Made by a program: the position numbers and the translations under genes. Of a stretch of DNA of 64,000 bases, positions 1 to 64,000 are shown piece by piece. Within the stretch, counting starts at the first letter, position 1, and each line of letters starts with the position of its first letter. Under the pieces are notes generated by a model. That model searched no databases. It was not told the origin of the DNA and worked only from the letters and a program-made list of their open reading frames with translations. This DNA is from Eledone cirrhosa (lineage: Eukaryota): NCBI GenBank assembly GCA_964016885.1, contig OZ024740.1, positions 40,796,001 through 40,860,000 on the forward strand, written 5' to 3'.

Positions 1-960
1 AGGAAGGCCTGCCATAAGAGAAGTCCCTAGTTAAGAGTAAGCTGCAGTATCTAGCTTTTGCAGATCTGGAAAAGGTCTTTGACAGGGTACCGCAATCTAT
101 TATCTGGTGGTCCTTAAGGAAGCTAGATGTCTAGGTGTAGATGAATGGCTTGTAAGAGCGGTGCAAGCCATGTAAAGAGGTATTGTCAGTAAAGTGAAAG
201 TAGGTAATGAGTTTAATGAAAAATTCAATGTACAAGATTGTGTCGATCATAGCTGTCCTCATACCTCTCTTGTTTATTATAGTTCTCCAGGCCATAACAG
301 AGGGGTTTATGACTGGCCTGTCCATGAGAACTTCTGTATGCTGATGATCTGGTTCTTATAGTTAAATCTGTGGAAGAACTAGAAAAGAAATTCTCGCTGT
401 GGAAACAGAATTTAGTATCAAAAGGCCTTAGAGTAAACTTGACAAAAACCAAAGTTTTAGTAAGTAGGAATGAAGACATCATGGAAGTTACTGTGCTTGA
501 GATGCAGGAAAAGAGTAGAGAGAAACTCTATATGATGTACACAATGTAAATCCTGGGTACACAAATGTTGTAGAGGGATAGCAAGTAAGCTAACAGAAAA
601 GGTAGACTTTGTATGTGGCAAATGAACAGGGATAGTTAGCAGTAAGAACAGCAGTGAAATAAACATTTCCCAATCCCAAGAAAGTACCATAGAAGTAGTT
701 GATAGCTTCTGTTGCCTAGGTGAACTAATTAGTAGAGGAGGAGGTTGCTCTGAAAGCATAGTAGCTAGGATAGGAATAGGTTGGGAAAAGTTTTGGGAGC
801 TACTACATCTATTGACAACAAAGGGATTTTCTCTACAAGCGAAGGGTAGATTGTATAATGCCTGAGTAAGAATTTCAGTTTTTCATGGCAGTGACACATG
901 GGTGGTAAATGTAGAGAATATGAGAAGGTTAGAGAGAAATGAAGCAAACATATGGTTACA
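1..960 (+). mobile_element. Degenerate RTE-clade LINE fragment (RT region)
   Basis: Decayed match to the RTE ORF at 58878-60036 (DLEKxFDRV, ELLYADDLVL, GLRVNLTKTKV, GGGCSES), with stops and frameshifts. Confidence 0.85.
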
Positions 961-1234
961 CATGCTACCGAGTGCATTTTGTCGTGGCACCAATTCTAGG
1001 GAGGTTGTCATGTTTTTGATACACTTTAATTGGCAAGTTTTCTATGATTGGATGCTCTTCCTATCACTAACCACTTTCCAGCATGCCCTGGGTATTTTTA
1101 TTGTGTAGATCACCAACATTAGGGAAGTTATCATGTCTTTGACACAACTGAAGGATCTTCCCAACCCTTTGTTTGGTAAGCTTTCTATTCCTATCACCAT
1201 ATAAAACATATAATTACTGGTTAAAAAATCTTAC

Positions 1235-1415
1235 TTGGCACTTCAAGTTTTCTGTATTAGTTGTCGATACAGTGTTAATAAGATCGTCTCCCTTTCGTTT
1301 CTTTTGTTGGTCCCCAATGCTGGATAATTTGACAACTTCATAATCTTGTTTCTTCACTCCAATACTACTAATCTGGCTTCTTTGTTCAATTTTTCTGATT
1401 TTTTTATGTCGGTCA
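1235..1415 (-). CDS. SPIDR: SPIDR-like coding exon 4
   Basis: Acceptor TTCTTGTTAG, donor GTAAGA; open in the phase inherited from exon 3. Confidence 0.6.
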
Positions 1416-3721
1416 CTAACAAGAAAATTACAAAATATCAGAGAAAATAATAAAAATATCTACAGAACCTAAAAAAAATAATCATATGGTTGTGCAGTTA
1501 AGTAGTTTGTTTTGCAACCACATAGTTTAGGGTTCAATCTAACTGTGCAGCACCTTAAACAAGTGTCTTCTACTATAGCCTTAGTTTCATCAATATTTTG
1601 TGAATGAATTTGGTCAACAGCAACTGTGAGGAAGCCTGTTATATACATGTACCAAGTTGCATCTTATAGGAGGTTTCTCATGTGTTTTAATGATAGGAGC
1701 CACAAGTCTATCATGAAAAATATGAAATGAAGCATCTTGTTCAATAACATACCACACTACTCGGTCCAGGAACTGAACCCATGGTTTTATAATCGTGAAT
1801 CCTATACATTAACTACTAGGTCATGTGCTTTCACTACATCTGTCCCAGTATATTACAGGTATTATTTTATTGATTCCCAGAGTGATGAAAGGCAAACTCA
1901 ACACTGGGAAGAAAATTAAATACATTTAATCTATCTATTGAGGGAGAGGCCTCTCTCAGGCATAACTAGTTATGGATTTTGGTCCCATTGTTGAGTCACC
2001 ATGGGTTTGTCTCACCAAGGTACAAGTCTGGGCAGGGTGTTTAGTGAAAGATCAACAGTTGCTCATACATACCTGTCTTTCCACTCCAAGTCACTGATGT
2101 TCAAGGGAAAGGCAAAGGCTGATACAGCTTGAAACCAGTGTTGGGCTAACTCATATTTTCCAGCTGAGAGGACTGGAGCAATGTGAAATAAAGTATCTTA
2201 CTCATGGACACAACACTTATGATCATGAGTTCAGCACCCTAACCACTAAGCTATGCACCATTGCTCTATTATCAATAACAACAAAGACAACACAAGAACA
2301 ATAATTGTTTCTACTTTTGGCACAAGGCCAGCAATTACCCCAGTGTATTACTGGTACTTTATTTCATCGACCCTATAAGGATGAAAGGTAAAGTTAACCT
2401 TGGCGGGATTTGAACTCAGACCATAAAGGGCCGTAACTCTTTGCTGCAAAGCATGGCGCCCGACCCTCTACCGATACTGCCAATCGGACGCCATGCTTTG
2501 CAACAAAGAGTTACGGCCCTTTATGGCCTGAGTTCAAATCCCGCCAGGTTAACTTTGCCTTTCATCCTTACGGGGTCGATAAAATACGTACCAGTAATAC
2601 ACTGGGATAATTGCTGCCCTTGTGCCAAAAATAGAAACAATTATTTTTATGATGCACAAAGTTAGATTTTATTAAACCGAGAATGATGAAAGAGATAAAA
2701 TGAATCATGTCATAATTTTTAACTCAGCATTTTATCATAAAACTTTACACTGCAAGGCAATTAATAGAGGGCTGAATATTATTAAACTAAAGAAAAAATG
2801 TTATAAAAACTACAATATAAATGGCAATAAGGAAACAAAAAAGAAAGAGCAGGAAAAAAAAAAGAAAAAAAAAAGTAATTAAGCAACGAAAGAAAGGGAA
2901 AGGGTGAGGGGCATAACTGAAACGTACAGCTCAGACCTCAGTCTGAGCTGTATGTTTCAGCTATGCCTCACAGATACTTATATTGCTGGTAACATCTACA
3001 AACAATAAACAATATAACAGTTGTAATTAAATCAATTCTCTACCTTACATTGAATAATCATTAATGTAAGAAGGCCAGTAGAAATTGGATGATGTTTAAC
3101 ATCATCATCCTCATCACATTCATCGAAGCATGCTTGCTTCATTTCTCTCAATCTTCTGTGTTCACTGCCCATGTCTCACTACCATGCAAAATTACACTTT
3201 GTACACACACAACATACAGCCAGCCTTTCTTTCATAGAGAGAAATCTTTTGCTGTTTTCAGATGGACTGTTTTCCATCGTGTTCTTACTCTAACTACTAT
3301 GTTCTTGGTGCAGCCTCCTCCCCTACTAATTTTATCACGTAAGTAATAGAAGTTATCAACTCGTAGGAATCTTCCTGGGATTGGAAAACATTTATTTTAC
3401 TTGTGCTCTTACTACTATCCCTGTGCATCAGCCAAATAGGAAGTTTACATTTTCTGTTAGTCTGTAAATTAAGTAAATTAAATCTCCATCTTACATTGAG
3501 TGATCATTAATATGAGAAGGCCAGCAGAAGTTGGATGATGTTTTAGCAGTCAATTTTGGAAGTTTTCCTTCTGTTTTTATTACACATTTTGATTCTTCAT
3601 CACTGGAACTCCAAATAATATCCTCTTGATCTGAGTCTGGAAACAAAACGTTATATGTATTGTACTAAAAACAGATTTTTTTTATTTAATCAGAACTAAT
3701 TAGAATTAGAGGATTTACAAC

Positions 3722-3783
<62 letters not shown>

Positions 3784-4135
3784 TCATCATCATCATTATA
3801 TATATATATAGTGTACCCCCGGTTATTTGCAGAATTTTCCTTAGAACATAACTAATAATTGTTCGTGGAAACCACCGCATATTCACGGAATCGTAAATAG
3901 CTTCCGCGATTTTTTTAATGGCTTTTTTCATGGCAATATATATTTTTTTAACGCAAAATTATTAATATCAATATAGCGTATTTGCCGGCTTATTGGATGC
4001 CCCTTCACATAAGATGCTCCCTCTTTTTTAATTATATTTTATGTTATATTTTGACGTTTATAGGCCTTTTTATGGACCACGTCCAATATTCGTGGGTGCT
4101 CTAGGAATGTAGCCCCCACGAATACCGGGGAACAA

Positions 4136-4193
<58 letters not shown>

Positions 4194-7100
4194 GAACTAA
4201 GGGAGAAATTAGAAATAAGAGGGATCAGATGTTGTTTACTCGAGAGAAGACTACGTTGGTATGGTCACATGATGCGCATGAAAGACGACAACTGTATAAA
4301 AAAGTGCAGGGCAATAAAAATAGACGGTAGCCACGGAGTAGGCAGACCCAGAAAAACCTGGGACGACTTGATAAATTCCGACCTCACACACTTACACCTC
4401 TCCAAGACAATGTCACTGGACCGAGATCTTTGGCGCTACACAGTAATAGAGAAGACCCGCCTTACCTAAGTACAAAGCGAAACCTACTAGTCAGTAGGCA
4501 CCTCTAACAAAATACACCCCCGTCCCACTACCCACACCCCATCCACACCACCCCTTTCAATGTAAAGTTATGTTGGTGTCACAACATCCAGCCCGAAACA
4601 AATGAGGTCGTGTAGGTGTCACGACAAAAAACACACAGTCCACGCTGTAATGTGGCCGTGTAGGTAACACGGTAAAAACCTCCCAGTTCCACACTGTAAA
4701 TGTGGTTGGTGGTAGGAAGGGCATCCAGCCGTAGAAAACCAGCCAGACAGTCCTATGCGAGCAAGACAACCACTCTTGCCTCAAGTGGGAAAACTCCCGT
4801 CCAAACCTATGCAAGCGTGGAATATGGACGTTTAACGATGATGATGATGTTGATGATGATGATATATATATATATATATAATTGACTACTTCCACACCTT
4901 AAATTTATGGTTTTGAAATCAACCTTAATATCTAATCAATGTTAATATTTGATGAGACAGAGAAATAGCAAAGTGATTAATTGGTACTCAATAATATCAA
5001 TACAATGTAATCAATAATTTAACAAGTTCTATAACTTACTTGTACTTTCTTTAAAATCATTATGTTCTGAAATGAGAGAAAGGTTCTGTGCTACCTTCTT
5101 TCTTCTACTCTTCTTCAAAGTTGTTAAGTTAAGAAAATCATCCCCACATTGCTGCCAATCTTTTGTACTACGGCCAGCTTTCTGCAACATAGACATTGTT
5201 TTGGAGTTGGATTGACATGGAGAAGAATTGCCTTCAATATCCACATCCTCGTCTGAACTTGGCTGGAAAATAGAACAATGCAACCATCATAATCATTTCC
5301 CTGCTAACATGAAATGGGGTCAGATGGGTCTTCACAGACCAAGTCAGTACTGAAGTAGGGCTACTCACCTCCGACAGTAAGCAACCATATTAAATTTACA
5401 TATTTCACTTATTTAAATGTCAGTATTATTTTTAATATGAAAAATTTTATAGTGTCATACTGTTGTCATCACTGATTATATTTTTATTGCCAGAATCAGG
5501 GGCTGGTACAAGGGTAATCAGCACCCTCGAACAGCCCTACAATGTGTACCTCACTAGAATGTGGGATGGTACCAGAGTATTCAACACCCTATACCAGCCC
5601 TATATAACTATAAACTATAGTATACTATATATATAACTATACTGCAATACTATATTACTACTATATTATTATAACTATACTACAACTGCCAAGTTTTCCT
5701 CTCAGTTCACTTATGCTACGTCATTCATGCACACTAATATTACACATCCATCCCATCAGAGCATACTCGCTTCGTTTCTCTCTGGTCTTCTGCGTCAAGG
5801 CCCACTTTATATATATAAAGGGGGTGCTTTTCAGGATGATCTTGATAAAAAGTAAAGTAAATCTCCTGGACAACTCACACAGTAACTTATTTATAGTGGT
5901 AATGGCTTGTGTGGGACCATTCACACTTTTTGGTACTGATGATAGCAACTGTTGGTTCAAATATGCCATGTGACTGATGAACAGCAGACCTAAGGCTTTC
6001 TGTTCAGAGTTTTCCCACTCATGAGGTGAGATATTGAGTGCCAGACACCAGCCTGGTATTTTAATTCCACGCAGATACACATATTCACACTCACGCAGAT
6101 ATCCATACATTGCATGTATTTTTTCCAGTTTTAAACACACACACAATATATATATATGCATATTAAATAGAAAAAAAAAATCTTGTGAGTTCCTTTTGAC
6201 AGGGTTTGTTTTTCATCCCGCATGGTGTCCAAAAACCAGCCTCCTCACTAAGCAAGCTTGGTGGGATTGCTGGTTGCCAATGACCTGACCATGTGGCAGG
6301 TTGTACTGGTTTAAGGGTTAGTTCGCCTCGTGGTTCTAGTGGACAGTAGCTATAATGGATAGTGGACAGCTAGGAAATTAAAATGGATATTGGACAGCTA
6401 AGAAGTTATATATTTAACTAGCTGAGGTACTTGGCTTCACCTAGGAGAACAGTTAAGAGAAGACAGATAAAAGAGAAAAATGACTGTATTGGATATGTTG
6501 TCTGGTTTACAGTATGAGGTGAGACCGTAATGTATGTGTGTGAGAGAAAGAGAGAGACATAAAAAAAACAATCATAAAAGTTCCTTATTAGGCCGGGGGA
6601 GTAAACTGCCGATTAAATGGTAGCATTGGCCTTGGATTTTAAATGTGAAATAACCGTAGTCAGTCTGATCTTTTTCAGCTCCAAAGGACGTCATCTGAAA
6701 CACAGCAATATACTGCATAACATTGCTTCTGAAGTGTTTAGCTTCATTAGTATGGTCTGTAAGCAGTATATGAATAAAAGCTGGAGGGTCCTCTATCAGT
6801 GGACGTCTGACCTTTCCTCCTAAACAACACATGCCAAGTGTAATATCCATGTTACCAATCACGATTTTAGGATCATTTCTATAATTCTTCAATGGTTCAT
6901 ATGAAAACGCAGCTGTGTGTGTGTTCCTTATGTCAGTCGTCAGAAATATATGTATATTGACACACACATATACTTGTCAGAGATCACATATATATATGTA
7001 TGTGTAGATGTGTGTGTGTGTTTAATTTTCTGTGTATCTGATTTACGTGAAGATAATGTGTCTGCAACTTACTAAGGCCTAACGTATGTAACGATCGCGC

Positions 7101-8300
7101 AAACACACACACATTCACAGACACATACACACTCATATACAAAATGTGACGTCGTCGTCGTGTTATAAAATGTTGTTTACTTATAGTTGACTACAGATAG
7201 ATCATTTTAGATAAAATGTTATATTGTTTTAATCCAAATGAAAATAAAAATGACATGTTAATCCCAGGGTCTCATACTATTACAGACAGACAGAGACAAA
7301 GAATTGTAGTAAGAGTTGCTATCACACACACCAGTACTCTTTGTCTTTTATATTATGTTGCATGTGCACCGATATCTATTTCCTAAAGAATGTTATATAG
7401 AGAGAGATTATTTACAAAATGAAAATATATGCAAACATCCAGTCAATTTTGAAGCCATCTGGGTTGTCCAGAATTGATGGGGAAAGATCTGACGGTCTTA
7501 CGCTATGCTCCTGGTTAAGAGGCAGGTGCCTTATTTGGGACGTCACAGTAAGTTACTCTTTTGCTTCTTCCCACATCCTGGATGCATTTGTTAGGGCGAG
7601 AGCTACAGCTTCAGCAGCCAAACGGAACAAAATCCTGAAATACCAAGATCTATCAGCTAACTACATTTTCTTTTTTCCTTTCCCTTTTTTAATTATTTGT
7701 AATGTTATTTATACAACTGTGAATAAAACTGTTTGTAAATTAGCTCCATACTTAATTACATAAATATTTCACATAAAAATATAGAATCAAAACGAAAGAA
7801 AATATTAATTTAACATTAAGTAATGTGTGTCAATTGGTCACAAACCACAAGGGGTACCGGAGTCTGCCTTTAATACTTTTTAAGGCAAATAAACACACAG
7901 GCAGCATTACCGCAGGAGTTAAACTGGATTGTGGACATGAAGAAAAACACTAACGAATTCTTATTAAAGCATCCAGATGCGAATAGAATTATAGATTTAA
8001 AAACTCCACAACTTGAATGCCTGGAATTGATGTTTCATTTTCGTAGTAACCAACTGAACTTTTTTTTACTCGGCAAATGTTGGTGTAAAAATAAACATTA
8101 ACTGTTACAATAACATTAAGTATTTTCTTCTCTCTATTTATTCTAACAATGAAATGTTTCACAATTTCTAGTCAGAACAGTATTATATGACACTATCAGC
8201 CATTCGATTATTATAACAAATGTTAGATTTAAAAAGGAAATAAAGTTATCAATATTTATGATGAACATACCATTAGTGTTATTGTTTTATGACATGACAT
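1235..8300 (-). CDS. SPIDR: SPIDR-like DNA-repair scaffold protein, 5' part (coding exons 8300-8271, 5262-5040, 3636-3495, 1415-1235; continues off the left edge)
   Basis: Four exons join in frame with GT-AG sites (intron phases 0,1,2; donor after last exon phase 0): MSCHKTITLM|PSSDEDV...STKDWQQCGDDFLNL...|NSDQEDIIWSSSDEE...|IDRHKKIRK... The WxxCGxxF and DIxWSSS motifs resemble the recalled vertebrate SPIDR N-terminus (WLRCGEGF, DITWSSS). Confidence 0.6.
2303..2643. mobile_element. Head-to-head inverted pair of a tRNA-derived SINE
   Basis: 2303-~2463 is the reverse complement of ~2484-2643; B box GAGTTCAAATCCC. The same family occurs at 34903-35012, 36291-36475 and 61825-62007. Confidence 0.8.
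3098..3462 (-). mobile_element. Degenerate RTE fragment flanked by an ~80-bp direct duplication
   Basis: RTE-like sequence with a (CAT)n tail; flanks ~3021-3098 and ~3463-3543 are similar direct repeats. Confidence 0.65.
3495..3636 (-). CDS. SPIDR: SPIDR-like coding exon 3
   Basis: Acceptor TTGTTTCCAG, donor GTAAGA, phase 1 to 2; encodes EDIIWSSSDEE. Confidence 0.7.
3809..4138. mobile_element. Tigger/pogo-type MITE within (TA)n
   Basis: Imperfect TIRs (TAGTGTACCCCCGGTTATTTGC / CAGTTGTTCCCCGGTATTCGTG) with TA flanks. Confidence 0.55.
4189..4863 (+). mobile_element. RTE LINE 3' end
   Basis: Encodes RLRWYGH...GRPRKTW...IEKTRLT*, followed by the family 3'UTR and (GAT)n tail. Confidence 0.9.
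5040..5262 (-). CDS. SPIDR: SPIDR-like coding exon 2
   Basis: Acceptor TTTTCCAG, donor GTAAGT; inside ORF 5029-5283. Confidence 0.7.
6418..7407 (-). mobile_element. Helitron derivative carrying a RepHel fragment
   Basis: ORF 6572-6967 contains HFRSNxxQY..FQMTSFGA..FKIQGQxYHLIGSLLP, typical of Helitron RepHel. Minus-strand 3' CTAG at 6421-6418; 5' end approximate. Confidence 0.7.
7440..7740 (+). mobile_element. 3' fragment of the CRE-clade element
   Basis: DGERSDGLTLCSWLRGRCLIWDVTV matches 18150-18370; ends with the same TTTGTAATGTT...TGAATAAAA 3' end. Confidence 0.8.
8271..8300 (-). CDS. SPIDR: SPIDR-like first coding exon (MSCHKTITLM)
   Basis: ATG at 8300, donor GTATGT after 8271, phase 0 matches the next exon; lies next to YY1 motifs. 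Confidence 0.55.
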
Positions 8301-8314
8301 TTTCTCAATGTTGT

Positions 8315-8380
8315 TTAAACCGGCGCCATTTTAGGTGTTTGCCAATTAAGGGTGACGGCTTATTTAAATCCGCCATTCAG
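8315..8380 (-). promoter_or_regulatory. Promoter-proximal YY1-like motifs (AAAATGGCG, AATGGCGG) upstream of the SPIDR-like start
   Basis: CGCCATTTT at ~8324-8332 and CCGCCATT at ~8370, in a locally CpG-containing patch just 5' of the first coding exon. Confidence 0.45.
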
Positions 8381-8581
8381 TTTCCATTCCCACTTGTGGC
8401 CGTTTTATTTCATCTGTTCATAATTCTATAAAAATTCCTTGCAGATTCATAACTTGTTAGTTATTTTATCTGTATCATTCAAAGGACTAGCCAACTGGCC
8501 AATGACAGAATTCCTCACTAAACAAAAACTCCCGGACTAAATCCACACTGGACACAGACCACATCTCCACCGGATAAATTA

Positions 8582-9312
8582 TCTATATATATAAAACTGA
8601 GGATATCTGTCTGTGCTAGAGAAGCACCCAACCGACTGTTTTCAAACTTTACACGTGTAATAGTTATGTTTCAGAGAGTGTTCTAGGCAAAAAAAATTCC
8701 AATTTTCAATGCCCTAGGGACCGCATTAGGCGATTTAGCGATCTCTCTCTATAATTCTTAGTCTTTCTCTTTTTAGATAGATACATACATATAACGTCGT
8801 GCCCTTATAATATCTGTGTGTATGTCTGCTGTCTGCATTACGTCACTTCCCTGAGGATGTCTGTCTGTCTGTGTGTGTCTGTGTCTGTGAGTTTGAATCC
8901 CTAAAACTCGAGAAGTACCCAACCGATTTTTTCAAACTTTACATGTGTATTACTTATGTTTCAGGGAGCGTTATGCACATAAAAAATTCAACTTTTTGAT
9001 CCCCTAGCGCCCGCATTAGGTGAAAAACTTCATTTTTTTTAGCTTTTTAGGGCTTTTTGGAGGCGTTACGTCTAGCCGATTTTCCAGAAATTTCAAGGCA
9101 TATTATGCACATAAAAAAAAATTATTTTCTTGATCCCCTAGGTGAAAACCTGCATTTTTCCTGCTTAACCAAGGAAAATCTTAAAGATTATCCAGCCATC
9201 AGAGTATTCGGTTTATTTTCTTTACATATTGCCCAGGCATGCACGATTAGGTCTGTTGGCGGCCCACGTTCCAAAATACCTTATCTCGGGCAACGCCGAG
9301 TACCACTGCTAG
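8582..9312 (+). mobile_element. Non-autonomous Helitron
   Basis: 5' TC(TATATATATAAAA), subterminal hairpin CTCGGGCAACGCCGAG (9285-9300), 3' CTAG, inserted between A and T; internal direct subrepeats. Confidence 0.8.
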
Positions 9313-10029
9313 TATATAATATATAGATGTGTGTTTACATGTATTATATATGTATACTGTGGCTAATCTCAGCATGACAAGCCAATTATATATTTAGACA
9401 TAAACAACATATATACGCACACATACATTCACACACCTGCATTCACACATAATCTGTCAATGTACACGACTTTGTAATTCTTAATCATTATTCTAAGTAC
9501 ACTGGATCTCCCCAGCTCTGTATAAAACATAGTTAAGCTAACTTGTATAATCTTGTTTACTCTTTCATATATGCTCACCTGTAATACTGCTTTTTAGAAA
9601 AAGTCTGAAGGCCAGATTTGGAAAGCAACAACTACAGCTGATTGTGACCCTACACCAAGATATTACTGGTACCCAGGTGCAAAATCAACCTCAGTGGAAT
9701 TTAAACTTTGAGCATATTAGGATGAATTTGAGCATCATAATATATGCAGTAGGTGGCAAATTGGTATTGCTTTGTGGTATTTGTTACAGCTCTGTTCTCT
9801 GAGCTCAGATTCTACCAAGGTCAACTTTGCCTTTCATACTGTTGAGATATTGGTGTTTGATTCTTCTCTATATCGCTCCCTCACTTTCATTCTTTCACTC
9901 TATCCTTCTCTGGAAGAAATCTGCTGTGTTCAGACCTTGAGAGGAGATGAACTTCACCAAGTTTTAAAATGCCATAAGAAACGCTGTATGTTTGTGTGTT
10001 GTTTCTACGACTGCCCCAGAAGTTACAGG

Positions 10030-10212
10030 TCTATACCATACTGGACATACCATACTACCACAGCACCTCTATGACTGGACCATACCATACTACCACAGCA
10101 CCCCTACTACAGGTCCAAACCATACTACCACAGACCCCTACGACTGGACCATACCATACTACCACAGCACCCCTACGACTGGACCATACCATACTACCAC
10201 AGCACCCCTACA
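10030..10212. repeat. Minisatellite, ~33-38-bp unit (CTGGACCATACCATACTACCACAGCACCCCTACGA)
   Basis: About 5 visible tandem copies. Confidence 0.85.
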
Positions 10213-10727
10213 ACAGAAGTTACAGTTCCATACCAATATATTCATTCTGATGCCATACGTCTTTGTTTCTCACTGTTCACGTTTCTTTAATGTTTGCTGG
10301 CCATTCGTGTGAACCTCAATAACTCAGCCAACATACTGGAAATTGGACCTCAAGCCACTCAAGGACAGTACATGCAAAATGAGGAGGGTTCTATCTCTTG
10401 CATAAATATGAGGTCATTGATGTCCCAAGTGATCACAATAGGTCACAAGTTAGTAATTTTCAATGGGGAGTTTCTCTCTACCCACCCTGATGTATTATAT
10501 TTGATAATATGATAATAAAATATCTTTCTATTGTCTTCTAAAATACTGCCACATTCTGATGGTTCACCATGTGGACTGGCTTCAATGTACCATCAAATAC
10601 TGTCGCAATCACATAGTGAAAGGAGCTCTATCTAGTCTCACTATATCAGATAGAACACCACCTACTATCGACTCACTATGATAGAACCTCACTACAGTCT
10701 ATAGTGAGGGGAGCTCTATCTAGTTAA

Positions 10728-11150
10728 AATATAAAATAGAATAATATACAAATGTCAGGGAAGTGAATAGTGTATGAGTCATGATATACATGTGTGCGTG
10801 GGTTTGGAGAGGGAATATTAAGTGTAGTGTTGGCAAATCTCAGGTAGCATGGAGGTTTTAAAGAATGCAGTTAGTTTGTTCCATGCTTCAGCAACTCTGA
10901 GCGTGAAAAAATGTTTCTGAAAGTCATGGGAGCTGTGCTGTTTTCTGACTTTGTTGGCATGCTCACGTGTGTTAGACATGGAAATCAAAAAGGTACTCAG
11001 GGTTGTTGTTGGCAAGATGGTTAATAGTTTTGTGGGTTTTTACCAAGTCAGTTGCCAGACGTCGGAGCTTCAATGTATCCATGCCCAGGGAAGCAAGGCG
11101 TTCAGAGTATGGTAGATGCCTGATGGAGGGTATTTGCTTGGTTGCACAGA
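10728..11150 (-). mobile_element. CR1-type LINE 3' fragment
   Basis: YSERLASLGMDTLKLRRL and HDFQKHFFTLRVAEAWNKL; same family as 28290-28800. Confidence 0.85.
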
Positions 11151-11279
11151 AGTTAAACAGCTTGCTTCTATTTTTTTTTTTACAAATTTCATTGTTTACC
11201 AATTTAAGTACAAGTAATTTGCGAATTAATTTGCTATTTATTTTAACTTTTACATACAAAGTCTTCCTTTCCTGTTAGT

Positions 11280-11810
11280 TTCCCAGCTATCCCACTACAT
11301 CGCTTGTGTACCAAAAATTTACATTATCTACGTCATATGGAATTTATGCCTACTCCTTTTCTACATATTGAGCATTGCCACTTCGCTGAAGGAATGAGGG
11401 TTCTATCTTCTTTCCTACTTACTAGCAATTTTGGATAAGTTTACTATGAGCTCTTTTGATTCCAAATTCTGTTTCCATAGTCGGAACCTATTCTCTAGTT
11501 CTTTTATGGATTCAGCTATAAAGACCAGATCATCCACATAGTTCCCATGGACAGCCGGTCTCAAATTACTCTGTTATAGCTGGGAGAACTGTGAACAGCA
11601 GTGGGCTGAGAAACAAACCCTGATCGACTCCTACCTGCACTTGAATTCCTCGCTAAACTCACTTCCCACTCTCCCTTTACTGAGAGCTCCTGAGTACATG
11701 GCTTACACATGCCATTTTTCTACACCTAATTTTCTTAAGGACCACCAGATAATTGATCGAGGTACTCTGTCAAACACTTTTTCTAGATCAATGAAAGCTA
11801 GTCATTGCTC
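11280..11810 (-). mobile_element. Degenerate RTE fragment
   Basis: Decayed RT region (FIDLEKVFDRVPRSIIWWSLRKLG, TGCPWEL). Confidence 0.75.
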
Positions 11811-12354
11811 TACTAGACAGACTGTCTTCCATCATATGTTTAATAATAAATATCTATTTATTGTTAGCAGGTCAGCCGATATTTGAAACATACGAAGTTT
11901 GATTCCTTGTAGTAGCCACTGTATTGGGTATTTTACCTGATTTTCTAAGCTAATAGTTATAGCAATTTTACGCATTTGAGTTTCCTACATTTTCTATATA
12001 TTTATTGTTTTATCAAAAATGGTTTGCTAATTAGTGTTGAAATCAATAGCAATTATCAATGATAACGTGCTGATTTATTAGTATTGATGGCAACATATAT
12101 AGAGGACAAAAATAACACAAGACAAAATGTTTTACAAGATATATTTCAATCCTTTATTGTTCTGAGTTCAAATTTCACTTGATATTACTTTGTATATATA
12201 TATATATATATGCATGAAATAAATATCAATGAAACATTACAGTGAGTTCAATTCTTGATAATTTTCTTTACATTATTAGTTTACACAAATCAATAGTGAT
12301 GAAGGCCTACCAAAAATAAATTTTATACACGGATCGTCCTTATAACATAACTTT

Positions 12355-14123
12355 CATCATCATCATCATCATCATCAGGTTTAGCGTCCGTGTTCCACGC
12401 TTGCATGGGTTTGGACGGGGGTTTTCCCACTTGAGGCAAGAGTGGTTGTCTTGCTCGCATAGGACTGTCTGGCGGGTTTTCTACAGTTGGATGCCCTTCC
12501 TAACACCAACCACATTTACAGTGTGGGGCTGGGAGGTTTTTACCGTGTTGCCTACACGGCCACATTACAGCGTGGACTGTCTGGCGGGTTTTCTACAGCT
12601 GGATGCCCTTCCTAACACCAACCACATTTACAGTGTGGGGTTGGGAGGTTTTTACCGTGTTGCCTACACGGCCACATTTACAGCGTGGAGTGTGTGTTTT
12701 TTGTCGTGACACCTACACGATCTCATTTGTTTCGGCCTGGATGTTGTGGGACCAACATAACTTTACATTGAAAGGGGCGATGTGGGTGGGGTGGAGGTGG
12801 TGGGACGGGGGTGTGTTTTGATAGAGATGCCTACTGACTGTAGTAGGTTTTTACTTTGTATTTAGGTAAGGCGGGTCTTCTCTATTACTGAGTACCGCCA
12901 AAGGTCTCGGTCCAGTGACATTGTCTTGGAGAGGTGTAAGCGTGTGAGGTCGGAATTTATCAGCTCATCCCATGTTTTTCTGGGTCTGCCTACTCCGTGG
13001 CTACCGTCTATCTTTATTGCCCTGCACTTTGTTATACAGCTGTCGTCTTTCATGCGCATCACGTGACCATACCAACGTAGCCTTCTCTCGAGTAAACAAC
13101 ATCTGATCCCTCTTATTTCTAATTTTTTCCTTAGTTCGTTTATGCTTTGCCGTTCACGTATATTACTATTGCACATCCAGCGGAGCATGCAAGCTTCGTT
13201 CCTCTCTAGTCTGCGTATATCCTCTGCACACAATGCCCAGGTCTCACTGCCATGCAGCATTGCTGTTCGTATGCAGGCATCGTATAACCTGCCTTTCATT
13301 TTTAGGGAGAACCCTCTAGCGGCTAATAGTGGTATAAGCTCTCTGAACTTTTTCCATCCAGTTCTGACTCTAGCTACTGTACTTTCAGAGCACCCTCCCC
13401 CACTGCTGATTTTGTCACCCAGATAACGGAAGCTGTCCACTATTTCTATAGAACCCTCTGCGCAGTTGAAGGAGCTAGTATTTTGTGGGCACTTGCTGCT
13501 ACTTATTGCACCAGAGCACCGGCCACATGTAAAATCTATGTTCTTAGTTAGCTTACCTGTGATCCCACTACATCTTTTATGCACCCATACTTTGCATTTG
13601 GGACATAAAATGGAGTTTCTACCTACGCCTTTCCTACACACTGAGCATGGCCATTTCCCAGATGGGACCGCCGCCTTATTTTCTTTCCTACAAACTAGAA
13701 CTTTAGTCTTAGCCAGGTTAATTTTAAGGCCTTTTGATTCTAGGCCGTGCTTCCATGTTTGGAATTTCTTCTCTAGTTCGGTCATTGATTCAGCTATGAG
13801 CGTTAGATCATCTGCGTATAGGAGTTCCCATGGGCAGCCGGTCTTGAACTCCTCTGTTATAGCCTGAAGGGCAATAATAAATAGTAGGGGGCTAAGAACA
13901 GAGCCCTGATGGACACCAACTTTTACGCTAAACTCTTCACTATATTCGTTGTTAATTCTAACCTTACTGACTGTTTCTTTATACATGGCTTGTTGTAGCT
14001 CTCACAAGCCATTCGTCAACACCTAGTTTTCTAAGAGACCACCAGATAATGGAACGGGGGACTCTGTCGAAGGCTTTCTCCAAGTCGACGAAAGCTAAGT
14101 ATAGGGGTTTACTTTTAGTGTAT
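12355..14123 (-). mobile_element. Young 5'-truncated RTE LINE (RT with embedded PHD-like finger, 3'UTR, (GAT)n tail)
   Basis: ORF 12862-13986 has GVHQGSVLSP, YADD and FRYLG. Upstream FVDLEKAFDRV is separated by a 1-nt frameshift near 13990. Near-identical to 58370-60036. Confidence 0.95.
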
Positions 14124-15059
14124 TTTTTCAAAATCGCCAACTCGCTATTTCTGGGATGGCTGTTCCCTTCGGTATAAACTTTCTTTATTAAAATTGCGAC
14201 CACGCGAGTAAAATGAAACAAGTTGAAAATCAGCCGCAACATCACACAGAAAGTTTGAAATGAAAACAAACAGTATATCGATACACGTGAGTAACAAAGT
14301 GCCATCTAGTGATTCTCTATGACCAGTTCTTGTCTGATGACTCTGTAATAAACAGACAAAACTCCAGAGTAACAACACTCACGTTTTAGCCTTACAACCT
14401 CTGCCGCGTTCAAATGAACAACAGTTACAAGCCGAAAGGAAAACAAACGTGTGTACAAATTCGACACCAAACGAGGTAAACATTTTCAACTTTTCCCTTT
14501 TTTCGCATGAGTGTATGCTTTGTCTGAGACAACTTCAAAATATTCTTCAAGGAACTGGATTTTACCATTCCGTTGGATCACTTAACTCCCAGAGACATTC
14601 GAACGGATTTTACCATTTACAATCTTTGGAGAGGAATAACATCGGAGGTTAAAAAAAAAAAAAAAAAATTTAAAAGGATTGATTGTGGCAACAACGCAGG
14701 GAACCAACCTGGAGCTTGTATCACACAATTATACATTCCTCCTTAATGTACACTTACAATTTTTCAAAAACAAACCCCCCAAATATAAAATAAAAATAAA
14801 TAATTATAAATGGCGAGGAATCGCCACTAGCTTCACAAGAAAAGATTACACATGGCACCATCCCATCTCCCTCTGGAAATAACCTGAATCTATTTATAGT
14901 CAGCAGGTGTGACTGAAAGGTCAATCCATACTTCCATTCTATTTCACAGAATTAGAAGCTTTGACCACTTGATAGAATTCAGGACCAGTAATCTAATCAC
15001 TCTGTAATTGTAAACATCTTGTATCACTAACATTCAGGTTTTGATTTTACTGAAGTCTT

Positions 15060-18000
15060 GCCCATGTGTTTTTTTTTCTTCACACAAACTCACAATTTCG
15101 GTTTTTACTGCGGATTTACCCATGCGAACTATTACGCAAACTCACAGCCTTAGATTTTGTATTTCTAGCGTTTTTATTTTCCTTCTCTTTGCATGTTCAG
15201 TGTTCTTTCTCTCCCACTGTATTTATCTGCCTCTCACATGACCACACTCACCTCCCACGCACTCATAATCTTCTCACCCCTTCTCTACTTTCTATCCCTC
15301 CCCTTGCTCATCCCTTACTTCGTCCTCGCGCACAGCCCACCTAGGTATTCATTCAACCCGTCGGTGGCCCGATGTTTCGACCGAACTATCACCAGCGATT
15401 GCCGATTACTAACGTTGCCACCACTTTAACCTAGTCCACTCTAGGTGGCGGTGGCATGCGTCGAACGACCAAGAGACTTGCTTGGTGGAACGATTATGTG
15501 ACAAACGGTCAGCCTTCAACCTCTCATTCTCCACCACTGCGGCACGCACGAGAGGAGCTAACTTGCTCCCACCTACCCCCTCCTCTTCACCGCAGATTCC
15601 GAACAAATCCAACCCGACCAACCACACCATCCCTACAACTGTTAGCCCACCACCCAACCTCCACTCTAGTCCCACCGTTAGAACCACTGCTGTCTCCTTT
15701 ACTGACTCACTCCCTCCACCAAATTCCAACGCTGGCCCTCTACTGCCGGCTGCTGCCAGCCCACCACCTGATTGCGCTCTCTGTGCCCGCATTAGCCGAA
15801 ACTTAAAGACAATTAAATGTCACCTATGCCACGCAAGCTACCACAGAAGCTGTGTCGGCATCACCAAAGCTCCATACTGGACCTGTAATCGGTGCCACTT
15901 CAGCTCCGACGCATTCCGTGGGGATGCCCCACGCTTTGATGACCAACTCTCTACCGACGACTTTACCACAGCCCTCCAGGGCTTCTCCAAATCTAAGCTC
16001 ATTAACCGGATCTCTAGGGGAGCTCGGAATAGCTTTGCACGTGCCCTCTGTAATTTACTGAAAAACGTTTGCTCGTCCAACAATAGGTCTGACTGGCAGA
16101 AATTGTTTTTGTTTTCTCTCATCTCTCTTCACGTGCACAATGCGAATTCGGGTTCCCTCACGTCCTCTCTCAAGCGGCAGTTCCAGCTGTTTGAGTCCAC
16201 CCCAACCACGTCTCATCTCAGTTTGACACCGAGCTCGGTGTACCCCAACAGACAACCGGTAGACCTCAAGTGAGCGGTCAATGCCAAATTCAGCCAATTT
16301 GACATTAAAGGAGCTGTCCGTCTCCTCTCTTCTCTGTCTTCCCTTGCTCCGTGCAACTCTGATTCTCTTGAGCGTCTGAAAGAGAAGCACCCATCGGCAC
16401 CCTCAGATGATCAGATACACTGGCCCGAACCACCAGAATACTTGAGACCGGTTTACACCACCGATATCATCAGAAAGGCGATTTCATCCTTCCCCGTTGA
16501 GTCATGCGTGGGAATTGACGGCCTTCGTCCTCAACGCCTCAAGGATGGTATCTCCTTATCGGCCGGTGACGCCAGACTCGAGCTCTTGGAGAGTCTGACT
16601 CAGTTTGTGAATCAGTTCTCTTCAGTGAACGTTCTCCCGTTCATCCGCCCACTGTTCTTTGGTGCAAAGGTATTTGGTCTCACCAAGCCCAACAGGGACC
16701 TGCGCCCCATTGCGGTTGGTTGCACTACTCGCCGCCTCACTGTAAAGGCGTGTTTGCTGTTGGTCTCCGACTCACTGGCGGAGGAATTTTCCCCCATCCA
16801 GCAGAGGGTGGGTACCAGGTTGGGATGTGAGGCTGCTGCTCACGCTGGCAGAGCATTTACCAACTTGCCCTCCTCGTCCCCCAAGGTCATCCTTAAACTT
16901 GACCTCAGGAATGCCTTCAACTCCATCAGCCGCGACATTGTCCTTGGCTCAGTAAGAGAGAGGGTCCCACAACTCTACCACTTTACTTGGCAGGCTTATC
17001 GGGAGCCCTCCTACCTCTCTTTCGGTGACCAGATCATCACCTCTGCCTCAGGAGTCCAACAGGGTGACCCACTCGGGCCCGCACTGTTTGCACTGGGCAT
17101 TGATTACATCACCAAGATGGGGGTTGAGTTGGACCTCAATGTCTGGTACCTCGACGACGCCTGTTTGGGGGGAACTCCGGATATGGTTCTTGCCACTGCC
17201 AACAGGATGGTGGAGGAGCTTGGCTGCTGGGGTCTGCAGATCAATAGCTCCAATGTGAGCTCTGGATCCTCAACCACCCGGCTTCTCAATACCAACAACT
17301 GATCGACTTGTTCGCAGAGTCCTTCCCTTCCATCATGGTCCCTCCCCCGTTGGCCTTGAACAGCTGCTGAGGAATATCGAAGTTATCAAACCCCATCAAG
17401 GTTTCTTTATACTCAGGAACTACGTGTCTATTCCTAAGCTTCTGTATCTGCTCAGGGTCAGCCCCTCTTACAGATTTCCGTCCTGCCTCCAACGCTTCGA
17501 CGACCTAATCTTCAAGAGACTCGAGTGTCTGGTCAATGTTAGACTCTCTCCGGAGTCCCGCGATCAGGCTGCGTTGCCCAAGCGATTTGGGGGTCTTGGT
17601 CTTTGTAAGTGTTTGTCCCTCTCTCTCCCCTGCTTCCTTTCCTCCACCCACGCTTGCTCCACCCTGGTGAGCAGCATCCTCTCCTCTCCAATATGGACTA
17701 GTTCCAACAGGGAGTAGGGTGAAGCTCTCCAGCAATGGAGTGAGTTGGGCTTGTCTCTTCCTGAGAAGGTGGAGGACAGTCGAAGTCAGAGAACTTGGGA
17801 CAGCATAAGTTCGAAAGCCACCTTCGACTCCCTCTTCGTCCAGTCAGATCAGTTTGCAAGGTGCCGCTTACTATCTGCCAGCGCCAAATACTCAGGTGAC
17901 TGGGTCGATGCCCTACCCGTGGCCAACGTTGGTGGCCTACTCAGCCTGGTCGAACTTCGTGTCTCCATCACCCTCAGAGTGGGAGCTGATGCCTGCATGG

Positions 18001-18850
18001 GTTTGAGGTGCTGATGCGGCAAACTCCTCGACTCTACAGGCCTCCACGGTCTTTCTTGCCACCTGAATGTCGGCCGCTTCGCGTGTCACACGGAGCTAAA
18101 CCTCATTCTGAAGAGAGCTTTGGCCCGGGCGAATATCCCCCTCAGTCTTGGAACCATCTGGGTTGTCTAGAAGTGACAGCAAAAGACCTGACGGCCTTAC
18201 CCTGTGACCCTGGTCGAGAGGCAGGTGCCTTGTCTGGGACGTCACTGTTAGTGACTCTTTTGCTCTTTCCCACATCCTGGATGCTGCGGTTAGGACGAGA
18301 CCCACAGCTTCTGCAGCGGAGTGGAGTAAGACCCTCAAATACTCTGATCTGTTGGCCAGCTACATTTTTCAGCTTGTGGCTTTCGAAACGTTTAGAAGAG
18401 TCGGGCCGCTGACTGCAAGGTTCCTTTCCTCACTGGCGGCTCACCTAACAGAGGTAACTGGCGAATTTCGCGAGGGTGCTTGGCTGTTTCAGTGCATCAG
18501 CCTCGCCATCACCCGAGGCAACGCTACGAGTGTGCTGGCTTGCCTCAAAATTCATTAGAGAGGTTGCCCAGTACTCGCGACATTGCTGTCTTTTGCTCTG
18601 GTGTTGGCTCCGTTGTTCACCCCTTCCTTTACATTTTCTTTAATATTGTAACATTAAAAGAATATATCTTTCATTGTATCATCCTTTATAGTGTTACCGA
18701 AGCATTTATAATGTTATTTATGTATATATTTAAAACATATTTGTTATGTTATTCTACTGTAAATTTATTTATATGCTCTGTTTATATTTTCATTCTGAAG
18801 GAATTGCAAACGATTTGTAATGTTGTTTGTGCAACTATGAATAAAAATAT
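15060..18850 (+). mobile_element. Near full-length, frameshifted CRE-clade (RLE-type) non-LTR retrotransposon
   Basis: N-terminal PHD finger (CALC..CHLC..H..C..CNRC), RT (LRPIAVG, LDLRNAFN, GVQQGDPLGP, WYLDD), GGLG, a C-terminal Cys/His zinc-knuckle region and a KRPDG..WDVT restriction-like endonuclease; GC-rich relative to the host. Confidence 0.85.
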
Positions 18851-19971
18851 TTTTATGTGATGAACTAGTTGTGTGGAAAAGACTTCTGACAGTTGTTTTG
18901 TCATTTTATTCTAAAGTATCTGCTCTCTTGTCTATCCACACCAACTTTTTTAGTCTAAAGTCAGTCTCGAGCCCATAGGCTTATCCTGGTTTCCATGGCA
19001 TTAAGCAACTGAGAGTACAAGACTTTTTCCTGTCCAATACAGGGTTAAACCCCTGCTACTGATGGTACTCATTTTCAGCTGAATATACTTGAGCAATGAA
19101 AAACGAAGAGGTTTTGTTCAAGAACACAACCCACTTACTGTTAGGCCACACATCTTAACATAAAATTACTAGTAGTATTGTAGCGAAATCTGTCCGCACC
19201 TTGAACCTTGGGTGACACCTAAAGGTCAAATTCTGGGTCATCACCCTTTTGGTGTGAACAGGTTGGGAGACAGGAAGTGACAGCTATATATAGAGCCTGT
19301 ATCATCCTACTTTAGCCAGAGACATCGGAGCATTACGCTAGCAACTAACTATGTAAGGATTCACTGCTATCAACAGACCCTAGTGGTCTACAGAAATAGA
19401 GACATTGGAGCACCCCACTACAGAACAAGCTATGTGAAAGATTCACCACTATCAACAGACCCCATGAGGTCTACAGATACACACAGAGAGATTGGAGCCC
19501 TACTACTACAGACCATGTACAAGCCACAGTGGTCTACAACCAATTACAGACCATTCAGAGGTATACAAACCATTACTCTCTCTTACTCACTATGGTCTCA
19601 ACTATTACCACGGACTCCAACAACAACAATATAATCTGTTCGCTCGCTGTTTTCATATCAACAACAATAACAAAATTAACAACTCTTGGTAACTGTTTTA
19701 TATGTACTTTTTAATTGATTCACGTGAAGTAAACCATATATATAAACCAATCTTTATATTCTCATTATTACACCTATTCTTATTATACTTGTTATTTCAT
19801 CTAACAACTTTGTTAATCCATCTAACAATAACTATTTCTTATTTATTCCCTTCGTTAAAGTATTATGTTAGTATTTTACTGAAAATTAACAAAGTTTTGC
19901 ATTTTTCTGGTTTGAAGAAATGTATATGCCTAAGAAGTGTAGAACAGTGTTCCATAAAAGTAATATAATTC

Positions 19972-20408
19972 TCATTCTTGTTTATTTCCAGTATAAGCAG
20001 TAATAATTTGATATGTTCTAAATCTATATCTTACATGTTTTACATAAACATTTTCAAACTTATTCTGTTTGAGTGCATCCAAATAAAGTTGAAGGTCTGG
20101 ATTACCATATTTTAATAAGCCCATCTTTGCTGCAAATATTACAGAATTTTCTTGAATACCGGTAACTATGAAGCTGTTAGGCTTTAAAACACGATATAAC
20201 TCTCGAGTACTTATATTCAAATCTGGCCAGTAATAGAAACTATTGCAATGAAAGATCCGATCAAAGTTGTTTGAATCAAATGGCATATCCATAACACTTC
20301 CGAGATATATTTCCACTTGATTTTTGGAGATACCTTCACTCATTCGTTTGCTAACCTCTTCTATTATGTAAGGCGATATGTCCAATCCAACCACTTTACC
20401 TTTACCAT
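19972..20408 (-). CDS. Methyltransferase terminal coding exon
   Basis: Acceptor TTTGCTTTTTAG; extends ORF 19972-20394 to its TGA. Confidence 0.9.
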
Positions 20409-22920
20409 CTAAAAAGCAAACATATTAGACATATTAAAAAATATTTAAAATTAGAGATAAGTATTGATTAAGCACTTCAACTTATAGCTCCCATAGATAG
20501 ATATAAAACACTAAATTTTGTGTAGTATTCATACTAAATCTATAATGAATGGACTGATATTTGAAACACTTCTTTTTAAGAAGTTGTTCTCTGCAATTGA
20601 TAGAATATATTTACTATAAGTTTAGATAATAAAGTTTAAATGGCCTAGAAGTATCAAGAAAAGAGGCCCTTCCCTCCCCAAAATGAATGTACCCAAAGGG
20701 TTGTAGCCTGAGTGAGACAGGGTGGAAAAAGTTGAGAGCTGTTACCTCAACTTGCAACAAAGGGCTTCTCTCTCAGAGTGAAAGGCAGAGTATATGTTGC
20801 TTGTGTTTGAACTACTATGTTACATAACAGTGAGACATGGGCTTTAAGTGTAAAAGATCTATGGTGAATAAGAAGAAATTAGGCATGCACACTCCACTGG
20901 ATGTGTAATGCCTAATTTCTGACAGAGCACCAGTGATGTAAGAGAAAACTGAATCTTCTTCTTTGCCCACTTATTCCTGGAAGAGTCCTCAAGCATGCCT
21001 TCCTGTCAGAAGCAATCATCTCCAATTGATCTGGCTGAACCCTCAAGGAAGACAAGCCAAACTCATGGGTGTTATCCATCTTGTTCAGGTTCTACCTGTG
21101 GGTCTCCTGCCAGTTGGTTTTTGCCAATAAAATCTTTTCAGTGATTCTTTCCTGAAACATTTTGACCACATGTCTGTAACATCAGAACTGTGATATCTCA
21201 ATTCAGAGAAATAGCAGCTCTACCTGCAGCGACTCCTTCATCTCCAAGCTACATACTCTATTGAGTAACGTTGCTCCAAAGATCTATCGGAGGATCCCAT
21301 TTCAGCCGCTTGTATTAAAAAAAGCTGAATATCTATCTCTATCTAGGGCGGGAAAAATTCCCGAATGTAGTGTGTTAGAAGATGATTGTGCTGGTGTGGT
21401 CATGTGATGTGTAAGGAGAGCAAGAGTTGTTCAGAAATGTGCTAAGAGGATGAAGTTAATGAGAACCGTATGGCCTCAAGTACTTGTGTTGTGTTGATGG
21501 TGATGATGATGATGATGATTATGAGGGTGATGAGGAGGAAGATAATTACAATCAGACTTACTTTTAATTTTATCATATGCTGCTGAAAGTCCTTTACCTG
21601 GTCCAAAACCGACTTCAAGAACTTTATGATCAGGTTGAATGTGAGAGTTTTCAACACATAATACTTCTAAAGATTTCCATACAAATGCTAAAGTATTCTA
21701 AAAGTAACAACAATAAAAGTTTGTTAATGTTTAATTCAATAAAGTCAGTCAATTTTAGTTTGGCCTTGGGTACTAAACCAAAAATGTTGTATGTAACATG
21801 GTGGAGCAATGTATGTACATGGGCGGTGGTACTGGGGAGGGGGGGGGGGGGGGCTCCTGCTCCCCCCTCCTAATAATTATATTCTTCTCTCCAAACTACC
21901 AAAACACATTTATTTGTATATGCGCTACAATTTATGTACATGTTATGTTATTCGCATATCAAAGTTTTTTTTATATCTTGGTTGATATTTAATGATAACA
22001 GCTAAACTAATCACTACAACTAAATTGACCAGATTGCCCCCCCCCCCCCCTTCAAAAATGGTTCCACTACCCCTGATGTAGTTATTGCATATGTGAAGTG
22101 GGAAATATATATATATATAGAAAACTTACGTAGATTAGAAAGAAACGAAGCTCCGATGGATGTGTAATAGTAATATACGCGAACAGCAAAGCATAAACAA
22201 ACTGAGAGACTGAGCATCAGAGGAATCAAATGCTGTGTGCAGGAGAGGAGGATGCGTTGGTATGGACATGTGATGCGTATGATGGATGACAGCTGCATAA
22301 AAAGGTGCAGAGCGAACCTTGTCCAATTGCACCTCAACAATGATGACACAGAACCATGACCTCTGGCATCATGCAGTAATACAGAAGACCCGACTTCCCA
22401 TGGGAACAAGCCAAAGCATATAGACAATATTCCCCCATCCCCTCTCACTGCAAAGTGGTCGTGGAGGTGTCACAACAAAAAAGCACCCAGACTACACTGT
22501 AAAGTGGACATGTAGGCGCCACGGAAAAAAAAGCACCCAGCACTCATTGTAAATGAGGTTGGTGTTAGAAAGGGCATCCAGCTGTAGAAATGAAGCCAAA
22601 ATCAGTTCCCATATGAGCAAGACAAGGTCACCCAACCTAACATTGCCCACAACAGGACAACCCGTCTAACCCATGCTAGCGTGGAAGAATGGACGTAAAA
22701 CGGTGATGATGATGATGACATACAAGGAAAGAGAGAGAGAGAGAGAGAGAGAGAGTGGTATATATGAGTATATATAGAAATGAACAATGTAACATTATTG
22801 TTGTCAAGGAAAATATTTGTTATAAAACAGTAAATAAATACATACCTTAATATACCAGCCCGTAAAAGATTTCTGTGGTGCACACGCATTTTTAGCCAAC
22901 TTATCCATAAACATTTTCAT
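19972..22920 (-). CDS. Class I SAM-dependent methyltransferase, YdaC-like / Methyltransf_11-25 type (215 aa; exons 22920-22846, 21697-21562, 20408-19972)
   Basis: Spliced product MKMFMDKLAKNACAPQKSFTGWYIK|NTLAF...VLEVGFGPGKGL...|NGKGKVVGLDIS...MPFDSNNFDRIFHCNSFYYW...LYRVLKPNS. SAM motif I present, GT-AG sites in phase, in-frame stop upstream of the ATG. Confidence 0.9.
21562..21697 (-). CDS. Methyltransferase coding exon 2 (SAM motif I VLEVGFGPG)
   Basis: Acceptor TTACTTTTAG, donor GTAAGT, 136 nt. Confidence 0.9.
22118..22719 (+). mobile_element. RTE LINE 3' fragment (second subfamily)
   Basis: RRLERNEA..IRGIKCCVQERRMRWYGHV, 3'UTR and (GAT)n tail; same subfamily as 56521-57320. Confidence 0.8.
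22846..22920 (-). CDS. Methyltransferase coding exon 1
   Basis: ATG at 22920, donor GTATGT. An acceptor at 22982-22981 implies a further upstream non-coding exon. Confidence 0.8.
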
Positions 22921-23349
22921 ATTTTGTAACTGACTGTACTTTTTGTGTTTCTGGTAGGTTTAAAGCCAGCAATACAGCAACTGGGTATAAAGGTTATTAA
23001 AATATTCAACGTTTTAAAAAAATGTTCTCAACTTTATAAAATAACACAGACCAAATATATATTTAAATTGTTAATTAGGAGCTAACATCTATCTAATTTG
23101 TAGAAAATATAACTATGCTCCATATTCAAATGTGGAGACTCCTTTGATTTATATTTATTTTACATTACACTTATGACAGGGGAAAGTCTTAATTTATTTT
23201 TACATTGCATTGTGAAATATGACATCAGCCAATTATATTACAGCAATGAAAACAAATGTTTTATAACTGAGAGAATCACAAATGATGTGTCAATTGATAT
23301 ATCAGGCATGATTCCTTATCATCACTGTATAAAGAGACACTGTAGTCAA

Positions 23350-24140
23350 ACATGCAGATAGTACATGGTGTGGACAACAGATGTTACAAGATGTGGACAA
23401 TGAATTATACAAGAAGTGAACAGCAGATGGTACAAAATGTGGACAACATGGTACAATATGTGGACAATAGATGGTACAATATGTGGACAGCAGGTTGTAC
23501 AATATGTGGACAACAGATGGTACAATATGTGGACAATAGATGGTACAATATGTGGACAGCAGGTTGTACTAGATGTGCACAACAGATAGTACAATATGTG
23601 GTTAACAGATGGTACAATATGTGGACAGCAGGTACTAGATGTGGACTACACGGTACAATATGTGGACAGCAGGTTGTACAATATGTGGACAACATGGTAC
23701 AATATGTGGAGAACAGATGGTACAATATGTGGACAGCAGGTTGTACAATATGTGGACAACAGACAGTACAATATGTGGACAACAGATGGTACAATATGTG
23801 AACAGCAGGTAGTGCAAGATGGGGATAACAGATGATACCAGATGGTGCAAGATGTGCACAACAGATGGTACAATATGTGCACAGCAGATGGTGCAAGATG
23901 TGCACAACAGATGGTGCAATATGTGCACAACAGATGGTGCAAGATGTGCACACCAGATGGTGCAAGATGTGGACAACAGATGGTGCAAGACGTGCACAAC
24001 AGACGGTACAATATGTGGACAATAGATGGTGCAAGATGTGCACAACAGATGGTACAATATGTGGACAACAGATGGTACAATATGTGGACAGCAGGTAGTA
24101 CAAGATGTGGACAGTAGCTGGTACAAGATGTGGACAACAT
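23350..24140. repeat. Minisatellite, ~23-bp unit (ACAACAGATGGTACAATATGTGG)
   Basis: More than 30 degenerate tandem units; accounts for the stacked Cys/His-rich ORFs. Confidence 0.95.
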
Positions 24141-24899
24141 ATGGTCCCAGCTGCAGTGTGTTCAGCTCACAATCAGAAGTTCATAAGTTCAATTTCCTGT
24201 GGTGTGTTGTGTTCTTTCGTAAGATACTTATTTTACATTGCTTTAGTCCACTGAACTGACAAAAATGAGTTGTACCTGTAATTTAAAGGAGCCAGCTTTA
24301 TCACTCACTGTGTCGTGCTGAATCTCCCTGACAACTATGTTAAGGGTCCAAAAGTCAGTTACTTGCATGTTAATTTTCTGAGCAGGCTGTTCCATTGTAC
24401 AAACAACTGCAACACTTATTGGAACTGACAAATCCACAACCCACATTCATAGCTATAAAAATATAAATGCTTCTTTTTGTGTTAATATCTCAGAATTATT
24501 CTTTACATATTCTTCTCTGATTTATGTATCTTTCTATCTTCCTTTCTCAGTTCAAAGTTTTCCAATTAGATATATGCTTACATAAATTGATCAAACTATC
24601 ATTTTAAAATAAGTGTAAACTGATTACTCGTGGGGATTTCTATATTCTGATGATCTAGTCCTCATAGCTAAATCTGTGGCAAAATTAGAGAAGAAATTCC
24701 AGACCTTTTGTGTATTATACACCAAGCATGTATATAAAATAAAAATACATTAAGTGCTTTTTTCAAATCTTTATTATTTATCCTATATATACACACATAT
24801 ATAATAATTATAAAAACCTATATATACTTTGGGCTCGAGTTATAGCAGGACACACAGAGCAAATACTCCAGGTCCACCCATCTGTGAGGCCTCCTGGCA

Positions 24900-25455
24900 A
24901 GATAGATGCTGGGCTTTTTGGTTTTATCTCCTAGTCTCACCAGAACAATATTTCTATATTCTATAAAGAAAAAATTTTTTGAAACACAACAAATTATAAA
25001 AAGATACTTACTGGGGCCCAAATCCACAAACAAATTCCTAAACCCACTGTTACCAAATGCAGAAGAACAAACTAGGGTACTTGCTAATACCTAACTGGAG
25101 GACCAGAATTCAAATTTAAGTATGTACAAATTTTCAGGATAAAAGAAAATTTCATCTGCAGCTTGGAGAACCTAATCTATGTGATTACATGCTGTGATGT
25201 TTGCAAAAATTACATAGGACAAACAGGAGTATCGTTATGCTAAAGAATGACCATACACCACCAACAAATCTGTGATGAAAACATGAGACAAATCACCTTA
25301 ATAAGTAGTCACATTACAACATGTGCAGGAATGGACTTACCCAACTTCAACATTTTCCCAATCTAGAAAGCTCAGACTTTTTCACTCAACAATAGAGAAT
25401 AGATTAAAAAAAAAATAATTCATTAAAAAATATAAACCGCAATTAAATATGTAAT
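24900..25455 (+). mobile_element. Penelope-like element fragment (GIY-YIG endonuclease, pseudogenized)
   Basis: Translates across frameshifts to NLIYVITC..CKNYIGQTG..RMTIHHQQI..SHITTCA..NFNIFPI. Confidence 0.75.
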
Positions 25456-25527
25456 TGTCCTCCATTAGGTAATAAATAATGGTTTATAGATGGGAACACT
25501 AAAAATAATGGAAAAAGCTGCTGGATA

Positions 25528-25598
25528 GGTTCATTGGCGTAATGGTAGCATATTCGTCCGGCAAACAAGATGTGTGGGTTCGAATCACGTGCTGATAC
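25528..25598 (+). other. tRNA-like Pol III module (SINE head or pseudo-tRNA)
   Basis: A box TGGCGTAATGG and B box GGTTCGAATC at tRNA spacing; acceptor and anticodon stems imperfect. Confidence 0.5.
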
Positions 25599-27569
25599 TC
25601 ATCTTTTCCTGTCCAGTAAGTTTATATGCCCTATTATTAGACTATATTATGTCGTCAAAATATTACAGCGATGCTTCTATTTCTATTTACATTCCAAACT
25701 TTAGTGGTATTTCTATTCACTTCTCTTTATTCTTTCATTCTTGGTTTTATCTGCAAACCCTAAAAATAAACTTGAAATCTTAACACAATGGAACCCCACT
25801 TAAATACATGCACACACACACACCACAGAACAACAAAATGCTATCTGGGCCTTTATTCTGAATAGAAAAGGAACTTTCTATTTAAATCAATAGAATTTTC
25901 TAGTAAATCAATTGAATTCTAGCCTGTTGAACTGACTTCCATCTCACCATCCCACCTTCATAAAGAAAATATATATAAGAAGAGATTTTAAGAGAAAATT
26001 TACATATGTTCTAACTACCCACAGAATAAGAGAACAAACTTTAAAAATATTTGATGAGATTGACATACCAATCAAAATCGATAATATTTCATAATACTTA
26101 AATCTATTTAATGTAATTGCACAATTAAACCTCTCAAAGGAGATGACATAGGATCAAGATCTCTGGCAATATGCAGTACCACAGAAGAATCACCTTCCCA
26201 TGTGCATGACATGAAACAAACATATTGAGGACACTCGCATGTACGATTCCCCCCACCCCCCCACCCCCCACCCCACCCCAACCCACCCCGTCCATACACC
26301 TCTCGTGTCTAACCAATGCATTCAAGCATGGAAAGCTGGACATGTTCTTCCGAAATAGCAAAAAGCTTTTAGTGCACTCTGTAAAGTGGTCATGCTGGTG
26401 ATACAACAGGAGCTCCTAATTACCCTTGTTTTTCACCTTTTTTCCTCATATTTATGCTTTTTATCCATCTTCATTCATTTAATATAACAATATGCAGTAT
26501 AAAATCTGCCTTACCTGATTTCTGAGTGGTATGTATGTGTCTGGTAAATATCTTTAGGGCAATCACTGAAATAATAAAATATAAAAAGACCTGGTTGATG
26601 AGTGACATGCATCTGATAAATACCTTTAGTGAGGTCACTGGCATAATAAAATAGTTCAGAATATATACTTGATATACAATATATCTCACTTATTCAAACC
26701 AATTTGCTTTATGATACCATTTTAAAATGGAAATAGATACGGTGCATAATTACATTATATCATACAAACATTTAATTAGGTTAAATATTTTTCAGAAATT
26801 GAGTTTCAGTGGTTGGTGAAAATGTTATAAGTAGTTATTTTATGTTGCATATGGCTGGTTTGCTAATGAAAAAGTTAAGAAACTCAAGAATGACATACAA
26901 TTGAACCCCCGCCCCCTGCTTAATCTGAGGATTTATATATATCCTTCATTTTTAACATCAAATCTGACGAGAGGGAGGAGGTGGTGCATTATTTTTTTTT
27001 ACAGGTTTCAGTCGTTTGATTGCCTTCAACTGTTTAGTAAATTATATCAAAGTCACTGTTTCTATTTTTGTTGTTGAACCACTAAGTTACATGACAAACA
27101 AACACCATATGATTTTAAATGATGTAGTCATAATCCTACACATAGACACATTTACATATCATTATTATCATCTTCCTCATCACTGTTTAATGTTTATCTT
27201 TCCTTGCTTGTATGGGTTAGACAGGTTGTTATGTTATGGGATGATTCAGGTAAGGTGACCAAGTCTTGCTCATATGGATTTGAATTTTGGCTTGATTTTT
27301 ATTGATGGATGCTTTTCCTAACATCAACCATCTTACAAGGTTGACTGGGTGCTTTTTGTCATGTCACCAGACAGGAACACCAGGTGCTTTTTTCTTGTGT
27401 CACCAGCACAACCACCTTACAAGATGGACTGGGTTCTAAAGCTACTAGAACAAGTTGCTTATTGGTAGAAATATCTATTGTTTCATCTACAATAAGGAAG
27501 AACTTTGCTGAATGTATCTTATACAATAAATCATTGAAAGTATGGGGGGGGGGCCGATCACATTAGAAA

Positions 27570-28035
27570 AATTGCAAGTTCCTTTAGTTCTTGCTCACTT
27601 GATATCTTTGGTGATGTTTTAATCAGAACATATGTTGGCAATAAAGCCAGGCAAATGATCCAAAGTAACAATGGATAGGTTGTGCTCAACAATAAATCTG
27701 CACAGGTTCAGCTTAGTTAATGCTATTTTCTTTAAGTGAGCATAACATTGAGCAGGCTTTATGAAATCTGTCACCATCACTATTTCTTTTGCTACTTTTG
27801 GTGTTTTTCTGTCTCTTCATGCCTTACTATTTGACAAGCTAACAATTGTACAATTTACAGCAGCCTTTACTTGCATTCTTTTTACTCAATTCCTACCATG
27901 ATGAAAATTTCTTATTTAATAATTTTGATGGAACTTTTCTTTCATAAAAAGAGGATTTCAGTTTTTTCTTCTGAACAGTGTCATTTTCATCACTATCAAC
28001 ATGATATTCTATATTCACTTTTTTTACACTCATGA
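27570..28035 (-). mobile_element. hAT-type transposase remnant
   Basis: Minus strand reads LNLCRFIVEHNLSIVTLDHLPGFIANICSD*NITKDIK*ARTKGT, resembling the EHNxS..DHL..PDS..RTK segment of hAT transposases. Confidence 0.55.
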
Positions 28036-28289
28036 TGGGTTCAAAATATTTCTTAAAAAAGCAAAGCAGTTCAGATATCGAAAGATGACATCATCAAAGC
28101 ACAGCACGCTGTGATACAATTGCTTAGACTGAACTGTTATGGTTGTCTTTCAAGAATTTGTCTTCATCCATCTATATTTAAATGTCCGTGTGTACTGTCA
28201 GTGGAATCTATTCAAATAAAATGTCTACTGATCGATTGTGAGCAAATAGTGCGTTATTATTGGCTACCAGGATAATACAGAAGATGGTT

Positions 28290-28800
28290 AGCTACCATTC
28301 TCTGAATGCCTTGCTTCCCTGGGCATGGATACATTGAAGCTCCAGCGTTTGGCAACTGACTTGGTAAACACCCATAAAATTATTAACCATCTTTCCAACA
28401 AACAACCCTGAGTACTTTTTTGATTTCCATGTGTCTAACACATGTGGGCATGCCCACAAAGTCAGAAAACAGCGCAGCTCCCATGACTTTCGGAAACATT
28501 TTTTCACGCTCAGAGTTGCTGAAGCATGGAACAAACTACCTGCATCAGTTATTAGCTGTCGAGACACTGCATCCTTTAAAACCTCCATGCTTCCTGAGAT
28601 TCGCCAACACTACACTTAATATTCCCCCTCCATACACACGCACACATGTATATCATGACTCATACATTAATCAGTTCCCTGACATTTGTATATTATTCTA
28701 TTTTATATTTTAATAATTTATCCGGTGGAGATGTGGTCTATGTCGAGTTGTAGTGTACCTGAGCACTGTACACAATAATTTCATTATTATCATTATTATT
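28290..28800 (+). mobile_element. CR1-type LINE 3' end
   Basis: GHAHKVRKQRSSHDFRKHFFTLRVAEAWNKLP, 3'UTR and (ATT)n tail. Confidence 0.85.
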
Positions 28801-30223
28801 TTAATATGCAGAAGAGTTATTGATGTCAAGTGAGATCTGATGGGCAAATAGAATCAATGGATAGCTTTTCGATGTAGAAGTCGTTATAGCTGATAAATGG
28901 TAACTCATTGATGGTAACTTAATTGATTTTAGAATATCAATTAAGCCAAATTCGCAAAGCAAGTACAATCTCTAAAAAGTACCAAAAAATCAGGACTTGG
29001 TAACAGACGTACAGAAAAGTTAAATTAAGCACAAATAGTACCAAATTTGTACGAACGTACCGACTTCGGCAGCGCTGGCCAAAAATAGAATGTATAAGCA
29101 AGACATGGTCACTTGACTTGTCTAGTCTCAAAACGATGAGGATGAAGAATAGACCAGGGTTCTCAAAAGGACCATTACACCCTGGGTAAGAGGCACAGCA
29201 GGTCAAAAGTGAGATGGGGTGTAGAGCATGATTACTACTAATTATACTTGCTAATCTACAATACAGCTGATAAGGTGCTATATATTCATTAATTCTTTTC
29301 ATCAAAATGAATGTGTATATGATAGTAAGTGGGATATGTGAATTAGTACAAAATGTAGGTGAAGAAATTTTCCTTAAAATACATGCGTGATAAATTACCA
29401 AATTTTAGGAAAATATTAGTAATGAAAATTGTTCTGCTGTGGGCCATAGAAAAATAGTTTGCTGGCCACATGTTTCAGACCCCTTATAGCAATATAAATA
29501 TTTTCTATACAATAGATTATGTCATTGATTTAGTTCCATAGTTAATCAATTGTCTTATAAAAACTATAATCTATCGGGACCTGTGGAAATTCCACGTTTT
29601 ATGTTATTTCTATTTTGATGCATTAATTTATAGATTTTTATAACATTGTTTCATTATGTTTAAGATTTCAATTATTGTTTTCAGTTCCATAGTTAAGCAT
29701 AACTCTTGAACTTCTCCTTATTTCCTTCCATAGTTAAACTGTAAATTGTACCATGATGCTTGAGAAGGCGTGCTTCCGTCTACACTGACTATTTCCGGTT
29801 GAAAATAATTATCTCCCTTTACGAAACACGCTTAAGCAGCCATTAAGCTGTTCTGTAAGTTTGTCTTTAAAATCCATCGTCATCTCCTAAATTTATAATA
29901 TCATAATATATTAATTTTTAACAATTTAGATTAGTATAAGTATGAAGATTATGAAAATTATTTCTTTTGTTGTTTTTGTTCTATTTAATTTAATCATGGA
30001 ATGAATTTTGTAACATCTGTCCAGCACTGTTTTTATAGTTTTTCTTTTTGTATCTTAAAATCAATTAAATACAAATATTAAATTGAAATGCTTCAATTTT
30101 TTCATTATATATCAAATATTTATTTCATGTGGGCCTAAATACATTCCATTTTTTAAAAATATCTTTTGCTTAATCGATGATAAAATCTTAGATGTGAAGA
30201 CATCTCGATCCCATGCAAAAATA

Positions 30224-30246
30224 CCTTCTTTCAAGTTAAGGAAAAA
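30224..30246 (+). promoter_or_regulatory. Candidate TCT/5'TOP initiator and non-coding first exon of RPL38
   Basis: Pyrimidine tract CCTTCTTTC at 30224-30232, donor GTATAC at 30247 and acceptor at 30320; typical layout for a ribosomal protein gene. Confidence 0.5.
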
Positions 30247-30335
30247 GTATACAACGAAAAATAGTGTAATTATCAAAATATATTTTTGAAATGAATTTAA
30301 AATTTATTTTAATTTTTCAGGTTTAAATCTTCAGA

Positions 30336-33300
30336 ATGGTGAGTACTGTTAATTTTTCGTTTATTGACTAAATTTTATTTAAATATGTCGACTTGAATGA
30401 TATATATTGTACACATTATACACGATATAATTAGATTAACAAAATACGAATATGATCGCAGAAGAAAAACCTTTTGGAAGATTGAAAACAAAAAAGTGTT
30501 TGAGATTATTTTTAAAGTTGACAAATTAGAAACGCAATTTTGTTATATACACATTAAGTATATGACGATGGAAATGTTCACTATTAGGATATGACTATAT
30601 ACTCTCGTTTGTTCCTATCAATTTAGTATAAAGTTAGTCAAACCGTAAGAGGAAACTTTGGTAGGCCACGAACAGAATTTTCTCTTATTTTTACTTCTGT
30701 TAACGGAATATAAAACTGAGTTACAGTTAAGCCTTTATTTATAACTGATTTTGGCGATATCCAATTTTAGTGGACTAAATGCTGCTTACGTGCTGTAATT
30801 GCTGTTTACTTCAATGTATGAGGCTATTCCAACAAATTTACATTCCCCTTTTTTTAGCCGTTAAAAGAAATATAGATTTATTTATTGTTTTGTTTTTTTT
30901 TGCGATTTATTTGCCACTGGGGCATAGATTTCTTTATTTGCCACGGGGGAAGTTTTTACAAAAATCAAGTACAAACATTTAACGAGTGATTAAAAAGGAA
31001 TATAAAAAATTAAGTCCTCAATAGAGAGGCAGCCTTTACACACACCCCCGTAGAAAGTGTGCGACTTTTCTGCCAGGGAGCACAGAGAGAGGGGGGTGCT
31101 CCCTTCTCTTACCTGTACAAGCCGATATAGAGAGATGGCCCGCTTACACGGGCCATTATTGCTACTTTCACCCATCTTTCATGGAATTGGCTGGGACTGA
31201 GTGCCTTTCTCTCCACCTTGATCCTTCTTTCGAAGTGGTATCGGAAGAAGAGGACCATTTGTTGGCCGGCGACTTATCCCCACAGATCGGCAAAAAAAAA
31301 CAAAAACGTGGCAAATAAAGAAATCTATGCCCCAGTGGCAAATAAATCGCAAAAAAAACAATAAATAAATCTATATTTCTTTTAACGGCTAAAAAAAGGG
31401 GAATGTAAATTTGTTGCAATAGCCTCATACATTGAAGTAAGCAGCATTTAGTCCACTAAAATTGGATATCGCCCTAATTTTTTCTGCTGTCTTTTCATGT
31501 AATTTTTAAACGATCTGTTTCTCTAAAGCGATATAATTTGTACACGAGCTCTGAAAACGAGTAAAGCACGTGTTGTAAGGAGTATTAACATCACAAATTT
31601 CACATTAGGATAGATTATAGACAATTATTTACACAAACAATTTCTCATACACATTTAACCCGTTAAACTTTGTTTTACATGATCCGTCACGTGGAGTTTT
31701 CTTTTCCTGCTTACATTTTAACGAAAACTGAATATTTTTTTTTTACAATGGAAATTCTTTAAAAAGGGATAAAATAGCTTAAATGTGCAATTTCCGAATC
31801 TTGCTCTAGTGCTCTTTTATGAAAGAGGTTGAAGGGTATAAATACCTTATTTTCCTTGGTGATTGATCTAGTGACAACGAGCTTATTACAGTGATTAAAT
31901 GTTAGAAAGATTAAACACTCTTTCATTTACATTGTACAGATAAAGCTAAGAAGAGTTAACAGCACAAACTTTTAAAGCAGTGACTTTATTGCTAATTTAT
32001 ATTTCATTATGGCATTTGGTTTTGTTGGGACCACATCGTCTTTGTCATACTTCAATTTATCCCGTGACCAACATTTACTAATTTCTTACCTTCTTCATGT
32101 GTCTTCGTCATCCATTAACTTCGACTAGAACTGATTCATACACATTTTTCATTTATCTCGTGGATTTACTGTTTCATAATAGTAGTTTGATTTGTTATGA
32201 TTCTGGTGCTGATCAAATATTGGCCCAAATTGACTTTTTAAACAGAAAATATTACACTACACTTCGTAATGTCTTGAATTCATGTTACATCATAATCATT
32301 TAACGTCCGCTTTACCTACTGACAAGGGTTGGACGGGGCTGTATACTCAGACCAAGTCAGTACTGAAGCGTTCCAGACCGAGTGCAGATTGTCTTGACAA
32401 ACTGAAGAATCCTCCTAACCTGTTCATCGGCAAGATTTTTATGATTGTAAGGGTGTTGATGGATAGACAGTGCACTCAATATTGAGATGCAGATTGACCC
32501 ATTTGAGTAGTGGTTCATTTTGTTACATTATCTGAAATGAATTTTTGTTGACTGCGAGAAGAAAAGATATATATGTATAGTCATGTTTATTGTGATAACA
32601 TCACTGAAGTTACAATTACGTAGCCTTTAGCAGGACTTTATGAACTTGTACATGATGTTGCATGTATTACGTTAGTTTCTTTTACAGAGACTGTGATCAG
32701 AACTTACCACTGATACAAGTTCATAGCTAACTGCTAACTACAACTTTTGGGTGGATAAGACATTCTAATTAATACAAATATATGTAAATCTGAAAGCTGT
32801 TTTTGCAGTAAAATGCAAAAAGTTTGACCTTTTAAAAGCATTTTGTATATCAATTGACAAAAAAAAAATGTTTTCAGAAAACCAATTCACCAAAATGTGT
32901 TTACCAGCTTTTAGAATATACACGTCTCCCACCTCCCCATCATATGGTGTGCCTGAAAGAGTTGGGGCCAGGAAGAGCATTTTGGGCCATAAAGTATTGG
33001 AAGAGGCTATGTAGCCGGTAAGAGAGTCAGACACTTGAGTTGTGGCCAGAGTTAAGAAAATTTGAAATCTTTTCCCACCATCAATTGTTAAAAAACAAGT
33101 TAAAATCATTTCGTCGTCCATTCGTAACGTACGTTACGCATTAGTTACATATACACATCTCCACATAAATAACAGAATGGAGGGGCTGGTGAAACGCTAT
33201 AGTGATGTGTGTTGTGTCCCATTAGGGTTTTCAGTCTACATAGCTTATTCGTAAAATATTTCCTTAAAAAATCCTGCTATTGCCTAATTTACTGAAGGGA

Positions 33301-36300
33301 AAGATAGATTTGTTTCCCCAAATGGGAAATGATAAACTCTGCCTTTGTAATTTTAATCTAAAACATCTTCATTGAATTTTTTAAATAATCTCTCTATTTT
33401 TGTTACAGCCACGGCAAATATCTGAAATAAAAGAATTTTTGTTGACTGCGAGAAGAAAAGATGCCAAATGTAAGTCTTACATTCAAATATTTTCTAAATC
33501 ATTCTGTTTAGGATTTATAAATTGTATAGCTATCAAAATATGTTGAATGTGTCGGCAGGAATTAATGGGTAATGTTTACATGGTTTACAGTGCATCTTCG
33601 CTTATCTGGATATCGCTTTTCCGAAATTCGATTTACCACACGGCTATTTCTATACTACAAACTGTGTGTATTTGAAGGTTTATGTTTATCTGAGGGTTTA
33701 TGAAGTTTATAGAAAACGCGCCTAGTGCCGGTTGGCAACTTGTGCCTAGCCGTAACACGTGGCGTGTATTGATTTCTTTTATTTGATTGACTGTTTAAAA
33801 GCTAAGAAAACTAACTTGGCTCTCAGTTAAACAATGGCTGGAGAAAAACGAAAGTGAGTTGTTTTGACTATCGCGGATAAGCTCTCTATATGATGCATTG
33901 AAAAAGAAAACAACTACGCCAAATGAACTCGCGAAAAGATACAATGTCGGGACGTCTACAATATCGGATATCAAACGGTCGGAAGCCAAGCTGCGCGGAT
34001 TTGTATCTGAAAAATTCCAAATTGGTTTGAAGGGAGTGGAAAAGAAAGAGAAATGCCTGAAAACGTCAGACTACGAGCAATTAGACCAGGCATTGTACAT
34101 TGAAGATTTCATCGAATGCTTTGAGAATGACGGGTTAGGGTATTAACGTTTCGATGACGTCGGAAAAGTCGAAAGGGGGATGACGAAGAAGAGGAAGTTT
34201 TAGTCGAGAAACGCCCCGTGACGCATGCGGAAGCACATCATCATATAGACCAATTTTTAACATATTTGAGGTGTGAGGGACTGGCGGATCCGGTTAGCAC
34301 TGCGACATGTTTACGTTGGCGGGAAATGGTAGCGGAACGACGAGCTTCAGCGTGAAAACAATCTTCTATTTATAACTTTTTATGGTTTGATTCAATTCAG
34401 TTTTACCAAGTTTTTGTTTGTTTAATTCTTATGTTTGTTTAATTAATTTTCTTATAAATTCTAGCTGTTCTTTTGTTATTCTAATAAACTTTCTGTACTT
34501 AGCATTTGTCTTTTATTTTGACTAAATGAAGCCAAAACATTAGAAACCACGAGCATTATGTAACAATGGGATTTTAGAATTCACTTAACCGTGTAGGTAA
34601 CACGGTAAAAAGTTCCCAGTTCCACACTGTAAATGTGGTTGGTGTTAGGAAGGGCATCCAGCCTTAGAAAGCCTGCTAGATAGTCCTATACCAACATTGC
34701 CTCAAGTGGGACAACTCCTGTCTAACCCATGCTAGCGTAGATGAACATTAAACGATGATGATGATTATCCGGATCTTTTTCTAACTGTTTGGTTTTGACT
34801 GTGTCCGGATAAGCGAAGATTCACTGTATTGGTATTTCTTCTGGTTCTCTGCTCTGAGTTCGCCCAGTTCAACTTTGTCTTTCATCTTTTTTGGGGTAAA
34901 GAGTAATTGTTTCTACTTCTGACACAAGGCCAACAATTATCCCAGTGCATTACTGGTGCTTTATTTTACCGACCCCATAAGGATGAAAGGCAAAGTTAAC
35001 CATGGCGGGATTTAATAAATAATAGTGCTAGTTCAGGAGCAGTGGATTGGTGTTATGGTTAAAATGGCGGAAAAGGAGTTTTGTGGTGTCTGATCCAGCT
35101 ATGTGTATTCTGAGTTGAAATTCCATGTCCAGTAGATAGTATCAGCAATGGAAAGTTTGTTTTCTTCAATCTGATAAGCTTTTTTCCTTTATTTCTGGAG
35201 AAATTTTACAAAGAATGTCTATATGGTCATTCTATAGTCGATTTATTGTGATTACATTACTGAAGTTACAATTAGCCTTTCTTTAGGACTTTATGAACTT
35301 GTACATGATGTTGCATGTATTACGTTAGTTTCTTTTACAGAGACTGTGATCAGAACTTACCACTGATACAAGTTCATAAGTTAACAGCCTCTGGGGGTGA
35401 AAATTATAAGTGCTGAATTATACATTATTGATATGAATGCTTTGCATACATTTTCTGTCAGTGTTTGTTTTAATTTCTTTATAATAATGTTTAGAAATTG
35501 TAAATTAAATTTTCTCAAACGTTATCTCTTTCCAGCTGTAAAAATTAAGAAGAACCGCGATAATGTCAAATTCAAGGTTCGTTGTAGCCGTTTCTTGTAT
35601 ACACTTGTTATACATGATAGAGAAAAGGCTGACAAATTAAAGCAATCTTTACCACCAGGTTTGTAGTATTGTTTAACTGTTTTCTAATTAATGTGTTTGT
35701 TTAATGGTCATGTTATAATCAGCTGCCATGATTTATGGTGAAAATTAATCTAAAATGTTAGTGTTATATATAAACCAGTTTAAAACCTATATGATGTATT
35801 TTCCATGCTCCCCATGACTGAATTTTGATCACAATTTTTAACTGATACAGGCTTTATTAACATACTTTCATTAACATGAGTGGTTACTAACTATAACATT
35901 GGAACATGGTGATGTGATTACAGATTCCATTTACAGAGGTACATCACCAAATTTTCTCAACTATGGCAAATGTAGAGAAAGAGTGCATAGAGAATTTGTT
36001 TACAAGAAAAAATAGATTGCCTAATTTACCAAGGATTAATATTAATATATCTATATATTTCATGTAAAAAAAATAAAATATATTCTGGAAACAAGGTGTC
36101 ATATAACTATCAGATTAATTGTATTAAATTTTAAATTAAATTTAAAATATAACTACCAAATTGAGTTTACATTACCTGTGGGGAAATTTAAATAGAGAGC
36201 AACAGATGCTTTAATCTGTACAACTAGGTTTACTCTGCTGTTTACAGAAATATATAATATTTTGTATCTTTCCTTTTCTTGATATGACTAATAATTGTTT

Positions 36301-39300
36301 CTACTTTTGGCACAAGGCCAGCAATATCACAGTGTATTACTGGTACTTTATTTCATCGCCCCCATAAGGATGAAAGGCAAAGTTAACCTTGGCGGGATTT
36401 GAACTCAGACCATAAAGATCCATAACTCTTTGTTGCAAAGCACGGCGTCCAACCCTCTACCGATACTGCCGATCCATATATATTGGACTCGTTTCTGTTG
36501 TGTTGTAATTTAATCTATTTTGGAGGGGCTTATTAAAATATCTAGATAAACAGGTAGATTCATATAAGATTTTATTGGTACTGACAGGTTACTATAAGGG
36601 CTTGTGTGTATTTGAACACTTCAGTACAGGCAAGTAGCTATGATAAGGGCTCATGTATTTGATGTTATAGGGTCTAGTTTTCTGATAATAAATTGAATAT
36701 TCAGGTTTATATAGAATTATATATATTGGACGGATAGGTGTCCTCATCTTGTTTTGCTGTTAACGTTTCGGCTGATGTACTCTCCAGCCTTCATTAGGTG
36801 TCCTAATGATGTTATTAACGTTTGTTCAGGTCATTGCCTAGAATTATACTCGGAATCTTGAGGTTAGCCCGCTTTTTAACCACTTTTTTTTTTTTTTAGG
36901 GCTTATAAACTGATATTTTTCAATCCTTCCTAAAAATATCAGTTTCTAAGCCCTATAAAAAAAAAAAAGTGGTTAAAAAGCGGGCTGCTAACCTCAAGAT
37001 TCTAGGCAGTGACCTGAACAAACGTTAATAATAACATCACTAGGACACCTGAAGAAGGCTGGAGTGTACATCAGCCGCAACGTGTTAACAACAAAACAAG
37101 ATGAGGACACCTATCCGTACAATATATATATGTAAATAATTCCTCATCTCAAAAATATAGAACAGTTTTATATAGAATGTTGATAATTAATATAATTAGT
37201 TGCTCCTTGATTGATGAAGATGACCTCCTCCACTGGCCTGGGAAATACTGCAAAGTTTATGGAGACTGAGAGAGGTTACGTCCTATAACCACTAAACTAA
37301 ACCCTAAAATAGTATAGGATGGAGGCTACCACTTTCTATAACTTCTGAACTAAACCCATAAAATAGTAACTAATGCAATTGTTATCCTTGAGTGATGATT
37401 AAGCTTTGACACCTCTTGTTTGAGTGTCTTCACTGACACAATGCACGGAAAGCTTTCACTGACTTGGATTTTATCTCTCCACTTTTTAATCTGGGAGTAG
37501 ATTTAATATATTTGATAAATGGAAACAATTCTTTTGGTACACAACTATAAACATTGGTATTTTTTTTTAGTTAGTCACTGTAAGGGATGTTCTTTATTTA
37601 GAAATAGGGTTTTTTATTTGAGTTAGCATCTTACCTAATGCTGCTTTATCCATTTAAATCAAAAGATATCATCATCATCATCATCATTTAATGTCCGCTT
37701 TTCCCTGCTTGCAAGGGTGGGACAGGAACTGATTCTGGCTTGATTTCTACAGCTGGATGCCCTTCCTAACACCAACCTCATTTACAGTGAGTGCTGAGTG
37801 CTTTTTTGCCGTGGCACCTCCACCATCTCATTTCTACAGCTGAGTAAACTGGAGCAATGTGAAATAAAGTGTCTTGCTCAAGGAAACAACACATCACCCG
37901 GTCTGAGAATTGAACTCACAACCTTTCGATTGCAAGGCCAATGCTCTAACCACTAAGCCATGTGCCTCCATATCTTTCTAATAAAGCTGTTGGACTCAAC
38001 TTAGCCATCCCATTGTGGGGAAGTTTATACTGTAGATATTATTGACCTTGGGGTTAAGATGTTTGATTCCAGATCATAAGATTGTGGGTCAGTTGAGACA
38101 TTGTGTTCTGGGATAAAACATATTTCACATGGCTTTTTGTGATAGGACTAGGGCCAGTATTAAAATTCATGTGAAACTTCCATATGAGATACAACCTGAA
38201 AGAGGCCAGTTAGACCTTTCTTTATATGTATCTGTGACCTATAAACTTCATTATGAAGTCAAGTCGATGGTAATTTCTCTCAATATCTTATGTTTAATTC
38301 CAACTATATTTCCATCAGCCACTATTTGAACTGTTAAGGTAACGTTTTAATGGTAGACTTTCTTGGTCTCAGGTTGTTGTTTGCCTGATCAAGATCAGTA
38401 CTCAGTTTCCGGGGTCGACAAACTTTGGCTGAGCCTAATGTTTAGGTTAATACCACTGCCTGGCCATGACTGTCTTCTATAGAATCTAGTTTTAAACTCT
38501 GGACAGATCTACCTAAAATGAAACTCTGGCATTCCTCTGAACTAAACCCCCAAAATGGTAACTAATACAATTGTTGATCCTTGAGTGATGATTAAGCTTT
38601 GACACCTCTTGTTTGAGTGTCTTCACTGACACAATGCACGGAAAGCTTTCACTGACTTGGATTTTATCTCTCCATTTTAATATATTTGATAAATTGAAAC
38701 AATTCTTTTGGTACACAAATATGAACAATGGCATTTTTTCTGAGTTAGTCACTGTAAGGGATGTTCTTTATTTAGAAATAGGGTTTTTACTTCAATTTTT
38801 ATTGAGTTAACATCTTATCTAATGCTGCTTTATCCACTTAAATCAAAAGATATCTTTCTAATAAAGCTGTTGGACTCAACTTAGCCATCCCATTGTGGGG
38901 AAGTTTATACTGTAGATATTATTGACCTTGGGGTTAAGATGTTTGATTCCGGATCATAAGATTGTGAGTCAGTTGAGACATTGTGTTCTGAGATAAGACA
39001 TATTTCACATGGCTTTTTGTGAGAGGACACTATTTTATTAATATTCCTGTGAAATGCAGTGTATGCGTGTGAGCTGTAAAATTCTCAAAAAACCTCTTTA
39101 CTTAATGAAACCTCAAGTGATTAGTTTCCAAGATCAACAATGAGGAGGTTGACAAACTTGGGTCGAGCCCATGTTGGCTTGGGTTAATACCACTGCCTGG
39201 CCATGACTGTTTTCTATAGAATCTATAATATTTCAAACTCTGGACAGCTCTCCTTTCTCTATATTTAAACCCTGGTAAACCCTGCATTTCCTTCTGAACT

Positions 39301-42047
39301 AAACCCCAAAAATGGTAACTAATACAATTGTTGATCCTTGAGTGATGATTAAGCTTTGACACCTCTTGTTTGAGTGTCTTCACTGACACAATGCACGGAA
39401 AGCTTTCACTGACTTGGATTTTATCTCTCCACTTTTTAATCTGGGAGTAAATTTTAATATATTTGATAAATTGAAACAATTCTTTTGGTACACAAATATG
39501 AACAATGGCATTTTTTCTGAGTTAGTCACTGTAAGGGATGTTCTTTATTTAGAAATAGGGTTTTTACTTCAATTTTTATTGAGTTAACATCTTATCTAAT
39601 GTTGCTTTATCCACTTAAATCAAAAGATATCTTTCTAATAAAGCTGTTGGACTCAACTTAGCCATCCTGTTGTGGGGAAGTTTATACTGTAGATATTATT
39701 GACCTTGGGGTTAAGATGTTTGATTCCGGATCATAAGATTGTGAGTCAGTTGAGACATTGTGTTCTGAGATAAGACATATTTCACATGGCTTTTTGTGAG
39801 AGGACACTATTTTATTAATATTCCTGTGAAATGCAGTGTATGCGTGTGAGCTGTAAAACTCTCAAAAAACCTCTTTACTTAATGAAACCTCAAGTGATTA
39901 GTTTCCAAGATCAACAATGAGGAGGTTGACAAACTTGGGTCGAGCCCATGTTGGCTTGGGTTAATACCACTGCCTGGCCATGACTGTTTTCTATAGAATC
40001 TATAATATTTCAAACTCTGGACAGCTCTCCTTTCTCTATATTTAAACCCTGGTAAACCCTGCATTTCCTTCTGAACTAAACCCCAAAAATGGTAACTAAT
40101 ACAATTGTTGATCCTTGAGTGATGATTAAGCTTTGACACCTCTTGTTTGAGTGTCTTCACTGACACAATGCACGGAAAGCTTTCACTGACTTGGATTTTA
40201 TCTCTCCACTTTTTAATCTGGGAGTAGATTTTAATATATTTGATAAATTGAAACAATTCTTTTGGTACACAAATATGAACAATGGCATTTTTTCTGAGTT
40301 AGTCACTGTAAGGGATGTTCTTTATTTAGAAATAGGGTTTTTACTTCAATTTTTATTGAATTAACATCTTATCTAATGCTGCTTTATCCACTTAAATCAA
40401 AAGATATCTTTCTAATAAAGCTGTTGGACTCAACTTAGCCATCCCGTTGTGGGGAAGTTTATACTGTAGATATTATTGACCTTGGGGTTAAGATGTTTGA
40501 TTCCGGATCATAAGATTGTGGGTTAGTTGAGACATTGTGTTCTGGGATAAGACATATTTCACATGGCTTTTCGTGATAGGACTAGGGCCAGTATTAAAAT
40601 TCATGTGAAACTTCCATATGAGATACAACCTGAAAGAGGCCAGTTAGACCTTTCTTTATATGTATCTGTGACCTATAAACTTCATTATGAAGTCAAGTTG
40701 ATGGTAATTTCTCTCAATATCTTATGTTTAACTCCAACTATATTTCCATCAGCCACTATTTGAACTGTTAAGGTAACGTTTTAATGGTAGACTTTCTTGG
40801 TCTCAGGTTGTTGTTTGCCTGATCAAGATCAGTACTCAGTTTCCGGGGTCGACAAACTTTGGCTGAGCCTAATGTTTAGGTTAATACCACTGCCTGGCCA
40901 TGACTGTCTTCTATAGAATCTAGTTTTAAACTCTGGACAGATCTATCTAAAATGAAACTCTGGCATTCCTCTGAACTAAACCCCCAAAATGGTAACTAAT
41001 ACAATTGTTGATCCTTGAGTGATGATTAAGCTTTGACACCTCTTGTTTGAGTGTCTTCACTGACACAATGCATGGAAAGCTTTCACTGACTTGGATTTTA
41101 TCTCTCCACTTTTTAACCTAGGAGTAAAGAGAATTTCTTGTGATTTTGCTGAAGATATTTTAGCATGTTTATTTATTATGTAAGAATGTCTGCAGCTTAT
41201 TTCCTCCACTCCATCAGTACCTACACCCGATGCAGAAGTATTTCTGGTTGCTGACCCTAATAGTGTTTCCACCCCTCCCTAGCTACTGGCCTTGTCTGGT
41301 AAAGAGGATCAGTGGAACCCCAGCAGCACAAAAAGTGAGTCGTAAAAAAGGGTGGATGAACACCTGAGTCAGTGGCCATCCACCCCGAACTATTAGTTAA
41401 ATAGCCTCACCAACCTGCAATTGGCCAAGCATGGTGAGTACAGCTATACACCTGTCATGACCAAAACTAAACAGGAAGCAGTGAAGGTCAACCAGGGAGG
41501 GATTCTTTCTTCCAACAGGATGGAGAAGGTTCTGGATTGGATACGTAGATTTAGATATTTACATAAATTATTTTGTATCCAACTTCTGCAAGCATGGAAA
41601 AAAACAGATCTAAAAATGCTGGTGTGTGTAGTAAGATACCAAAACTTATATTCAAAGCAACAACTTGGTGAAAAAGGTTACATATTTCACTAAATCCACC
41701 CCAGTTTTTATCATTACAAATAAAAAGTTTTATTTATTACATATCTGGGCCAAGTATGATATATAGTTTCATTTGTGATGTGGGTGTTAAATACAATTTC
41801 TTTTTATTTTGTTGAACTGTTGATACCTCTAAATAACATATTTCCTCAAATTTAAGGATGATTGAATTTTTTTGTATTGCATAAGCAATAGATACATAGA
41901 TTTTTCTTTAAATTGTGTATCAACTACTTTTGCGTAGCTTTTGAAATTTGTGTAAAATTTGTTTGTTTTTATATTTGCTCATTAGTTTAATTATTTAAAA
42001 AACAATTTTTTCTTTCTTTTTTAGGTCTTCAAGTCAAAGAAAAATAA
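30336..42047 (+). CDS. RPL38: 60S ribosomal protein L38 (eL38), 69 aa; exons 30336-30338, 33409-33469, 35536-35658, 42025-42047
   Basis: M|[21 protein letters not shown]|[41 protein letters not shown]|LQVKEK*. All introns GT-AG and in phase; AATAAA at 42043 and 42055. Confidence 0.97.
30753..31473. mobile_element. MITE with ~170-190-bp TIRs and 8-bp TSD (Merlin-like)
   Basis: 30753-30945 is the reverse complement of 31307-31473; termini GGCGA...TCGCC; flanks CTGATTTT / CTAATTTT (7/8 match). Confidence 0.8.
32518..32568 (+). pseudogene. Degenerate intronic duplicate of RPL38 exon 33409-33469
   Basis: TTTGTTACA..TATCTGAAAT..GAATTTTTGTTGACTGCGAGAAGAAAAGAT matches 33399-33462 with deletions; acceptor AG and donor lost. 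Confidence 0.85.
32639..32725 (+). ncRNA. Intronic box C/D snoRNA, copy 1
   Basis: Perfect 12-bp terminal stem TATGAACTTGTA/TACAAGTTCATA; C ATGATGT, D' CAGA, C' GTGATCA, D CTGA; antisense elements to conserved rRNA segments; sense to the host gene. Confidence 0.8.
33409..33469 (+). CDS. RPL38: RPL38 coding exon ([20 protein letters not shown])
   Basis: Acceptor TTTTTGTTACAG, donor GTAAGT. Confidence 0.97.
33588..34826 (+). mobile_element. Internally deleted Tigger/pogo element with a nested RTE-tail fragment (34588-34765)
   Basis: TIRs CAGTGCATCTTCGCTTATCTGGA / TCCGGATAAGCGAAGATTCACTG with TA TSD; CENP-B-type HTH fragments ([37 protein letters not shown]). Confidence 0.85.
35292..35378 (+). 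ncRNA. Intronic box C/D snoRNA, copy 2 (identical to 32639-32725)
   Basis: 87/87 nt identical by eye; lies ~160 nt upstream of the next acceptor. Confidence 0.8.
35536..35658 (+). CDS. RPL38: RPL38 coding exon (VKIKKN...QSLPP)
   Basis: Acceptor CTCTTTCCAG, donor GTTTGT; inside ORF 35397-35666. Confidence 0.97.
35786..35851 (+). ncRNA. Candidate box C/D snoRNA
   Basis: Stem CCTATA/TACAGG (1 mismatch), C ATGATGT (35791), D' CTGA (35818), C' TTGATCA (35825), D CTGA (35842). Confidence 0.55.
36719..37128. repeat. ~410-bp palindrome of a Penelope-type terminal repeat with hammerhead-like motifs
   Basis: Arms 36719-36920 and 36932-37128 are reverse complements around an 11-nt spacer. Confidence 0.8.
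37384..37469 (+). ncRNA. SNORD60-like box C/D snoRNA, copy 1 of 5
   Basis: C GTGATGA (37392), guide TTTGACACCTCTTG antisense to 28S CA(A/G)GAGGUGUCAGA, D' TTGA, D CTGA (37459), terminal ATCC/GGAT stem. Confidence 0.75.
37671..37969 (-). mobile_element. tRNA-headed CORE-type SINE with RTE-derived tail, inserted in array unit 1
   Basis: ATATC target duplication; empty site (AAAAGATATCTTTC) visible in the other units; same family as 54529-54903. Confidence 0.9.
38577..38662 (+). ncRNA. SNORD60-like box C/D snoRNA, copy 2 of 5
   Basis: Identical to copy 1. Confidence 0.75.
39334..39419 (+). ncRNA. SNORD60-like box C/D snoRNA, copy 3 of 5
   Basis: Identical to copy 1. Confidence 0.75.
40111..40196 (+). 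ncRNA. SNORD60-like box C/D snoRNA, copy 4 of 5
   Basis: Identical to copy 1. Confidence 0.75.
41011..41096 (+). ncRNA. SNORD60-like box C/D snoRNA, copy 5 of 5
   Basis: One substitution (CATGG vs CACGG) relative to the other copies. Confidence 0.75.
42025..42047 (+). CDS. RPL38: RPL38 terminal coding exon (GLQVKEK*)
   Basis: Strong polypyrimidine acceptor TTTCTTTCTTTTTTAG, stop TAA, poly(A) signals. Confidence 0.92.
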
Positions 42048-43129
42048 ATGAAAAAATAAAGCCTATATATATGACACTATTTTACTCTTTTTATTTGCTT
42101 TAAAACATTCTAGATGTAAAATTATTTATACATTTATAGTTGCCTTTAAAGAAAAAGGTGACGTCTGGCTGTAGAATTGTACCCCCCAGGTCTTGTTCAA
42201 CTAATATGGTGAATAAATATACATGAAGGCAATATTTCTTTTTATATGATGAGGCTTCCTGACAAGAATTAGTAAACAATGTGTATTTTCTTGGATACTG
42301 TTAATTGTAAATTACTCAGAGTAGTTGTCAAGGTCTATAGCTATGACCATGGTAGTTGTTCCTACATTTAGTGTTGCGTCATACTGCGAGTTTGGCAGAG
42401 TTGAATTCAGAGGAAAACAATTATATAGATTCGCTCAAATGTGAAATGTGTTTAATATTTCACTACCAATTCTCATTTTTCAGTTTTGTTTTAGCACATT
42501 CCACATCTATAAACAATGTTTACCATTTCCACAATTATTTTCAATATAGTTAGCAACAAGAATGGTGGGTTCATTGTACCATTCAAAAAAACTATTTTCC
42601 CTCCAAATTGAGTACCTTTGGGAGGGTTACACTAAACATATTACTGATCACTGCAGAGCTGAATGTATAGTCTGGTTGGTGATTAGCTGTCAACTGTAAT
42701 GATATCTAAACATGGAATTGTTAAATCAAATGTTTATAGCAGTCATAGTGCTCTTTTGTACTTTTCAAGAATGTTTTCTAGTTTAGTACAGAATCTGGTC
42801 ACTCCAGCATCTGACCCACAGATTTGCTGCTCTTTTACCATTACTTCAATGGTCTTTGGCTTTCAGTTCTAGTCTCTTGGCACTTGTCATTATTCATGCA
42901 GTATTCAAACTTCAGACCCTATTCTAAACACTGCCGCCAGTCCTTACATGGAATGTCAACCATCTGGAACATGTTTTTCCAAAATGAGTGAAACAGCATT
43001 CTAACAAGGCTGGTGTTTTAATTATAACTATCAATTTAATATAAAACAAATTAAAACCACCGAAATCTAAAATTATGTAATTAGATTTTAGTTCGAGTTT
43101 TGATAAATTTAAACATTTTAATAGATAGC

Positions 43130-46100
43130 TGTAGACTTCCCATCTAACAAGACGTGTTTCAGCTCGCTCTGACCAGTAAGTAGCTGTTGGAACAGAATAC
43201 ATATGAACCCAACTTTACAATTTTCAACTGAAAACTCAACTGAAAATTCTTCCTTCTCAAAAACGACAAAGCCTTAATTCCAGTGAAAGCTACGTTTTTG
43301 TATCGTGAAAACGTATTATGAAAGATATAATACTATAATGATAATAATAATTATTCGTAAGTACACAATATTCCTATTAACAAACACACAATAGTTTACA
43401 TTATCTCAGAATTATAACATATACCAGTATTATTGTCTCCTACTGTTCAATATACACCACAGAAGTTAATATTTTGAATATTTCTATCCTTATTTGCCAT
43501 TACCTATATTTACTGTTATTATCTATATTTCTTGTTGCACAAACAACTTGGTTAAGTGATCAACAACGAATCGAAGACACTGAAAAACAATAAGTAGTTC
43601 ACAGTAACAAAAAAACACATCTTTAAATATCGCAACTGGTCATATATTGAAGTGGATACAACTACAACATTCACATCAGCAGCTAAAAGAACTAATAGAC
43701 CCACTGCCATCACCATTATCGTCATCATTGTTTCCATCTTCTACTGCTACTTCCCCTTCATCTTCTCTCCCTCCTCCTACTACTCCTAGTGGCCAAAGCC
43801 AAACATTCCATTCTACCTTGCCAGTGACCCATCCCAACCACTCTTACTTCCTCCATATCCCCACCACCATAGCTCCACTAACAACTCAAGTACCATTGCT
43901 GCTGCTACTACTACTATCTCAGCCAGTGTACAAAATCAACCACTGCTCCTTTCCCCCCTCTCCATTCAAGTCAAACAATTCTAAATCTCAAGCTATTCAT
44001 AATCCACCGCCCACATAAACGATGACGGGTAACGGAAATCCACGGACTGCCAGCTCAGAGAGCAACACTTGCCTGGCCACAGACATATTGAAAATCATCT
44101 CATCACAACAACACAAAATCAAGATATAAAAAGTGTCTTGTTGAAATATGATATCAAACAGGAAAGTGGAGCAATATACAAAAATATTTTCACAAACTAA
44201 GTTTACGATGTTAAAGAAAGCAGCAGCTTTCTTGAATGATGGTGTTCAAGTTGAGCTCACAAAATCAAACCTCACCAACTGGATTATAACAAGGATTGAA
44301 AACTTCCTCCCGGAGACTTGCAAAATGTCTGACAAACAGTACTGCATTACATTTGGCCAAAAACCAGCTTTGGCATGCTTCATCTGTAGACAAGGAATAC
44401 ACGAAGCGTGCTACTTAAAAAAGATAAATAACCACACCATTCCAGATATTCTAGGCTATGCGGTTATTGTTCACCAAGGGCCACAATAACGAATGAACCT
44501 AGGACCCTACCACAGACAGGCTGTTCTAAACAGACATTGATTGGCGAAACTGACATGGCAAATAAATCCTGCCACACAGGCAGGCCATCCAAGTGCCTCT
44601 TGTAAATGACAAGAATGAAGACAATGACATGCAAAACAAGAAACAGGAGATCCTGCAGAAAAAGACCAAACTTCCCACGAAAAGAAACAGATTCAGAGCA
44701 AACGCTCAAATGAAGAAAGGCCAGTATGTATCCATTACAGGAGCAACAAGTGCAAACATGGTCTTTCAGGTAAAGGGTGCACGTACAGTCACCTCAAACC
44801 ATGCAAACCATATATCAACTTCGGTACTGATCGAAAAAAAGGATGCCAAAATGGCTGAGAATGTGAACTCCTTCACCCAAAGATGTGCCGCAATTCGCTG
44901 AGAAAAAAAGAATGTTTTGACGAGAATTGCAAATTTATGCACCGGAAGGGTACAATTCGCATAAAAACTACTGAACCCACACCACCAGGACCAAGCTCAG
45001 CAGGGTATGAAAACCATTTCCCAAAAATGCAGAAACCAGGACATGGCTCAACAGTGAATGAAAATCATGCTACTCAATTGCACACATCAGCTGTAACAAA
45101 CCCAAACTCGCAGAAATTCGATACAGTAATGAATGAAAGCTGTTTTTTAGGCATAATCTACCAACTACAACAACAGCTGTACTCCATACAGATGACTCAG
45201 CAAAACCAGGCAACATTGATACAAAGGCTGACACCTGGACTTACAGGGCACACAACAAATACAGACAGCCCAGCAGACCGAATATCCGGTCAGCAACTAC
45301 AACAGTCTTGCCAACAATAGGGCAGATGTATCCGGTACAACAAGCATAATAACAGCAAATATCCAGGGTCTTTATCCGAAAACAAAACAGTGTAAAGTCC
45401 CTTTCTTGGAAGAATTAGCAACAGAAAACAACTCCAAAATAATTGGAATTACTGAAAGTCATCTCAACGAAAACATCCGCAACAGCGAAATCTCAATCAA
45501 TGGATTCAACATCTTCAGATGTGATAGACAAGGCAGATCCCATGGGGGCGTTATCATGTATATCCATGATACCTATGCATGCATAGAACTTGTCAATGAA
45601 TCAAATGCCTACTGCAACCTGCTGTGCATAAAAATCATCCAACTTAATACAGTTGTAACAATAATGTACAGACCGCCAAACAGCCCAACATTATCCTTCA
45701 CTGAGCCACTGACAAAGCTCCAACAAATTCTGGGAAACATGGCGAGTCCAATGCCAGACATTATCCTCCTTGGTGACTTCAACTTCCCTAACATCATCTG
45801 GCCACATGGACACATACTAAAACTGGGGGCAAAAGCTGAACAAATACAGGCAGCCAAACTGTTGGAAGTCACAGAGAAATTATACCTCAAACAAATGATG
45901 ACAGAAGCAACTAGAAATAATAATACAATCAACTCGGTTTTCACCAACAACGAGGACACGCTATTTGACCTTCACTCCACCCCAACAATCCTTTCAGACC
46001 ACAATATTATTGAAATGCATTTACACATTGGTAATGAGCCCAATGCCACAACTCTTAAACAAACGAACATGCCAAAGCTATGCAGGTATGATTATCACCA

Positions 46101-48416
46101 GGCAAATTGGGGAAACTATTAACAACCAGTTACAAATCATTGACTGGGATCTCTACCTTACTGGGCCAGATAAACAAGAAATTCTTAAACAAGATCGAAG
46201 AAATATGTGCAAAAAATATTCCTCTTAAGAAAACCAAATCCACAAAAAAACCTGTACCACGGGAGCGAAAGATCCTGATGCGCAAAAAGTCAAGACTAAG
46301 AAACAAAACATCTAAGCTGACATCAAAACATGAACTACAGAAAGTCTTTGACCAAATATACAGATTAGAAGACAATCTAAAACAACACTATGATGAAGAA
46401 CGTAACAATGCAGAAAAGAGAGCCATAGAAAACATCAAGAAAAATCCAAAATGTTTCTACAGTTTTTAAAAGAAATACTCGAATACCAAGTCAACAATAG
46501 GACCTCTCCAGAGACAAAATGGGGATGTAGTGAATAGCCCTATTGAAATGGCAGAAATGTTGGGTCAACAGTATGAAAGTGTCTTCAGTGAGCCATCTAA
46601 ATCCATGAAGATCCATGACCCAGGAGAATTCTTCAAGGATATCGACCATACTAAACCTACCCTATCCGACATTGATTTCAACCCAGAAGACGTAGAAAGA
46701 GCCATAGACAAGCTCTCCATGCACTCGGCTGCGGGGCCTGATGGTTTCAATGCCATGATACTTAAAAACTGCAAGGTACAATTGTTGAAACCCCTTTACA
46801 TGATATGGAAGGAATCTATGGAGAATGGCAAAATACCAAATACATATAAAGAAGCACACATAACTCCAATACATAAAGGGGACAGCAAATCAAAACCAAA
46901 GAACTACCGACCAATCTCACTGACATCACACATTATCAAGGTCTTCGAAAGAATAGTTCGTGGAAAACTGGTTGAGTTCCTGGAATCCAACAATCTGATG
47001 AATTGCAATCAGCATGGATTCAGGTTAGGTAGATCATGTCTTTCCCAACTACTGGCACACCATGACCAAATCCTAGAAAATGGATACAACACGGATGTTA
47101 TTTACCTCGACTTTGACAAGGTAGATCATGGCATCCTGGGACACAAACTTCGAAAGCTAGGAGTAGGAGGAAAAGTTGGTACATGGATACATGAGTTCCT
47201 TACAAATAGAACTCAAACAGTCACTGTGAATGGAACCCATTCAACACCATCACCTGTGACCAGCAGTGTTCCTCAGGGTACAGTACTCGGGCCCGATCCT
47301 GTTTCTCATCCTCATCTCTGACATAGATGAAGATACAACCAGCAACGTCTCATCCTTTGCTGATGACACCAGGGTCATGAGACAAATCAAAGACGAGGTG
47401 GATACAGAGGCCTTACAAAAGGACCTAACCACCATATACAAATGGCAGGAAACAAACAACATGTTGTTCAATGATAAGAAGTTTGAACTAATTCGCTACG
47501 GAACAGATCAAGATCTGAAAAATACAACAAACTACAGAAACCCATCAGGACAACAAATAATGGAAAAACAGTGTGTGAAAGATTTAGGCATCCACATGGG
47601 AACCAGCCTAAAATTCAGAGAACACCTTGACTCAGTCTGTCTTACTGCAAGACAGTACAGCGGGTGGATCTTGCGCACCTTCAAATCAAGAGATACCTCA
47701 ACAATGAAAACCCTCTGGAACAGTATGATACTTCCGAGGATTGACTACTGTTCTCAGTTGTGGTCACCAACAACAAAGGGCCAACTATCTAAGATGGAAT
47801 CGCTCCAAAGAAATTTTACCTCATACTTCTCAGAAACGAGGGACCTGGACTATTGGCAAAGACTCAGAACCTTGAAGATGTACTCAATAGGAAGAAGATT
47901 TGAGCGATACCGAATTATATACATTTAGAAAATGATAGAGCAAAAGGTGCCAAATTTTGGTATCAAAACCTACCACTCACTGCGCCATGGAAGACGCTGC
48001 CAGCTACCACCAATCAACAAAAACCCTGCGAGAGTCAAGTCTGTTGGTTAGAGGGGCACAACTATTCAACTCCATTCCGGTACATGTCAGAAATCTATCA
48101 GGATGCAGTGTGGAATCATTCAAATTGCAGCTGGATAGATACTTAAGCACCATTAGAGATGAACCCCATCTCCCAGGATATACACAACGAGCACAAACTG
48201 ACTCAAACTCGCTCCTACACATGTCAAAATTAAACAGAGAATCCAACCTGGCAACCACACCAGACTCTGAGGGTGGAGTCTTCGACTTGGCCTGAGCATG
48301 GACTCAAACTCAAATGAAATGAATAGTTGGTATTGGCAGAACATCGAAGATATAGTACTTGTAGAGTCTGTCAACAAAGCTCTGCCTTTCCTCCAGACAT
48401 AGCAAGTAAAAAAAAA
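43130..48416 (+). mobile_element. Near full-length CR1/L2-group LINE (ORF1 with PHD + CCCH fingers; ORF2 APE + RT), pseudogenized
   Basis: APE motifs (ANIQGL, ITESHL, YRPP, LGDFN, SDH), RT (NYRPISLTS, QHGF, PQGTVLGP, FADD) and C-terminal SLLVRGAQLFN; several frameshifts and stops; short A tail; 5' limit approximate. Confidence 0.9.
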
Positions 48417-49825
48417 TGTTTATCATCAATGGAATTGTACAAATCTAGTCCTTATCAACAGTAAGTCTGTTTCGTGTAGCCTTACTCACCATGTTAGGCC
48501 AATTGTTGGTTGGTGAAGCTATTTAACCCAAAGTTGGGGTGGATGGAGATCATCTAACAGCTCTTAGTTTTTGTGCTGGTAAAAACTTGACCCGACCATA
48601 TGTATATAAGGAGATTAATGCCACTCCACTTTTTCTTGGGCCTGTGTCTCTTGCAATGATTCAACTGAACAAAGGTTAATATTGAAATATCTAAATTATA
48701 TTAGAATTAGCTGTGAAGTGTACACAGGAATCAAACAAAAATGTTAAAATACCTCGATCTCGAGGAAAATATATAGGTGTAGTTTTCATTTTGGTCATGA
48801 ATGACAATGGGATTTTCACGTAGGAGAGGAAGAAGCATGATTGTGGAAAATCAGCAGCCACCAATGTTATCCAAGGCAAAAGCCAATGCAGCTTGGCATC
48901 AGTCACGTCACAACACACTATATAATGTCCAAGGTAAAGGTAAAAGCTGATACAGCTTGGCACCAATTATGTCACAACTCATTTCTGAAATAGTGTCTTG
49001 CTTAAGGACAACATTCTGCCCAGTCTGGGAATTAATTGAATTCACAACTTCAACGCTTACACACAACCTAAAATGAACAGTTAAATGCAAGCTACCATAC
49101 TTCAGATGGTGGGTTAAAATTATAATTCCTATGTAAAAAGGTCTGTTAGCATTTAATTTGGAAATGAGTAGAGTAATTGGTCTTTTGCAGCCAAAGTGAC
49201 AATTCTAGTCTTATTGAATTCAGCAAAGAATAGTGAATTGTATGTCTGCCAAGATCTCAGTGCTTACTAGTTCTTGTCTAAAGGCAAATTAGGATTTTAA
49301 CACATGAAAATTTTCCCAGGGGTGGCTTCCATACTTCAGCTGAAAATAATTTTTAATTGAAATAACCCTAATAACAAAAATAGAATTAAGGAAAATTTAT
49401 TCTCAATATCCAAGGAAGAGAACTTCTGACATACGCACAGTTAATAAGAAATGTAACCTCTAATTTAAAATTTCAATATTTTTTTTAACCCTTTTGATAC
49501 CAGACTGCCCCTAGTTCTATATTATAGAACTATCTAAACATTTTCCAATGTTAGAGCTTGGGAATGAGTTATATTCCTACTTCCTTCCAAATTCTCAATT
49601 ATTTGAAAATATTAGGTAGTTGTCTTCCATTAGAAATATGGTAACTGACGTGAAAGTATTATTTTGTGGCTATAAATGGATTCTTTGATAAATGTGGTAA
49701 ATTATATTTCACTCAGACAACTTTAGATATATTCTGTTTTAATACACATACATGGATATCTGTGTAGTAGAACATTTGAGAGTAATGTATTAGTTCAATT
49801 GAAACAAATCGCATGGCATGGAAGC

Positions 49826-50287
49826 TTAGTGTATTTCCATATTAACAGCAATAAGTTTGGATGGTGTTAAAATAAAAAAATAATTATTGGTTGCCTGGAC
49901 TCCCATAATGTTTTCTGCTGTTTCCAAAGAAAGTACTTGCTGTTTAGCAACTGCTGTTACTTCCTGTCCAGTTTTACGATTTCTAATTGGTGATAAAATT
50001 GACGATGGTTGACGATATATATAGCAATGTTTTGAACAATCACTGATGATTGCATATGAGAAGTCAGGAGGGCAAAGTGAAAATTTCTTTTGCTGTTTTG
50101 AGGCTTGAACATAACCAAAAGCATTGAATGTTGCTACATGTCGCCATGGTGGTGTAGCCAAGTCAAAACTATCATCATCGCCTAATTGCCACACTAAACC
50201 ATCAACATCATGGCGCAAACACACAGCTGTAGCTTTCTCAACATCGGTGAATGTGCTGAAGAGCCATTGATGACTTCCCAGATGAGC
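49826..50287 (-). CDS. NUDCD1: NUDCD1 terminal exon
   Basis: Acceptor CTCCATTTCAG; runs within ORF 49826-50311 to TAA. Confidence 0.93.
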   Translation of the reverse strand, partial: AHLGSHQWLFSTFTDVEKATAVCLRHDVDGLVWQLGDDDSFDLATPPWRHVATFNAFGYVQASKQQKKFSLCPPDFSYAIISDCSKHCYIYRQPSSILSPIRNRKTGQEVTAVAKQQVLSLETAENIMGVQATNNYFFILTPSKLIAVNMEIH

Positions 50288-53200
50288 CTGAAATGGAGAG
50301 AAGGAAATCAAATTTTCATGCTGGAATAATTATAGCCTTCAATATTATCATTTAACATCTGTCTTCCTTTCTAGCAGTGATTGCCTCAATTTCTACTGTT
50401 TCATTATATAAATGGAAGGCTAGCAGACAAAGGGACTTTGGCAAAATTAACAAATGACTACATATGTAACACTGAGCTGGTATCGACTTGTATATGAAGA
50501 AGGGTAAAGTGATCCAAATGGAAGGAATTTGTGAAATACTGAAGTTAAACTGTAATACATGTCACCATGGAAACAAAATGATAAGATGAAATTACCCGGT
50601 GTGTAATTTCATGTGTGACACCATCAATACGCACTAACATGGCCTGTGTATCAGGATAAGCATCACAATCTTCCAGTTGTTGACTGTTGAATGGCTTATT
50701 CTGTTTATCTGGATCAGGATTCTACAAAAATAATAACGGAGTCGATAAAATTAAACCCCAAAACTGTCCAGATAAATTATTTCATTCTAAGTATTATTAC
50801 AATTACTATTTATACTTCAATATAAACCAAGAAATGGGTGTGTAATATTTTGATTTTCGTCCACTTCAAATTCTACATAAACAAGGTGCTAAAATATCTT
50901 GAGTGATTATTTCACAATGAAACGGTTTTATTTATGCATTTGCCTTGAGAACATCCCCACAAAGTTTTATTATTTTAACTTTTTAATACATGGTTGGTTT
51001 ATATTTGAGTATATACGGCAATAACAACTTTTTTTATTAATGATATCAATACAAAATTATGTGAAATCAATATTTTGATGAATTAGTTGGATATTGTTAT
51101 ATTGGATATATAACACCCTTCATTGAATACCTGTGCAGTCTACTTCATCATCACCTCCCCAATTTATTGTTGGGTAAGCTTGACTGTCAGTCCTGTTAAC
51201 TCCTTGCCTCTTAACTATGAGTGTAGTCGTGACATTAAAATGTCAATGAAAGTCGAAGCATGCCATAGGTCGTTTATTTGTAGTTGTTCGAGGGGTGCTC
51301 ATTTCTGATGTAAAATATTCAGTGATTGGATGAAACTTAGTTTAAACCAATCAGAGTGTTTTCATCATTGTCGTTTTAATGTCCACTTTTCCTGCAAGCA
51401 AGGGTTGGACAGGTCCACATAGACCACTGATCTCCCAGGGATCTGTGTCTCGCGTATGTATGGTCTCACATTTCACTGAGTGCACAGGAGAGGTCATGTC
51501 TTTGACACAACCGAAGGTTCGCCCCAACCTATTGTCTGGCAAGATTTCTATGGCTGGATGCCCTTGCTATCACCAACCACTTTACAATGTGTACTGGATG
51601 TATATATCGTGTAAATCACCAAACTAGGGAAGTTGTTATGGCCTTGACATGACTGAAGGGTCCTCCTGACTATAAGAGTACATTGCAATTAGTCGCTTTT
51701 AAAATGTGTTGCTCCCTTTTAAAGAGAGTGCAACACATTTTAAAAACGATAGTTTATATCAACAATGGTGTTTTAGTGAAACTGATTTAGTTGAAGCACA
51801 AAAGAAATACGATTCTTTTATTGGAAATGAACAGAATTTATCAGACATTGATTTAATGTCAGAATCTGACTCTGATGATGATATATTGATGAATTCAATT
51901 GAAAATGAAGACGATAGTGAATTCACATTGGATGCTGAGAAGAAAGAACTAGATTTTTTTTCTTTCAAATATATAATAAGGATTTGTTTAATGATGAGAT
52001 AAGAATAGTGGATTGTTCAAGCAGTAGGTTGACATCTTGTGTTTGTCAACTGTAGAGCTTCTGTTTTATAAGTAAAAAAGTTAAACTTTTGCAGGTCAAA
52101 ATGTTTTAATTGAAGGAATTTCATGCAAAAAATTGAACATTCTGGAAAAATATTCTGATAGAGCTGATTAATGTTAATTAAGAAAAAAAAAATCTAAAAT
52201 TAATATACGAAAAAAAAACTACTGACCCATTGTTCAGAGGTTAGATGAGATAATTTATTGTGTATCTCAGCAAGTTTTTCCTCTGATACAGCCATTTCAC
52301 CACGTGTATTGCCTTTGACAACAAGAGACCACATACATTTACTTCTCTTCGATAGATAGATTTCCAGTCTATAATATAAAGAAAGGAGACTGAGTATACA
52401 AACGAAAATGAATCTTTTGATGTTTAACCATGCACTCTTGTTTTATTCATAAAAAACATTTTTGAAATAAGAGAATAAATATATTGTTGACTCTAGGTTT
52501 TTTGGAGTCTATTTTACTTAATGAAGAAATAAAGATTGAATTGACAACAGTGTATTGGAAGAATAGAAGTTATTTTAAGCCTGGTAGGATTTGAACAAAG
52601 CATTTAAGAAAACTTGTAAGTTGGCTACACTGGTGACATGACAAAGTGTCTAGTCCACCCTGTAAGTAACAACAAAAAGCACCCAGTTAATATTGAAAGG
52701 TTGTCATACTGATGATACGACAAAAATCACTCAGTCCACCCTGTTAAATGGTTGGTGTTAGGAAGGGTATTCATCTGTTGCAATCAAACCAAAATACAGA
52801 TGCTTATGAGCAAGACATGGTCACCTGACCTGAATTGTCTCATAACATGACAACCTGTCTAAACATGGAAAAATAGACGTATGATGATGAATTACAGCAT
52901 TTACTCAGATATTCCACTATTTCTGGCAACTTACAATCTTCTAATATATATTAGTGAAATAAAGGTAGAAAAAGCCTTCATCTATATAAATATAAAGGTG
53001 TGTAATACTTTGATACTCACACATATGTAAAATTACAAACCCCTACCTGTTATCTGTTAGGGTCCATGTAGAATCTTGCATATTAATTGGATAATCAAGT
53101 TGTCCTGATAACAATTGATTACCATTCTTTAAACCAACATCAATGTACTCTGATTGAAGAGTTAAGTAAATTGATTCTTTTGGTGTTCCTTCTGGCAGCA

Positions 53201-54460
53201 AAAAATTAACAGTAATAGATTCTTCATTCTGCATCCATGTATATTCTGGAACTGGATGTAAAAGTTGAAAAATATTAATATATAGTCCAACCTATGCTAG
53301 CTTGGAAAAATGGACATAAAATGAAGATGATATAAATGATAGTATGTAAATTATATATACAGGGTGTGGACGATATTTGTTCGCAATTTTCAACTGTTAA
53401 TTTTATGCAAATTTTTTTTACTTCCGTTGTCACTCTTGTCTTTATAAAAACAGTGACTATATGTCCATTATTTATTTTCAGAATAATTGATTATGAATAA
53501 TTTTGAACCTCCAAATTTGTGGAAGAGACACGGAGTTCTTCTTGGAATCTGCGCCGGGAGGACAAATAAGATCAGAAGATCAACTCCCAGATCAACAGGT
53601 GGTTCGCTGTCTCATCCAAAGACGTGCCCAGAGTCATGCAGACAAAGTTTCCAGCGACAACATTGGTCTTAGGTGTCGTCAACAGTCAAGGTGACGTCAT
53701 GCCACCTCACTTCTTCCCTGAGGGCCTCAAGCTGAACACCGATGGCTACATCTGCGTTCTGAGCGAGGTAGTAAAGCCCTGGATCGACCAGGTAGCTGCA
53801 GGTAGGCCGTACGTGTGGCAGCAAGACTCAGCACCCTGCTATACCAGCCGAAAGACTCAAGCCTGGCTGTCAGAGAACTTCGTCGATCACACATCACCTG
53901 ACATCTGGCCTCCCAGCTCGCCTGACTGCAACGCCCTCGACTTTTTTGTGTGGGGCGCAGTGGAACGAGACACCAACAGATCTAGCTGCAATACGAAAGA
54001 CGATCTGAAGGCCAGGATCACAAGTGCCTTTAGAGGCCTAAGTCGGAGGACAGTGATGAAGGCCTGTAGCCGGTTCCGAGGCCGCCTTGAGGCCGTCATC
54101 AAAGCCAATGGTGGGTTTATCGAGTGAGGTCGAAAGACCAAGTCATGAAGACCAACTGACCCAAGTTTGATAAATAAATCTTAAAAAATAAAACTACTGT
54201 GTTATTTTTTCCTAGACAGTAATCTTGCGAACAAATATTGTCCGCACTCTGTATATATATTGAAGGAAGTGTGGTAAGGAACCAGGTGGACCATAACGCA
54301 CCAGAGTACTTGATACTTTGGGTAGTAGAGTGGGTAATAGGAAAAGGTTCAAGATCCCGACGGCAGAGCTCCAGCCGTTTCGACGGCTATTTCTAGACTC
54401 AAGTCCAGAAATAGCCGTCGAAACAGCTTGATCTCTGCCGTCAGGGCCTGAACCTTTTCC

Positions 54461-54496
<36 letters not shown>

Positions 54497-57400
54497 CATA
54501 CATACATAATATATATATATGATATACAAGGCGCATGGCTTAGTGGTTAGAGCATTGGACTTGCAATCGAAAGGTTGTGAGTTCAATTCTCAGACCGGGT
54601 GATGTGTTGTTTCCTTGAGTAAGACACTTTATTTCACATTGCTCCAGTTTACTCAGCTGTAGAAATGAGATGATAGGGACTGGGGTCCATATCATTCCAC
54701 TGTAAAGTGGTCGTGGAGGTGCCACGGCAAAAAAGCACCCAGTAAATGAGGTTGGTGTTAGGAAGAGCATCCAGCTGTAGAAATCAAGCCAAAATCAGTT
54801 CCTGTATGAGCAAGACAAGGTCAGCCAACCGGACATTGCCCACAACAGGCAACCCGTCTAACCCATGCTAGCGTGGAAGAATGGACGTAAAATGGTGATG
54901 ATGAACACACACATACACATATATATCATGCTAACATGGAAAATGGATGTTAAACAATGATATATATATATATAAATTCTATGTATACATGTTATAGCTT
55001 AATTGCTATAAATTATTGTTTTGTATTGTCTCTTACACCATGGACAGCATTTTGCCTCGTGTCAGACGCTGTGACCCCAGGTGGACCAGCAGTACCATTG
55101 GTAGGGGTCGAAACTGCCTTAAGTCCATCTCAATGGCTGAAGACTCTGTTCTGAATTCTGAGTCTTTCGTTTGTATTTTTATTTAAAAAAAATAATTTTT
55201 TATATATATTCGAAGTAGAGTTTAAATATTCTTTATTATGGTTAAGCAGCCAAAATAAAGGAATATATATATCCCAAAACAGGTTTTTTTCTCAAAATAA
55301 AAAAAAAAATTTTTTTTTTTTTTTCTCACTCTCCTTTATCTTTCTATTTCTTCTTTTATTTTCACTAATGTCTGAAATGTTAAAACTATGTTCCTACTAT
55401 ATCAAGCATTAAACTAACATAAGTCTTCATTGTACTGTGTCATTGGCTGTGTTGTTTTCTGTTTACTTTTTGCTTACACACACACCCATATAGAAATATA
55501 TATATATATGTAATAGTAATTTACGTGAACGGCAAAGCATAAACGAACTAAGGAAAAAATTAGAAATAAGAGGGATCAGATGTTGTTTACTCAAGAGAAG
55601 GCTACGTTGGTATGGTCACGTGATGCGCATGAAAGACGACAGCTGTATAACAAAGTGCAGGGCAATAAAGATAGACGGTAGCCACGGAGTAGGCAGACCC
55701 AGAAAAACCTGGGATGAGCTGATAAATTCCAACCTCACACATTTACACCTCTCCAAGACAATGTCACTGGACCGAGACATTTGGCGGTACTCAGTAATAG
55801 AGAAGACCCGCCTTACCTAAATACAAAGTAAAACCTACTACAGTCAGTAGGCATCTCTAACAAAATACACCCCCGTCCCACTACCCCCACCCCATCCACA
55901 GCGCCCCTTCAATGTAAAGTTATGTTGGTGCCACAACATCCAGGCCGAAACAAATGAGATCGTGTAGGTGTCACGACAAAAAACACACAGTCCACGCTGT
56001 AATGTGGCCGTGTAGGCAACACGGTAAAAACCTCCCAGCCCCACACTGTAAATGTGGTTGGTGTTAGGAAGGGCATCCAGCTGTAGAAAACCCGCCAGAC
56101 AGTCCTATGCGAGCAATAACAACCACTCTTGCCTCAAGTGGGAAAACTCCCGTCCAAACCCATGCAAGCGTGGAACATGGACGTTAAACGATGATGATGA
56201 TGATATATGTATAATTATCATCATCATCATTTTACGTCCGCTTTTCCCTGCTTGCAAGGGTGGGACAGGAGCTGATTCTGGCTTGATTTCTAAAGCTGGA
56301 TGCCCTTCCTAACACCAACTTCATTTACAGTGAGTGCTGGGTGCTTTTTTTCTGTGGCGTCTACACGACCACTTTACAGTGTGGGCTGGATGCTTTTTTC
56401 TGTGGCACCTCCACGACCACTTTGCAGTGGAATGATAGGGACCCCAGTCCCTATCATCTCATTTCTACAGCTGAGTAAACTGGAGCAATGTGAAATAAAG
56501 TGTCTTGCTCAAGGAAACATATCATCATCATCATCATCACCGTTTTATGTCCGTTCTTCCACGCTAGCATGGGTTAGACGGGTTGTCCTGTTGTGGGCAG
56601 TGTCTGGTCGGCTGACCATGCCTTGCTCATACAGGAACTGATTTTGGTTTGATTTATACAGCTGGATGCTCTTCCTAACACCAACCTCATTTACAGTGAG
56701 TGCTGGGTGCTTTTTTCCGTGGCGCCTACACGTCAACTTTACAGTGTGGGCTGGGTGCTTTTTTGCCGTGGCACTTCCACGACCACTTTGCAGTGGGAGG
56801 GTGTGGGGGCATATTGTCTATATGCTTCAGCTTGTACCCATGGGAGGTCGGGTACTCTGTATTACTGCGTGACGCCAGAGGTCACGGTCGTGTGTAATTG
56901 GGTAAGGTCGGCTTTTATCACCTCATCCCAGGTTTTCTTGGGTCTCCCCACTCCGCGGTTTCCAATGACTTCTAGTGCTCTGCACCTTTTTATGCAGCTA
57001 TCATCCTTCATACACATCACATGTCCATACCAACGCAACCGCCTCTCCTGCACACAGCATTTGATTCTTCTTATGCTCAGTCTCTCTCTCAATTCATTTA
57101 TGCTCTGCCGTTCGCGTATATTACTATTACACATCCATTGGAGCATGTAGGCTTCGTTTCTTTCTAATCTACGTAAGTCTTCCACCTTCAGCGCCCAGGT
57201 CTCACTACCATGTAACATTGCTGTTCGTATACATGCATCATACAGTCTGCCTTTCATTTTGAGGGAAAAGCTAGCAGTGACAGTAGTTCCCTGAATTTCT
57301 TCCATCCCGTTCTTACCCTATTGCACTGGGCCCTCTGCAGTGCGGGGCCCCACCAGCGACAGCCATAGCATTTTATTTATGCCCTCAACCGGGATTTTTA

Positions 57401-60400
57401 GTTTTAGGATAGTTAGAATTTTTTAATTTAATACCTGTATGTATAACTTCCAATTACTTGCGGCAAGCTAATTTTGGTATGTAAAAATGGGGGGTTTGCT
57501 ATGTACTCTAATTTTTTGTGTATGAGGGGCCCCCCAAACCTGAAGTGTGCTGGGTTCTGCAAGATCTAAACCCAACCCTGGATGTAGTCATAATGCTGTT
57601 TTGTACTTTTCAAGAATGTCTTGCTAATGCAGTTTCATGCAATACTGAATGTTAGGGAGTCAAAATCGGTTAATGGTAGCAACATTTATGAATTAACTCA
57701 ATATTTTGTACAATAATTCTCTCTCTCGTGTACACACTTGTTGGAAGATACAACAATTCTCTCTCTCTCTCTTGTACACACACATATTGAAAGATACTTA
57801 CTACAATCATCATTTAAGGGGTCTTTGACTTGTGATGTGTCTATTGGTCGCTCAGAATCATATATCATTTGAAATAATCTATCTCCTGCAATATAAATGG
57901 CTTTACCACTTTTTTCAAAAGCACAGCAATCAGCACTCCGAGAGCTACGTAACCTTCGAGTTTGTTTCACAGACCAAATTTGTTTATCATCTGAGATAAA
58001 AACAACAAAAGATGTAAAGACTCAAACTAAAACAATGAAGTTTAATGACAAGCAGTAAAGGTTAAAATACTGAAACACCTGTGGGTGTTGACATAATTCT
58101 CCTTGCATACATTTTACTCATCTCATTTTTATTTTATTTAATAAAATAAAAATGGCGTAAACTCAACACAATAGGAGGAAACATGAAAATAGTACCACTG
58201 ATGATGTTGCAGATGTGCAACGAAAGAACTTTGTTAGACTATATATAATAATAATATATTTATATCTGTATTTTTAACCATTGGTCAGTCAATGATAAAC
58301 ATTGATTGCCAAATAAATTAACTATGGAGATATAAAAGATACAGAAGCGAAAACCAACCAAACAGTGAGTCATCATCATCATCATCATCATCAGGTTTAG
58401 CGTCCGTGTTCCACGCTTGCATGGGTTTGGACGGGGGTTTTCCCACTTGAGGCAAGAGTGGTTGTCTTGCTCGCATAGGACTGTCTGGCGGGTTTTCTAC
58501 AGTTGGATGCCCTTCCTAACACCAACCACATTTACAGTGTGGGGCTGGGAGGTTTTTACCGTGTTGCCTACACGGCCACATTACAGCGTGGACTGTCTGG
58601 CGGGTTTTCTACAGCTGGATGCCCTTCCTAACACCAACCACATTTACAGTGTGGGGCTGGGAGGTTTTTACCGTGTTGCCTACACGGCCACATTTACAGC
58701 GTGGACTGTGTGTTTTTTGTCGTGACACCTACACGATCTCATTTGTCTCGGCCTGGATGTTGTGGGACCAACATAACTTTACATTGAAAGGGGCGGTGTG
58801 GGTGGGGTGGAGGTGGTGGGACGGGGGTGTGTTTTGATAGAGATGCCTACTGACTGTAGTAGGTTTTTACTTTGTATTTAGGTAAGGCGGGTCTTCTCTA
58901 TTACTGAGTACCGCCAAAGGTCTCGGTCCAGTGACATTGTCTTGGAGAGGTGTAAGCGTGTGAGGTCGGAATTTATCAGCTCGTCCCATGTTTTTCTGGG
59001 TCTGCCTACTCCGTGGCTACCGTCTATCTTTATTGCCCTGCACTTTGTTATACAGCTGTCGTCTTTCATGCGCATCACGTGACCGTACCAACGTAGCCTT
59101 CTCTCGAGTAAACAACATCTGATCCCTCTTATTTCTAATTTTTTCCTTAGTTCGTTTATGCTTTGCCGTTCACGTATATTACTATTGCACATCCAGCGGA
59201 GCATGCAAGCTTCGTTCCTCTCTAGTCTGCGTATATCCTCTGCACACAATGCCCAGGTCTCACTGCCATGCAGCATTGCTGTTCGTATGCAGGCATCGTA
59301 TAACCTGCCTTTCATTTTTAGGGAGAACCCTCTAGTGGCTAATAGTGGTATAAGCTCTCTGAACTTTTTCCATCCAGTTCTGACTCTAGCTACTGTACTT
59401 TCAGAGCACCCTCCCCCACTGCTGATTTTGTCACCCAGATAACGGAAGCTGTCCACTATTTCTATAGAACCCTCTGCGCAGTTGAAGGAGCTAGTATTTT
59501 GTGGGCACTTGCTGCTACTTATTGCACCAGAGCACCGGCCACATGTAAAATCTATGTTCTTAGTTAGCTTACCTGTGATCCCACTACATCTTTTATGCAC
59601 CCATACTTTGCATTTGGGACATAAAATGGAGTTTCTACCTACGTCTTTCCTACACACTGAGCATGGCCATTTCCCCGATGGGACCGCCGCCTTATTTTCT
59701 TTCCTACAAACTAGAACTTTAGTCTTAGCCAGGTTAATTTTAAGGCCTTTTGATTCTAGGCCGTGCTTCCACGTTTGGAATTTCTTCTCTAGTTCGGTCA
59801 TTGATTCAGCTATGAGCGTTAGATCATCTGCGTATAGGAGTTCCCATGGGCAGCCGGTCTTGAACTCCTCTGTTATAGCCTGAAGGGCAATAATAAATAG
59901 TAGGGGGCTAAGTACAGAGCCCTGATGGACACCAACTTTTACGCTAAACTCTTCACTATATTCGTTGTTAATTCTAACCTTACTGACTGTTTCTTTATAC
60001 ATGGCTTGTATAGCTCTCACAAGCCAATCGTCAACAGTGTGTTCTGTTATTAGTTCTGGCAATATTATTACAATATGACCCTCCTCAAGTATAACAATAT
60101 ATATATATATATATGAGCATAAATATAAACAACCTATACCATTGCTACCCCAGTGATACAAACCTGGTGAGTGTGGGAGAATGCTACTCTGTGAAATAAA
60201 CCTAGATAAATGAACTAAGTGATAAATTAGGTATAAGAGGGATCAGATGCTGTTTACTCGAGAGAAGACTACATTGGTATGGTCACGTGATGCGCATGAA
60301 AGACGACAGCTGTATAAAAAAGTGCAGGGCGATCAAAATTGACGGAAGTTGCGGAGTAGGCAGACCCAGAAAAACCTGGGACGATTTGATAAATTCCGAC

Positions 60401-61186
60401 CTTACACACTTGCACCTGTCTAAGACAATGTCACTGGACCGAGATCTTTGGCGCTACGCAGTAATACAGAAAACCTGCCTCGCCTAAGTACAAAGCGAAA
60501 CCTACAGTCAGTAGGCACCTCTTAATCTAATATACACCCCCCTCCTACTACCCCAACCCCCATCAACACCACCCCTTTCTCTGTAAAGTTATGTTGGTAC
60601 CACAACATTCAGTCCTAAATAAATGAGGTCGTGTAGGTGTCATGACAAAAAAACACAGTCCATGCTGTAATGTGGTCGTGTAGGTAACACGGTAAAAACC
60701 TCCCAGTCCACACTGTAAACGTGGTTGGTGTTAGGAAGGGCATCCAACTGTAGAAAACCTGCCAGACAGTCCCATACGAGCAAGATGACTAATCTTGCCT
60801 CAAGTGGGACAATTCCCGACTAAACCCATGCTAGCGTGGAAGATAGACGTTAAACGATGATGATGATGATAGTGTGGGAGAACTAACTCAAACTCTGGGT
60901 GATGTGTTTGCTAACAGCATTTTTTAATAATACAGCTATGCATACGCTTATATGATAATGGAATAAGGACAAAAAATTGCAATTATTTACCTGAAGATAG
61001 AGTTAACCATTCAAGGACAGTCATGAAGGTAGCATTAAACTTATCTTTCAATTCTTCATCAGCTTCATCAACGTGTAGTAACAGACATTCCACAAAATGA
61101 CTCTCATTTTCCGTATGAAATAAGGCATCACAGAGTATAAAAAGGCCACGATTTTCACCAAGTACATCAGATTTAGTGAAACGGAG
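49826..61186 (-). CDS. NUDCD1: NudC domain-containing protein 1, 3' part (exons 61186-60991, 57990-57802, 53251-53047, 52368-52227, 50721-50596, 50287-49826)
   Basis: Six exons splice in phase. They encode VLEWLTL, the CS domain (YTWMQNEESITVNFLLPE), HLTSEQW|NPDPDK..QQLEDCD, CLRHDVDGLVWQ and HVATFNAFGYVQASK, all matching recalled NUDCD1. Upstream exons not found in the window. Confidence 0.93.
50596..50721 (-). CDS. NUDCD1: NUDCD1 exon
   Basis: NPDPDKQNKPFNSQQLEDCD...; acceptor TTTTTGTAG, donor GTAATT. Confidence 0.9.
52227..52368 (-). CDS. NUDCD1: NUDCD1 exon
   Basis: LEIYLSKR...HLTSEQW; donor GTCAGT. Confidence 0.9.
53047..53251 (-). CDS. NUDCD1: NUDCD1 exon (CS domain)
   Basis: Acceptor TTTTACATCCAG, donor GTAGGG. 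Confidence 0.9.
53360..54251 (+). mobile_element. Internally deleted Tc1/mariner element of the maT (DD37D) type
   Basis: 27-bp TIRs (CAGGGTGTGGACGATATTTGTTCGCAA, 3 mismatches), TA TSD. ORF 53624-54127 has QQDSAP...WPPSSPDCNALD with 37 residues between the last two Asp. Confidence 0.9.
54529..54903 (+). mobile_element. tRNA-headed CORE-type SINE with RTE-shared 3' end
   Basis: A/B boxes (TGGCTTAGTGG, GAGTTCAATTC), CORE-like TCCTTGAGTAAGACACTT; 3' part matches the RTE 3'UTR at 22550-22719. Confidence 0.85.
55508..56203 (+). mobile_element. RTE LINE 3' end
   Basis: Near-identical reverse complement of 58370-59190, but with one copy of the 3'UTR segment that is duplicated there. Confidence 0.92.
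56218..57320 (-). mobile_element. SINE 3' part (56218-56520) adjacent to an RTE 3' fragment (56521-57320)
   Basis: ORF 56862-57305 (MLHGSETWAL..RLRWYGHV..GRPKKTW); (CAT)n tails. Confidence 0.85.
57802..57990 (-). CDS. NUDCD1: NUDCD1 exon (189 nt, phase 1-1)
   Basis: Acceptor TTTTATCTCAG, donor GTAAGT. Confidence 0.85.
58370..60036 (-). mobile_element. Young 5'-truncated RTE LINE with intact ORF segment
   Basis: ORF 58878-60161 from VDDWLVRAIQ onward is almost identical to 12862-13986; the ORF's N-terminus is flanking sequence. Confidence 0.95.
60207..60870 (+). mobile_element. RTE LINE 3' end (more diverged)
   Basis: ORF 60287-60487, 3'UTR, (GAT)n tail. Confidence 0.9.
60991..61186 (-). 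CDS. NUDCD1: NUDCD1 exon
   Basis: Acceptor CTAATCCATAG, donor GTAAAT; LRFTKSD...VLEWLTLSS. Confidence 0.85.
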
Positions 61187-62208
61187 CTATGGATTAGAAT
61201 AAGACAAATATATAATCATCCACAGCTACTTGACGTATAGGGGAAATATTCCCTTTTTCATAAAATATTCTATGAAGTATCTCATATAATTAAGGCAAGA
61301 AATTCAAAACACATAATTGAATTCAGAATGACATAAATAGCATTTTGGAGAATTATCCTTTTTCTTCTTTCTTGATCTGTAACTCCTGATGGAGTAGTAT
61401 TGGCACCGTCAGGACATATAGCATGTCTTTAGCATTTTAAACCTGGTGGAGTCCATCACCTTTCCAGGTCTGAAGACAGTTGATTTCTTCTAGAGAAAGA
61501 AGAACAAAGAATGACAGAAAGAAAGTGAGAAAGAGATATAGAGGAAGAACTCCAGGACTGGAATAACATGTTTTTATCAACCTTGAAAGGATGAAAGGCA
61601 AAGTTGATCATGGCAGGATTTGAACTCAGAGAGCTGGAATAAATACTGCAAAATGACACAGATATGTAGAAGTTTGTTAATCTTTTTGATACCAATCCAT
61701 CCTAAACCACCTCTGGTTCTCTGGAACAAAAGGTGCATATTTAAATAAAAATCTTTCAACATAATTTTAGAAAATTGCTCCAAATTCTTCATTAATTAAA
61801 AAATAGAGGACCAGTGTCATCAATAATAATAGTTTCTACTTTTGGCACAAGGCCAGCAATTAACCCAGTGCATTACTGGTACTTTATCAACCTCGTAAGG
61901 ACGAAAGGCAAAGTTAACCTTGGTGGGATTTGAACTCAGAATGCAAAGGGCCATAACTCTATGCTGTAAAGCATGGTGTCTGACGCTCTACCGATACTGC
62001 CAATCCACTGGCCAGTGTCATCAATAATAATGGCAATGGGGTTGAATGCATTTAATCTTAAGAGTCAAGGATTGATATGTCATATATACCAGGATTCAAA
62101 ATATTTAAACAATCATTTAAACTGGGAAATATGTGTTTTGAGAAACCCAAAAGTTTATATTGATTACTAACACGTGGAAGTAATTAAAAATAAAAATATT
62201 ACTTAAAT

Positions 62209-62378
62209 AATTGAAATAGAGATAAAAGGCTTCACCATAGCTTTTTGATAAAATAAAATAGTCTAACAGCGAGGTTTATAAACCCATCTTTTTCCATTCA
62301 GTAGGTTTATTCACTCTGTTATTAGACTATTTTATTTAGTCAAATGTTATGGTGAAGCCTTCTATTTCTATTTCAATT
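62209..62378. mobile_element. Palindromic MITE-like element
   Basis: AATTGAAATAGA..GGCTTCACCATA..AATAGTCTAA mirrored by TTAGACTATT..TATGGTGAAGCC..TCTATTTCAATT. Confidence 0.6.
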
Positions 62379-62459
62379 TTCAAACTTTGCTTGCCACTTT
62401 CTATACTATCTTTGATATTTTAATAATTTATTTCAAGGATATAATTACAAAAATGTCAG

Positions 62460-62491
<32 letters not shown>

Positions 62492-62504
62492 TATATATAT
62501 ATAT

Positions 62505-63051
62505 GTATAACAAAGTGCAGGGCAATAAAGATAGACGGTAGCCACGGAATAGGCAGACCTAGAAAAACCTGGGACGAGCTGATAAACTCCGACCTCACAC
62601 ACTTACACCTCTCCAAGACAATGTCACTGGACCGAGACCTTTGGCGGTACTCAGTAACAGAGAAGACCCGCCTTGCCAGTAGGCATCTCTAACAAAATAC
62701 ACCCCGTCCCACCACCACCACCCCCACCCCATCCACACCACCCCGTCCTATGTAAAGTTATGTTGGTGCCGCGCCATCCGGGCCGAAACAAATGAGATCG
62801 TGTAGGTGTCACGACAAAAAAACACACAGTCCACGCTGTAATGTGGCCGTGTAGGCAACACGGTAAAAACCTCCCAGACCCACACTGTAAATGTGGTTGG
62901 TGTTAGGAAGGGCATCCAACCGTAGAAAACCTGCCAGACAGTCCTATGCGAGCAAGACAATCACTCTTGCCTCAAGTGGGACTACCCCCGTCCAAACCCA
63001 TGCAAGCGTGGAACACGGACGTTAAACGTTGATGATGATGATGATGATGAT
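62505..63051 (+). mobile_element. RTE LINE 3' end within (TA)n
   Basis: TKCRAIKIDGSHG.., family 3'UTR, (GAT)n tail. Confidence 0.9.
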
Positions 63052-63734
63052 ATATATATATATATAGGATTAAATGTAAGAGTAACTTTAGAGAAATAAC
63101 TATTTACAAAGAAAAAATATAAGGACATTGTGATTGGAAAGTGAACTTCTTATTTTAGCAACATGATTGAGATAGAAAATGCATTGTGTGTGTGTGTAAA
63201 TTTTAAAGAGTTACAAACTGATATATATATGGCATATTATTATGGTTGGTATGGTAATGAAAGGTTTAATACAATATAGATTAGATATAATATTGGCGGC
63301 TCTATAAGAAACTGCAAATATTTACTAAACATCATCATCATTTAACAGCCATGTTCTTTGCAATCAAGGGTTGGACTATATGTATAGAATGTAAAATATA
63401 ATTACATAAACCTACAGTGTAATACATTAGATTTCATGTACAGATTTATCATAATCATTGCCAGTTTTATAATTATTTTTATTTGTCCAATCACATATTT
63501 AGATATGTACAAAAACGTATTTTAGAGTATAAGAGAAAATCGAAAATAAAGTTGTTGATTGTTCTCTTGTCTTACATAATGGTAATAATGTCATTATTGT
63601 AGCAGTAATATTACCATTATTAATCGTAATTATTAATGGCAATATTACCACAGCTGCTATATATATTTATAAGAAAACACAATCTTTATAATAATAATTT
63701 CTAACATAAGCACAAGTCTAGCAATTTGAAGGGA

Positions 63735-63930
63735 GGGGTATAGTTGAGTTCACCAACCCCAGGGCAGAGGTATAATTGAGTTCACTGACCTCCAGTACTA
63801 GAGAGGGAGGTAGGGGTATAGTTAAGATCACTGACCCCCCAGTACTAGAGGGGAGGGGAATAGGTCAATGGTATTGTTGAGTTCATTGACCCCAGGGCAG
63901 GGGTATAGTTGAGTTCACTGACCCCCAGTA
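63735..63930. repeat. Short tandem array (GGGTATAGTTGAGTTCACTGACCCC..) inside a SINE
   Basis: About 5 degenerate copies followed by SINE sequence GGATGAAAGG..GGATTTGAACT. Confidence 0.7.
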
Positions 63931-64000
63931 CTTGGAAGTTACTTATTTAATTCTGGAAGGATGAAAGGCCAAGTTAACTTTGCTAGGATTTGAACTTAGA

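Follow-up and report, generated by a model that had tools for sequence, protein, structure and literature searches.

Two identical copies of a box C/D snoRNA-like element lie in adjacent introns of RPL38, on the sense strand of this housekeeping gene, in the 64,000-nucleotide stretch of Eledone cirrhosa DNA analyzed here (the window). The reading we favor, at a probability of roughly 0.7 and on the strength of modeled pairing and geometry, is that they encode a U45-like single-site guide for 18S rRNA whose second guide has decayed. Such an RNA would likely 2'-O-methylate one 18S uridine, U178 of the host, in the manner of the D' arm of SNORD45/U45. It would be freed from the spliced RPL38 introns, with boxes C and D building a terminal kink-turn and GUUA, as the D' box, pairing with a C' box GUGAUCA through a stem of 6 bp and a bulge of 3 nt, whereupon fibrillarin could modify the fifth nucleotide from D'. 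The parts of the element, numbered within the window, are as follows.

32639..32725, plus strand: snoRNA copy 1 and its terminal stem of 12 bp (32639-32650 paired to 32714-32725)
35292..35378, plus strand: snoRNA copy 2, equal to copy 1, with all inner features at +2653
32652..32658, plus strand: box C ATGATGT, read from the sequence and spelled as box C is in the SNORD45 consensus of Rfam
32659..32669, plus strand: anti-18S guide TGCATGTATTA, 11/11 Watson-Crick with host 18S 175-185; predicted target U178
32671..32674, plus strand: proposed D' box GTTA, degenerate, suggested by the SNORD45 register, kink-turn geometry and the snR48 AUGUUA precedent
32671..32683, plus strand: anti-28S element GTTAGTTTCTTTT, opposite host 28S 57-69 with 9 bp, a mismatch and 3 bp
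32675..32691, plus strand: predicted hairpin GTTTCT / TTTAC / AGAGAC between D' and C', containing the 9-nt anti-28S core 32675-32683
32685..32688, plus strand: alternative D' box CAGA, the choice of the earlier note, which would point at 28S A60
32693..32699, plus strand: proposed C' box GTGATCA, from the sequence
32699..32709, plus strand: box D guide AGAACTTACCA, for which host 18S, 5.8S, 28S, U2 and U6 offer no target under the 9-bp rule
32710..32713, plus strand: box D CTGA, read from the sequence

By direct sequence comparison the copies are letter-for-letter identical. The earlier note had described two identical 87-nt copies whose flanks differ by indels; the exact repeat in fact reaches 94 nt (32632-32725 and 35285-35378), and the upstream flanks differ by 2/33 and 1/34 substitutions as well as several indels. 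Its description of a duplicated box C/D snoRNA-like element also stands, both boxes and the terminal stem being present in each copy. A genome-wide DNA search with the repeat returned these two places only, and in all three DNA runs (one sample, perhaps the same as the assembly's own) unique contigs end 30 nt inside both repeat ends, as expected from an exact two-copy repeat. The surrounding gene is made up of the following.

30321..30338, plus strand: RPL38 exon with the start codon at its end, placed by splice signals
32535..32568, plus strand: dead partial duplicate of RPL38 exon 33429-33462, identical at 33/34 positions, a trace of tandem duplication
33409..33469, plus strand: RPL38 coding exon between the copies
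35536..35658, plus strand: RPL38 coding exon downstream of copy 2 (Pfam Ribosomal_L38e, E 1.4e-21)
42025..42047, plus strand: final coding exon of RPL38, running to the stop codon, placed by splice signal and frame

Both middle exons give the correct translation. An exon and an intron were likely duplicated in tandem to yield the second copy, the extra exon having died thereafter. That the region arose alongside an exon duplication, and that TTTCTTTTACAG resembles a pyrimidine tract followed by CAG, could be taken to mean that the segment is a duplicated cassette exon with this stretch as its 3' splice site, and not a snoRNA at all. This is scarcely credible: the identical stretch already starts some 55 nt before the AG and is bounded by 12-bp stem arms around boxes C and D, and neither copy has a strong donor downstream, as judged by eye.

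Box C, as AUGAUGU, departs from RUGAUGA by one change and lies near the 5' end; box D lies near the 3' end, and the 12-bp terminal stem joins the two with a 3-nt bulge before the GA, in the geometry of a kink-turn. This terminal fold has a z-score of -3.54, with equally stable folds in 2/200 shuffles. Between these boxes, GUUA and GUGAUCA form a well-shaped predicted internal kink-turn with a stem of 6 bp and a bulge of 3 nt. Defined as a stem of at least 6 bp, a 3-nt bulge, GA, U and a pair with the G of D', such geometry appears downstream of GUUA in 7/20000 shuffles, all seven among the 435 that hold UGAUC. The internal hairpin by itself is of unremarkable stability (z -1.37). GUUA is without the GA of a canonical D' box, which CAGA retains; opposite C', CAGA gives a C.C mismatch in stem II, whereas GUUA gives G-C. 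In yeast snR48, a D' region reading AUGUUA is active and only its final A is essential (PMC5389607). In zebrafish guides, the minimum pairing spans positions 2-10 from the box (PMC7668251), and at least nine Watson-Crick pairs at these positions are found for GUUA on 18S (13 pairs) and for CAGA on 28S (9), but not for box D (7).

Host 18S UAAUACAUGCAAC pairs with the element in 13/13 Watson-Crick pairs, 11 of them outside box C, so that the SNORD45-type anti-18S sequence recognized earlier holds against the host's own rRNA. The fifth nucleotide from GUUA is 18S U178, equivalent to human 18S Um172, and lies 13 nt from A165, the A159 equivalent, at the same spacing as human U172 to A159, both of which are targets of human U45 (PMC3766210; PMC11014333 Table S4). 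Net binding is predicted at about -11 kcal/mol (duplex -13.4, opening 2.25). A perfect 11-mer to host rRNA at any place turns up in 133/5000 shuffles and 72/1250 window tiles, and hence the weight of the guide derives from its site and register rather than its length. Box C, the 18S guide and a D'-like word occur together at six places in the genome (four for the control), and terminal stem plus box D are seen in only two of the six, namely the two copies. Um172 appears in Table S4 for human only (plus mouse numbering), with no such entry for fly, yeast, Arabidopsis, Xenopus or Dictyostelium (PMC11014333), nor is it among the planarian sites quoted.

The best pairings of the box D guide comprise 7 contiguous bp (18S 529-535; 28S 322-328); its longest match to U2 is 7 nt, and U6 holds no 6-nt match. 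At the A159-equivalent site host 18S reads UGGCAAUUCU in 4/4 copies, with zero matches to the GGUAAUUCU form, and on the host site GGCAAUUCU the guide attains -4.4 kcal/mol, without the complementarity of the A159 arm of SNORD45. The earlier claim that this guide pairs with 18S around one bulge is not borne out in any of the four copies. No intact A159-type guide was found. What stands before box D is likely a decayed form of the A159 guide of U45, whose loss we propose went along with the change of the host target to GGCAAUUCU. Zebrafish is without Am159, and the retention of its snoRNA was ascribed by the authors to a second antisense element (PMC7668251).

Membership in a known family was examined at several levels. 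At gathering scores, Rfam matched only a tRNA-like repeat in the whole window, and no processing or chaperone family (U3, U8, U14, U22). The copies are not listed under SNORD45 (RF00279, cut-off 42 bits) at gathering or up to E 10. A genome scan with RF00279, scoring 69 of 523121 candidates, gave six other places, all sub-threshold and without a convincing C/D layout by eye. Weak matches to SNORD70 (E 0.019), SNORD79, SNORD72, SNORD90 and SNORD36 are carried by the boxes and stem; SNORD70 was set aside: host 18S keeps the SNORD70 target GGUAGUGACG unaltered at 660, and the guide here does not fit it. A second metagenome scan returned 13 loci, of which nine were dropped as having no box C, and four distinct sequences (L019, two on L027/L028, and L029) were kept; Rfam, run on 3/13 loci, called three of these four SNORD45 below the cut-off and did not call L029. 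As in the copies here, the Rfam consensus for SNORD45 (GCAUGUAUUA g CUGA) has the register of guide, one nucleotide and a four-base box, and so do 4/4 of these look-alikes, a sample that is not unbiased, having been chosen by motifs shared with the query. Against a profile of the four, a copy scores 4.2 bits (E 2.3) with only the guide word aligned; both profile tests failed and do not demonstrate shared ancestry with U45. The lack of a family call, together with the 7-bp limit of the box D guide, might suggest an orphan or fading snoRNA with too degenerate a D' box, either inactive on rRNA or directed by box D to a target beyond rRNA, U2 and U6, such as U1, U4, U5, a minor snRNA, a tRNA or an mRNA, the identity of the copies being due to recent gene conversion. 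We regard this as quite improbable in the face of a perfect pairing with host-specific 18S in the SNORD45 register and of intact kink-turn motifs and stem. Literature on RPL38-intron, cephalopod and mollusc snoRNAs yielded nothing on this RNA, and nothing bearing on it is contained in the accessible part of PMC8522698 or in PMC6984369.

The earlier note had read a 13-nt D' guide to 28S. Host 28S is AAAAGAAAC-C-AAC in 4/4 full LSU copies, and across the genome the motif is found 20 times with C, as against a single U form outside rDNA. As the host carries the C form, the 28S duplex consists of 9 bp, an A.C mismatch and 3 bp; pairing at positions 2-10 counted from CAGA is retained, while 13/13 is reached solely against the Rfam consensus, from which the host departs at the mismatch via a compensatory pair change. 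The guide sequence did not track this U-to-C change. An absence of complementarity in host rRNA, named earlier as telling against the proposal, is seen for the box D guide and in part for 28S. CAGA had been chosen as D' in the earlier note without the host rRNA; it does have the 9 bp beside it, to be set against the mismatch, the predicted hairpin and the fact that GUUA reaches a known site. Predicted net 28S binding is about -2 kcal/mol (duplex -7.8, opening 5.79), with an unpaired probability for the guide of 0.33, a fold that protein binding could alter. A boxed 9-mer to rRNA arises by chance in 122/5000 shuffles and 19/1250 tiles and a boxed 12-of-13 match in 17/5000 and 14/1250 (boxed rates overall 0.3-2.4%), whereas an unboxed 12-of-13 match is found in 6-11% of controls. 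Spacers simulated under the favored model hold a boxed 9-mer to rRNA in 862/200000 cases, making the 28S match roughly a 1-in-200 coincidence under that model. The anti-28S word likely just belongs to the modeled internal stem, as its 5' arm plus loop, and likely matches 28S by chance; the 28S-guide idea is weakened but not refuted, positions 2-10 still being paired. The two-element pattern had zero matches in the metagenome collection, which says little as the collection is poor in animals, and the anti-28S word is absent from the snoRNA papers in the literature search. A 13-bp pairing with 18S 1885-1897 (3 G-U) was discarded, its CAGA-adjacent positions being unpaired.

Both matches could be accommodated if one C' box were common to two D' boxes 14 nt apart, with the hairpin setting the target: closed, GUUA would guide 18S U178; opened by 28S pairing, CAGA would guide 28S A60, the fourth A of GGAAAAGAAAC, or the RNA would chaperone the 28S 5' end. 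In keeping with such a two-state guide, the 28S core satisfies the minimal 9-bp rule beside CAGA in a boxed match uncommon by chance, its lone mismatch sits at the compensatory departure of the host, and for yeast snR13, snR48 and U18 it has been proposed that overlapping D' boxes give rise to two snoRNPs (PMC5389607). We nevertheless deem it unlikely, given the feeble net 28S binding, the C.C of CAGA against the G-C of GUUA, a guide unchanged despite the host substitution, the frequency of unboxed matches in controls, and the yeast cases moving 1-2 nt on one target and not 14 nt onto the other subunit. Further, as the earlier note had correctly supposed of this position, no 2'-O-methyl site is listed there: the six-species Table S4 has none between Arabidopsis Um48 and Um144 (PMC11014333).

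A highly doubtful variant is that of a re-targeted U45, in which a 14-nt insertion displaced the guide from an ancestral D' box CAGA, leaving 28S A60 as the only target and the 18S element as a relic or chaperone contact. Both L028 copies have CAGA as D' in the order guide-T-CAGA, deleting 14 nt here yields guide-A-CAGA, and the short CAGA-to-C' spacing resembles the 6-12 nt of the look-alikes. This variant leaves unexplained the in-register stem, the G-C pair between GUUA and C' (7/435 shuffles) and the perfect 18S pairing, and in it the hairpin would block the sole guide (unpaired probability 0.33).

If the favored U45-like reading is true, the element is an ordinary guide RNA of modest value, which nonetheless would predict a Um172-type mark, so far listed mainly in vertebrates, for an invertebrate whose rRNA has diverged strongly. 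It would also offer a likely D' box GUUA for which a change in C' compensates, and a preserved trace of intronic snoRNA copying through exon-intron duplication and subsequent exon death. Were the two-state guide true, a single snoRNA would address both subunits in a novel manner, one guide region serving the two, and 28S would gain an extra modification at A60, unlisted in the mapped species examined.

Among known systems, U14 and U8 are processing or chaperone C/D snoRNAs whose rRNA-complementary elements are not used for methylation. The same is described for such elements of Tetrahymena TtnuCD32, a C/D RNA, in the accessible part of its source (PMC6315972). The RPL38 copies differ from such RNAs in having no Rfam match to them and a short canonical guide layout. 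Yeast snR48, with snR13 and U18, offers a parallel in its in-vivo-active D' region holding GUUA and its two alternative C'/D' folds; it differs in that its targets are 25S G2791/G2793 and its alternative boxes overlap, addressing neighboring bases of one target (PMC5389607). The metagenome sequences L028 (two copies) and L019 share the guide word and register, and differ in an intact CUCUAGAAUUAC box D guide, a D' box of CAGA or CUGA and no anti-28S word. As here, the two SNORD45-like copies of L028 lie in two introns of one ribosomal-protein gene, which we take from its translation to be RPL10A. SNORD45/U45 itself (RF00279; host gene RABGGTB, PMC3766210) differs in its D' box (CUGA there, GUUA here), its D'-C' spacer (about 8 nt, as against a 17-nt hairpin) and its host gene, RPL38 here; the box D guide of the copies carries one C more, stands in a different register and lacks a host target, and the copies fail the covariance model. 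The likeness lies in AUGAUGU, the nearby GCAUGUAUUA, one spacer base and then a D' box, in the intronic location, in the predicted U172-equivalent target, and in a box D guide resembling AGAAUUAC.

Features of the stretch are listed by position; both snoRNA copies lie on the sense strand of RPL38.

32535-32568: 33/34 duplicate of the 3' part of exon 33409-33469, directly upstream of copy 1, with no remaining donor site
32586-32618 and 35242-35274: 33-nt block (31/33 identical) lying some 20 nt 5' of each copy
32632-32725 and 35285-35378: 94-nt exact repeat containing both 87-nt snoRNA copies (32639-32725 and 35292-35378)
32659-32669: anti-18S guide of copy 1
32671-32674: GUUA, proposed D' box
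32671-32683: anti-28S word (9-nt core 32675-32683)
32685-32688: CAGA, alternative D' box
33409-33469: exon in frame with the next; copy 1 in the intron upstream, copy 2 in that downstream
35536-35658: exon, Pfam Ribosomal_L38e (E 1.4e-21)
37392, 38585, 39342, 40119, 41019: box C starts of a second C/D-like RNA
about 45300-47000: LINE-like endonuclease/reverse-transcriptase remnants, by eye
54536-54593: tRNA-like match, probably a SINE head

The duplicated box C/D snoRNA gene is, as a prediction from sequence, real, and direct comparison confirms that the 87-nt copies of the earlier note are identical. Box C (AUGAUGU) and box D (CUGA) are brought together by a 12-bp terminal stem with a 3-nt kink-turn bulge, and the whole fold has a z of -3.54; Rfam offers weak C/D matches below the gathering score and no family call at it. 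Searched as DNA against the 3.0-Gb genome, the 94-nt repeat occurs in just two places, and in all three public DNA runs (one sample, possibly the assembly's own) unique contigs stop at 32661 and 35314 and restart at 32696 and 35349, breaks inside both copies being expected for an exact two-copy repeat. As claimed, the flanks differ by indels: those upstream are homologous, with several indels and substitutions at 2/33 and 1/34 positions, and those downstream align poorly. Selection or gene conversion could each suffice to explain identical copies within diverged flanks. We infer a tandem duplication of exon and intron, after which the extra exon would have been lost and about 1.8 kb of repeats inserted downstream of the live exon, ahead of copy 2, a stretch whose high contig depth points to such filling. 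Within the 33-nt upstream block, GTGAT...CTGA falls in a hairpin of low stability (z -0.98 and -2.10); the block is either homology left over from the duplication or a small element of unexplained nature.

Host rRNA taken from the genome (4 LSU and 4 SSU copies) bears differently on the three antisense elements that had been proposed. The SNORD45-type anti-18S element held: GUUGCAUGUAUUA pairs at 13/13 positions with host 18S 175-187, two of these bases lying within box C and leaving 11. The 13-nt complement to 28S stood in part, as its duplex comprises 9 bp, an A.C mismatch and 3 bp; all four LSU copies read AAAAGAAACCAAC, where a compensatory pair change sets the host apart from the Rfam consensus, the sole perfect partner. 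Across the genome, this motif is found 20 times in its C form and once, outside rDNA, in its U form. The pairing of the box D guide with 18S failed, for the host site reads UGGCAAUUCU in 4/4 SSU copies (-4.4 kcal/mol) and its U form has no match genome-wide; the best pairing of this guide elsewhere is 7 contiguous bp, with nothing against U2 and U6. The host rRNA is strongly expanded (18S match of 2876 nt, L008:1501-4376; 28S matches of 5114 to 6342 nt, L003-L006) and altered at usually conserved motifs, e.g., 18S GGCAAUUCU; such changes may have silenced several inherited guides.

In the most likely reading, the RNA resembles U45 and guides a single 18S site from a degenerate D' box, its box D guide having decayed. 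Scanning metagenomes for the pair of U45-type guides turned up 13 loci; nine of these lack box C and were dropped, and four distinct sequences were kept; Rfam names three of the four SNORD45 (E 1.2e-5, 3.7e-5 and 0.0028, all below the 42-bit cut-off). In all four, the guide is followed by one base and then by a four-nucleotide box with a final A (CAGA, CAGA, CTGA, CCTA), the Rfam SNORD45 consensus reads GCAUGUAUUA g CUGA, and GUUA occupies this D' register in the Eledone cirrhosa copies. The fifth nucleotide counted from GUUA is 18S U178. It lies 13 nt from A165, just as the two SNORD45 targets in human 18S, U172 and A159, are 13 nt apart (PMC3766210; PMC11014333 Table S4). Directly 3' of GUUA follow a 6-bp stem, a 3-nt bulge and GAUC, and GUUA is predicted to pair with C' GUGAUCA (G.A, A.U, U.U, C-G). 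This full geometry arises in 7/20000 shuffles, or 7/435 of those with UGAUC, and the relaxed one (stem, bulge and GA alone) in 192/20000. Two papers describe an active yeast snR48 D' region, AUGUUA, whose last A alone is essential (PMC5389607), and divergent C'/D' motifs active in vivo (PMC3116282). Genome pattern searches found no convincing other guide for U178 (6 matches, control 4) and no intact A159-type guide. A known site in the family register, perfect host pairing and accessibility favor the 18S reading: opening costs 2.25 kcal/mol for a -13.4 duplex, against 5.79 for a -7.8 duplex at the anti-28S core, which forms the 5' arm and loop of the internal stem predicted after GUUA.

Against this stand several observations. 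Perfect 11-mers to host rRNA are not uncommon among controls (133/5000 shuffles, 72/1250 window tiles), the internal hairpin on its own has a z of only -1.37, and CAGA, the D' box of both L028 look-alikes, retains the GA that GUUA lacks. Counted from CAGA, the anti-28S core spans positions 2-10, which PMC7668251 gives as the least pairing found among zebrafish guides. A boxed 9-mer occurs in 122/5000 shuffles, 19/1250 tiles and 862/200000 spacers simulated under the GUUA-D' model; a 12-of-13 match occurs in 17/5000 shuffles and 14/1250 tiles when boxed, and in 299/5000 and 136/1250 when unboxed. One of two similar-sized coincidences is thus needed unless both readings are true. A hairpin-switched RNA marking both ribosomal subunits, with GUUA guiding 18S U178 and CAGA 28S A60, would remove the need to accept either, and we judge it unlikely; that the RNA was re-targeted to methylate 28S A60 alone seems very improbable. 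The earlier view that no canonical vertebrate or yeast 2'-O-methyl site is known there agrees with PMC11014333 Table S4, whose rows 73-111 (fly, human, yeast, Arabidopsis, Xenopus, Dictyostelium) pass from Arabidopsis Um48 to Um144 with none in between; among the planarian sites that PMC11649923 quotes, the first is Um181. Literature word searches returned no snoRNA paper for the anti-28S word, and nothing on this RNA under RPL38-intron, cephalopod or mollusc snoRNAs; metagenomes gave 0 matches to both elements together, of little weight in a collection with few animals.

The second C/D-like RNA lies in the last RPL38 intron as five tandem copies (unit 750-1200 nt), the only five in the genome. 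Upstream of a TTGA box it carries TTTGACACCTCTTG, which pairs with host 28S CCGAGAGGUGUCAGA around 4370-4384, a snoR1/snR48-type site (Rfam snoR1 E 0.12) and likely the equivalent of yeast Gm2791. An 11-nt stretch perfectly complementary to 18S 37-47 overlaps this element, directly after box C and with no box behind it; the match is either fortuitous or marks a second, unexplained element.

The eukaryotic metagenome locus L028 carries two SNORD45-like RNAs (637-728 and 1375-1470, D' CAGA) in two introns of one ribosomal-protein gene, presumably RPL10A, and further look-alikes occur at L019 and L029 (D' CCTA in the latter); thus, U45-type guides occur outside the RABGGTB setting. Against SNORD45 RF00279 the Eledone copies give no match at E 10, and a profile built from the four look-alikes scores them at 4.2 bits, so what is claimed is that the RNA would work like the D' arm of SNORD45, not that it belongs to that family. 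By analogy, a precedent for such a one-armed U45 is found in zebrafish, which lacks Am159 and where the relevant part of PMC7668251 ascribes the retention of the snoRNA to its working second element.

Follow-up and report, generated by a model that had tools for sequence, protein, structure and literature searches.

Five tandem copies of a predicted snoR1/snR48-type guide RNA gene within one RPL38 intron of the octopus Eledone cirrhosa

Animal box C/D snoRNAs are held to need an intron of their own, and the last intron of the octopus RPL38 gene raises the question of how five near-identical box C/D genes could be accommodated, and possibly released, side by side in a single intron. We addressed this question in a window of 64,000 nucleotides, the whole stretch of DNA that was analysed and from whose first base all positions are counted, and in searches of the complete genome, of metagenomes and of sequence data from a second species.

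The array and its host gene

The coding exons of RPL38 (Table 1) join into a frame of 70 amino acids, and exon 3 occurs at one locus in the whole genome. Since these exons are contiguous in the protein around the last intron, the five copies share this intron, so that several snoRNA genes lie between two consecutive coding exons. Each copy begins with its C box at the first base of the core given in Table 1, the C boxes being spaced 1193, 757, 777 and 900 nt apart, and 935 nt separate copy 5 from the real 3′ splice site. The 71-nt core from C to D box is identical in copies 1–4 and carries a single change in copy 5 (41073, C>T), and when used as a DNA query against the animal's own 3.0-Gb genome it recovered the five copies of the array only. 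The initial annotation was accordingly right in describing five near-identical copies in one RPL38 intron, with a core that varies at one site.

The units between the cores are mosaic. Positions 37970-38678 are 98.6% identical to 40404-41112 (709 nt), whereas 38413-39831 and 39147-40610 (~1.4 kb) share 94% identity, and the spacers fall into two types, A and B, which are 82% identical over ~100 nt. Such a mosaic suggests that unequal crossing-over or conversion took place repeatedly, and units of 94–99% identity fit the local amplification that had been proposed as the origin of the array. The tandem array itself was also recovered as annotated, with its extent redrawn from inter-unit homology and its units shown to be mosaics that combine two kinds of spacer and, in unit 1, a SINE. 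Of the six candidates originally placed in this intron, five stand; the sixth is weak, with an imperfect C box, a D box, a folding z of +0.46 and an 11-bp match to 18S rRNA including one G-U pair.

Table 1 Features of the RPL38 window and of related loci in the same genome (cores run from C box to D box; L and G000 entries lie outside the window)
Feature	Position	Strand	Remarks
RPL38 start exon (ATG)	30336-30338		
RPL38 exon 2	33409..33469	+	Pfam L38e positions 1-21 of 68
RPL38 exon 3	35536..35658	+	Pfam L38e positions 19-63 of 68
RPL38 last intron	35659..42024	+	6,366 nt, host to all five copies
RPL38 last coding exon	42025..42047	+	to stop codon
Weak sixth C/D candidate	35791..35845	+	same intron as the array
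Tandem array, mosaic units	~37342..41128	+	inter-unit homology
Predicted snoR1/snR48-type C/D copy 1	37392..37462	+	35.5 bits on custom family model; C box 37392-37398, guide 37405-37418, D′ 37420-37423, hairpin 37424-37439, C′ 37441-37447, D 37459-37462
Copy 2	38585..38655	+	core identical; type-A spacer upstream
Copy 3	39342..39412	+	core identical; type-B spacer upstream
Copy 4	40119..40189	+	core identical; type-B spacer upstream
Copy 5	41019..41089	+	C>T in C′ box; 31.6 bits on custom family model
SINE in unit 1	37671..37969	-	5-nt target duplication
tRNA-like SINE head	37903-37960		within unit-1 SINE
Inverted repeat, MITE-like	36718-37130		immediately 5′ of array; arms 84% identical
C/D-like RNA, RPL38 intron 2	35296-35374		8-bp terminal stem
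Duplicate of intron-2 C/D-like RNA, RPL38 intron 1	32540-32734		91% identity, with decayed exon-2 piece
Inverted-repeat arms, RPL38 intron 1	30870-31010 and 31300-31470		GC-richer core between (by eye)
Minisatellite	23355-24145		23-nt unit, ~34 units
rDNA with helix-88 break signature	L006-L009, L022, L024, L026, L027		8 loci with the target site
snoR38-type x3, one RPS19 intron	L168:4340-5668 (G000:C17)		flanking exons Pfam 53-77 then 77-114
SNORD34-type x3, one RPL13A intron	L181 (G000:C4:185.29 Mb)	-	flanking exons chain 85-135 then 135-176
U18 (SNORD18) x4 in RPL4	L169:1842-9070 (G000:C4)		two within one intron
U16 x10 tandem	G000:C1:303980127-303987227 (L173)		7.1 kb
U31 x5-6 array	L180:2368-7095 (G000:C6)		
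U14 x6 array	L172 (G000:C5:33003688-33006232)		

An assembly artefact was rejected as the source of the array. In samples X1 and X4, which belong to a single study (X1-X4) that is possibly the source of the assembly, each of the two spacer types is found unchanged in contigs, and the contigs with the core have a greater depth than single-copy pieces (27.3 vs 3.9-9.4 in X1; 19.4 vs 2.1-5.3 in X4), contig depth not being equal to copy number. X4 was treated as DNA-like, exon 3 being uncovered and the joints shown including no exon junction; the RAD run X6 gives hardly any coverage of the array.

Several further elements occur in the same gene and window. The long inverted repeat next to the array would fold as a long hairpin in the pre-mRNA segment that separates copy 1 from the sixth candidate. 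A second C/D-like RNA in intron 2, duplicated in intron 1, gave no match reaching 10 bp in the one rDNA stretch compared; a reading of 35250-35380 as an H/ACA RNA was dropped, as the C/D reading fits better. The inverted-repeat element of intron 1 is likely to be a non-autonomous DNA transposon, judging from its arms and core, and a minisatellite lies upstream of the ATG exon.

Identity and predicted target of the encoded RNA

We regard it as nearly certain that the cores of the array are guide snoRNA genes. All five copies have both the C box (GTGATGA) and the D box (CTGA), enclosed by a terminal stem that comprises a 5-bp outer stem and further pairs in the predicted fold and that reaches ~6–9 nt beyond the core on both sides in copy 1; folding z scores are -2.44 for copy 2 and -2.09 for copy 5. 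Internally, a D′ box (TTGA) is followed by a 5-bp hairpin and a degenerate C′ box that aligns with the C′ of the family, so that the C/D anatomy previously assigned to the locus was found in full: C, D′, hairpin, C′, D and terminal stem. The change in copy 5 falls on C′ position 6, where C is present in 76 of the 85 assignable metagenome homologues among the matches listed, 11 of 96 having no assignable C′.

These homologues were collected with a pattern made of the C box, the guide and the D′ box, which matched at least 120 metagenome loci, with 96 distinct RNAs among the matches listed. In the matched loci a hairpin follows D′, and a C′ box of the form TG(A/C)NC and a D box are present as well; since hairpin, C′ and D were absent from the search pattern, their presence supports the anatomy of the family; the array RNA resembles the 96 distinct homologues in both its C′ motif and its internal hairpin. 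A custom sequence model built from 56 non-redundant metagenome RNAs with parsable C′ and D boxes found the five copies at E values of 3e-10 to 6e-9 (31.6–35.5 bits) and nothing else in the window, these scores being partly circular because the guide had served as selector. None of the 120 metagenome loci listed had an RPL38 match. Five metagenome loci (L055, L066, L081, L101 and L106) hold two to three tandem copies of the snoR1 family, 130–430 nt apart. In the octopus genome itself, a pattern of C box and guide gave 12 matches, comprising the five copies of the array, five overlapping matches in one TGA microsatellite and two others, and no match of this DNA-pattern search outside the array has the full C/D anatomy.

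An Rfam scan of the window returned only the tRNA-like SINE head above its cut-off. The best Rfam match of the cores is plant snoR1 (RF00345), at 17.5 bits against a cut-off of 49, and the guide and D′ register of its consensus are identical to those of the array cores. Arabidopsis snoR1 is reported to target G2792, the counterpart of G2791, which snR48 targets in yeast (PMC8053127), a site located in helix 88 of 28S rRNA (PMC8053127, PMC5389607). Because the register matches snoR1 and the target is the G2791 equivalent, we classify the array RNA, as predicted from these sequence features, as a snoR1/snR48-type guide in the yeast G2791 register rather than a SNORD60.

The name SNORD60-like used in the initial annotation is thus replaced: the SNORD60 model (RF00271) misses the array copies and has no match over cut-off in the genome, the register is that of snoR1/snR48, and the Rfam search that was to place the RNA yielded a sub-threshold snoR1 and no SNORD60. 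A pattern in the SNORD60 register had one genome match, which lacks C/D anatomy. The guide of human SNORD60 (RF00271) pairs with this 28S stretch in another register, which would put its site at the G two bases 3′ of the array target G.

Against the 28S rDNA of its own genome, the guide forms a 14-bp duplex that includes two G-U pairs in all four fetched stretches that contain the site, and the +5 rule places the methylated base on the first G of GAGG, rRNA positions having been assigned from motifs and from PMC13321053; both the pairing and the +5 position had been predicted at the outset. The guide is therefore predicted to direct 2′-O-methylation of the G in helix 88 that corresponds to yeast G2791. 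The antisense element on the D side gave no convincing rRNA target, its best matches being 9–10 bp with one or two G-U pairs. The array RNA shares its guide and D′ register and its helix-88 target with Arabidopsis snoR1 and yeast snR48 but differs from snoR1 in scoring far below the Rfam cut-off, in the two G-U pairs it forms with the diverged octopus 28S, and from both in the presence of five copies in one animal intron. Yeast snR48 is described as directing a second methylation two bases 3′ with the same guide (PMC5389607), which for snoR1 is presented as a proposal only (PMC8053127). Unlike S. cerevisiae snR48, the array RNA has a recognisable D′ box, and the second methylation (G2793) is for this reason not confidently predicted.

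The target lies close to a site of special interest in octopuses. A post-transcriptional break of 28S helix 88 at TATG/CGTC has been reported for incirrate octopuses only and linked to higher translation fidelity (PMC13321053); the main text of that paper contains neither the word 'snoRNA' nor 'endonuclease'. The octopus ribosome of the same paper is PDB 9EHO (PMC13321053), to which the uL13 exon of the present genome is identical over 41 residues. The break signature lies 11 nt upstream of the target G in eight of eight rDNA loci with the target site, two of which (L006 and L022) appear to be rDNA copies decayed just downstream of the signature. The guide duplex begins 8 nt downstream of the break, and as the array guide is the sole guide that this analysis found pairing beside the break, its role there is directly testable. 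We treat this adjacency as a lead and not as a mechanism, and the amplification is no evidence of a role in the break because unrelated guides are amplified too.

An additional pairing of the C′–D segment across the break was rejected on window statistics: for copies 1–4 it is not significant, 13% of 28S windows doing equally well, and for copy 5 the figure is 1.75% of windows, post hoc among five segments. Within the homologues, none of 200 partner shuffles matched the internal pairing of this segment (n=87), and the segment more likely pairs within the snoRNA than across the break.

Conservation of the copies and recurrence in other families

Compared with copies 2, 3 and 4 in turn, copy 1 shows 0 changes in 83 core sites against 21–22 events in 220–240 flank sites (P 0.0009–0.002, with the core defined by structure), the three comparisons amounting to one independent contrast; the many changes attributed to the flanks of unit 1 are thereby borne out. 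Among copies 2–4 the same test for selection gave P 0.29–0.43, these copies being too young or too alike. Identity between copies extends ~18 nt beyond the terminal stem, and since the units are mosaic, conversion or unequal crossing-over could homogenise the cores without selection.

A second species bears on the age of the copies. X5, from a second study, represents another species (organism B) with ~7% intron divergence and 31 mismatches in ~460 aligned nt around RPL38 exon 3. One of its contigs runs from the core interior into a flank of the copy-1–4 type (37442-37538, depth 23.9), and another (depth 15.2, ends estimated at ~41075-41164) has differences at 41117-41132 in the copy-5-specific flank, with 40 of its 177 differences listed. 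As the contigs reach two flank types, we infer at least two copies in organism B. Taking the evidence together, we think it probable that more than one copy is functional.

The arrangement recurs in this genome. Of 12 Rfam C/D families searched, six form local clusters, with at least three copies for snoR38, four for SNORD18, six for SNORD14, ten for SNORD16, five for SNORD31 and two for SNORD34, for which BLAST added a third copy; these counts are lower bounds because only the best candidates were scored, and the snoR38 and SNORD14 matches lie below the Rfam cut-off. SNORD15 and SNORD36 are single within 10 kb, and the genome searches for SNORD60, 74, 29 and 24 returned no credible clusters. 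In RPS19, RPL13A and RPL4 the exons flanking the multi-copy introns are contiguous in the protein, and a multi-copy intron is present in four of five ribosomal-protein hosts, RPL38 included, the fifth (with SNORD36) being what we take to be RPL7A. Each RPS19 copy opens with a donor-like GTGAGT that doubles as terminal stem, and the oldest SNORD34-type copy of RPL13A lies ~130 nt from the 3′ splice site.

Older copy pairs have cores of 78–93% identity and flanks of 42–61%, compared with a random baseline of 43–56%, and conservation confined to the core is seen in the copies of RPS19, RPL13A, U31 and U16. One member of the RPL4 intron pair was copied recently out of the preceding intron (identity of 94% over 188 nt), and core-only similarity therefore need not mean long co-residence. 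Among the larger arrays, that of U16 is bounded on one side by a short piece that resembles an exon and on the other by a strong acceptor, and it has a median core identity of 94% with flanks at 56–66%, a single further U16 copy lying at C4:47702439; the U31 and U14 arrays likewise show core-only conservation. The SNORD16, 31 and 14 arrays, which have no identified coding exon, may belong to non-coding hosts with one copy per intron. Overall, the octopus case is best read from these genomic data as an ordinary guide RNA in an unusual arrangement that recurs across the genome.

These observations bear on whether the extra copies could be silent products of neutral duplication, with one or none beyond the terminal copies processed and conversion keeping them alike. 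The high identity and mosaic make-up of the units would fit this, as would the C′ change in copy 5, and about one third of annotated vertebrate snoRNA copies are reported to be expressed (PMC10234308). We nevertheless judge it unlikely, in view of the unchanged core of copy 1 beside changed flanks, the two or more copies inferred in organism B and the repetition of core-only conservation in RPS19, RPL13A, U31 and U16.

Release of the copies from the intron

Canonically, an intron is debranched and then trimmed by exonucleases, so that each intron gives a single RNA (PMC11028025). For the octopus array we propose instead release by internal cleavage, to which we assign a probability of about 0.4. 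Tandem copies would arise locally by unequal crossing-over, the transcript would be cut endonucleolytically inside the spacers, and the fragments would be trimmed to several mature snoRNAs per transcript; the mature RNA would then guide methylation of the helix-88 G, with selection acting on more than one copy. We favour internal cleavage because, if additional copies prevented maturation, it would be difficult to see why arrays were repeatedly amplified with their cores conserved. Release of intronic snoRNAs by an endonuclease without splicing is described for yeast Rnt1 and Xenopus XendoU (PMC10557570). In the octopus spacers no hairpin is unusually stable (z -1.16 and -0.09), so that nothing in the sequence points to an RNase III-type cut site.

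The missing hairpins would be consistent with a route that needs no endonuclease, in which a subset of copies assembles snoRNPs and exonucleases trim the lariat to the outermost assembled ones; a single assembled copy would then give a mature snoRNA and any other outcome a sno-lncRNA. Such a route needs only standard debranching and exonucleases together with the known sno-lncRNA outcome (PMC11028025), and it would also accommodate the conserved cores, since each copy would contribute in some lariats and all copies could be selected. However, adding copies would reduce the mature RNA obtained from each lariat, and this agrees poorly with repeated amplification in 6 of the 12 families searched; we consider this route doubtful.

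A further alternative would restore one copy per intron by means of non-coding exons between the copies, included in a minor RPL38 isoform destined for NMD. The RPL38 repeat unit holds no coding exon, yet splice-like sites are present: upstream of each of copies 2–5 lie a TATAG acceptor-like site and, at 27 nt from the C box, a donor-like site (ATG/GTAACT) that outscores the real exon-3 donor on the matrix used, and these sites imply candidate exons of 75 or 95 nt (38483-38557, 39220-39314, 39997-40091 and 40917-40991). GTGAGT precedes the RPS19 copies, and in humans alternative splicing with NMD separates SNORD49A and SNORD49B, which share one intron of SNHG29 (PMC4233243). On the other hand, across 10 inner copies in four genes such sites are not enriched relative to random intron windows (acceptors P 0.67, donors P 0.31, with a crude scorer and a generic donor matrix), which weakens the own-intron alternative; moreover, the four RPL38 sites represent one duplicated site, and copy 1 has no donor (score -1.8). 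Exons of this kind seem to us improbable, and internal cleavage remains the reading that we prefer.

Several known systems place limits on the novelty of the array, which the initial annotation described as an undescribed system. Clusters of intronic snoRNAs were reportedly described in rice (Liang 2002). In Drosophila introns, H/ACA loci cluster while C/D loci occur one per intron (PMC3089462). The octopus arrays resemble both in having several snoRNA genes per intron, but they involve C/D genes in an animal, each array being composed of copies from a single family. When two C/D snoRNAs lie in the same human intron, a sno-lncRNA results (PMC11028025), and these cases, like SNORD49A/B, are pairs, whereas the octopus arrays have 3–10 copies. 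Tandem amplification of a C/D gene inside its host locus is reported for SNORD115/116 and for cis-duplicated vertebrate snoRNAs (PMC2653536); the SNORD115/116 repeat unit contains exons and so gives each copy its own intron (PMC11608373), in contrast to the octopus array, which has no coding exon between copies and an rRNA target. With Drosophila H/ACA clusters, SNORD49A/B and sno-lncRNAs already described, the initial wording was too strong. Our literature search, which for the most part lay outside subscription papers, found neither a study of how snoRNA genes are organised in octopuses nor one of snoRNAs in mollusc RPL38 introns.

Two broader proposals follow, neither of which we favour. 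That the amplified snoR1-type guide is a factor that folds helix 88 or times its cut is very improbable; the guide, amplified five-fold, would be a first candidate for such a factor. Rather less remote, though still on balance unlikely, is that incirrate octopuses have abandoned the rule of one C/D gene per intron genome-wide, with tandem guides in single introns that an endonuclease separates. The 2–5 conserved C/D copies per intron in four ribosomal-protein genes provide a natural test of the one-per-intron rule, and the 41073 C/T marker together with copy-specific flanks allows a cheap test of which copies mature. A breach of the rule would indicate either a release nuclease or unseen splicing.
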